A stretch of 64,000 bases of DNA. It comes from Octopus vulgaris. Taxonomy: Eukaryota. The stretch spans positions 113,894,001 to 113,958,000 of the forward strand of contig OX597821.1 of NCBI GenBank assembly GCA_951406725.2, in the 5' to 3' direction. The notes beneath the pieces were generated by a model. That model searched no databases. It was not told the DNA's origin and was given only the letters and a program-made list of their open reading frames with translations. This document shows, one piece after another, positions 1 through 64,000 of the stretch. Made by a program: the position numbers and the translations under genes. Numbering within the stretch: the stretch's first letter is position 1; every line of letters begins with the position of its first letter.

Positions 1-496
1 TTTCTACAATGTTTACGGCGATTCGTTTTTATATCTTGATTTTTTATTTTTCAGGCACTTTACGCATGCTTGCACGCGTGGTGAACACAGTTCACGCCAA
101 ACAGCTGACTGAGTAAAGTTCACTATTCAATGCACGGGATAAGGCCTAAACAAACACATTATCGATTTTTGCACTTGCGAGATGAATTTCGGAACAGAAA
201 TAGCACAGTTCAATTTTCATTCGCCTAAACTTTAAGTGACCCATTTTTGGTGGTTCTACGATTTGTTGGCTAGGAGGAGATGTGCCGGGAAGTTAAACAC
301 ACAGACACACAAGTTGAGTTTTATATATATATATATCGTTTTTATATTCGGTTTGCAAGTTTCTTTATGCGTGAAAATTCGTGTAGTGTAGCACATTTTG
401 TCGTGTCTGGGTGAGGGGAGTCACTCTGTTTAAATGCCTTATTAATTAACACACTCACCGGTTCAATTTCCATTCATTTACTTATTTATTTATTTT

Positions 497-536
497 CTTC
501 TAAAATTTTCGTTGCTTCTTGCAACATCTTCAAAGG
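497..536 (-). ncRNA. Degenerate hammerhead-like motif
   Basis: UUGAAGA-U-GUUGC(AAGAA)GCAAC-GAAA-AUUUUA. Perfect 5-bp stem II and palindromic AAAAUUUU, but C3 is mutated and stem I is weak. Confidence 0.4.
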
Positions 537-720
537 TTGTTAACTCTGTCCGTTATCGGAGCTGCATTCTTTTTGTTTAATTGTGCGTGTGTGTGTGTGT
601 GTGTGTGCGTGTGTGTGTGTGTGTGCGTGTGTGTGTGTGTCGGTGTGCATGTGTGTGCATATGTATGTATGTATGTATGTATATGTATGTGTGTGTATAT
701 ATATATATATAGAGAGAGAG

Positions 721-780
<60 letters not shown>

Positions 781-781
<1 letters not shown>

Positions 782-1600
782 TGTTTCTTTATTAGCCACA
801 CAGGGCTGCACACAGACGGGACAAATTACAAAGTAGAGCATTTCTTTTTGGGGAGAAAAAAAAAGTGGGGTAGGTTTTCGATCAAAAGGGATCGTAAAAG
901 GGAAAGAAAAAAAAGGGAAAGAAAAAAAGAAAAAGAAAAAAAACAATCAATATGGATCGTGTATCACAGAAATGTCATGATGTAACGTGTAAAGGGGGAG
1001 GCAGATAGGGTTTATCCGTGGAAAGAAAAGCCTACGCAAAAGACCACGGTAACCTCGGTCAATAATGTTACATGTTACCACATTTGTTTGCAAGTAGGTA
1101 ACCCTCTGTTTTTCAAGTAGGTAACCCTCTTTTTTTCCGGGTTCGTAGGATTATGCTCAAAGTGGCTTCCTCATTCATAGTGCCATCCTTGCTACATTCA
1201 CCCATCTTTTTATGAAACATTCGCTAGAGAAAACTTGTCTCTCTACTCTCACTTTCCTTTTCAAGTGATACTTGAAGAAGTTGATGAGAGATTGACCAGA
1301 GAGGAAAGTGTTTGTCTCCAATCCTTTCAGACGCGTTCATCAGATACATTCTTTCGCCATAGCCACAAGAATGATGAAAATAGCTCTTCCTTCCCATTTG
1401 AAGGAAGGAGGCGTGAAAATATTGACGACAGACTCGGCTGATAAACCGATTCGTCCCACAAGTGACAGCAGTCTTTCGACATAAGCCCACAGGTTGGAAA
1501 TTGTTGGACACTGCACGAGTGCGTGCAGAACGATTTCGTCGCTCTGACCGCATCTCGAGCAGGTCGGCCTCGTGTTTCTCGAGTCGTGTCTGTAGAGCTT
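781..1600 (-). mobile_element. 5'-truncated, degenerate L1/Tx1-clade LINE (ORF2 C-terminus plus 3' UTR)
   Basis: Minus frame reads KLYRHDSRNTRPTCSRCGQSDEIVLHALVQCPTISNLW, a CxxC-x7-H-x4-C zf-RVT-like motif, with internal stops further on. Ends in AATAAAGAAAC and is flanked on both sides by (AGAT)n. Confidence 0.75.
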
Positions 1601-1646
1601 AGATAGATAGAGAGAGAGAGAGACAGAGAGACAGAGAGACAGAGAC

Positions 1647-1726
<80 letters not shown>

Positions 1727-2316
1727 GGGTTGTTAGATTAATGAGTTTAATAACTATAAATCAATACGGATTTCTGAGTTTAAGATATTAATACGCATTA
1801 ATGTAAATAATGAATTCAATACATTAATATAGATTAGCATAGAGTAATGAATTTAGTATATTAATGTCTACAATATATTAGTATAGATTAATATACACTT
1901 ATGAGTTCAATGTGTTAATGAATTTTGTATAGATTATTGATTTAATTATCCTGGATGTATGAGGTAATAATTCACTGAAATCGATTTATAGTATTTGTTG
2001 AATTAGAGATTTCTTCTAAAGGACTTTGATGCAAACAAAATTGAGAGGCGGGTTTCAGTCAGTGTAGAAATTTGAGAAACAGAGAGAGAGAGAGAGAAAG
2101 AGAAAAAGAGAAGGATATGGAGAATTAGAGAGGGAGAGAGAAGTAGGGAGGGTGGTAAAGGGAGAAAAAGAGAGGAAGCAAAATTAAGTGAAAATGAATA
2201 TAAAACTCTCAAGGGTTTTTCCATGAGAATGTGAAAGAGTCGTCCCAATACACACATTTATGTCTCAATTTGGCGACCAATTAACAACACAGTTTTAATT
2301 ATTTAAATGGACTTAC

Positions 2317-2490
2317 AGCAACAGTTCTGTCTCCTGGTTCTTGGGTCCCTAGAACAATTTCACCCGTCGAATCTATTTTACCACGCTGGTCTCCAACCGT
2401 TAATGATTCCACAAGTTTACAATCTATATACATTTCCACGTTTTCTGTCCCGACAGAAAAGTGAAGTTTATGCCATGATTTCGTGAAAAG
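2317..2490 (-). CDS. Collagen IX/FACIT-like gene, TSPN exon 3 (LFTKSWHKLHFSV...MYIDC...GEIVLG...RTVA)
   Basis: Acceptor cttttgcAG, donor GCT|GTAAGT. 174 bp, phase 0/0. WHKL...YIDC laminin-G/TSPN motif continues directly from the 19232 exon across a ~16.7 kb intron. Confidence 0.93.
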
Positions 2491-3699
2491 CTGCAAAAGA
2501 AGAGCAAACAAACTGTTCAATTCTCTGGTATCGAAATTAATTCAAAGAACAAGTCGAAATTTTACACCGTTTGAAGATATCTGTACCACCATAAACACGA
2601 AAATATTCTTATTTGAAATATTTCGTGATACAGTATAATACCCAACTAACCAAAATAGAATAATGGACTCTTCAGTCCTAAAAGTTAGTTGAGGGTTCTG
2701 CAAATTATTCTTAAACCGCCTGCACAGATGATTTGTTTAACCTGATCAAATGTTTGCGCGGCACATCAGCTCGTTCCCTCAGTCGAAACGACAATGCAGG
2801 TGCACTATGTGCCGCACGTCAGGTGTCGAAGTGATCGCGGAGTGACGTGAAAACTGAAGTGGTTTCGCCAAGAACACAACGCAACATCAAAAACACGATC
2901 CGGGCCTCAAAATAAGGATTTTGCAAGCGTGAACGCAACATCCAAACTGCTAGGCCAGAAGTCGAATAAATATGTGCGAAAACATAATTTATTAAAATAT
3001 CTAAAATGCATGTCACCAATATTCTCAAGATATTTTCGAAAACAAAAAAAAACAAACAAACAAATTTCGAAACTTCTTGATAACTCAATTACCGTCCTAA
3101 ATCTACGTTGCTTTTCCTTAACACATACGGAATGTAGAGCTATGAATCCGATATGAATGAAAAAGAAAACAACAACATCAACAACAACAACAAGAACAAC
3201 AACATGCAAGTACCCTTAACAGCTTTATTCTGGTATATCCTCAGATTTATTTAGCAGTGATAAAATCATTTCCTGTTATCTACATATTTGCTGAGTTTGA
3301 AAAAAAATTGAGTCAGAGCGGCATTTCTAAATGTCAAGGTTATGCACTTCATTCTGCTGGTTTATCTTCATTGCCATCTAATTCTGCATCAGCAAACAAC
3401 GTTTACATTGGCTTTTATGCATTATGTCTCGTTTTTCCTTCAGTATAAGTAAACCGTTTAATGTAAATGGGGTTTATTACGGCTGTGAGAAACCAGGAAT
3501 AGATAAAGGATAATCACAACAGCGGAGAAAAAAATGGCTTATACGTGTACGAATATTTGCGGAGGATACACTGAATAAGTTAGCTGAAATGACTGTGACA
3601 AATAAAATTGTATTTAATAGCTTTGCAATCTGCGTTACTATTTAGCAGCTATAACTCTGAGAGCGGGAACATATATTAAAGGATACAAACTATACAGCC

Positions 3700-3774
<75 letters not shown>

Positions 3775-3956
3775 TCATACTAGCATACGTATATACACAC
3801 AAAGAGAACTCACACATATACATAATACGCATACATGTACGCTTGTATCTATGCATGCATGTGTATACGTAAGTATACATACAGAAATAAATCCTACCGA
3901 GATAGTGTAGCCAATACAGATACCATAGATAAACTCATGGTTTATAAAATACGTAA

Positions 3957-3993
<37 letters not shown>

Positions 3994-4524
3994 CAAGAAA
4001 TATCCCAACACGCACATATCTATCAGTAGCGAAGGGGTGATTCATAAACAACATTCAGTGAAGTCGCCACAATCACTCACTTTCTGAAATGAATGTTTCT
4101 GTGAGGTTGATAGCTTCCATATTGTAAAACCAGCTGCGGTTACCGTGGTAACGTTTTATATTCCAGAGAATCCCCAAACACTAAGTTGGTTTCGTTTTTT
4201 AGTGTAAGTAAGCCTTTCGGTTCGTTTATGAAGAAAAGGCATAGACGTGATACATTTCTTTAATAAAACAAAGGTGTTTTTAAATGTTATTTCTTTTTAG
4301 AAACACTTATTCACAAACTAGCGCTAAAAACGAACCAACGAGGGAGTTGTTTAAGCTGCTAGAAGTAGGAGTCAAAACTCCTCCATTTCACTCCCTGCAA
4401 TCTTTGAAAAGAAAGAGTTTATTGGATAGTGTAATTGTGAATATAGAAAAGAAAAAAAGACGGGTCACAGCGGAAAGCCTACTAGCATAAGTTTGATCGA
4501 TTAGGGTTGAGCTACAGCTAAACT

Positions 4525-4852
<328 letters not shown>

Positions 4853-5314
4853 CTCATCGTCAACAACAACAACACTTCTCTAATACATAAACATATAATC
4901 GGTTAAATAAAACCATCTTAATGACGCCGATGTCTCTTACTACTTCCCCTCTTCTGATCTAGGAGTCTTCCCGAGATTTTCACGATCACCTTCTAAAATC
5001 CACAACGGTAAAATTCATCCCTTTCACCAACGTTTCATCGGAAGGAAGTTAATAATACACTGGAGAAGAAAAAGCTAACATTTATACAACACCAGCATAC
5101 ATACATTCATAGTAATTTCCCTTTGTTTAACGGTCATTTTCATGGCATTTTTGTTTGTCTTAATAACTGACGAAATGCCGGAGCAGATTTCCGCCCCGAA
5201 TCCAAAACTCGGAGTTTTATTTTGGCAACCGAATAATTGTCACATATTATTTTACTGATAAATTCCTCTATTTACATAATATCGAGGTCTCATTCATTCT
5301 TTTGTTGTCTTCCC

Positions 5315-5379
<65 letters not shown>

Positions 5380-5478
5380 TTATTATAATATATATATATA
5401 TATATCTACTAATCAATTAATCATTCTATTTATCACTCTATACATACATATATACATACATGCATACATACATAATAC

Positions 5479-5538
<60 letters not shown>

Positions 5539-6253
5539 GAAAGATAGATTATGATTTCGCTCAGGCATAGTGTAATAATTACACACACACACCCACACGA
5601 TACACGCACAGACGCACGCGCGTGCGTGTGTGTCGTTATCGCGAAGACAAGGGAAAAAGGTCTTATGGTGCGTATTTTTCTGTTCGTATATGAAATAACG
5701 ATTCTAATATACGAATTATCAGCGTCGCAATTATGTCAGTGTGTCTTTTGTTTGCTACGAGTATTAAATTCAACTCCGCACAATATATTTAATGATAGCA
5801 ACTGTCTTAGGTGGGAACTGGTTTCAGGAAGCAGATATCACGACTATATAGGGTAAGTTATAAAAAAAAAGGGATGGATGGATGGGCGTCTTAAACAACA
5901 TTACGTAGTGTTAAACAGAAACCCAATCTTCAAGGCGTTGAATACGAAACAACATATTGAGTGCAGCATATCAAGACGAGAAGTTGCTAGCCAAGCTAAT
6001 TTCTCAGCTGGTAGTGGGAAAATTCTGTAAGACAGAGTGAAGAGTGTCTCAAACCTATTTTTGAACCTGTCTTATATTACTCAATTACATTACGGGATCT
6101 CTCTTTTGTACATCAATGAGATAGGAGCCAGGAGTTAGTAAACAAACGGGAGCACTAAACAAGGCGCGTGATAACCGAAACCTTCCTTTTCGCTTATATA
6201 TGCACGTGTTTGTGTGTGTGTGAGTGTATATATATATATATATATATATATCA

Positions 6254-6307
<54 letters not shown>

Positions 6308-6403
6308 ATATCTATATCTCTATATATATATTTAAATACACATATATAGACAAACAATGCACACATATGCGTATGCACGTATAAACATGCATACATACAT
6401 ACG

Positions 6404-6454
<51 letters not shown>

Positions 6455-6979
6455 CTAGCTCATGTGTGTGTATATACGTATTTAAAAACAAAATCTGTCA
6501 CCGTTTAACCTTTACTCACTTCCCCTTACTTCTTCTCTTCAGCAGAGGAATTTTGTCTGCGAGGACAGCATTATTCTGAAGACAATGCATTAACAAAATA
6601 GCTTGATTGCAATCAACATTAGGAATTCGAAACACTCTCTTGCTCTCGGTATCTGCCTCTGTAATCTTACTGAGCTATATTTGTTATTTACCCATTCGCT
6701 ATAAAGTATTGTTAAGATAAAGTGCTTCAGCTGACAACTGGAGGAAATTCTTTCGAACCAACACATGTGTGTTGCATTTGGGTTTGTATATCCCAGGACC
6801 TATATTTATATATTTATAACTATGGCAAAGGTGAAATGAAAATAATGGCATGAGAAATAACACTATGAGAAAGTTTCCATCGTCATTATTTGAAATTAAC
6901 TAATTTATTAATATATTTCACGCGAACTCTTTATCTTGTCATTCGCAAAGTCTAAAAAATAGAGCAGTAAGACTACGCG

Positions 6980-7016
6980 TCACTGAGGAGGAACAATGAA
7001 ATCGAAACATGTCTGA
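6980..7016 (+). ncRNA. Degenerate hammerhead-like motif
   Basis: UCA-CUGAGGA-...-C-GAAAC-AU-GUC-UGA. Stem I 3 bp, palindromic ACAUGU, poor stem II. Confidence 0.45.
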
Positions 7017-7329
7017 AAATGCATGTCTACTTAGCAAAGATCAGATTATTTTCATATTGCATTTTGTCGTTCAATTTCATATCAATTTAAATACCAAAGT
7101 CAACTCCCATGCGATTCTTCAAAACAAATATCATTAACGCGAGTTTTTTTTTTGTGTTACAGGTGTAATGTTGATTGATTCAAATGTCTTTTGGCAAGAA
7201 AATATTATTTTAAGTAAACAGAAACTATTATTATTTCAAACGTAACTAAAATGAAATAGAAAGTTTGTCGTGGGTTGGGCTACACTTCACACAATATATG
7301 ATGGAGACACTGTCTCGGCGTTTGAGTGG

Positions 7330-7750
7330 CGAAAAGCACACACACATGCAAACACACAAACGCACACACGCACACATATGCACATGTACACGCACATACA
7401 AACATACAAACACACACAAACATACAAACACACACACACAAACACACATAGATATGCACATGCACACACAAACACAAGCACACACACAAACACCCCCACA
7501 AACACACACACACACAAACACTCACGAACACACACACATATGCACATACACACACGCACAAACACACAAACACACAAACACACAAACACGCAAAACACAC
7601 AAACACACACACACACACACACAAACACGCAAACACGCAAAACACACAAACACACACACACACAAACACACAAACACACAAACACACACACACACACACA
7701 CACATACACACACACACAAACACACAAACACACACACATATGCACATATG
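7330..7750. repeat. Degenerate (CA)n/(CAAA) compound microsatellite, representative of dozens of (TA)n, (CA)n, (TATG)n, (AGAT)n and (ATT)n tracts in the window
   Basis: Directly visible. Confidence 0.95.
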
Positions 7751-8121
7751 TAAATATTAAATTTCTAAATATCTCAGAGAGATATGAGCGGAGGTGGAGC
7801 GATAGAACTGTTGTATACTGTCAGCTTATCGTGACAGTCCTGTAAAGGGAATCACACTCACTGCTATTTAGCCCTAGGAAGCATCGACGCTTCCTGTCGG
7901 CTCTGACACATTTCCTGTGTCCTTATATTTACAAAGGGGAGACAAGCACCCCCCAAGAGCCAGGCCTGCATCCAGAGACATGCATGGCTTTTCTGATAAC
8001 TTTTCCACTTATAAACATTTAACTATTAAAGTGGGAAAATATATCAGGAAAGTCATATCTATTCATTTTTTCAAATATGCAATACTCTACCAGAAACCTC
8101 CTATTTCTTTTTCTGTTATAA

Positions 8122-8195
<74 letters not shown>

Positions 8196-8890
8196 GTGTG
8201 TGTGTGTGTCATTGTTCTGTTTTATTTCAAAATTTCTCCCCAATAGGGAAAGACCCGGTTTCTAACCTAGATTCAAAGCTCCTTCATTGGAATTTCAACA
8301 TCAACAACAAAGTACTTTGTATGTATGTATGTATGTATGTATGTATGTATGTATGTATGTATGTATGTATGTATGTATGTATGTATGTATGTATGTATGT
8401 ATGTAGGTATGTATGTATGCATGCATGCATGCATGCATGCATACATACATACATACATACATACATACATACATACATACATACATACATACATACATGC
8501 ATGCATGTATGTATGTATGTATGCATGTACGTATGTGTGTGTGCGTGCGCGCGTAAATAAGTATGTCCTGAGCATCACTTCAAATAGCATCCGTTAGTGG
8601 GAATCTTGTTGGAGACTTCCAGGATTTTGAGGAGTGTGGAAGCACCTCCTGACTATTGTTGATGCCGGGTGTTCGCTGATCCAAGGACCTGTCAGGCAGC
8701 GTTAATTTCATGGTAGAAGTGAGCTGATTATTCAGTTCAGATATTTTCTCACTATAAACAAAAACTTTCTGTAGATTGTTCAGAACGAATTTGCAGAACC
8801 TTCTTTTTCGGACTACAAAAGACTACTGTCATCATATATGTGTGTATGGTTCTGTAAGTGTGTGTTTGTGTAAAGACATATATATACATA

Positions 8891-8968
<78 letters not shown>

Positions 8969-8973
8969 CATAT

Positions 8974-9068
<95 letters not shown>

Positions 9069-9104
9069 TAATACATATATACATACATGTATGTATATAT
9101 ATAT

Positions 9105-9135
<31 letters not shown>

Positions 9136-9258
9136 TATATATAGATAGATATATACGACAGGGCTTCTTTCAGTTTCCGTCTACCAAATCCACTGACAAG
9201 ATTTTGGTCGGCCCGAGGCTATAGTAGACTGAACCCGGAACCATTTGGCTGGTAAGCA

Positions 9259-9339
<81 letters not shown>

Positions 9340-9544
9340 ACGAAAAAAACCCCAAAAGACGAAGTATAACGTATAACGCTCAGGAATTGAAAAAGTCTTG
9401 TACGCTTCGAGCCTACGCTCTTCTACAGAAAGGGAAACAGAAAAAAACAAGGAGAGAAACAAAGAGAGAAAATAAATTAGTGTGTAGTGGCTACCGATCT
9501 ATCATGGCGACATTATATATATATATACACACACATATAGACGC

Positions 9545-9607
<63 letters not shown>

Positions 9608-9702
9608 GGTGTTCTATGTATCTATTAAAAAAAATTAATTATTTTATTTTTATTTACATCATTTACAATGGACGGATATTTGCCCTCATCTTGTTTGTTG
9701 TT

Positions 9703-9748
9703 AACACAACGTTTCGGCTGATATACCCTCCAGCCTTCATCAGGTGTT
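9703..9748 (-). ncRNA. Minimal type I hammerhead ribozyme in PLE pLTR
   Basis: AACAC-CUGAUGA-A-GGCUG(GAGGGUAUAU)CAGCC-GAAAC-GUU-GUGUU. Stem I 5 bp, stem II 5 bp, loop-less palindromic stem III (ACGU). Confidence 0.8.
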
Positions 9749-11647
9749 TTTTGGGGGAAATTTCAAGCCTATGGTATTATTATTATTATTAATATCATTC
9801 AGGTCACTGCCTGGAATCGAACTCGAAATCTTTGGGTTAGTAGGTCGCACTCTTAACCACTATACTCTATGCTCTTGGGCCAATTTGGAGTGAATTTTAG
9901 GACTTATAAATCCAATATCCTCCTATCCTTCCTTAATACCGGTTCCCATATGCTGTTCATATCTGCTCCCGGTCTGCTTAGGAGGTTGTTGTGTCCTAGC
10001 GTATGTGCTGCTTCTTTTAGTTTTCGTATTTTCCAGTGGTGTTCTCTGTCTATTATTTTAACTTCACCCCACAGGGGATGGTGGTTTCCATTTTTCCATA
10101 CAGGATCAGCCATACCCGATTTATCAATATCTCTTCGTGTCACAGCTTTGCGATATTCTTCTACCCTTATTTTAAGGGGACTGCATGTTTCACCTTTGTA
10201 TAACCTACCACAACTGCATGGGATGGAGTACACGCAGTCTTTGGTCATATTCTCTTCTATTGGTGGTTTTACTCGAAGGAGATATTTGCGAAGTGTTGTA
10301 TTACTCTTGAATAGTGTCCTGATGTCATATGGGCTGCATATCTTTTGTATCTTTTCAGAGAGGCCTTTCACATAGGGTAGACAGACTGTGGACAGTTTAT
10401 CGGTTTCATCCTCTCTTCTCTCCCTAATTGGATGGAGAGTATGCTTTTGAGGTAGTTGTTGCTTAATAGATTGTTACTGAGCTTGATCATTTCTTCGTGG
10501 TGGGTATCACGATCGCTACTTATATTCATTGCTCTATGTTTTAGGCACTGAGCAATCCCTCTCTTTACACTGTATGGATGGCGGGAGTTGAAGTTGAGGT
10601 ATCGTCCAGTAAAGGTCAGCTTGCGATATAAGGATGTCCTGAATCCATACTTGGTACGCATTATTAATACGTCTAGGAATACTAGCTGATTGTCTTTTTC
10701 TTTTTCCAAGGTGAACTGTATGGATGGCGTTATTAAGTTCACATGATCTAACAGCACTTGGACATCTTCCTTGTAGGGCCAGAGTATGAAGGTGTTATCA
10801 ACATATCGCAGACATAGGGTTGGTTCTAGTGATGCAGATCCTAAAGCCAAATTCTCAAAGTATTCCATATATATTGGCTCTTATCGGTGATAATGGCGAA
10901 CTCATAGCTAATCCCTCTTGTCCATATATATCAGTGTCCATACTGAAGTTGGTAGTTTCTACACAGGTCAACATTTCCACCAAGTTTCTTATTGGTATAC
11001 TAGTGCTACTTTTAGATGGGTATCTGTCACTAGTTTTTCTTGAATCACCGATAGTGCTTCACCAGTTGGGACTTTGGTGAACAGACTTATCACATCTAGA
11101 CTCACCATCTGGTTGGATTCAGTGGGAGAATTCATAATCAATTCTGTGAAGTGGATGGAATTCTTCACGTACGATGTTGACTTTCCTGCTAATGGACTGA
11201 TTATATCCACAAGGAATCGGCTCAGTGGGTGACATGCTGAATCTCTACAGTTCACTATAGGTCTTAATAGAATACCAACCTTGTGAATCTTAGGAAGACC
11301 GTATATGTGTGGTAGTTTACGGTAGTGTTGAGTCAGTTGTCTGTACTTCATTGGTGTAAAGTGATCCTTCTTCTTGATCAAGCTCTGTGACAACTTCCTC
11401 TCTGTTTTCGAAGTAGGGTCTTTCTTTACTTTGCTGTAGCTACCATCACTTATAAGACTTGCCAGTTTTTCCGAATCAACACTGTAGCATTTCCCTTGTC
11501 TGCTGGAAGTATTATGATGTAATTATCACTCTGTAGTCTTTTGCTAGCGAACGTTTCATCGTTAGTGATGTTTGGTGAACCGGTATTAAGGAAGGATAGG
11601 AGAATATTAGATTTATAAGCCCTGAAATTCACTCCATAATTGCCCAC

Positions 11648-11720
11648 GGGCTTATGGCGTAGTGGTTAAGAGCGCGGGCTAGTAACCCCAAGATTCCGAG
11701 TTCGATTCCATGCAGTGACC
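11648..11720 (+). promoter_or_regulatory. tRNA-like Pol III internal promoter within the PLE pLTR
   Basis: A box TGGCGTAGTGG (11655-11665) and B box GTTCGATTCC (11700-11709). Homologous copies at ~9803-9880 (-), ~50985-51060 (+) and a partial one at ~50675-50708 (-). Confidence 0.7.
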
Positions 11721-11779
11721 TGAATAATAATAATAATAACAACAACATCGAAAAATACCTTAGGAAATTTCCCTCCAAA

Positions 11780-11825
11780 AACACCTGAAGAAGGCTGGAG
11801 GGTATATTAATCGAAACGTTGTGCT
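11780..11825 (+). ncRNA. Degenerate hammerhead copy in the inverted pLTR
   Basis: AACAC-CUGAAGA-AGGCUGGAGGGUAUAUUAAUC-GAAAC-GUU-GUGCU. Core intact, stem II mutated. Confidence 0.65.
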
Positions 11826-12285
11826 ACATAATTCCTCATCTCTTAAATATAGAACCTTTTATTTTTACTTTTAAATGTTTATTGGTAACTCTGTAGATTT
11901 GGTATTTTATTATCTGCCTTAGCCAGTAAAGAATTTAAATGTTTTCTTTAGAGCAGTGATAGCAAATCTATGATATACATGTCAACAGTGAAACGCTACG
12001 GGAGTTTCGGTAACATGCAATAGAAAAAGAAATCTCCCTGCGATAGCATACTGATAAAATCGTGTCTATAGCAGTTACCCAAAACTAATAGACTTGTATA
12101 CATGTGATTTTTAATAGGCTTTTCTTGTCAGAGACCCCGCTGCACAGGAAGGAGCAACGTGAGGTCATTTGTCTACATTGTTACTCAACTAATAATTAAT
12201 AGCAACCAAATCTCTTTCAGCTTCAAGACTCAGCCTTAGAAATGGAATGAAACAATGGGCAGTGCAATAATAAATACGCATAAGT

Positions 12286-12645
12286 GGTGGCGCAATGGCC
12301 CAGTGGTTAGGGCAGTGGACTCGCGCTCATAGGATCACGGTTTCGATTCCGAGACCGGGCGTTGTGAGTGTTTATTGAGCTAAAACACCTAAATCTCCAC
12401 GAGGCTCCGGCAGGGGCTGCTGGTGAACTTTGCTGTATTTTTTCACCACAAATTTCTCTCACTCTTTCTTTTTGTTTCTGTTGTACCTGTATTTCAAAGG
12501 GTCAGCCTTGTCATACTCTGCGTCACGCTGAATCTCCGCGAGAATAACGTTAAGGGTACACATGTCTGTGGGGTGCTCAGCCACTTGCACGTTAATTTCA
12601 AGAGCTGGCTGTTCGGTTGATCGGATTGACTGTAACCCTCGTGCC
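12286..12645 (+). mobile_element. tRNA(Arg)-like SINE
   Basis: Colinear with 42282-42657. Confidence 0.8.
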
Positions 12646-13947
12646 ACAAAATACGCATACATAATACATACATACATATACATTCCAAAGATGGAGCCGT
12701 GTATCTCTGTTGGAAACCGGCTCCCTCCTCAGTGGAAGATTTATAATAATTAAAAAATAAAAGAGACACATACATACATTTCATGGAAAAATGCGAGCGA
12801 GAGAAATAATATCCTTAAGATTATAAACCTGGAAAATTACAGGACAAGTTATTACACGTGGAAAAGTTCAGGACATCTTATTACATCTGGTAAAGTACAG
12901 AACAATAAAAATTTTATTTAAAATATTTCAGCTAAGGATAAAATTTCAAATAAAATTAGCTTTCATTAAAACTAAAGTTGCGACAAAGCTATAAAATGAT
13001 ACAGGAGCACTTGACTCTAATTGCATTGCATCCTATAGCAGAAATAGTGAAACCCAATGAGGTTCATGACACAATCATCCACTCACTTGTCCTTTTAATT
13101 TCTTATTAGTGCTCTGTACTTCATCTACGCCTTTCTGCTGGTGCTTATGTATAATGTGTTCTAACACCGGGTTGTTAGTATCGCTACGTCTAATCGAAAT
13201 AATAATAATAATACTTTCTACTATAGGCACAGGGCCTGAAATTTGGGGGGAGGGAACTAGTCGATTACATCGACCCCAGTGTTTCACTGGCACTTAATTT
13301 ATCAACCCCGAAAGTATGAAAGGCAAAGTTGACCTAGGCGGAATTTGAACTCAGAACATGCAGACAGGCGAAGTGTCTGAAAGCATTTTGCTCGGTGTGC
13401 TAACGGTTCTGCCAACCCGTCGCCTTAATGATAATAATAATAATAATGATAATAATGATAATAATAATAATGATAATAATAATAATAATAATAATTTTAC
13501 CACAAGGACAACTTGGTGGGGGAGGTATTAAGTCGATTACATCGACTCTAGTATTAATAATAATATACAATATATATATATATCCGCCTTAAATGGTATT
13601 ATACAAAAACGATTGGATAATTACGGCAGAAAAATTGTCAGAACTGGCAAAATCGTTAGCATGCTGAACGAAATACTTAGCAGTATATCGACCGTCGCTA
13701 CGTTCTGAGTTCAAATTCCTCCGAGGTCGACTTTGCCTTTTATCCTTTCGGTGACGATAAATTAAGTGCCAGTTTCGTACTGGGGTCGATATAATCAACT
13801 TATTCTCTCCCGCTAATTTTCAGGCCTTGCGCCTATAGTAGAAAGGATCATTAAAGGAACTGAAATTTCGATACGTGTGTGTGTAGTGTGTGCATTAGTG
13901 TAAATACATGCACACACACACGTGCAGATATATTGAGAGAGATAGAT

Positions 13948-14059
<112 letters not shown>

Positions 14060-15990
14060 TAGACAAGTAGACAGACAGATAGATACATTAGTTAAGATTC
14101 TTTACAGTGAGAATGGATTTAGAAACTCTAAAAGAATGCACGCAGCTGTTGAAAGATCAATTTTTGATAGAAAGAACTTTTCCAGCTGCAAAATCTTTCA
14201 CGATTGCTCACTCCATTTGGACGAACATGCAAATTAAAAAGAAACAAACTCTCTTTGATCGGGCTGAATAGATAAAGTGAAGGGGAAATAGGTCACATTT
14301 TTTAATATATGGATTTATAAGTTTCCGTTTCATTGATTGAAATAACAAAGGAATTATCCAGGTACAATATGTTAACAAATCAGAATCAGCGTCAATCATT
14401 ACTCTCGTCTGGCTCAGACACTGAAAAGATGCGAACGATATGTATATTTGCAGCATATTTCAAAACTGAAAACAAGATTTTTAAAGATATAACTGAGCCA
14501 TGGATCAGACTCAGCATAGCTATGGGTCGAATGTTTAGCACCCCTACTCAATAGCAAGCACACACTCCGACGGAATTAATTGTAAGGTTATTTAAGGTCA
14601 TCGAGTCTTGTGACTCATATGGCTGATTACCCAGTTTTCATGGCACGTAAGTGATAAATACGACAGTATCCATCTCGAATGGGACGTCAGTCTGTTGCTA
14701 GGTTACTCCTTTGCAGCCGGGTGAATTGAAGCAAAGCAAAATGAAATTTTTGCTTAAGGACACAACGCCCAGTCTAAGCATTGAAATCACGCTCTTGCGA
14801 TCGTGAGTGCCACGCCCTCACCGCTTGGCTGTGCACCTTCAAGGAAACCACTGTAAAATGCCGTTAACTATTGCGAATCACTCTTTTTTATTTGACAAAC
14901 TGGTAAATTTATTTATTGAGTGGGAGAGAAAAGAACACTTTATGTTGCAAGTGCAATAGTTTTTGACCTTCTTTGTTGTTTGGTCGTGACTAGCAAGTTA
15001 ATAACTTTTTTCTTTTACACCACTGAAATCTAAAGTAAATAAAGATTCTTTTAGTATGACTAACCGATAAAGGCCTCCTACTCACCATTAACAAAAGTCA
15101 ACTCATAGATACTATAGGAAAACCACTCACACTATAAAAAAAGAGGCTCCTGTGTAACGTTGCGTATATCTACGTAACCACATAGACATTACAAGATAAT
15201 TTTTAAATAACAAAACCCTGTATTATAAAACAGTAGTTGTGTCCCTCCTTGGGTAAATATAAATGTGTTCTTTCTCTCACAAAGACAATTGGTAAATTAT
15301 AACAGAATCTAACTTAGCGTAAAGTTGACCAACGTGTTTATGGGAATTTTGAAAGTTACGAAGTGCTTTACAGCATTGTGGGATGTGGTTAAGCTGCTTG
15401 AATTTGCGTATGTTAAAAAGATTCGTTTCGCCACCATGTGGTTTCAGTTTCAATTCCGAAAGTTTTTACTCATAAACTGCGCAGAAGCTCATTGTATATG
15501 CATGTCCTCGTCCACCACCAATCTCATACACGCATATATATTATTATTATTATTATTAAGAAAAGGGCGACAGTTTTAACTTAGTAATCATCTGTCTGAT
15601 GAAAACTAGTAAACCAACACTTCGGAGTCACTGTCAAACTTTTCCTTGTATTAGTTTATAAATATGGTCCTTGTCTAAAAAGAACTGAGTGATCCTTCAG
15701 CTTAATGTTCACCTATTTTTAAATATAGCTTTACGTAAAACAAGTATTAATATATACACACACGCGCACACTCATACATATAACACACACATACACGCAC
15801 ACACACATATGTATATATATAATTTTTATTTATTGATACTTTCCTCGAGATAAAGTGAGAAAATATAAAGTTATTGAAAATAGTTTTCACATCCAAATAA
15901 GGAAAACTAATTTCAAGTAATTAATTGCTAAATTTATTAAACATGCTTAGAGAAAGAGTCAGGTGATCTTTGTTTGCCAGCAAGGGACGG

Positions 15991-16030
15991 CTAAGGACAT
16001 GTTTCAGTACTTTTGAACTCATCAGCATAA
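15991..16030 (-). ncRNA. Degenerate hammerhead-like motif
   Basis: UUAUG-CUGAUGA-GUUCAAAAGUACU-GAAAC-AU-GUC-CUUAG. Same ACAUGU palindrome and GUC site as the 6980 motif. Confidence 0.45.
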
Positions 16031-17131
16031 TATATTGTGCTCAGGCATGCATTTCAGTTGATAATTTTCTACGTTTAGGAGTAAGAGTCGCTTATATTTT
16101 TAATTCTGGTTAATTTGCATAATTAAACATAATATAGCAAAGGGAAAGAACTCAGAGAGGGCAACGACATGAATCTGGATGATTAAGTTAAAGTGAGATG
16201 TGACGAATGAATGCCATGCGTAATAAATTTTTAAGTTGTAGAAATTTAACTCAAAGCCGGAGAGAAAAAATGATCTCATAAAATCAACAATTAATCTTTG
16301 AAGTTAATTTACATCATTGATTGTAATTTCAATAAATTCAGAATTAACTACATATAGCATTCCACACATCACTCTTTAAATAATTATCCAAATTCATTTC
16401 ATTAACCTTGATTTATTTTTCATCAGCTCATTTTATTCTTATTTATGCAAATAACTGTGCGACAAAACATACGCATATCTCTTTTTCTGCATTTAAAAAC
16501 TAATCCACTGATTTGAAAATTTCAGGAGATTGTACTACACTGACGAGGTAAGTTACAACGAAACGTTTGACTGGAAAGGAAGCTGAGGCTGTTCTTTTCT
16601 TAAATGGGTAGATTGGCTTCAAATTTTGGTACATGGCCAGCAATTTTGGGGGAGTGAATAAGTCAAATACATGGACTAAGTGTTTAACTAGTACTTAGTT
16701 TATGGACTCCGAAAGGATGAAAGGTGAAGTCGACCTCGGTGGAATTTGATCTTAGAATGTAAAGGCGGACGAAAGGCAGCTAAGTCCAACTTACCTCAAC
16801 TATTAAATGTCTTTGCGTTTTGGGAATGTAAGCAAGAAATGACAACGACCAGGATGAGTGAATTCTTTCGAAAAAATCAGGCGCTGAGATTAAAAGTGAA
16901 CCGTTTTCAGTTCTGTTGAGATCGAATGTTGGTCACAAAACCAATTCGGTTCTCTTCAAGTATCTTTTATAACCTGATCTTATGAGAACCGATCAAAGCT
17001 CATCACGAGTGCAAGTATTCTTTTCTACTTTAGGCACAAGGCCCGAAATTTTGGGGAGGGGGCCAGTCGATTAGATCGACCCCAGTTCCTATTTCCTTAC
17101 TGCCCACAAGAGGCAGTAAGGAAATGTGTGT

Positions 17132-17173
<42 letters not shown>

Positions 17174-17294
17174 GTGTTTGTGTGTACCTTTGTAAAATAA
17201 CTATTTAGGTTATGAGATGACTACACCGACTTTGATTTGTTTTTCAATCGCTTTTCGTTGCTCGGAGAAGTATTTTACGCCCAGTTTCTCTCTC

Positions 17295-17348
<54 letters not shown>

Positions 17349-17460
17349 AAAAATGGTAAATAATTTTTCTGTGGTTTTTCATGTAACCAACAATTATTTA
17401 GCGGTAAATTTCGGTATGTAAATACGACAAATTCATCGTCAGGAACTTTGTAAGGTTCAG

Positions 17461-18096
17461 TATATAGTAAAGTAAATAAGAGGGCTAGCAGCAGGCTGCT
17501 TCGCCTCATACCGAAGGAATTAGAAATGGCAGTCAAAGACTGTTTTTTCCATTTTCTGTAAGTGGAGATTCCAAAAACGAAGGCCCGTGCGGCTCACATA
17601 CACAAAACCGGAGTAGCAAATAGACGCAAACAGTCACTTACCGTTAATAACGAACATGTTTCTGGATCACAAACTCAGAAAAGTAGTTTGATTTCCTTCA
17701 TCGGCGCTATATTCGATAGATTTACCAAATGCCACAGGCCCTCACTTCTGACCCAGCGACATCAGATAGTGGGGGGAAGTGTGCAGATGTTAAAACTAAG
17801 TAACGACTGGGAACGTAAATTTTCCCTCCAAAATTCTGCCATGCGCGCCTTCTGGGTAATCGTAATGGAATGAGGAATCCACATGGTAATGCAATAAAAA
17901 TGTTCGTTATTAACGGTAAGTGACTGTTTGCGTCTATTTGCTACTTCGGTTTTGTGTATGTGAGCCGCACGGGCCTTCGTTTTTGGAATCTCCACTTACA
18001 GAAAATGGAAAAAACAGTCTTTGACTGCCATTTCTAATTCCTTCGGTATGAGGCGAAGCAGCCTGCTGCTAGCCCTCTTATTTACTTTACTATATA
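17461..18096. repeat. Long inverted repeat, 197-bp arms (17461-17657, 17900-18096), 242-bp spacer
   Basis: Arms are near-identical: mirror ORFs [12 protein letters not shown].. and [10 protein letters not shown].. appear on both strands. One mismatch noticed. Confidence 0.92.
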
Positions 18097-18101
18097 TATA
18101 T

Positions 18102-18194
<93 letters not shown>

Positions 18195-18198
18195 GTTG

Positions 18199-18253
<55 letters not shown>

Positions 18254-19231
18254 CTTCTTTCTTTCCTTCTTGGATATTTTCTCTATCCCTCGAAAACCAA
18301 TTATTTTATTCAAGACGAATTCACCGTTGAGGAGGAATTTTTCACTATTCTTCTCTTGATAAATTTTCGGAAACTATCTTGACTTGTGTCAAACTGCGCT
18401 GTTAATCCAGTTTTAATTACCAACTGATTAATTAAAAGTCCTCGTGTTGCTAAAGCTCACGTACAAAACACGGTCCCAACATTTCATCTCATATTCTCCA
18501 ACGGTTGCACGTTTAATAATAACTGTACTTATTGTCGACATTGTTGAAGCAGTGTTATGTGGGTCGTATGATATTAGATATAAACTTCGTTCGCAATCTG
18601 ACCTTATTGTACAGAACTGAAAATTTTTGTACAACTTTGCTACTTATAAAACAATATAAATAGTTTAATGCGTTGTAATTGATATGACGTTTGTAAGCGA
18701 AAAATATTAACGAACTGGTCAGGGGTTCTTTACTGAACAATGAAAAAATAATGGTAAATAAGAGTTAACACTGCGACTGCTCCTTAATATTTACGAAAGC
18801 TACGAGTCATTGCACATATTTCAACAGTTTATACAATTCTTCGACACCAGGCTTTTTTTATTGTTGTTGTTGTTGTTGTCATTGTTCTTTTATGTTGTCG
18901 CTGATATTGTCGTTGACGTCGCTATTGTTGTTTTGGTTGCTCAGCACTAGATTGGCTCTGAACAACAACCAGATTTATTACCAAATTCTCTCCTGCCAAG
19001 ACCACCCAATATTTTCCCCCGGCAACAATATTCGTTATTAAATATGGTAGCTCGTAATTTGGAGAGAAGTTGATTGCCAATTCTAGCTGACTGTCTTAGG
19101 CTCGTCAACAATCAATGAGATTTCATTGGTGATACGTTTATTAAACCACGGGATATTTACAAATGTCTGTTATTTCTTCAATATAAAATAACAAAGAAAA
19201 TAGTTTCGACACTGTTTCGATTTTTCCTTAC

Positions 19232-19454
19232 CTTTTTCGCTCTATTGAAAGTTAATTTTGCCATTCTTCCGTTTGTACTTTTGTAGTAAAAGTCAACTGT
19301 TTTTGTATCCCCGTTTAGTCTAACGCCGAGTTGCGGCCGATTATTTGGATCTACGATTTTGAGTAAATTCCATCTAGCTTTCCGTGTTGGCCCTCTCATC
19401 ATGAAAGTGCTGATTAATGAGAACTGTTCTGGTAATCCCTTTGGAAATAAGGCA
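19232..19454 (-). CDS. Collagen IX/FACIT-like gene, TSPN exon 2 (SALFPKGLPEQFSLISTF...QLGVRLNG...FNRAKK)
   Basis: Acceptor ttttctgcAG, donor AAG|GTAAGG. 223 bp, phase 2/0, open frame. Contains the LFPxGLPExFS motif typical of collagen TSPN domains. Confidence 0.93.
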
Positions 19455-20197
19455 CTGCAGAAAAAATGAATAATAAAAAAGAGCAGTTAGTTAGCAGAAA
19501 AATCATAGTAAAATCGTTATTTGATCCGTGAACAATAATAGCAAGGGAGGTTATCTTGTAAAGAAGAAGTAAGACGATGAAGTATTAAAGATATTGTGAA
19601 AGAAAGAAGTTTTGTTATAGGACAGAAGAAAAAAAGAAAATGAGAGAAAGAGAGAAAAAGGGAGAGAGAGAGAAAGCAAACAGATATGTATAAAACTGAT
19701 ATGGAATACAATTTTGTGAAAAGTTATTGCAATTTTTTCATACGCTATTGTCAGCTTTTCAGCCAAATTGTAATCACACCAGACCTTAAATAAAAATTGG
19801 TTATATTCTGCCGATTGAGATTTTAGTTTTGTTTCTAATTCCACATAAACACAGTAAATTATATCGGACAAATGCAGCCATTAGGGTTAGGGTTTTATTT
19901 CACGGAAACTCTTTCACATTTTTTACTGAAATAGGGACTCGTGATTGAAAAATAAATGGCAGTTCTTATGTGATATTATTGGCAGTTCTTGAATTCCATA
20001 CTAACTGACAGATAGATTATTTCATTAACTGAATTATATCAGCCAAGCGAGAAACATCACTCAAACGGATATGATGTTTGGCAGAAAATATTGAAAAGGA
20101 ACAGACTAATGTGAATACTAATAGAACGAAACGATATCGTTTATAGAGAGTTTTATATCACGGAACTCAGCAGTGATACGAAGTGAGAAAGAAATAC

Positions 20198-20330
20198 CTT
20201 GTGGGAATACGTAAATTTGATCCTTCTGTTATTTTATAAGCCACCTGTAGAGCGTTGCTACCCCGCGTTTGATGTACACCTGGGATATTTGTTCTTGTGT
20301 CTAATTCATATGTGGATATAAAATCGAATG
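20198..20330 (-). CDS. Collagen IX/FACIT-like gene, TSPN exon 1 (FDFISTYELD...QVAYKITEGSNLRIPT)
   Basis: Acceptor tatttttcAG, donor AG|GTATTT. 133 bp, phase 1/2. Matches the COL9A1-type FDL...LQVAYKL...RIPT motif. Confidence 0.92.
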
Positions 20331-23295
20331 CTGAAAAATATACAAAGGAAAACATTGTAAGATAGAACTATAAAACAATTATTTGTGATATATTGATAGA
20401 ATGTTTATCAAAAGACAAGATGAAAGAACATTTGAGGGGTGTGTAAAAAGAGAAACTAAAGAAAGAGAGAGGGGAAGAAAGAAAGAGGGAGGGGAAGAGA
20501 GAGAGAGAAAGACATAAGATTTGGTCTTACTTGGAAATTTTATTAACGAATCTCGCTATCAATTAACATGAAACTGTTATAAAGGTCGATATTATTGTTT
20601 TACATTCAGAACGAACTGAATATAAATTTGATGAATCTGTTTCTTTTCTTTAGCTTTTTTTTTCAATCATCGAATGAGAGCAGGAAGAAGTGTACCCATA
20701 AGGTTTTTAATGGATTCCGGCACTGACGAACGAAAGGAAGAGAGTCATCTCTACACCGGAAACCAGGCATGAATGTTTGTAACAAAGTATACTTCCGCAA
20801 AGTCAGTTGGTGTTGAAACTGGGTCACGATTTGACGCAATCTCCGCAACCATTAGCATCACTTTGGTTCAGGTAAACTTATTTTGGAGATTTAAATAAAA
20901 GATGGAATCGATTAAAATGGTTTGTTGTTACTTATCTATATCTATGAGAATTGAGCTCAGAAATAATTATAACCGAAATGATGTAGGAATCAAATTTATA
21001 GAGAATTCCTGGCAACTCATCACTCTTGGAATCTTTAGTGTTGGTTTCATTTTTCACAAAAGTGCCAAATGATGGAAGACAATCGAGTCTACTTTTAAAT
21101 ATGGTCGTCTGGGTTTTGTTCTTTCGAAACTCTACAAGGATTTAATTGTAGAGGAACGAGACTAAAATGCATATTATGTTTGGGGATTTAATAATTTATT
21201 CAGGGTTTTTCAAAACACCGGCGAGAAACCAAAGATATAAATATTCTTCAGACATAGTCCCTGGCATCGAATTAGACATTCTCTTTTCACTGGACAGAAT
21301 ACATAACGTGAAACAGAGACTGGCCAACTGTTCCAAAATTGCTTCATGAAATAAATAAATTTATAAACCTTGAAACCTTAAACTCTTCATATCTTTTAGA
21401 ACCCAGAGCAGTTCTTTATTAATTTTCTCCATTTAAACTCAGTTGACAAAGCGTAAGCAAAAAGACGAAGAGAAGATTTTCATGGTAGACCTATGTATTT
21501 TAAGTTCCATCTGTATTGCATATTTTAGTTCTTATAAGGCGTTTACTGTTTGAAGTCTAAAATATTTCAAAAGCCATATTTCAAAAGCCACTTCTTGTGA
21601 TCACTCATATCACCCCTGCACATCCCCCACACTATCATTGTTGCTTCTGCCATTTCTGTAATAACATGTTTAACAACGAACACACCAGCATTAACAGAAA
21701 GTAACACCCATCTTCGCCAACACCATGGTTTCTACAACCGTCAATTGTCTGACTCCTATCAACAGCCTGTATGTGTTATATTTTACATGCTGGTGGAATA
21801 AATTAAAAAAACTCATGCTTGGTTGATCACACAAACAACATTTCGCATGATATCATACATGCCTGCGTCATAGAAATAATGTGTGTCGTCGGCTGATTAA
21901 TAAACAACATAACATCAGAAAAAAACACAAAGGAAAGAAAAATGGGATTTCTCGTTGAAGTTTGACATATTTTTAACTGAACAGTTTTAGGTTGGACATT
22001 AACACATAACTTCAACGAACTCATATTTATGGTATACTAGTACAAACGTTTGAGTTGATACTAAGTGTTGGTGAGTCTATCCTATTTACTTCAAGTCTCG
22101 TATTTTATCTCTTTTACTAATATGAGATCTTGTGTCTCCGCAAGAAATTTTTACAGTTAAAAATCACTTGAAGTAGAATGTAATTGAATAATTATGATTG
22201 CAAATCACAAAACCTAGCAGAATTTCACCCTGAGTTTAACCATAAACTAAAAAAACATACATACATACATACATACATACATACATACATACATACATAC
22301 ATACATACATTCGTACAGAACGTGATCATGCAATCGACTAGATTATAGGATGTTGTTGGATTACATCGCTGGTCACAATGCACTTCGTATCGTCTTAGCT
22401 TTCGAATGACGCCACCCGGCTGTCTCGGCGAGCAAGCAAACATTCACCCTGATCGGAAAGTTAGTTCGTCGCAAGGTTACCCTTTTACAGCTGAGTATTT
22501 TGCTCAAGAACACAACGCAACTCTAGGTCCTGGAATCGAACCAATGTTACAGAGATCGTGAGTGTAACACCTTGACCACATGGCCACGCGCCTTCACACA
22601 AACACACACACGCACACATACACACATATACATACATGCATGCATACATACATACATACATACATACATACATACATACATACATACATACATACATACA
22701 TACATACATACTACATACATACATACATACATACATACATACATACATACATACATACATACATACATACTACATACATACATTCGTACATACATACATA
22801 TATTTGATGACGGCCAAAGAACATATCGATTGAAGTCGCTAACGTTAATAAAGGCACAAAGGTCTGCAAGAAACCAGGAAGACGTAATCTTTGATAACAT
22901 ATTTTTATGTCTTTTGAGTTGGTATGTAGATACCGTAGTTTTGAGGCGAAGGAAACAGGAAGTGTGATGTTGATATCTTTAGTGATATAAATTAAATATC
23001 ATGGCTTCGCACGAGCGCCATGTCTCGACTAACCAGAAGCTTACCTCTTGGTCTTTGATACTCGTTTTAGGGTTTATTTGCAACAACTAGTACTCTGATT
23101 TAAAACACTGTTTTTTTGTTTGTGTTTATCTTCCCACCAGAATCAAAAGTTCGATTGATCACCGTACATAAAATATAAATTAAATCTAATTATTTCGAGC
23201 TCAGCATTTTATGGTAAAGGAGATGTACGATTTTGAGAGTTTTTAAACAGGAATAGTAAAGTCATTGCACTTCGTTAAGGGACAACGATCTACTA

Positions 23296-23700
23296 ATTTC
23301 ATTTCATTTCATTTCATCTTCTTCGCTCACTTAATCTTGGGATGGTCACGAGGTTACAGTTTTGAAGTATATCCTCCTCCGGGTCTTGTCAGAAGCAACC
23401 ATCTCTAATGGATTTGACTTGATCTCGAAGCTTGGCCAACCGAGTTCATGGATGTTATCCAACCATCTTGCTCGTGGTCTACCCCAGGGTCTTCTGCCTG
23501 TAAACTTGCCCGGCGATTCTTTCCCGAGACATTCTTACCACTTGTCCATTGTATCGGAGCTGTTGTCTCTCAATTCGGTGAAGTAGCATCTCTTCCTGGA
23601 GCGCGTCTCTGATCTCCGAGTTATGCACTTTGTCGAGTAATGTTACTCCACAGACTGTTCACAGGAGCCCATATTCTTGCTATCGTTACCCAAGCTTCAA
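23296..23700 (-). mobile_element. RTE-clade LINE 3' end
   Basis: Minus frame TGRRPWGRPRARWLDNI (RTE GxRxRGRPxxxWxD motif) followed by a (GAAAT)n tail. Confidence 0.65.
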
Positions 23701-26070
23701 GTTATATCTTAAATATTGCAAGTAAAATACGAGTTACGTTAAATAAGGTTTATATTTAAGGAACGTCTTGTCCGAGATATAAAGAAAACGCCTGTTAATT
23801 CTGCAATTATCACAGTAGTTCTGGTATTATGTGATTTTTCTTCTTCTTTTTTTAGGTTTAATGTCAAGAAACAAGACAAACTTCCAGCATTCAAAAATTC
23901 CATAACATTAATACTCAAATATAACTAAATGATTCTAATGAAGCCGTTAATTTCCTCTTAATAATACTTAGATTGATGTATTTGTAATGCTCGTGTGAAA
24001 AACTTCCATCCGAAACTTCCTGTTCAACTAGTATAACTCATAAGTGTTTTATTAGTTTACCCGGGTAAAATTCAGTCCTCTCATAAGAAATAGATATTCC
24101 TAGCCATAAATAGTTCGATAATTGAACATCATAATAGCTTGAATTAGTTATCTCGTTTATTTGTTGGAGAATGTTTATGTGTGAGCTGATGTACGCTAGA
24201 ATCAGCAGTAAAAGACTTTGGTGGGATAAGCGTAAAGCAGAGGAATTAATATAAAATACCTTTACGTAGAAAAAAAAAAAAAACACTCGCAATTTAGAAA
24301 GTTAACTCAATTTTGTTTTGAAGAGTTCAAAGTATTTTTAACAGGCAAACGTTATCGAAAATAACATGGAATAAATTGTGAATGATTGTTGATGATTTTT
24401 GTTTTATCACTGCTATAATTCTAAGGTCACATAGATGTGACACCTTAATGGAGTTGCTTTTACGTCTCAATTGTGAGTTCCAGGATAGTTTTAAGTTCTT
24501 GGCACGCCGTCCTTTGCACGCTTTTGCTTTGATTCTGCCCTTGTTAAGGCTAGAGTTTTCTTGTCAAATCCTTTCCCACTAACCGACGCCGAAAGTGTTA
24601 ATCCGCCAGGATAAGAAAAGCAAATCTAGTTTTCTTTTCCTTTGATTATTTTTTAATAAAATCACAACTCGGTGTCATATTTGTTGTCAGTTCTGTGACA
24701 TTAGGGCAGGTTACGAGTTTAGAGATACTGATGCCACATACGTAGAAATAACGTTGTTTTTTCCTCTGGGATTCCTTTAACTATAATTACATCTAATAAA
24801 ATAAAAGAAGGGTTTTTTAGTCGAAATCTAAAGAAAATATTGCGAGTGAAATGTCACGACGGCTTCTGCAGAAGACAAACGGTTCTATTTTGTAACTGAA
24901 GATCATCTCATATATCATCACTTATTTAATAAAATTGTATTTCAAGTAAACAAATATTCTAAATTTATTAACGGCTTATGCCCACTTAGTAGCTAATAGT
25001 TAATACTTAAATGTGGTATTATGAGCCGTAACGAAAGCGTTGAATCCAATTACGGTTTGCGGTTGATATTAATTTTTTTATGTTGGTTATTTGGTGGCAT
25101 TCGCGAAGATCTCCGATATCGTGTTCCGTATTTAGGTATGAGGCATTTTATAAAACTACTGTGGAATAACCACTGTACACAAAAGCTACAGTAGTGATTT
25201 TTCGTATGTGAAACATAAAAATGAGCAATCTCAATTAACTTGTCGACATCCTGCAAATTCAAGTGCCAAATTTATTTTGGCAAGACCAAGATTGGAAAAT
25301 AAACTTGATGCCAATATGTAAATAGTTATTAGATATTTTTAAGAGCTTATAAATCGCTTACAAAGTATTATATATTTAAACATTGGATAACGTTTACGAG
25401 AGACCGGAGACTTGTCAAAATATTTATGTTGTGAAACTTGTTGAAAATCAAATAAATACTTTCACATATATTCTGACAGAAAAAAAGCAAATAGTTCCAA
25501 ATTCATTTCTATACACTGGTTGTGGTAAAAGGGAGTATTCCCTTGTATTTCTCTTAGAAATATATTCCCCATGGGAGAATATCATCCGAACTGGTATTTT
25601 GGTCTAAAAACGATGCAAGTTAAATGAAAGATCAGAATAGACAACTCAGTACGTATAATGACGTGTACAGTACAAGGATTGTGGATTCTGGTGGATATGA
25701 ATTCAAGATTTATGATCTGGTATTCTAAGACTTTATGAATGTTATTCTAATATGTATAGCAAATAGGCTCCATCGATGAGGACAAACTCACCGCCGGGGC
25801 TGCATCGAAGCACCCGTACAAGACTTCGGAATATCGTATGAAAAATGATCCGCGTAAATATCGTTTAACAAAATAGATTAAGAGCTAATCTCGGAATTTA
25901 GGACGAACAGAAATGTAAGGAAATAAAATGATTATATCGATGTGTAGATACATTTTATTTCCTTTCTATGAATCTATGTGCCTTTAAAGAATGTTAAGAG
26001 AGATTCTCATAAAGTGCAAAATGGAAAAGCTGAGCTGAAAATATTAGATAACGAAAAAGTGTGGCTCTAC

Positions 26071-26133
26071 CTGGTATGTCGTCATATGCTCCTAAATTCT
26101 CAGGACATACTTCATCTGTTTTTTCAAAAACTT
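26071..26133 (-). CDS. Collagen IX/FACIT-like gene, exon preceding the TSPN domain (xVFEKTDEVCPENLGAYDDIP)
   Basis: Minus-strand acceptor ttctattttcAG and donor G|GTAGAG. 63 bp, phase 1/1. Peptide resembles COL9A1 NELCPKIRIGQDDLPG and joins in frame to 20330 (G+CA = Ala). Confidence 0.8.
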
Positions 26134-26620
26134 CTGAAAATAGAAATGGTAATACGGGTATTAGTATAAGATTTACTATAGATATTAACGGAACTGTCAC
26201 TCCACACTCTCTCTCTTTCTCTATCTCTTTTTCTATATATGTAAATGGCGGTGCGTCAGCATGGCCAGAGCTCGTGAGCTGAAACTAGATAAAATAAAAT
26301 AAAAATAAAAATAATATTTATGCATATATATTTATGTGTGTGTGCATGGTGAATCAACAAGCTATGAGGACATAAACAAACGAACAACAGTTGTCAAGCG
26401 GTAGTGGAACGATCACATAGCGCTGCACACACACACGCACACACTCACTGCTGACGGGCTTCCACAAAGTTTCCGTCTATCTAATTCACTCATAAGGATT
26501 TGGTCGGCGCGTAGCAATTGTAGAAGATAATAGCTTAAGGGGTTGTGCGCTGGAACTGAACCCGAAACAACGAGCAAAACGAAGTTCTTAACAAGACAAC
26601 CGTATATATATTCAGTATTT

Positions 26621-26855
26621 TTTATTTCTTTATTGCCCACAAGGGGCTAAAGATAGAGGGGACAAACAAGGACAGACAAAAGGATTAAGTCAATTACATC
26701 GACCCCAGTGTGTAACTGGTACTTAATTTATCGACCTCGAAAGGAGGAAAGGCAAAGTTGACCTCGGCAGAATTTGAACTCAGAACGTAACGGCAGATGA
26801 AATGCCACTAAGCATTTTGCCCGGCGTGCTAACGTTTCTTCCAGCTCGCCGCCTT
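26621..26855 (-). mobile_element. SINE, family starting AAGGCGGCGAGCTGG and ending GGGCAATAAAGAAAT, with TSD
   Basis: ~21-bp TSD CCGTATATATA(TA)TTCAGTATTT at 26600-26620 and 26856-26878. Related copies near 13220-13430, 13640-13850, 38380-38590, 40120-40325, 46431-46660, 47715-47915, 58630-59040 and 60730-61150. Confidence 0.85.
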
Positions 26856-27092
26856 CCGTATATATATATTCAGTATTTCTAAACGCGGTTTAAGGCGGCG
26901 AGTAGGCTGAGTCGCTTACACGCCGGACAAAATGCTTAGCGGCATTTCATCCGTCTGAGTTCAAATTCTATCGAGCTTAACTTTGCCGTTCATCCCTTTC
27001 ATGTCGATGAAATAACCACCAACTGCGAACCAAGGTTATGTAATTGCCTTTTGCTATTCCCGCAAATTCCAGAGAGGGAAAGGGTAAGAGAA

Positions 27093-27145
<53 letters not shown>

Positions 27146-27628
27146 GTATTTATGAGTTTTTAAAATAAAATCACAGTAAATTAAGCAATTACAGGATTGG
27201 TAAGATTAAATTTGTCTTTGAGGTGATGGCTTACATTTACTGAATTACACCCTCAAATATGCCGGCTTGCACACACACACACACATACCGAAGGACGCTC
27301 GTACAATGAAACTAAAGCAAATACAGACTACAAACAATTAATACAAATATCAAAATACAACAGGAATGCCGAAGCAAACGAAACAACCGATCTCGTTATA
27401 TAAAAAAAAAGGAGTAAAATAGGTAATGCTTCGTGGGGTGCACGCAAAACAGCGAGGATCTAAACAGTTACGTATCTGTTACCGTATCTATTCCTTATTC
27501 GTAATATGGCGATCAGATATACACGTTCGAATTTATTAGAACGTATAACAAATGAATAAGATAAGTAAAATGTGTTTTCAGATATATAAGGTGTATAATA
27601 TTTTCATACATCTTCATACAATTCTTAC

Positions 27629-27716
27629 GGTGACCGACATTCAACATAGCAGAAAAAGTGAAACAAAACAAAATATTTTTTTCAAAAAACCGTGTCAAAG
27701 AAAATGTCAAGTTCAT
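27629..27716 (-). CDS. Candidate first coding (signal-peptide) exon MNLTFSLTRFFEKNILFCFTFSAMLNVGH
   Basis: ATG at 27716, phase-1 donor C|GTAAGA compatible with the 26133 acceptor, modest hydrophobic stretch. No homology support. Confidence 0.3.
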
Positions 27717-29334
27717 CAGACGATCGTATTCCCCGATTTTACGAACGACTCCCCACCACCACCACCACCATTCCCCCTTCGTTATCTTCAACAGTTATTG
27801 CTACCTTCTCTTTTACTTTTACAATTTTCTTCCACATTGCTTTGTTCTCTTTCCGTTTTTTCTCTCTCTTGTTTGTATTTGAATCTGCGTACGACAAGGC
27901 TGATATGTAGCAATAGTAAGGTATAAGATAAGGGCTGTAGCCCGATATTGGTGGTGGTGGTGGTGAAGCTTGGGGTCTCATGATTTATTCAGTGAAAGTA
28001 ATAGGGGTAAAGAAACAAAAATTTGTTATGATGATGGCTTCTGTGAAATATTATCCCCAAAAGAAGGGCTCTAATAGCAAATGCAAGGGGTTCACTCTAA
28101 TAATAAATAAACTTGCATTATGGAGCAGTTTTCAGAAAGGAGCAAGTATTAATTAGCAGCCCAGAGCTCACATGCCCCCTTAAAATGGTACACCGTCTTA
28201 AAGTTTGCTGTTTACTGAACTATTATAAGTACAAACGTAGTTGTGCGGTTAAGGCCGTTTCGCAGCCACGTGGTGGTAGTTTCGGGTTCATTCCCATTGT
28301 TTGGCATTTTAGGCAAGTGTATTCTGCTACATTCTTGGATCAATCAATGCTGTGATTTGGTAGACAGAAACTGTATGGAAGCCCATTGTATATTTATATT
28401 TATGTGTGTATGTATGCATGCGTGCGCATCTAAGTGTTTGTTTCCACACCGCTTGATAAACGCTGTTGTTTTGTTTACGTCCCCGTAACTTATCAGTTCG
28501 ATGAATGACCGATAGAATAAGTACCAGACTTTATACAAGCAGACAAAAGAGACAAAACATGAGGTTTTTTCGAGTTTATACGTGTTTGCTTGATCTAACA
28601 GAACTAGCAGAATCTATTTCTCAAATTAGACAATATCGTTTTGAAAAATGAAGGGCAGACTGAACAACGTAACCCTAAACATACAACGTTAAAGAAAAGG
28701 TCGGCATAGTCACGATCGGAGTATCTCTAGTCGCAGGCCTGCTTCATCAGTGATGACCCGGTGTTTATTCAAGAAAATAATAATTTGTCCATTTTAGAGA
28801 GAGAACTTGTAAGTTACCCTAAGTGAATGCGTTAACTAAAGTGGAAGAGTCTCTTTTTACACAAATTTAGAGATTTTCTTGCAGTTATTTAGTGAAATAA
28901 TGAATTAGCGGTCCTATTAAGAAATAACTATTTACTTAAGATTACTCGACGGCTTAACTTAATCAAATTCTACTTTAGTCGAGTTGGTGACCTTTCGGTA
29001 AGTGCTATTTGTTTTGGCGCAGTTGTTCACTTCGGTTCAATGTAAAGATTAAATACATTCTTCACAAGTTAATCCTTTCTACCAAAGTCAACTTTTAGGC
29101 GGCTACTTTCATATGATAACAGCTTTTACACCTGCAAATCGCTCGCTACCTGATTAAATAAGCAGAGCTTTAATAGCTATTGTAGGTGCTAATTTAGTAG
29201 AATGATAAGTGTTACAATATGAATAAGCAAACTCTCGATTCTTCGAGCCGGTTTCCTTACATCGTTAAAGCAATTTCACTTCATTTTAAAAGCTACTGTT
29301 CTTGAAAACCTCCTTAATGTTTCCAAAATACAAT

Positions 29335-29397
<63 letters not shown>

Positions 29398-29537
29398 ATA
29401 TGATATGATTGATTGATTGATTGATTCTAAGCTCACGAGCTGTGGCCATATATTCTATCGGTTCTTTTGCCGAACGGCTCTACGAGACATAAAGACAACA
29501 TCAGTTGTCAAGAATGGTTGACAAATACAGACGCACA

Positions 29538-29592
<55 letters not shown>

Positions 29593-29696
29593 CGTCTACC
29601 AAATCCACTCACAAGGCTTTGGTCGGCCCGACACACACTTGTCCAAGGTGCACGCAGTGGAGCTGAACTGACCACGTGGTTCAGTTCCACACCTCG

Positions 29697-29752
<56 letters not shown>

Positions 29753-30035
29753 AAAAATTAATTTACAAAGGTGTCATTAATTCTATTATTAGCCAATGTA
29801 ACTATTTTAAAAATGATAATAACAGAATCAATGACACAGGTGATAGCAGGCCAAAAAATAGCATTAAATAGCCGAGGGATTAAAGTTAATCAAAAGGACA
29901 TACTAAGTATGTCTACCTGTTAGAAATAACAGTCAAAACTCTTATTGTAGTTTTCATCAGTGTATTTTGGGCGATTTAATGAGTTTTGACTGTTATTTCA
30001 AGCAGGTAGACATACTTAGTATGTCCTTTGATTAA

Positions 30036-30097
<62 letters not shown>

Positions 30098-30339
30098 GTA
30101 TGTAAATGTATGTATATTTTTCAATGTGTACAAATAACACGAAAAAAAGATAGCTACCAGAGTAGCAAAAATTTACATAAGTGCCAAGGATATTACAGCA
30201 TACATATAAAAGTAGAAATTCCAGGGTTAAGTGAATTGTTTTAGCGCATAACGCAAATAAATTAAGAAACGGAATCAAACGCAGGTGTTATTCAAATCTT
30301 TTTGATGTGAATAGCACCTGTGCTTGACTCCATTTCTTA

Positions 30340-30396
<57 letters not shown>

Positions 30397-31149
30397 ACGA
30401 GCTGGCAGAATCGTTACTGCGCAGGAAAAAGTGCTTAGCAACGTTTTTCCTGCTTATTGCCCCGAATCCAAATGTCGCCGAGGCTGACTTTGTCTTTCAT
30501 CCTTTCAGAACCGATAAAATAAATGCAAATTGAGCACTGAGGACGATGTAATCGACTTGTAACCTCCTACAATTGCTGGCCTTGTACCAAGGTTTACATG
30601 TATGTACGGTGAGTGTATAAAATGAAAGAGGACGGTTTGTAAAACTAATACTGAATTATCGATCAAAGAAAGAATGCGTGTGTACAATATAAATGCAAGT
30701 GTCGTCCCCACTCGGCTGAAATATAAAGTAGGTTGAAAAAATTTGGATATATCAAATTTAAAAGGACGGAGATCTTGTCAAAATGTTTCCATGAAAACAA
30801 ATTACTGTTAGAAAAAGATGTATTTTTTCCTGATATGTCAGTTGTTGATTCGGAAATGTTATTGAAGTTGCCAGCTTCTTAACAAGTAGATGTCAATGTC
30901 CCAATATTTAAATTCTTAGTTAAACAGATGGATTAGTGTTCTGTACCTCCTTTACGTATTTTTCCAGATGTAAAATTATTTATGAGAACGTCTGTTACCG
31001 TTATCCCTACATGCTTCACAATACAATTTTGGTTGAAGGCCCTTCCACTTTTGATTGGCGGATTGTGTTAAGTGGGGCCCAAAGATTTTTCCTTACGCTG
31101 AAGCAAATTTAAATATATATATATATATATATATATGATAAGATGCGGC

Positions 31150-31250
31150 AAATATTGGCCCAGGGCATGTCTAACGGAGACATATCCAGGTGTAGGATGT
31201 TTATCCGGGATTTTTTGAAGGAATTTGTCCAAAGACTTCTTGAACTTTAT
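31150..31250 (-). mobile_element. Short LINE ORF2 C-terminal fragment embedded in (TA)n
   Basis: KFKKSLDKFLQKIPD...PGY resembles the FK..LD.FL..IPD.P..PGY end of CR1/Jockey-group LINEs. Confidence 0.5.
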
Positions 31251-31277
31251 ATACATTTACACACACACACACATATA

Positions 31278-31328
<51 letters not shown>

Positions 31329-31462
31329 TGACGTATTTATTTGAATATGGTAACACATAGACACACTTTCGTGCCCTATCAGTATTTGTGAAGGAAGCAT
31401 CCTTCCCGTCTTCAACTTATGATACACACGGACTCGAGTTTCAACTCGACAACTGTGATTGT

Positions 31463-31507
31463 CACACGCCGATGATAGGTTAATACCTTGAAACTCGAGT
31501 CCGTGTG
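31463..31507 (+). ncRNA. Type I hammerhead ribozyme motif with a U4C core change
   Basis: CACACG-CCGAUGA-U-AGGU(UAAU)ACCU-U-GAAAC-UCGA-GUC-CGUGUG. Perfect 6-bp stem I, GUC site, palindromic stem III ACUCGAGU. Confidence 0.7.
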
Positions 31508-32135
31508 TATCATAAGTTGAAGACGGGAAGGATGGCTTCCCTTTACAAATACTGATAGGCACAGAAAGTGTGTCTATAGCAGCTATATAGGGCTACAAAC
31601 TACAGTAGCATCCACCCTAGCCATATTCAAATGGCAAATATATCACGATGTGTTGCCACTACTGTTTATAACTCGCTCTGAGATTTATCATTGTTATATA
31701 TATATATATATACATACATACATATGCATGCATATATGGGTACAGAACGTCACCAACAGTGCAAATAACATACACAAGAGAGATAGATACAAGACGTGGA
31801 CAGTTATTACAGGACGAAAACGAGTGAAATACGGAAACAACGGGGGAAAAATGGAAAACAGGACAAGTTAACACAGAAAAAGGACCCTTCATCAGTTGTC
31901 GGTTGTCTATCTACTCCTCATTTCGAGCATTCAAACGACAATATGAGTCTTCAAAGACAGTAGCTTCCATGAATTCTAAAATAAAATTTACGATTTATGG
32001 AGGGTCAAAGTTGGGAACAAAAGAATAATAGTGGAGACATACAAGTAAACCGAGCGAAAACAAACATGGAGGGTCGTTAGACCAGAACGAAAGAATAGTG
32101 AAGGCTGGGAGAGTCACTTTTTGAAAAGAGAAAAG

Positions 32136-32179
<44 letters not shown>

Positions 32180-32235
32180 AGGGACTGTGTGTCCAAAACT
32201 TACAAGGATATATATATCATATTTTGAAGTACTAA

Positions 32236-32269
<34 letters not shown>

Positions 32270-32295
32270 TAGAAAAACCCACGTTTTATCAATTC

Positions 32296-32484
32296 AAAAT
32301 GAACGATTAAATTACACCATCTAGAAAATTACATATAATAGAAATATTAACATTAAAATAACAATAAAATGTCAAAGATTAAGTAAATTTACTTAATCTT
32401 TGACATTTGTATTGTTATTTTTAATGTTAATTTATTTCTATTATATGTAATTTTCTAGATGGTGTAATTATAATTGTTCATTTT
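32296..32484. repeat. Spacerless AT-rich palindrome (~95-bp arms)
   Basis: Centre ...GATTAAGTAAA|TTTACTTAATC... at 32387/32388. Confidence 0.85.
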
Positions 32485-32526
32485 ATATATATATATATAA
32501 CACACACACACATATACACATACAGT

Positions 32527-32602
<76 letters not shown>

Positions 32603-32641
32603 TCACACACAGTGCTACAGAAACCTGGATACATATTTATT

Positions 32642-32691
<50 letters not shown>

Positions 32692-32863
32692 GAGACAAAA
32701 CCACTATTTTACATACACATACACACACATGTCTGCTACGGACAATCACATATATAAATACATTCATGTATGTATATTCATAATATTTATTATTATATAT
32801 ATATATATATATATACATATACATACACATATACACACAACGCACACATATATAAATACATTC

Positions 32864-32933
<70 letters not shown>

Positions 32934-33476
32934 GTATGGATGTATGCATATGTATATATATATATATATTTACATACACAGGGGGAGAAGGGGACAGAGA
33001 GTGAGAGAGAGAAAGGCAAGAAGAGGGAAGGAGAGTGTATGTGTGTGTTTGTGCGTGTGTTCATTGTATCGAGTTCGGCCCCCACAACGCAGTGTCTTAT
33101 GCACGTGCGTGGCTTAGTGGAAATTCCCCCCACGTTTGTAAGGTCGTGACTTCGATTCTCAGCGGCGTGTCGTGTCCTCGAACAAGACATTTTTTTTCAA
33201 CTTGCTCCACTTCAGTCAAATGACCAAAATGAGAAAGGCCAGCCTTGTCACATTTGGTGTCATGCTGAATGTCCCTGAAAACTACGTTAAAGCTACACGA
33301 AACTGTGGAGTACTCAGCCACTTGCATGTTAATTTCACGAGTAGGGTGTTCTGCTGATTGGACCAACTGGAGCACAAATCGTCGTTGCAATCGGAGGTCC
33401 GGTCGAAGTCTTGTAAGTGAATTAGGAAGACGAAGACCGTGTGGAAGCCGTCGTATACACACACACACACGCGCAA

Positions 33477-33552
<76 letters not shown>

Positions 33553-34125
33553 ATGTTTTGAGTTCTATTTACCTATATGCATCACTCAAAATATATGTAC
33601 ACACGTATGTATGTGCATATAAATGTATGTATTGGTATACATAGGGAAGAAATATATAAATTTCATGGTCATGTAGTAAAGAATTTCTAATACATACAGT
33701 CTGTCTATTAAATGTTCTACATTAGAGAGCATCATAAAATGAGTGATAAATCCCCTTCCAGGTTTTCTTAGGGGAGTTACGCACAACATGCGTACAGTAG
33801 ACACTATAACCGGATCTGTCTGTGGAACGTAACCGTTATATGTATGAATAGATGTATGTATGTATGTATATATATATATGAAGAGAGAGAGAGAGAGAGA
33901 GAGAGTGGGAGAGGAAGGGAGGGAGAGAGAGGGAAAGAGAGAAGAGGGGGAAGAGTGAATTTGAGACAAGCTGACACAGAAACACAATTTTGAGTGCATA
34001 AAGCTAAGTTCAGATAGCGAAGCAAATATACAAATGCATACAACAGCAGATATATATAGCTTATTATATTATAAGTTTGTGTACATGTCATCATACACAT
34101 CCATACACTCGTATAATATATATAT

Positions 34126-34180
<55 letters not shown>

Positions 34181-34658
34181 ATGTGTGTGTGTGTTAAAAC
34201 AAAGAAAACAAAGACAAGGAAATTTGGTATATTTTTAATTTATATATTTACGTATATACATTTCTGCAGACTGACATAAAGAAAAACAGCAAATAATTAG
34301 TCACAGACAGTTCCCCGATTGCTAATTGCCGCATTTTTAATGAATGAGAAACTTTCAAAAGAGACAGGACGGAATCATCAAAGGATACACACCAACATCA
34401 TTAGATATGAACTGAGATAAGAACACGAATATACATTGCAAACAACCTATCTAAACAACTGTCTACCCTAATTAATTAAAACATCCACGGACTCCGAGAA
34501 AAAGAATTTGTATATAAATGCATAGAAACATCGTACAGGAATTGAAGCCAATAATATTCTCATAAAGGCACGCATGTATATAACTAAAATTATCCGATAT
34601 AAATAACATCAAAGAAAACTAGAGAGGATCTCTGTTTTGCGAAAAATAAACAGTTATT

Positions 34659-35600
34659 CTTTTCTACTCTAGGCACAAGACCGGAAATTTGGGGGGAGGG
34701 GGCCAGTCGATTAGATCGACCCCAGTGCGTAACTGGTACTTAATTAATCGGCCTCCGAAAGGATGAAAGGCAATGTCGACCTCAGCGGAATTTGAACTCA
34801 GAACGTAAAGACGGACGAAACACCTATTTCTTTACTACCCACAAGGGGCTAAACACAGAGAGGACAAACAAGAACAGATAAAGGGATTAAGTCGATTATA
34901 TCGACCCCAGTGCGTAACTGGTACTTATTTAATTGACCCCAAAAGGATGAAAGGCAAAGTCGACCTCGGCGGAATTTGAACTCAGAACGTAAAGACGGAC
35001 GAAACACCCATTTCTTTACTACCCACAAGGGGCTAAACACAGAGAGGACAAACAAGAACAGACAAATGGATTAAGTTGATTATATCGACCCCAGTTCGTA
35101 ACTGGTACTTATTTAATCGACCCCGAAAGGATGAAAGGCAAAGTCGACCTCGGCGGAATTTGAAATCAGAACGTAAAGACGGACGAAACACCTATTTCTT
35201 TACTACCCACAAGGAGCTGAGGACAAATAAGAACAGACAAACGGATTAAGTCGATTATATCGACCCCAGTGCGTAACTGGTACTTATTTAATTGACTCCG
35301 AAAGGATGAAAGGCAAAGTCGACCTCGGCAGAATTTGAACTCAGAACGTAAAGACGGACGAAACACCTATTTCTTTACTACCCACAAGGGGCTAAACACA
35401 GAGAGGACAAACAAGGACAGACAAATGGATTAAGTCGATTATATCGACCCCAGTGCTTAACTGGTACTTATTTAATCGACCCCGAAAGGATGAAAGGTAA
35501 AGTCGACCTCGGCGGAATTTGAACTCAGAATATAGCGGTAGACGAAATACCGCTAAGCATTTCGCCCGGCGTGCTAACGTTTCTACCACCTCGCCGCCTT
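34659..35600 (-). repeat. Head-to-tail array of five SINE bodies (period 175-185 bp)
   Basis: GT(C/T)GATTA(T/G)ATCGACCCCAG recurs at 34706, 34891, 35075, 35250 and 35434. The whole array is flanked by a 17-bp direct repeat AAAAATAAACAGTTATT (34642-34658, 35601-35617). Confidence 0.92.
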
Positions 35601-36304
35601 AAAAATAAACAGTTATTAAATTGGTGATGTGAGTTGTAGAAAGCGAGAGGAAGGCGCCATTTTGGATCAAAGCCTTTTCTCTGAAGAAATGAGGATATAA
35701 ATGGAGTCGAAAACCTTCCAACTTATTTCTAAAAGTTTTCCACTGAATGACTTTGTTTCAAGCATTAGAACTGACTTCTCATTACGGTGAATGACTTTAT
35801 CTTATTTTACACAACTTAAATTTAATTAAGCTTATTTGTTTATTCAAATTGTAAATCGAGTTCTCTGTTATATCACTCAGAGATATTTCTCTTTCCTTCA
35901 TTCATAAAACTTCGCACTTCTTTATTCTTATGGAGACTTTTAACTGTTAAGTATACACAGGTTATGTAAACGTGTTTTGTTCACCGACACTGAATTGATG
36001 TGGCCCGTTGAAAAGAGGAGGTAAGCGGCCTCCTTCAAATATATTTTATTGAATACGTAAGAATGTATTTTTCTAATAAAGATAAATACATAAAGAATAT
36101 AAACAAATGTTAGTGTTTGAAGTAATCACTTTTGTTCATTGACAGTAGAGGGAAAGAGAGGAGGAGAGGGACAGAAGGAGAGGGAAAGAGAGGAGGAGAG
36201 GGACAGAAGGAGAGCGGAAGAGAAGAACAGAGAGAAAGAGAGGGAGAGAGAAAGAGGGGAGAAAGAGAATGAGAGGAAGAGAGACTTAAGAGAGTGGAAA
36301 TTAA

Positions 36305-36560
36305 GTAAATGACCAAAATTAGTGCAAGCACTAAGAAAGCAGGACAGCTCACCATACGATGCCAAGGGGTGAAGCTATCCAAGGTTAATCAGTTCAAGAA
36401 CCTAGGACCGATTGCTGACCAAACAACGGAATGCATTCAGGAAATCAGAACAAGACTTGGTGCAGGAAGAATAACCCAGAGGTCATTTAATAAAATTTAA
36501 ACAGACTGTGCCCTCAGCAAAAGCGTGAAGCCAAAAACCTGGTTTGGCTGGTAGCTGTCA
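36305..36560 (+). mobile_element. RTE-clade LINE fragment
   Basis: LSKVNQFKNLG...IQEIRTRLGAG resembles the post-RT V..FxYLG...EI..R segment of RTE ORFs. Confidence 0.6.
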
Positions 36561-38605
36561 CCATCTACCTCGGTAATGGACTGGTATCTCGGCAAGATTA
36601 AAAACAAAATTGGCCTATGCGAGATTTGAAATCAAACTGTAAAGAGCCAGATGATCGCACGGCATTCTTTCTAAGACTCTGAGGAGTGTGCTAGTTTACC
36701 ACCCTGTTATACATTACGAACGATTTCTACGTTGCCACGAGTGTATAGAAGAATAGATAAGAAGATAACACCCGATTGGTCTATTAACGGTACATCTATG
36801 GTTGTTTATCACGGTGGTGGAGTTTAGTTTCAAAAGCAGTGATAAATGAATCATACCCACGCCTCTTGTAAATAAAAGAATTGATAGATTCGTTGACAAC
36901 AAACTTGCGGTCCACAACAGCGAAGCTTCAAGCGTTGCGTATTTTCTTGATCATCTCTGCCTTTTCCTGTATCCGTAACGCATTTTCATGATTCTCTCCA
37001 CCTGTTCCTGTAAAAATACACTCGTGTGCGTCGTTTACTTGGACCAGGGGCCTTCGTATATTTTTTGTTCTCTGATCACGTGTTGATGGGGATCGGTACG
37101 TAAGCCCGTGTACAAGATGCGTCACCCCGCAACAGGGTCATGTAAGAACAAGCGATAAGCAGTTCATTCTGGGTAGCTGAATACAGTGGATAGTCACTAG
37201 GGAGCGCCTTGGCAGTACAAGCAGAACATTCAACTGATCACCAACCCGTGTAAACATGGACCAATCCGCAATATACGTAACATGGTTAACAACCGACCGT
37301 ATCCCGTTATCCCGAGTCCAGTGATGAATTAATCAGTGATAAATCTTAGGTAGATCCGTAAAGTCAATTCGAGACAGGATTTAAAATGAAAACTGTGTGA
37401 AATTAAATACTGTTAATCAATTCGCTCATATCTACGACTCCAACATCCTATTATGCTACATTGGTTCATTAATGTATTGTATCTAAAATATAAAAAGTAA
37501 CTTTATGAAGAATTGTGTCGTCGATGCGACGTTTCACTGACACAGTTAATTAAATATTTTAGAATCTTGAATGACATTAACTAAATTAAATATAACACAT
37601 ACTCAATAACACTTTAGTCATTGGCCTATAAAAAGTGGGTCATTATAATTTTCTGTAATGTTTTATCGCCTGAAAAATGCGGAAGGTAAATGAAAACTCT
37701 TTCGCTACTTCATACTACGCCTTTTATTGAAATAAACGTCAGAAGCAAGTAAGAAAAGAATAAAACGTGACGGTAAAATATAAACAGATGGAAAATAGAA
37801 ATACGATGTAATATAATAAGTAAATATGCTATTTCCTCTTATCTTTTGACAAACTCATTGAATGGAAAGCATACGTTTAGTGATAGCTGCGCCCAGTATA
37901 GAGTGGCACACACTTACATTCAAACTCCATTACAATCACATTGCATTTTATTTTCATGATAATTCGTGGACACACAGATTTCAATTATAGATTACTTGTT
38001 AGGCAACAGCGATCAATTAAACGCAAGAAATAGCACCTTGGAACTAAAATATAAAATTTAACGAAATGAAATAAAGCAAGTGATTTTAATCAAAACTGAA
38101 ACTTTTTAAGTTTTCATAGTTTTGTCAGAAGGTAAAGTCAGTGCTTTCTCAGAAAGTAGAAGCAATTTACCAGTTGATGTCGATTCTATAACGTTTGTGA
38201 TGGATGTCTTCTCGAGTGCTTTTGATATATTTATATTGTTTGTGTTATATTTACACTTGATAAAGTAGTCTCAGCAAACCAAATTCGTTACAAACTATAG
38301 ATCATTGCTTGAAATGATAATAGAGAATATTTAGTTTGTATGGGCCTCGTTTTGAGTTCTCAATATATGATAATATTAGGGTGGCCAACTGGCTGGATCG
38401 TTAGCATGCAGTGCAAAGTGCTTAGCGACATTTCGTCCGTCTTCACGTTATGAGTTCAAATTCCGCCGAGGTCGACTTTGCCTTTCATCCTTTAGGGGTC
38501 GATAAAATAAGTACCAGTTGAGTACTGGGGTCGATACAATCAACCAATCCCCTACCGCAAAATTGCCGGCCATGTGCAAAACTTTGACACTAATGTATGA
38601 TAATA

Positions 38606-38770
38606 TACTGTATTTACTCGTGTATAAGTTGTACTATTTATATTTGACTTTAAAGTTTTTAAAAACTGTGGTGCGACTTATACACGAGGCAAAGTTTGTA
38701 TTTGAAGTGGGGTGGGGAATTTGTATCAAGGTTTTATACTAAATTAGGGATGCCACTTATAAATATGGTA
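38606..38770. mobile_element. Small non-autonomous TIR element (pogo/Tc1-like MITE)
   Basis: Termini TACTGTATTT...AAATATGGTA. Internal inverted CTCGTGTATAAGT / ACTTATACACGAG. Confidence 0.45.
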
Positions 38771-39536
38771 AGAACAAGAAAAAAGGAGAAAGAAAAACGC
38801 ACTCAACGCCGGATCTGAAGTCACATCCGAAAGGGGTTCTCCGCCACGTCGAAAACGGTTGAGGAGTAGGGGCCGAAACCGGACCTGGTTCCTCCTGATG
38901 ATGTCTTTAGTCACTGGATCTTATGAAGGAGCTGTTGAGGTAGTGAACCACAAAATGTGGTTGGAATTCCATGTTAATAATTAAGAACGAAGAAAAGATT
39001 CTATTCTTACAAGGGTTGTGTCAAATAATTTGAACACAAACAGAAAGTTAAAAATAGTGGAGGCTTTCCAGCTGAGAAAGAAAAGCGTTTTGAGATCAAA
39101 AGATCGAGAGCCAAAATATATTTTACAGAGGCATTTAATTTTTTCATGTAACTCTGAGATAACAGTAGAGGGATATTCCTGTTTAAATAACGCAGACCTT
39201 GTGTTTAAGTAATTGGATCGCAACTGTAAATAGACTCATGGAAATATCAGGTCAAATAAGAACAAATAAAGAGATGAATAAATAAATAAATAAATAAATA
39301 GAATGTTACTTACGACTTTGTACAAAATTAATTATGAATAAGACTGGTAAACCAGTTATCACCATTCCTGTGAGAGTAAGAGAAACGGAATCGCATTAAA
39401 TATACAGTTTACATGGCAAACATAAATAAATAAATAAATAAATAGAAAAACAAAACGAAAGTAAAAGAAAAGGAAACAAATGTGAAACAAAATATATGCC
39501 TGAAAATACTTTAAAGCTAGCTTATTATTATTATTA

Positions 39537-39600
<64 letters not shown>

Positions 39601-39810
39601 ATTCTTTTACTCTTTTGCCGGTTTCAGTCATTTGACTGTGGCCATGCTGCAGCACCGCCTTTAGTCGAGCAAATCGATCCTAGGACTTATTCTTTGTAAG
39701 CCTAGTAATTATTCTATCGGTCTCTTTTGCCGAACCGCTAAGTTACGGGGACGTAAACACACCACCATCGGTTGTCAAGTGATGTTGGGGGCAGGCACAC
39801 AAACACACAC

Positions 39811-39853
<43 letters not shown>

Positions 39854-40012
39854 GGGTTTCTTTCAGTTTCCATCTACCAAGTCCACTCACAAGGCTTTGG
39901 TCGGTCCGAGGCTATAGTAGAAGACACTTACCCAAGGTGCCACGCAGTGGAACTGAACCCGGAACTATGTGGTTCGTAAGCAAACTGCTTACCACAGAGC
40001 CACTCCTATGCC

Positions 40013-40115
<103 letters not shown>

Positions 40116-40473
40116 AGCAGTGAGCTGGCAGTATAGCTACCGCACCGGGAAAAATGCTAGGGACATATCTTTCAAATTTACGTTCTAAGTTCAAATTCTG
40201 CCGGCGTCGACTTTGCCTTTCATCCTTTTTGAGTCGCTGAACTAAGTGCCAATTGAGCACTGAGGTCGATGAAATGGACTTAGCCCCTCTCACTAAATTG
40301 CAGGCCCTGTGCCAAAATTTGAAACTAATATTGCTTGTATCAAGATAAGAAACAAGGTATGACACAGAACCGGCCAAAGACTACGAAACACAGTACCATC
40401 CGATCGTTTCATAGTCAAAAGGCAGGTATGTGTGTGGAAGTCCTACATAGAAGATATCAATCTACTGGAATGT

Positions 40474-40548
40474 ATGGGACTCACACCTTACCAAATCAGT
40501 AGCGCAAACTTGATGGTGATGGTGTATTTCGGTTTTAATCCCCCCCCC

Positions 40549-40580
<32 letters not shown>

Positions 40581-40776
40581 CGTAAATGGAGAAGGATGTA
40601 ATGAGTACTCAACACTGCATTGGTAGATAAAGAATATAAACAAAGAATATAAAGGATATATATATATATATGTGTGTATGTATGTATGTATAATAAACTT
40701 CAAGGTAGTAAAAAATTATCTAGAAATTTTTTGCTACCAGTGCTCTAGCGTGAAGAAAAGACTAGTCTATAATATA

Positions 40777-40808
<32 letters not shown>

Positions 40809-40869
40809 TGTGTGTGTGTGGATGTATGTAAGTATATATATATGTATATATGCATAGTCTATAATATAC

Positions 40870-40920
<51 letters not shown>

Positions 40921-41015
40921 TATATTATAGACTAGTCTTTTCTTCACGCTAGACCACTGGTAGCAAAAAATTTCTAAATAATTTTTTACTACCTTGAAGT
41001 TTATTATACATACAT

Positions 41016-41083
<68 letters not shown>

Positions 41084-41264
41084 TTTATATTCTTTGTTTA
41101 TATTCTTTATCTACCAATGCAGTGTTGAGTACTAATTTCATCCTTCTCCATTTACGAATATATATATATATATATATATATATATGGGGGGGGGGGTGAT
41201 TAAAACCGAAATACACCATCACCATCAAGTTTGCGCTACTGATTTGGTAAGGTGTAAGTCCCAT
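40474..41264. repeat. ~790-bp fold-back palindrome
   Basis: Unique blocks (ATGGGACT.ACACCTTACC..., GTAAATGGAGAAGG..., TAATAAACTTCAAGG...CTAGTCTATAAT) recur in exactly reversed order. Microsatellite centre at ~40790-40910. Confidence 0.92.
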
Positions 41265-41463
41265 GCCGGATAAACCACCTACACCTGGATACGCCTCAAC
41301 CAACAACAACTCTCTCTGCTCGAGTGGTCCACTGTGTCCTGAAATAATTAACTAATGGACTTTTCCAGCTGGTGCTATTCAGTTAATCATGGCCTGGACC
41401 GATAATGGCCGAAACCAATCTAGGTTGTCTACGTTATATATGTATATATAAATATATGTGTGC

Positions 41464-41507
<44 letters not shown>

Positions 41508-41599
41508 ATGTGTGTGTGTGTTTATGTATACATATGTGTGTGTGTTTGTGTGTATGCATATATATATATATACTCACATACACATATATATATATACAT

Positions 41600-41820
41600 A
41601 TATATATTAATTAGAGACAAAACCACTATTTTGCAAAACAAACAAGGAAAGACATAATCAATACATAAAATTTTAATAAAATTTTATTTTTTATTTTTTA
41701 TTTTTTATTTTTTTACTTTTTTTTTACTTTTTTTTACTTTTTATTAAAATTTTATGTATTGATTAAGTCTTTCCTTGTTTGTTTTGCAAAATAGTGGTTT
41801 TGTCTCTAATTAATATATAT
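41600..41820. repeat. Inverted repeat (~80-bp arms) with a T-rich spacer
   Basis: ATTAGAGACAAAACCACTATTTTGC... mirrored by ...GCAAAATAGTGGTTTTGTCTCTAAT. Confidence 0.85.
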
Positions 41821-41861
41821 AATATTTTACTATAAAATTGGATTTATTCCCTAATATTTAT

Positions 41862-41907
<46 letters not shown>

Positions 41908-42281
41908 CATACATACATACATACATACATACATAGGGATAAGGGGTCTGTGGGGAAAACTCATTTAAATAAATGTGAAAAGGATGGGAACCACTGGTAC
42001 ATACTTTGTGTTTTTGCAACAAGTTTTTGTGGGCTTAAAAATGCTTTGGTGGCAATAAAATGAATTATTGTTGTTATTTGATATATTTCTTTGTTCAACT
42101 AAAATCATTTTCCAGATATATAAGTTTGCTTGTGTGTGACATATCTTTGTAGCGATGAACATATATCTAGTATTCTTGTTTAGATTACTAAATATAGAAG
42201 ACGGCAAAAGTTGTAACGACATGCACGGGGTTCGAACGCTGCGTCTACTGTAAGCCGGTTATGTGTACTAACCACTGTACT

Positions 42282-42657
42282 GGATGCGCAATGGCCCAGT
42301 GGTTAGGGCAGCAGACTCGCGGTCATAGGATCGCAGTTTCGATTCCCAAACCGGGCGTTGAGTGTTTATTGAGCGAAAACACCTAAAAGCTCCACGAGGC
42401 TCCGGCAAGGGATGGTGGTGATCCCTGCTGTACTCTTTCACTACAACTTTCTCTCACTCTTACTTCCTGTTTCTGTTGTACCTGTATTTCAAGGGGCCGG
42501 CCTTGTCACTCTCTGTGTCACGCTGAATATCCCCTAGGTTAAGGGTACACGTGTCTGTGGAGTGCTCAGCCACTTACACGTTAATTTCACGAGCAGGCTG
42601 TTCCGTTGATTCGGATCAACCGGAACCCTCGTCGTCGTAACCGACGGAGTGCTTCCA
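42282..42657 (+). mobile_element. tRNA(Arg)-like SINE
   Basis: TGGCCCAGTGG A box, CTCGCG anticodon-like loop, GTTTCGATTCC B box. Body shared with 12286-12645 (+) and 57240-57612 (-). Confidence 0.8.
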
Positions 42658-42789
42658 CTAGAACGACACACGATTTGAGCTGTTGAATTAAGGGGCCTAA
42701 CCTAAATGGCTCAAAATTATATTCCAGGTTTTTGTGAACAGGGATAGGTCTATATAAATGTATAAATGTCTTTCTGGTTTGTTTACAAA

Positions 42790-42853
<64 letters not shown>

Positions 42854-43532
42854 GTTATTGTTTATTTCCAGTCATTAACTTGTATTTCAATATTTTTTGG
42901 GACTAAAAATACTGCTGTGAAGAACCAAACTATTTACAAGATAAAAAGCCATTTTGAAGGTTGAATACTTTGGGGAATTTACGCAACATAAAACTCTCAA
43001 TGCAACCAGAATTACAAATTATGTTCTCTACTCAAAGTGTCTTTATTAATCGGGTTCATTTATTACACTGAATTGCTGAAGAAATGGTAAGTGTAAGGGG
43101 AAGATCCCTAAGAAATTCGTGTATTCAAAACTGAAGAATTAGCTTTGGAGTATTCGACCTCAGCATACTAGGAATGCCACATACATAATGCCATTCCTTG
43201 TCCTGTTGAAGAAAGGATAATTGCTTACTTTTCAATTTCTGAACGTAAAAACTAAATTCTTACCACAATCTGTTTTAACAATTAGAAAGTAAAGATAGTT
43301 CCTTTTTACAAAGAAGAACCTAAGTTCTTTCTGGATCTCACACTTGTTTTTGATATAGAATTCTATTTTTAGTTGCTCGAAATAGGATAAAAGATTCTTT
43401 TGAATCGTGTCTAGTTAACCTAATTCCGACCATAATTGGTGTCACACTTCTTTGTCGGCAGCATCAATATTTTCAGTATGTGTAAACTACGTTCTGAATA
43501 GTTAGCAATATTCCGGAATTTATTTTGGTACA

Positions 43533-43970
43533 TACGAAATCTGATCAATAAGTATCCGGACTGGTACCATAAAAACAAAACTGCGACACGTACCAAGTTG
43601 GCATTTAATCTCCTTCAAAGTAGGATGCCACACGCTTAATCCAGCGCTGTTTCCATTGATGGAAGCATTCCTGGAGCTCGTATCAGCAGTTGGCTCGTTG
43701 CATTCATTTTTATTTCCTCGACGTCCTGAAATCGTCTTCCTTTCAAGTTGAATCTGATTTTTGTAAAGAGGAAAAAGTTGCAAGGGGCGAGATCTGGGAA
43801 ATACGGTGGCTGTCGGGACCTGGGGAATGCTGTGCCCAACCAAAAACTGCTGCACAGGCTGCGCTGAATGGGCAGGTACGTTGTCAGCTTGGCAGACATG
43901 CATCTCATACCCAAATCTTCAGTGATAATGGACTGAACTGAACCGTAACTAATCTGCACATCCTCTGATA
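43533..43970 (-). mobile_element. Mariner (Tc1/mariner) transposase relic with one TIR
   Basis: ISYGSVQSIITEDLGMR.MSAK, DNVPAHSA and PPYFPDLAPCNFFLF..LKGRRF (mariner YSPDLAPxD motif), frameshifted and internally deleted. TACGAAATCTGATCAATAAGTATCCGGAC terminus. Confidence 0.85.
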
Positions 43971-44064
43971 CTGAAGCAAATGCAAACCTCTACATTACAA
44001 TCACTAAAAAACTTCCATCTCTACTAAAAAAAATCTCAGTTAACAAGTTACGTCACCTTAAAGC

Positions 44065-44480
44065 AAGGGTCACCAAACTCTTGTCCCACCGCCGCTCTGT
44101 ACTTTTTGTACATCATTGTTTGGAATAATGAAGAATGTGAAGTCAGCACATCGAACGAGGTTGACTGATGAACATTTGGAAGCAATTCTCTTATTTGGAT
44201 GCAGTAATTCCAAAGCAAATATTGATATCTTCAAAGTTAAACACCAGTTTCACAAACCTCAACAACCTTTTTTTTGGGGGGGGGGGCTATTTAGTTTGTG
44301 AGATTCGGATATGTGTACACTGGGTGTAATATAACTATCTTAATGCTAACATCACCTTCTTTGGTAAATAAAGATGTTAGTTTGTCTTTATTGTTTTGTG
44401 TATTCACTCTACTCTATTAAACAAAATGGTTATGCGGCCCGCGCTCGTCATTCTCTCAGGTATCTGGCCCGCCGTGAAAG
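44065..44480 (+). mobile_element. hAT (Charlie/SPIN/GTF2IRD2-like) transposon relic
   Basis: LFGIMKNVKSAHRTRLTDEHLEAIL resembles the hAT dimerisation-domain end. GGCCCGC subterminal motifs at ~44436 and ~44466. Confidence 0.65.
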
Positions 44481-44780
44481 TAAAAGAAAGAAATCAGGTT
44501 AGAATTCGCGTACTTTTCTGCAGATTTACCATTTCTCAACAAATCAACATTTTATTGTGATGTTTATTTTTGTTACAAATTAATTAATTCTCCATTCAAA
44601 AATTGCAGTCCTCGTTCAAGAATATCTTCATGCTTTAGCAATTTTCATGGCAAACTAATTCCTTTGAGAGAAATTCAAGCATCGACAGACCGACATGGAT
44701 ACAGTTCGAGAAAATGATTTTTTCAAATTGAAAATTGTGTTGTTTTATTCTTTACATACGAATAAATTTTAGATTCTAAT

Positions 44781-44870
<90 letters not shown>

Positions 44871-44887
44871 GTATATATATATATGTA

Positions 44888-44923
<36 letters not shown>

Positions 44924-45294
44924 TGTATGTATGCATGTATGTATGTATGCATGTATGTATGTATGCATGTATGTATGTATGTATGTATGTATGTATGTAT
45001 GTATGTATGTATGTATGTGTGTGTGTGTGTGTGTGCGCGTATATTTTCGTATACATTTGCTTGCTATCTTCCAAAGAATCTAGTGCTATTAGCTTAGATT
45101 TTCTTGGGGACGGGTAGATTAGAGCAGTCTCGAGAGTAACCGGCCGAAACTGTTAAGATGATCTGGTACTCGACTGGAGACTGAAAGCTCCGAATGACCC
45201 GTCCTTGTTTTCTTTTCTTTGTCTTGTTTTTGTATCGTCTAACTGTCCGGATGTCTTGTTGTCACCTGTTACGTTCTTGTTCCATGTTTTATTT

Positions 45295-45362
<68 letters not shown>

Positions 45363-45591
45363 GTAAGTTCACCTCTAGGGTGTCGGACACCCTAGAGTAT
45401 ACTAACAACGTACTATCCAATGTAACGCGTGATTTGGACCGACCCCAAGGTGCTAAATACTCATAGGGTTGGCTTTCTGTGTGTACTCTACCGGAATATT
45501 CTATTTGATAATCACCAACCACAGGTCAGAATCACAGAGATTATTCAACCCTACTTTTCAAGTGCGTGATTCTATTTGAATCCTTATTTCA

Positions 45592-45630
<39 letters not shown>

Positions 45631-45885
45631 TATATATATAGAGAGAGAGATGAGTTGAGTATAGAAATTCGGGGTGAGTACTTGATAATTATAAGCACCT
45701 GTGTATACCGTTTAGTGGTGTAGGTGGTGGAGTAAATTGATCAAAATAAAATAAAATAAAATAAAATAAAATAAAATAAATTGATCAAAATAAAATAAAA
45801 TAAAATTGATCAAAATAAAATTTTTATTTTATTTTATTTTTTTATTTTATTTTATTTTATTTTGATCAATTATATATATAGAGAG

Positions 45886-45972
<87 letters not shown>

Positions 45973-46146
45973 GTATATCTATCAAGGTGCAGGCGTGGCT
46001 GTGTGGTCAGAAGGTTGCTTGCCAACTACATGGTTCCTGGTTCAATCCCACTGCGTGACACCATAGGCGAGTGTCTTCTACAATAGTGTCTGGTCGTGCA
46101 AAGCCTTGTGAGTGAATTTGGTAGACGGAAACTGAAAGACGCCCGT

Positions 46147-46208
<62 letters not shown>

Positions 46209-46376
46209 ATATGTATATATATATGTATGTATATAAACATTTATGTGTGTGTTTATTTACGCTTATTAATGTTTTTTATGTAAAGTTATATGTAAGACCG
46301 ACTTAACGCTAAACTAATACATCTGTTGTTTACACACCCGTCTTTGTCTTTTGTTTTTTCGTAAATTCTCACTATA

Positions 46377-46429
<53 letters not shown>

Positions 46430-46658
46430 GAAGGCGGCGAGCTGGCAGAAACGTTAGCGCGCCGGACGAAATGCTTAGCGGTATTTCGTCTGTCGTTACG
46501 TTCTGAGTTCAAATTCCGCCGAGGTCGACTTTGCCTTTCATCCTTTCGGGGTCGATAAATAAAGTACCAGTTTCGCACTGGGGTCGATGTAATCGACTTA
46601 ATCCCTTTGTCTGTCCTTGTTTGTCCCCTCTATGTTTAGTCCCTTGAGGGCAGTAAAA

Positions 46659-46725
<67 letters not shown>

Positions 46726-48079
46726 CTGTGTGTAAATGCTTGTATATGTGTATGTTTGTGTTTCTCCGTCCTTCCCCACCGCTTCAGAATCGATGCTAGA
46801 TTGTTTACGACGTCTCTGCAATCTAGCAGTTTGGCAAAAGAGACTGACAGAATTATTACTAGACTTCAAATAAGTACTGGGTCGACTTGTTCGACAAAAC
46901 CTTTCAAGCCGGTGTCCCAGTTTGGCTATAGTCCAACGGTTGCAATAAATAAAAGATTATTATTACGTGGGTGTACTTGTTAGGCACCTTGTGATCGTGG
47001 GATGAAATTGAAGGAATTTCATGATGGAATTACAAAATACAGCAAAAGTGTATCTAATGGTGCATGTATGTTTAAACTAGCTCTCGTAACATTATCATGA
47101 TGCAATTATTATCTAAGCATTAAGATCTGGAATTCGAAATATACAGAAAATACAGAAAAATATCGAAATACTAAAAGCAAGGAAACTGTACGTATGAAAG
47201 TAAACAGAAATCTTCTAATGCTCAGTGGAAACATGCAACGTTAAAATTGCTGATAATAGTTTAATTAGGTGTGGGTTAAGGAAAACACACGAAGCTCATA
47301 GCCGCATCTTTTGGTATTCGCATGCTTTCATGTCGGTACTTACCGTAATATCTTAGCGACCCCGATAGATAAAATCTGCTTCAGTATGATTTGAATTCAT
47401 AATTGAATGCAGCAGATAAATTTAACGGGAATCTAGACGACAGAAGCAAGATATTTCAATCCTTCCATATTCTTATCCAGTGATAAAACACTATCTCACC
47501 GAAGATCCAGATTCTTACGTGAAGACTCCAGTTGTTAATATACAAGCCATGTTTAGACACTGTACTCTTAGATAGATGTTGCCTTATTAACTCAAAATAT
47601 CTAGTTTTGTGATAAAGTAATTTTATTATCATGATCATTGCAACTGCAGATATAGCTGATACTATAATTTTAAATTTTTCTTAATTATAAATTCTTCCTC
47701 ACATAATATACGCGGTGGGCTGGCAGGATCGTTAGCACGCCGGCCGAAATGTTTAGCAGTATTTTGTCTGCCGTTCTGAGTTCAAATTCCGCCGAGGTCG
47801 ACTTTGCCTTTCATCCTTTCGGAATCGGTTAAGTACCAGTTACGCACTGTGGTCGATGTAACCGATTTAATCTCTTGTCTCCTTTATGTTTAGCCGCCTG
47901 TGGGCAATAAATAAATAAATAAATATAGGTGCAAGCGTGGCAAGAAGCTTGCTTCCCAACCACATGGTTCCAAGTTCAGTCCCACTGTGGGACACTTTGA
48001 ACGTCTTCTACTATGACCATGGGCCGACCAAAGCCTTGTGAGTGGATTTGGCGGACGGATACTAAAGCCCATCGTATAT

Positions 48080-48114
<35 letters not shown>

Positions 48115-49741
48115 TCACCACCACTTTATAGCCAGTGTTGGTGTGTTTACATCCCCTAGCTTAGCGGTTCAACTAAAGAGACCAATAGAATAAGTACCAT
48201 GCTTAAAGTACTGGGATTGATTCATCCGACAAAATATTCTTCGAGGCGGTGCCCCAGCATGGCCGCATTCTGATGACTGAAACAAATAAAAAGGGTATCA
48301 ACTAGGTTTTCTTAACTAATCCGACACACGTAAACCTGTTCCATATTTCATTTACACATTTTCTCCTGAATTCATTCATTGTTGTTTAGCCCCAGGTAAG
48401 ACCTCGTCAAATAAACTTCTAATCAAAAGAACATTCCGGTAGAAATTGATTTGAAGAAGATATAGCTGTTACCTCTTGCAGATCAAACAACCTATTTATC
48501 TGTTTTGATATACTATGTGGCTCGTACAGGACTCACAACATTTTTTTTCTACATGAGCATCAACGCAGTCATTCTACCTGCTAGAATTAGCAGACAAATA
48601 CCCTCACATAACACAACACCATCTTAAATAAAGAAGGAAACATTGGCCCTCAGAAAAGCCTGATCTGTTACCCTCCGTCAGCACCTTTCAACGTGTCACC
48701 CGCTTCTTTTCCAAGACAAATCTTTCCTCCGTTAAACTTCCGGTTAATTATAAGTCTTTTTATACCAATAGCTTTCCCCCCTGAACTGCTGCTCACCGGA
48801 ACTCCTTACCATCATCTTGCTCTCCCCTGGTCTATAATATTCATTCTGTTAACCTTTATATGAATCGACACCTATTGACCTTCTAAGCTTCTTCTTTTCC
48901 TACTTCGTAGTCCTTTGCCCCACAATGTCCTGAAACCATTGGGATAAAGTCATACTAAAAAGTAAAACCAAATCGGATCCGGGGATAACAAATGCATTAA
49001 TAAAATAAAATAAGAAATTAGAACTGTAGGGGAGCGGTGTGTCGCCATATCTTATTCTCTAGATGTTTTAATGTTTTCACCAACTGCGTGTTCCATATGG
49101 GAGACTGGATTCCTCACAGACATTTTAACAATCATAATCTATTAGATTACGTACTTAGCATTAAATATTTTTTTGCAAGTATTAAAAGTAAACTGCAAAA
49201 ATAAACAAACTGTACATTAAAATAGCGCGGGGTGGGTGGTTACCAGTGATATGTTTGTTTGTTGTTGTAATACGGCGAGGTACATCCGGTTGAATGAATT
49301 AGAGTTAAAGCATGTTTATTCAGCAAGAAATATATACTTGTTGCTGATAAATGATCTTTAGCTTGACAGCTTCTGTTGATAAGTCTGTCAATGGGAATGT
49401 CCTATCCATTCATATTTCACTCTTGGCTTATACATATATATGCGCGCGAGCGCATGTGTGTGTAGACATACATATGTGTATGTATATATATATATATATA
49501 TCTTTTACTCTTGTAATTGTTTCAGTCATTTGCCTGCGGCCATGCTGCAGCACCGCCTTTAGTCGAGCAAGTCGACTCCAGGACTTACTCTTTGTAAGAC
49601 TAGTACTGATTCTTCGGTCTCCTTTGCCGAACCGCTAACGTACGGGGACGTAAACACACCACCATGAGTTATCAAGCGATGTTGGGGGAACAAACACAGA
49701 CGCAAACATACATACATACATACATACATACATACATACAC

Positions 49742-49796
<55 letters not shown>

Positions 49797-50454
49797 CATA
49801 TATATATACATATATACGACGGGCCTCCTTCAGTTTCCGTCTACCAAATCCACTCACAAGGCTTTGGTCAGCCCGAGGCTATAGTAGAAGACGCTTGCCC
49901 AAGGTGCCATGCAGTGGGAATGAACCCGGAACCATGTGGTTGGTAAGCAAGCTACTTACCACATAGCCATTCATATGTGTGTGTGTGTGCGCGCGCGCAC
50001 AAACGTCAATGATGCAGTTGGAATAATGCTGAAGTGAGAAGGGAAAAAACAAACGGAAAATTCTTGACGAGAACAATATTAAAGAACTAGTGTAAAAAAG
50101 AAGCAAGAAAATTTTAAAAAAAAGCAAGGACTTAGGATGGTAGATGTAGGGAAATTTAATCTACGTAACATGGTAGTTCACCTAATGTACATGTCACGTG
50201 ACAAGGCTCGAAGTTATATTTGAGAAGCAGACGATAGAAATTAGAGAATCTACTAGATGAATGTGAAAATAAGTAAGCTGTAGTAAATAATAGACGAGCA
50301 ACCAGGATTTGATTCGTGGATGAACGAAGCTATTTGAATGTAATTCGATACCTTCACTGAGAAGTGAAGATAATTCAACATCACAAAATATTTTAAAGAC
50401 ATATTTGTAGCACAAATCATAATTTTCCAAGGAAAAAGAACCCAATAAACAATT

Positions 50455-50618
50455 GTTTACATTATTTAGATTTGACAGATATTTGTCCTCATTTTGTTGT
50501 TAATACAACGTTTAGGGTGATATACCATCCAGCCTTCATCAGGTGTCTTGAGGAAATTTCGAAACTGGGTTCTCATTCCTAAGGTATTTTTCTATGTTGT
50601 TGTCGTCGTCGTCGTCGT

Positions 50619-50661
<43 letters not shown>

Positions 50662-51130
50662 ATCATTATTATTCAGGTCACTGCTTGGAATCGAACTCGG
50701 ATTCTTAGCGTGGACGAACATCGCAAAGCTGTGACACGAGGAGATATTGATAAATTGGGTATAGCTGATCATGTATGGAAAAATGGAGACCACCTCCTTC
50801 TGTGGGGTGAAGTTAAAATAACAGACAGAGAACACCACTTGAAAATACGAAAGCTAAAAGAAGCAGCACATATGCTCCTTAGCAGACCGAGTGCAGATAT
50901 GAGTAACATATAGGAACCGGTATTAATGAAGGATAGGAAAATATTAGATTTATAAGCCCTAAAATTCACTCCATAATTGTCCACGGGCATATAGCATAAA
51001 GGAAAATACTGACAGGACTTTGAAACCCCAAGATTCCGAGTTCGATTCTAGGCAGTGACCTGAATAATAATAATAATAACAACAGCAACAACAGCAACTG
51101 TAATAACAACAATATGGAAAAATATCTTAG
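50455..51130 (+). mobile_element. Second, heavily truncated copy of the same PLE family with inverted pLTR
   Basis: 50704-50953 encodes EHRKAVTRGDIDK...WGEVKI.DREHH.KIRKLKEAAH, closely matching the 9904-10371 ORF end. 50455-50708 is an inverted pLTR with a mutated hammerhead at 50502-50547. Confidence 0.85.
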
Positions 51131-51526
51131 TCATAAAGAGTAATGTAAATATATGCATGTACAGTGATATCTAACACTTTCGTATATCGAATATCGAAAT
51201 TGTCCTTCACAGCACAGTCAGATCGATAGTTCTGATACAGTAGAAGAGCAATCAGTAAATTTTCTGGCATGGTTAATGCTTGGTGAAGCTGGAATTAATT
51301 AAATAAGGGTCGCCTTGATTCAAATAAATGCTGTACACTGACATCTAACATGTCTATATACATTCGTACGTAGGGAGACCTTTCCCTGCAAAAATAACAA
51401 CAGGAGAAACTTCTCCGCACAGACCACATGTCTGAAAACATTCTGTGCTATGAATAACGTGATCGAGTCGTGAGACGCATGCGCTTCTGCGTTTTTATAC
51501 CCCAACAACCACTAATATCGGATTGT

Positions 51527-51831
51527 GGTGGCACATGGCCTAGTGGTTAGAGCAGCGGACTCGCAGTCGAGGGATCGCGGGTTCGAATCTCAGACCGGGC
51601 GATGTGTGTGTTTATGAGTGAAACACCTAAGCTCCACGCGGCTCCGGCAGAAGGTAATGGCGAACCTCTGCTAACTCTTTCGCCACAACTTTCTCCCACT
51701 CTTTCCTCCTGCATCTTGCAGCTCACCACGCGACAGACCGGCGTCCCGTCCAGGTGGGGAACCTATACGCCATGAAACCGGGAAACCGGCTCTTATGAGC
51801 CAGGCATGGCTCGAGAAGGAACAAACAAAAC
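51527..51831 (+). mobile_element. tRNA(Arg)-like SINE with (AAAC)n tail and TSD
   Basis: A box TGGCCTAGTGG, B box GGTTCGAATCT, 11-bp TSD AATATCGGATT (51514-51524, 51832-51842). Related copy at 59691-59935. Confidence 0.85.
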
Positions 51832-52606
51832 AATATCGGATTCGTCCTTCACAGCCCCATCGGGACGTCAGTCCTCTTCTATAAGAACGACAAACTGAAT
51901 TTTATAGCGTGCAAAAGGCTTGATCAAGCTGGAATTAATTAAATGAAGTCACATGAAGCAACGTTGGATAAAATCTATGCATGTAGAATGATATATAAAT
52001 AAAATATAAAACAAAGGTCTTATAAGAACGATAGTCAGCTATAAAGGAAACTACTGACAGGACTTTGAAACTGATGTTTCACTTGAATGAAAATTTTGTT
52101 GTTATTGCTGTATAGCAACAAGCATATCCAAATTCAGCAGACTTATGACCAAAGTTGCTCTAGCCGTGACCATCCCATCTTTTCTATTAGGACTGCTTAA
52201 TACACGATTACATCATCCGTTATCTTCTATTGCTTTTTTTTAAAATGGTCGAGCATAACTGCTAGCTGAGGAAGTCTAGCGATACAGTAGAAGCTCCCGA
52301 TTTGGCGAAAATAATTTTATAGGCATTAAAATTATTTGGTAACGTTAGGGGAAACAGGAAGTCGTTGTCTTTCTCAAGAGCTTTAGTTTCGTTATTCAAC
52401 TAAAATTACTTTAGCAGATATCTAGACTGGGCCACAGACTTGGGTCGCTGACAGTAAAACTTACTGTTTTATGACAATCCAAGCTCAAACCGGTCACATG
52501 TCAGCATAACTCTTATCTTATTCTCATCTTCTATGAGTATTTACACACGTATGTACACATACAAACATTCTTAAATATACACATTTATACATAAACACAT
52601 AGACAA

Positions 52607-52653
<47 letters not shown>

Positions 52654-53061
52654 TACATACACATACAGACACTTGCATACGTGCATTCACATACATACAC
52701 ACACATACACCCACTCACAGCCACACACTAATAAAAATACGTAATACTCCAGCCAACGTGGGGACCTCCGAGTGGCAACTCGAACTGCTGTACATTCGGT
52801 CACGCGCGCGCGCATAAAGAATACAATTTCACCATTTGTATAAGACATTTGTGTCTTATACCCACGCCGCACCTAGAAGCAACCTTGAGTCGGATGTATA
52901 CTTTAAATTGGATTTGGTACTTACGTATCTACGGTATTCTACCAGCATGATACTTTGAAGCCTGTTTTACTTCACTGTGAAACCTGTTTTATTGCACCTA
53001 GCCATTTCTGGCGTCCTACATGTTGATATGCCTAGATTCTAATAAATCCTATAATTAATCA

Positions 53062-53152
<91 letters not shown>

Positions 53153-53197
53153 GTATGTATGTATGTATGTATGTATGTATGTATGTATGTATGTATA

Positions 53198-53600
53198 GGC
53201 GCAGGAGTGACTGTGTGGTAAGTAGTTTGCTTACCAACCACATGGTTCCTGGTTCAGTCCCACTGCGTGGCACCTTGGGCAAGTGTCTTCTGCTATAGCC
53301 TCAGGCCAATCAAAGCCCTGTGAGTGGATTTGGTAGACAGAAACTGAAAGAAGCCAGTCCTATATATATATATATATATATATATATCTATATGTATGTG
53401 TGTGTATATGTTTGTGCGTCTGTTTTTGTCCCCTCCAGCATCGCTTGAGAATCGATGCTGATGTGTTTACATCCCCGTAACTTAGCGGTTTGGCAAAGGA
53501 CCCAATAGAATAAGCACTAGGCTTACAAAGAATAAATTCCGGGGTCAATTTACTCGACTAAAGGCGGTACTCCAGCTTGGCTGCAGTCAAGTGCCTGAAA
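53198..53600 (+). mobile_element. tRNA-derived SINE family with an internal microsatellite and a GGCGGTGC..CAGCATGGCC..CTGAAAC tail
   Basis: Colinear copies at ~39605-40010 (-), 45987-46960 (+), 47928-48292 (+), 49502-49968 (-), 55575-55893 (-) and 58216-58590 (-). Confidence 0.85.
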
Positions 53601-53640
<40 letters not shown>

Positions 53641-54000
53641 CACACATACATACATACATACATACATACATACATACATACATACATACATACATACATA
53701 CATACATACTCACATATACACACTGACGGGTACAGAGACGTGCACTTACTAACAAACACTAACAAAAACGTGATAATGTAGACAACATGGGAAACTCTGA
53801 GCAGCAAATTGATTTGCTAGAAATAGAAGCTGCCCAAAATGACAAGACACTACATCACTGAGGCGAGATGTTGTACAAAATATATAAAGAGCCATGCGTA
53901 GGAAAGACTGCCTCGGGTTAAACAAACAATGCCCTGTCATTGTGTGAAGATGCGTGGCTTAGCGGTTAGGGTATTCGGCTCACGGTTGTCAGCTGGGGAG

Positions 54001-54223
54001 CTGGCAGAGTCGATAGCACGCCGGGCGAAATGCGTAGCGGTATTTCGTCTGCCGCTACGTTTTGAGTTCAAATTCCGCCGAGGTCGACTTTGCCTTTCAT
54101 CCTTTCGGGGTCGATAAATTGAGTACCAGTTACGCACTGTGGTCGATGTAATCGACTTAAACCGTTTGTCTGTCCTTGTTTGTCCTCTTTATGTTTAGCT
54201 CCTTGTGGGTAGTAAAGAAATAA
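54001..54223 (+). mobile_element. Same SINE family nested inside an older tRNA-derived SINE
   Basis: 16-bp TSD GTTGTCAGCTGGGGAG at 53985-54000 and 54224-54239, splitting the host SINE between its A and B boxes. Confidence 0.85.
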
Positions 54224-55406
54224 GTTGTCAGCTGGGGAGTTCGATTCCCGACGGTTCGTTATATCTTCGAGCAATACGCTTTATTTCACGTTACTCGGAT
54301 ATAGTTTTTTGGGCGGGATATAAAATGTATGCGCAACCATAGATGTTAGCTACCTGCAGATGTCATCGTTTCTGCCAAAGTCCGTGAGAAGAAGAACATT
54401 TAGGGACAGCAACTTCGAAACTTGCAGCTTCTCTACCCAGGTTGTAAATTCATATTTATATATAACTATTTGAGCGCTTAACTACAGTAATATTGATTTC
54501 AAATTTTAGCACAAAGCCAGCAATTGTGTGGGAGGGAGTATGTTGCTTATTACGCCTATATTCCCCAGCTGGTGTCCCGTCCAGGTGGGGAATATACGAA
54601 CTACAGAAACCGGGAAACCTGCTCTATGATTCTACATGATTCAGGATGGATCTTTATCCCTTATTTTAGCTATGTGAATAAATGTTTAAATAACAATATA
54701 ATATTGTTTAGAAATTTTGAAAAAAGCTACAGCTTTTAAACATTGAAAGCATCCAGTTAACGTGAACTTTAAGAATATAATTTTTAACGGAACCATATAA
54801 ACATTCAGTACTTTTCTAAATCTCAGGTTATAACATTGCTTTTAGAATCGAAATTCCAGCGAAAGATCTTTCTTTCTTTGTTCGAAAGTGGCTCCTTCAT
54901 TGCAGAAAGAATTTAAATAACTAAAATAAAGGGTAAAATACATGCATACATATACATATGTAGCACAAGGTGTGTGTATGATTGTATATTATACAAAATT
55001 ATGCAAAATCTAACATTGCTTCTGTTAATCTTCCTAATGGTAAATTCCATCAAGCAAAATGTAATCTGTACATGAACATGAGACTTGCTCGTTTCAAGAG
55101 AAGCGACATCTAGAATTTATCACAGAACAAAAACTATGAATATCATATATACATTGGAATTATGTTGTTAGAGCCATCTGCAGAGCATTATACAACATAT
55201 TATTCTGCTTGAAAATATAAATCATTGTGTAGGCTTATATTTTACAACAGGAAGTTTGTTTGATATCTGATGCTAGTAGTATCTTACACCCCGAAGAAAG
55301 AATATATATGCTGGTAAACCCCTATATATCTAATGAGTGGAATTCCAAGAGCCATTATTATATCTCTGTGACTATTTATCTGACTCGTTCTTTTACACAC
55401 ACACAC

Positions 55407-55459
<53 letters not shown>

Positions 55460-56614
55460 CACACAAAAATTTAAAAACTATAGTGTGGAGAAATATGTAC
55501 AGTGTTGGATATGTATATATATATATAAATACACACACATTATATATATATATACATTCTTTTATTATTTTATTCTTTTTACCTGTTTCAGTCATTTGAC
55601 TGCGGCCACGCAGGAGCACCGCTTTAGTCGAACAAATTGACCCCAGAGCTTATTCTTTATAAGTCTAGTACTTATTCTATCGGTCTCTTTTTGACGAACT
55701 ACCAAGCTACGGGGATGTAAACACACTAACGTCGGTTGTCAAGTAATGGTGGGAGGACAAACATAGACACACACACAAACGCATATACGATAGGCTTCTT
55801 TCAGTTTTCGTCTCAAGGTACAACCAAGTGGCAGTAAAATCGGAACCATATGGTTGGTAAGCAAGCTATTTACCAAACAACCACTCCTGCACCTATATAT
55901 ATATATATCGTGGCACTCCGTCGGTTACGACGAGGAGGGTTCCAGTTGAACTGATCAACGGAATAGCCTGCTCGTGAAATTAAAGTGCAAGTGGCTGAGC
56001 ACTCCAAAGACACGTGTACCCTTAACGTAGCTCTCGTGAATTTTCAGAGTGACATAGAATGTTACAAGGGTAGCCCTTTGAAATACAGGTACAACTCATT
56101 TTTGCCAGATACAGAAATAGATAGAGAGCTCCATACATACATACATACATACATACATACATACATACATGTATATCTGTAAATATATTTATACATACAC
56201 TTATATATGTGGGCGGGGTGCGTTCACACATGCGTATACTTACACATATATTTATATACATATGCATATGTAAGCACTCACACACACACCCACAATACAC
56301 ACACACACTCGAACATACTCATGAACGAACATCATTAAACACGTGACTGGTTCTTTCTTCTTCCAATTCGAGTGGTAACAATTCATAAATTATTTCCGTT
56401 ATTCATTCATATAACTTAAAATATTTATCTGTATACTTTATCGCAATTCCCCCAGCTAAGCTCAAGATAAGCCATGCTTTTTGTATTACATGTAATGGTT
56501 TAGGCGTAGGTGAAGCTTGATCGATTGTTTAAAAACTTCGCTCGGCAGCCACAAGGTCCCGTGTTCGATCTCACCGCATGGTTTCTTGACCAAATGTTAT
56601 TTCCTGTCGCTTTT

Positions 56615-56693
<79 letters not shown>

Positions 56694-59600
56694 CCTTACC
56701 GAAATACATAGACTCACAGGGCCAGTTTTCAGGTTTCCGTGGCGTATGTATTCTCTACCTGAACGGGACACAAATCAGTCGCGGGGTTACTCATTATCGC
56801 CCTCTGAGTGGACTGACACAACGTCAAATAAAGTGTTTTGCTCAAGAGCACAACGCGTCGGCCGGTCCAGGAATCCAAAACTACAACCTCACCTATAGAC
56901 TTTGGTCTAACACACACGCCCGATTGAAAGTGGATAAACGAAACGATACAGTAGCCCTTTGGATAGATTGTTATAATTGTAACTCGAAAGGGATAACCTT
57001 TATCACGTACTTTGCTGTCAAGTTGATTTCTGCCTGAGAATTACGTTAAGGGTACACGTCTCTGTAAAATATCCAGCATCTTAAAATTTAATCCAGGGGC
57101 AGAAGATAATTCAGTTGATGATACCAGAGACTCCGCAAATTCGGACGACGGGTGTCTACAACCAATGTTTCAAAAACAGTCTTTACTTATTTATATTTCT
57201 CTTTAAAATGCTTCTGATATTATTTCCGATGCTGCTGTTGCTGTTGAGCGAACGGTCTTCGTCCCAGAGCTCGCAAGATAGGAGAAGTCCGAAACGTGGT
57301 CCTTTGCTATTCGTAAGACCCGCAGAAGAGAAAGCAGGTCAATCCCCGACGCCGAGAGCATCGACGGATGGATGAACGCGCATCCAGGCTCAGCGGTTGC
57401 GTAAGAAGTCGGGGACAAGAAGCAAGAAGAAAGAGTGAGAGAAAGTTGGAACGAAAGAGTACAACATGGGTCGCCACCACCCCCTGCCGGAGCCTTGTGG
57501 AGCTTTAGGTGTTTTCGTTCAATAAACACACACAACGCTCGGTTTGGGAATCGACACCGCGATCCTCCGACCGCGAGTTCGCTGCCCTAACCATTGGGAC
57601 ATTGGGCCTCCACTCTTCCGATGCTGCTGTAATGTATGTAAGTCTTAACACATACGTATGTGTCCCTTTCATAACTCAATATTTTCTAAAACTTATAATA
57701 GTAAGGATGATTCTAATTTTGGCACTCGACAGGTGGATTTTATCGATCCCGTGAGATTGAAAGACAAAATGCATTTCGGTGGAATTTGAATTCAGACCGC
57801 GAAAAACCGAAAGAAATACCGCAGAGCAATTTTTTTTCGACGCGTTTAACGATTCTATCAGCTTGTTGTCTTACACTTGCTCTCCGTCGATTACAACGAT
57901 GATTGTTCCAGTTGATCCGATCTGCAGAACAACATCCTATTCTTGGAAGTAATGTGCAAGTGATTGAGCACTCGACAGGCATGCGTACAATTAACGTAGC
58001 TCTCAGGAAGATTCAGCGTGACACAGAAAGGGATAAGGCTGGCCCTTTTGAATTGCAGCTGCAACTCATTTTTGCCAGTTAAGTGAACTGATGCAATGAC
58101 AAATAAAGTATCTTGCTCAAGGAGGCAAGGCGCAGCCGGGAATCGAAAACGTGATCTCATGATCGAGCTTCGAATTCCCTAAGCACTAAGCCACGCTGCC
58201 TTAGTATGTATAATACTCTTTTACTGGTTTCAGTCATTTGACTGCGACCATGCTAGAGCACCGCCTCTTTAGTCAAACAAATCGTCCTCATGACTTATTT
58301 ATTGTAAGCCAAGTACTTATTCTATCGGTTCTCTTTTGCCGAACTGCTAAGTTACGGGGACATAAACACACCAGCATCAGTTGTCAAGCGACGGCGGGAG
58401 GACAAACACAGACACGCAAACATATATATATATATATATATACGACGGGCTTTCAGCTTCCGTCTACGAAATCCACTCACAAATCTTTGATCGGCCTGAG
58501 GCTATGCTAGTAGACAATTGTCCAAGGTGCCACGCAGTGGGACTGAACCAGGAAACATGTGGTTCGTAAGCAAGCTTCTTACCACACACCTTCTTTCTAT
58601 TATTGGCACATGACTTGTGATATTATAGGAGGGGACTAGTCGATTACATCGACCCCAGTGCTCAACTGGTACATATTTTGTAAATCCCGAAAGGATAAAA
58701 AGTGAAGTCAACCTCGACGAAATTTGAACTCAGGACCCATGGAGCCGAAAGAAACGCCGCGCTGCATTTGTCCGACGTGTTAATGCTTCTACCAAACACG
58801 GCGCCTTAGAACTTATAACAACGGTATCAAATTTCGTCACAAGCTCAGCAATTTTAGGAGAAGGTTTTAGTCGATATTATCGATCCCCGTACTCAATTGG
58901 TACTTCATTTATCGACCCCGGAATGTTGGGCAGCAAAGTGGACCTCAGCGTCATTTAATTCCAGAACGTAAAGCCGGAACAAATGCATCTGAACATTTTG
59001 TTCGTCGCAGTAATGAATCTGCTTATTCGCCGCCTCAGAACTTCTAATAATAAGAATACGATTAGAAGTGCAATACTTCAGGAATTTGCCGAGTTAAATT
59101 CTTAACCTGAATAAAGGGAATAAATCTCGTTATCACGCATCTCTTGGGTGGTTATGTGGGCGAAATCAAGAAATTAACATGGGGATGAAAGAGTAGTAAT
59201 TTGCTATGGCAAGATTCGTGTTCAGAGGGAATAACAAACGTATGCAGCTTCAAATAAATGAACTGTTGAGAGTGGGAGTTTAATAATGATATAGAGCATT
59301 GGTGCTAAGGGGGAAATGATGCTAGTCACGTGAGATAGGGTTATATGGAGTTCCAGAGACTATAAACTATAAATAGTGAAGAGAAATATGGGAGAGTTTG
59401 GATTCAAGGTCAGTACGAAGAATAATTTCTAGGTGATGTTTCTGTATATTTTATCAAGAGATAGCTTAGGAGAAGTTTAAATCCTGCGCATGGGAGCAAT
59501 ATACTGGGATGTGATGTACCTGCGTATTTGTCGAAAATAAGAAACGACTCCGGAAGCAAAATGTGCGTTTGGTTTAGAGGAAATAGTTCATTCACGATCA

Positions 59601-59936
59601 TAGTTTTTGATGCATTAATATTTTATAAGAGAAATAATATACTGTATATATATATATATTGTGTGTGTGTGTGTGTGTGTGTATGTGTGGAGGCGCGTGG
59701 CTTGGTGGTTAGGGTGTTAGCATCAAGATCGTAAGATTGTGGTTTCGATTCCTGGATCTGGCGACGCATTGTGTTCTTGAGCAAAACACTTCATTTCACG
59801 TTGCTCCAGTCCACTCAGCTGGCAAAAATGAGTAAAGCTGCGATGGACTGGTGTCCCGTCCAGCTAGGGAACACATACGCCATTGAAACCGGGAAACCGG
59901 GCCCATGAGCCTGGCTAGGCTTTAAAAGGGCGCCTT

Positions 59937-59985
<49 letters not shown>

Positions 59986-62279
59986 TTAGTTTGACGCTCG
60001 GGAAAATGAGAAATTAAGGCATTTATTTAATTGATTACTCTTCTACTCTTTTATTTTAGTTTTCAGTAAATGGACAGTGGCCATTCTGGAGCACCACCTT
60101 GAAATGTTTTAGTCGAACATATCGATCCCGACATTTTTTAAATGTGTGGTACCTATTCTGTCAGAGTCTTTTGCCAACATAGTAAGTTACGGGGACGTAA
60201 CCAAACCAATATCTGCTATCGATCGTTGTGTGTGGTGGTGGTGGTGGTGAGGAAAGACATACACCACACTCGCACACGCACACACACACACACACACGCA
60301 CATACACATACACACATACACACACATATTTCTACAAGTAGTTAGCACTGTGAATTTCCCAGCAAGCAACGTTCATGCTCAGTTTATAATTTCCGTTTAA
60401 AACCAATCATTTAATTCAATTTTTTTAATGGTCGTGTCAAAGGTTTTGAGAAAGGTAGGCACCACCATATTCTCATTCAATGTACAAGAACAAAAGATCG
60501 TCAGAGACTCGGAAAACTGCCTTGTTATAAATCCCGCAGGAATCAGCCTTTTTATTTTCCTTGTTCAAGGTGAAGACCATAAAAATCGACTGACCCCTTC
60601 CACTCAAAACATTTAGCCTTCTTCTTAAATCAGAGGCAATTATTTTGCAACGAATCGAAAAGGAATCTATTCTCAAGTAAACTGACATCAAAGCATTTTT
60701 CATTGGGATTACTGATTCTTCCTTCTATAGGCAGAAGAACTAGTATTTTCGAGGAGGGGTTGGTCGATTGTATCGATCCGAGTGGTCAACTGGCGCTATT
60801 TTATGATCCCGAAAGAATGAAAGGCAAAGTCGACCTTGTCGTAATTTCAACTCGTAAGAAAGGAAGCGCCGAAAGAAATGTCACTCAGCATTTTGTTCGG
60901 CGCAGTAACGATTTGCCAGTTCACCGCCTGTCACGCGGGGTTAATAATATTTTCTATTAAAGGAACAAAGTATGAAATTTTGACAGGAAAAGGCGAGTCG
61001 ATTACGTCGACTCGCAGTGTTCAAATGGTATTTATTTCATCGATCCCGAAAGGATAAAAGGCAAAGTCGACTTCGGCGGAATTCGAACTCAGAACGTAGA
61101 GATAAACTAAGCATTTTGCTCAGCATGCTACCGGTTCTGCCAGTTTCCCACGAGGACTAATAATTTAAGTAAAATTAAATAGCTACAACTCGAAACAGAG
61201 TTTACTTTCCGATCTTGTCTCGCAATGAAAATTAATATTAGATTTACGTCGCTTGTCAAAAGGGAAAATATAAAATCAATATTAAATTCAAAGCCAGATA
61301 TTGGAAGTGTGAATATACATTCGATTGAATCGGTTCTATTATGCAAGGAGTTCTTGTAAATATTCTGCTGAATGGAAACCAAAGAAGATTCCAGATTTTC
61401 AGGGAATGAAATAAATAGAAGATAATTCGATGTGCATGCCTGACAAGTGATTTGATTTGAGTTCGTGTGTTGCAAATAAAGCAATGACAGCATTGAAGAC
61501 ACATATTACCATGCAAAACGCACAAAGAATTTTAACATTTATTATTTGGTGTTAAACTTTTCGTTCGCACGAACAGCGGCAAGGTTACTGAACTGGTCTT
61601 TGATTGGATGACGAATACGTGTCTCCTACGCTATAATTATTAGTTCTGCATTGCATTCATTCTTTCAATCAGTCTTGTTTTGTCATGTGATAATGTTGAT
61701 ATTTTATGGATGTCAGAGGGCAGAGAGCTGGCAGAATCAGTAGCATACTGAGTTCAAATTCCACCGAGGTCAACTTTACCTTTTTATCCTTTCGGGGTCG
61801 ATAAAATACTAGTCGAGCATTGAAGTCGATTACATCGACTTAATCCTTCCCCCGTAATTACTGGTCTTGTGTCAGAATGCAAAACCAATATTTTATGGAT
61901 ATCATAAGGGTGAATAAACCACAGCGTCATTTCTTTGATTTAAAGAAATCCGTTTTAATCTAAATCCAGGATTAGAAATTTGGATTATGTGAATCATTCT
62001 CTGGAGTAATTTTCCCAAATTGGTGTCTAACGGACTTGTTAGAAAAGTTATATGTAGACAAAATACAGACCATCCTGAAGAAGGTTCAATCCTGCCCACG
62101 GCCTTCACTAATAGGGTCTTACTAAAATTTAGGCACAGTTAAGAAACTTAATTTACCTCTTGGTTTTAGGTTCAGTCCCACAGCAGCACATTGAGCAAGT
62201 ATTTTCTACTATAGCCCCTAATAGACTGACTAATGCCTCGTAAGTAAATTTATTTGATGGAAACTGCGTGAAAGCTATC

Positions 62280-62333
<54 letters not shown>

Positions 62334-62429
62334 CTCCCTTTTCTGCTTAATTTATATTTTATATGTATTCTTTCCAGTTTCAGCACAGAGCTGCGGCCAT
62401 GCTGGGGCACCGTCGTTAAAGTGTGAGAC

Positions 62430-62545
62430 GCTTAGAGCACCTAGGCTTCCTAAGCGGTCACCCATCTAAGTACTCACTAGGCTCACCGTTGCTTAACTTC
62501 GGTGAACGGACGAGAACCGGTGCTTTCAACATGATATGGCCGTGT

Positions 62546-62547
<2 letters not shown>
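62430..62547 (-). rRNA. Full-length 5S rRNA-like sequence (variant or pseudogene; head of a probable SINE)
   Basis: Minus strand reads ACGGCCATATCATGTTGAAAGCACCGGTTCTCGTCCGTTCACCGAAGTTAAGCAACGGTGAGCCTAGTGAGTACTTAGATGGGTGACCGCTTAGGAAGCCTAGGTGCTCTAAGC, colinear with metazoan 5S. No T4+ terminator follows. Confidence 0.88.
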
Positions 62548-62580
<33 letters not shown>

Positions 62581-63162
62581 AATTTTATTTAATTTGCTTT
62601 GCGAGAAGGACAGTTTTAAAGAAGTCGCGTCTTGTCCTTACCTTCGAAACGTGGAGTAGATAAAACAGGGAACAACTGATGAAGGGAATATTCTTTATGT
62701 TGCCTGTCTCGTTTCTATTTTTTTTCTTTTCTTTGTTCGAAAAAATGTTCGTTTTCTGTTTTTGTTTTCTATGTTCCCGTTTCTCATTCTGTCTACGTTT
62801 CTTTTATATCCTGTACCCATATATGCATGTAAATATACATATATATGTAGATATGTACACGTATCTTTGTATATATGCATATATTTATATATTATTTATA
62901 TTATTTATATTATATTATATTATATATATATATATATATATATATGTTTGTTTTTGTGTTCAGTTATAATAAAACTATTTTACATGAATCTGTTGGGTTA
63001 CGCTTAACTTTTGTATGGCACAAATTTATTATTCATAAACGAATGTTGTTGAGATTGGAAGTTTCGGCCTGCTAACCTTCGCTGGAAGATGGCGCAGCTG
63101 GGCGAAACTTGAAAGTCATTGTTAATAACGTTCTTGTTTAAGATTAATAAATATACATACAC

Positions 63163-63193
<31 letters not shown>

Positions 63194-64000
63194 TGTATGT
63201 ATGTATGTATGTATGTATGTGTATGCATGTATGTATGTATGTATGTATGTATGTGTGTATGTGTGTGTGTATGTATGTATGTATGTGTGTGTGTATGTAT
63301 GTATGCATGTTTGTGTGTGTTTGTATTTGTATTTGGCCCTACCAGACCGCTTCACAAACGGTGTTGGTATGTTTACGCTCCCTAGTATGTGTTGGTATGT
63401 TTACGTAACCTGGCGGCAAAAGAAGCCAATTGAATTAGTACTGGTGTCGATTTGTTTGACTAAACGCTCAAAAGTGGTGCTCCAGCATGGCCACAATCCA
63501 AGTAAAAGACAAAACGAATGCATGATAAAGAATATTAGTGTTACAATTTACATTATTGAATATTTACAAATAGAAACTTCTTCTTCTTAACATCAATCAA
63601 ACGGCTAGGGTGGAGACTCATGAGAAAATCCACGTACATTTGACGTTGAATGTAAAATCAGTGTTTTCGTGTATGTATGGCTGGTGTAATGTTGCAACGA
63701 AAATGCATCAAACGTAAACAATTGGTTTTGTAAAGAGAAAAACAGCAGGAAATTAGAAAGTTGTCTTTAGCAATTAAATGCCTTACTGAATACTGCACAT
63801 TTAGTTGAGTAAGTATGCAAAGCACATTCTAAAATAGAAACGTTGAAGAATGAAGCCAAACGATCAGAAGTACGTGAGTGTCACCCACGAGTAGAAACAA
63901 CAGTGGTTGGGAGATGCAATAAACATAATTGACGCCTGTCGCTGACGCCGCCTCATCGTTTACTGCTGCAGTATGGGCAAGTGATTATCAGGATTTTGCT

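Follow-up and report, generated by a model that had tools for sequence, protein, structure and literature searches.

The 64,000-nt stretch of Octopus vulgaris DNA analysed here (the window) contains a broken, 5'-truncated copy of a Penelope-like element (PLE) whose pseudo-LTR carries a tRNA-like head, an (AAT)n spacer and a minimal hammerhead motif, and the sequence evidence points to this head as the promoter of the whole protein-coding element. The best reading, to which I give a probability of roughly 0.55, is that this autonomous PLE was transcribed whole by RNA polymerase III (hereafter Pol III). Since most short copies begin at the tRNA head and the whole element is without T4 runs, the terminators of Pol III, it was likely read end to end by this polymerase, whose usual products are short non-coding RNAs only.

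The element (9653-11856, minus strand) encodes a reverse transcriptase (RT) and a GIY-YIG endonuclease, and its features are listed in Table 1. Read along the minus strand, the stop codon (9904-9906) is followed by the tRNA-like head, the (AAT)n spacer and a hammerhead (9747-9704) with a CUGAUGA core, a 5-bp stem II, GAAA and a palindromic ACGU, for which the predicted cut lies between 9708 and 9707, after GAAACGUU. A preliminary description of the window had reported A and B boxes, an (AAT/AAC)n run and a hammerhead with an ACGU palindrome directly after the GIY-YIG stop codon, and this order is confirmed at 9904-9704. The recurrence of the cassette that it reported at both ends of the element, and in part at 50455-51130, is likewise seen, though several of the boxes and hammerheads are damaged. 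The second insertion (50453-51120) is an inverted pair carrying partial cassettes; within the window, the hammerhead is intact only at 9704-9747, and both boxes are intact only in the head at 11648-11722.

Table 1. Features of the element and of the second insertion, in window coordinates.
Feature	Position	Strand	Remarks
Possible target-site duplication (TSD), left copy	9642..9652		11 nt, low complexity; identical 11-mer at 9642 and 11857; T-rich, hence weak
3' pseudo-LTR	9653..9903	-	80-84% match to 39 other scored genomic places
Hammerhead, minimal type I, core intact	9704..9747	-	Layout as in PMC4209133; cleavage predicted
(AAT)n spacer	9776..9799	-	Next segment, with the consensus start codon, missing from the window copy
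tRNA-Arg-like head	9800..9874	-	B box 9824-9813 intact; A box 9867-9857 mutated
ORF remnant, 5'-truncated, broken by stops and frameshifts	9904..11576	-	RT at about 10368-11522, plus C-terminal GIY-YIG region
Inverted 5' pseudo-LTR arm	11577..11856	+	Begins in the last ORF codons; 83% match to 9945-9702
tRNA-like head, A box 11655-11665 and B box 11698-11709 intact	11648..11722	+	96% to the family head
Hammerhead copy, stem II broken, likely inactive	11781..11824	+	Within the inverted arm
Possible TSD, right copy	11857..11867		Second occurrence of the 11-mer from 9642
Second insertion, inverted arm	50453..50711	-	B box, (AAT/AAC)n, hammerhead at about 50503-50546 without GAAA
Second insertion, direct arm	50707..51120	+	End of the ORF, head whose A box is degraded, (AAT)n; stops short of the hammerhead

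Rfam and ARAGORN recognised neither the tRNA-like head nor the hammerhead, and Pfam gave no match for three fragments of the window. Relatives of the ORF at 58-70% identity carry PF00078 and PF26215, the GIY-YIG region was assigned by eye from its motif, and a PDB search returned distant RTs only. A long decayed inverted head copy, considered for the stretch between stop codon and head, was rejected with its distal part not significant (P = 0.07), and a 38-nt intron in the tail was ruled out because the frame is open without it and no support was found among the joints listed. Elsewhere, the window holds other tRNA-derived SINE copies (12283-12479, 51530-51760, 42291-42346 and 59698-59755), of which the one at 51530 has a head 70% like that of the PLE, as well as a 5S rRNA-like sequence (62429-62547, minus strand; 87 bits in Rfam), a LINE-like frame fragment with a zinc-finger-like end, judged by eye (1224-1737, minus strand), and a 201-nt inverted repeat (17461-17661 and 17896-18096) that is 99% complementary with its arms 234 nt apart.

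The cassette is abundant well above chance. Genome-wide, there are 1,369 exact matches to a 38-nt hammerhead core, 2,770 matches to a 33-nt degenerate head motif and 57 repeat-to-ORF junctions by exact pattern, with reversed controls giving 0 in each case. A first look at the 2.8-Gb genome gave at least 4,168 candidates for the repeat, at least 408 for an RT piece and at least 330 for the ORF start. At least half of the sampled family words are contained in 20 of the 24 public sequencing runs listed, spanning six organism labels. Further afield, a metagenome scan yielded two distant loci, prokaryote genomes one weak match and viral contigs none. The cassette belongs to the family consensus, as had been proposed, and is no chance SINE insertion: copies number in the thousands, and it is carried by 30 of 30 loci in a sample chosen with the cassette in the query. 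Of 30 loci picked by the head, 27 continue into the PLE repeat, and of 70 picked by the hammerhead, 36 reach the head. A free SINE with the element's head was ruled out on the former count, the remaining three heads ending in or just after (AAT)n.

A family consensus, built from about 50 copies per position, defines a 2.65-kb unit with one RT-GIY-YIG frame of 835 codons; the short tRNA-headed copies measure about 270 nt. The ATG lies 69 nt before the predicted hammerhead cut, and the hammerhead is within the ORF, inside the first 23 codons, the frame continuing through the ribozyme. The 66 fragments compared with this consensus are 87-97% identical to it, and the family therefore looks old and inactive. 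As in EN+ PLEs, there is a single ORF with an RT and with GIY-YIG at its C terminus, direct and inverted pseudo-LTRs with the optional 30-40 nt tail and, judging from sequence and fold, a minimal hammerhead motif in the pseudo-LTR. The element is a PLE by every feature tested, and its provisional assignment to Penelope/Poseidon rests on the layout it has in common with PAc, an element of the green anole.

Solo repeats (56) and ORF-linked repeats (28) share one consensus, CpG decay apart, with a lowest uncorrected P of 0.011 and no variants diagnostic of either class. The short units therefore look like 5' fragments of the element's RNA, and not like a separate SINE or retrozyme lineage. Tandem pLTRs, which the preliminary description had proposed to count, formed no arrays in 30 mapped loci; each holds single pieces, inverted ones or, at most, a few direct ones that lie scattered. 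Another short hammerhead repeat family, with some inverted pairs beside (TA)n, was encountered at four loci (L366, L371, L372 and L374, near 1500-1535); it has no ORF nearby and hence was of no use as a control. A young PLE family (L165-L198, for instance L193 at 944-3287) was also found, with many intact 781-codon frames and a second frame upstream; its repeat consists of CCAAT/CRE units before a TATA box, and a pattern search found no canonical hammerhead in it.

I mapped where copies begin and end at 70 loci chosen by the hammerhead core alone: 30 were the first ones listed, and 40 belong to the following 41 on contig C1. With both arms of a locus considered, the outermost 5' point falls between -20 and +6 of tRNA position 1 in 28 loci, and beyond -20 in 8; of the rest, 11 have it inside the head, 14 have it in (AAT)n and 9 have it later. 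Thus 28 of the 36 copies that reach the head end there (binomial P = 2e-19 against a background of 12%). Values near -13 to -18 correspond to fold-back arms whose sequence imitates that upstream. Many copies form back-to-back pairs, with their centre at a 4-bp palindrome immediately ahead of the head, as expected if a cDNA reaching the RNA end at about -5 folds back, and many 5' ends join unrelated flank without inversion. Nine copies (L077, L082, L085, L086, L089, L130, L147, L155 and L309) begin in (AAT)n and share upstream flanks that come from at least three other repeats, into whose (AAT)n tails they seem to have inserted.

Loci picked by the head have the ORF end upstream in only 4 of 30 cases, and lack it in 26. 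Among all 57 junction copies, 11 reach the head, with 8 stopping there and 3 passing it; the latter indicate that templates longer than one unit existed. One copy (L316) starts at -1 and runs about 350 nt past the junction, and another (L341) starts at -7 and runs about 190 nt, so that RNAs with their start at the head and extending into the ORF likely were templates. No copy starting at the head and spanning the whole ORF was found. The 3' ends fall in two clusters, 50-59 and 81-95 nt after the predicted hammerhead cut. None of the 70 loci has its 3' end at this cut, and 5' ends within 5 nt of it number 5 of 57 against about 3 expected, by hand count, which is no clear excess.

The head itself has the features of a Pol III promoter derived from a tRNA. 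Its A and B boxes are perfect in the family, while the cloverleaf is absent, and the box pair scores above chance (P = 0.002 against 500 shuffles, with weights from 12 host tRNA types). The best host tRNA for it is Arg(TCG), with a score of 44 against 30.5-41.5 for the others, in a comparison of 25 distinct host tRNA sequences that left many isotypes outside the sample. The element thus shares with tRNA-derived SINEs a head with A and B boxes, and the absence of diagnostic variants speaks against the independent, non-autonomous lineage that such SINEs form. A Pol II promoter, often with an intron, is a usual but non-defining feature of PLE pseudo-LTRs; here the repeat has no TATA, CCAAT or CRE motif, and no GT-AG joint is among those listed. 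By comparison, the repeat of the young 781-codon family has six CCAAT motifs, four CREs and a TATA box, and none of 30 control loci of that family has an A/B box pair downstream. Three raw RNA runs from a related organism, of unstranded cDNA, show both mates equally on both strands. Their depth follows copy number, from about 1,000 at the hammerhead to fewer than 12 at the ORF start, similar to the contig depth of a fourth run, with a step at the head and with loose ends of inverted arms, as of copies lying within host transcripts. The runs reveal no start site, and weigh neither for nor against initiation by Pol III.

The lack of T4 runs was evaluated against several null models. The 1,916 nt of the window copy's sense strand hold none (P = 0.011 by base shuffle, 0.08 by dinucleotide shuffle), and neither do the 2,839 nt of the consensus sense strand or the circular unit (P = 0.005 by base shuffle). 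Within the ORF, 0 runs compare with 2.9 expected from a synonymous-codon shuffle (P = 0.026) and 5.6 from a base-frequency codon model (P = 0.002); the composition-aware test (P = 0.026) is modest. Across 12.0 kb, eleven frames from other PLE families of comparable T content contain 40 T4 runs (3.3 per kb), a rate at which 8.3 would be expected in the element's ORF, though these families are distant (about 29% identity) and some of the frames are decayed copies, which limits this comparison. The controls, from the Octopus vulgaris genome, were chosen among 20 screened loci; one copy stands for the 781-codon family, and the choice excluded two metagenome loci as well as frames whose translation was simple-repeat or non-RT. 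G4 runs are likewise absent from the element, less significantly (P = 0.12-0.30).

A divergent hammerhead (L218) led to an older sister family, of about a dozen decayed copies with related ORF remnants (L363, L377-L388, L218/L361 and L362). Its repeat aligns with that of the element over the junction and A-box region (P = 0.0035), the start-codon context is identical, and the palindrome is kept by means of a compensating change; the related hammerhead also has a compensating change, in stem II. A B-box-like motif is present at a wider spacing, and a unique spacer replaces (AAT)n. The combined A and B score is not significant on the sister consensus (P = 0.15), with one copy at 0.03. Together these features suggest that the tRNA-like head predates the family. 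The arrangement may plausibly have arisen through insertion into a tRNA-derived repeat's (AAT)n tail, given that the (AAT)n tails of other repeats hold several copies, but the different spacer of the sister family makes this less settled.

If the element was indeed transcribed whole, Pol III would start about 5 nt before tRNA position 1 and, meeting no terminator, would read through the hammerhead and the ORF into the next repeat, and the resulting RNA would be both message and template. With its promoter internal to the RNA, copies would retain the promoter. By analogy to PAc, the element's protein would begin reverse transcription at two internal sites of the RNA, some 120-128 and 151-165 nt downstream of the ATG, and the two 3'-end clusters, which match internal initiation in PAc (PMC11167929), support this mechanism. 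A start in the 3' repeat would produce 5'-truncated ORF copies such as that of the window, while a start in the 5' repeat would run to the 5' end of the RNA and yield the far commoner 270-nt tRNA-headed copies, often as back-to-back pairs by fold-back at the 4-bp palindrome at that end. Hammerhead cleavage would remove the start codon, and might speculatively act as a switch or as a route to circles, the ends of copies being set otherwise. The least secure steps here are the translation of an RNA without a cap and the processivity of Pol III, which has been argued to limit such elements to about 1.3 kb (PMC10886601). I consider it an even chance that the family represents an autonomous protein-coding lineage living on Pol III, with a tRNA-derived pseudo-LTR promoter, a 2.5-kb frame purged of terminators, translation from uncapped RNA and SINE-like copies shed from the same transcript, in which the LINE-like and the SINE-like forms would be one element.

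A less probable explanation, though one to be taken seriously, is that Pol III made short RNAs only, from the head to a genomic T run, and that these were copied in trans, in the manner of a SINE dependent on the PLE, with the full-length RNA and the protein coming from Pol II, through host read-through or an unseen promoter. A capped RNA would be easier to translate, the length limit argued for Pol III (PMC10886601) fits this division of labour, and so does the excess of short units, which outnumber ORF starts by about 200-300 to 1 (contig depth, related organism), as does the lack of an ORF at 26 of 30 heads. However, solo-specific variants are absent, head-starting copies run into the ORF, the repeat has no Pol II motifs, and the ORF's freedom from T4 runs stays unexplained. 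The 5'-end peak has a further, live rival explanation in RNA structure, since only one 32-nt hairpin of the unit is more stable than the one that holds the head (-11.6 kcal/mol), and read-through RNA may contribute to the peak through stalling or fold-back there. A separate rival takes the head for passive cargo, from an old tRNA-derived SINE that was captured on insertion of the element into the SINE's (AAT)n tail, with 5' ends piling up by RT stalling or fold-back at the hairpin in a Pol II read-through RNA. The copies found in (AAT)n tails of other repeats agree with such a capture, and rotifer PLEs without tRNA heads do have palindromes at the 5' ends of their pLTRs (PMC3846280). Yet a more stable hairpin in the ORF (-16.8 kcal/mol) stops none of the copies there, against 36 of 44 stopped at the head (Fisher P = 2e-4), albeit with only 6 copies for this control. 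Passive cargo would also not account for boxes kept intact after the cloverleaf was lost, for the many 5' ends joined to unrelated flank without inversion, for the missing T4 runs or for the similar head of the sister family, and I regard it as improbable.

More improbable still is that the repeat is an SM-alpha or retrozyme-like unit, excised by paired hammerheads, circularised and spreading by itself. A Pol III head combined with a type I hammerhead is indeed found in SM-alpha (PMC6765202), and retrozymes have been proposed to derive from PLE repeats (bioRxiv 10.64898/2026.07.22.740005), but the 30 mapped loci hold no arrays, copy ends do not match the predicted cut, no separate lineage is apparent, and the hammerhead is of the minimal PLE type. 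This bears on the central proposal of the preliminary description, a stand-alone Pol III-transcribed self-cleaving unit. Of this proposal, the evidence strongly indicates that the RNA had a defined 5' end at the tRNA head; it does not support a stand-alone self-cleaving unit of the SM-alpha or retrozyme kind, given the single consensus of the 56 solo and 28 ORF-linked repeats, the 0 of 70 3' ends at the cut, the lack of a 5' excess there and the position of the hammerhead within the ORF.

If whole-element transcription by Pol III is true, this 2.65-kb coding element would be a counter-example to the Pol II rule for autonomous retrotransposons and an instance from nature of a Pol III RNA being translated, and would offer a direct path by which a PLE could give rise to short repeats with a tRNA head and a hammerhead, such as SM-alpha. 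R2, for its part, uses Pol I co-transcripts. Pol II for autonomous elements and Pol III for short non-coding SINEs has been stated as the expectation (PMC10886601). Depletion of T4 in retroelement ORFs downstream of tRNA-like heads would provide a cheap and general test.

Among the closest known systems is PAc (Penelope/Poseidon; PMC11167929), which likewise has a single RT and GIY-YIG ORF starting in the repeat; its hammerhead cut also falls after the start codon, two internal 3' ends delimit a tail of 30-40 nt, the targets are rich in AT, and the repeats are direct and inverted. PAc transposes in vitro without hammerhead cleavage (PMC11167929). Unlike for the element described here, the available text on PAc makes no mention of a tRNA head or Pol III promoter, and the known PLE promoters are of Pol II type (PMC8557442, PMC3846280). 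A search of the full-text literature found no PLE whose promoter is of tRNA or Pol III type; Repbase and Dfam entries, subscription journals and bioRxiv supplements were outside its scope and may describe the family. The ribozyme itself is no different from the minimal hammerheads of metazoan pLTRs (PMC4209133), with the same core, an extra base after it, a long stem II, palindromic positions replacing stem III and a 4-bp stem I; it is the upstream neighbour that is new.

Metazoan non-LTR retrozymes (PMC7229834; bioRxiv 10.64898/2026.07.22.740005) are likewise short, hammerhead-bearing derivatives of PLE repeats, but are defined by tandem units each with a hammerhead, which the 30 mapped loci do not show; the available text of the preprint mentions neither tRNA nor Pol III. 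The TRIMp3 elements Cassandra, Helenus and Ajax (PMC10886601) also have a Pol III promoter derived from a small RNA in their terminal repeat, with the boxes kept and the RNA structure lost, possibly by SINE capture. They are, however, non-autonomous LTR elements of 0.3-1.3 kb, with a primer-binding site and a polypurine tract, and their autonomous partners are stated to need Pol II (PMC10886601), whereas the element described here has pseudo-LTRs and encodes its own PLE RT. SM-alpha of schistosomes (PMC6765202, PMC8490949) similarly combines a Pol III-type promoter with a type I hammerhead, but is non-coding, tandem and released by cleavage, whereas here it is the head and the internal RT starts that set the ends, and the short unit is the 5' part of a coding element. 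The element therefore resembles both TRIMp3 and SM-alpha in its use of a tRNA-type promoter, while being a member of neither.
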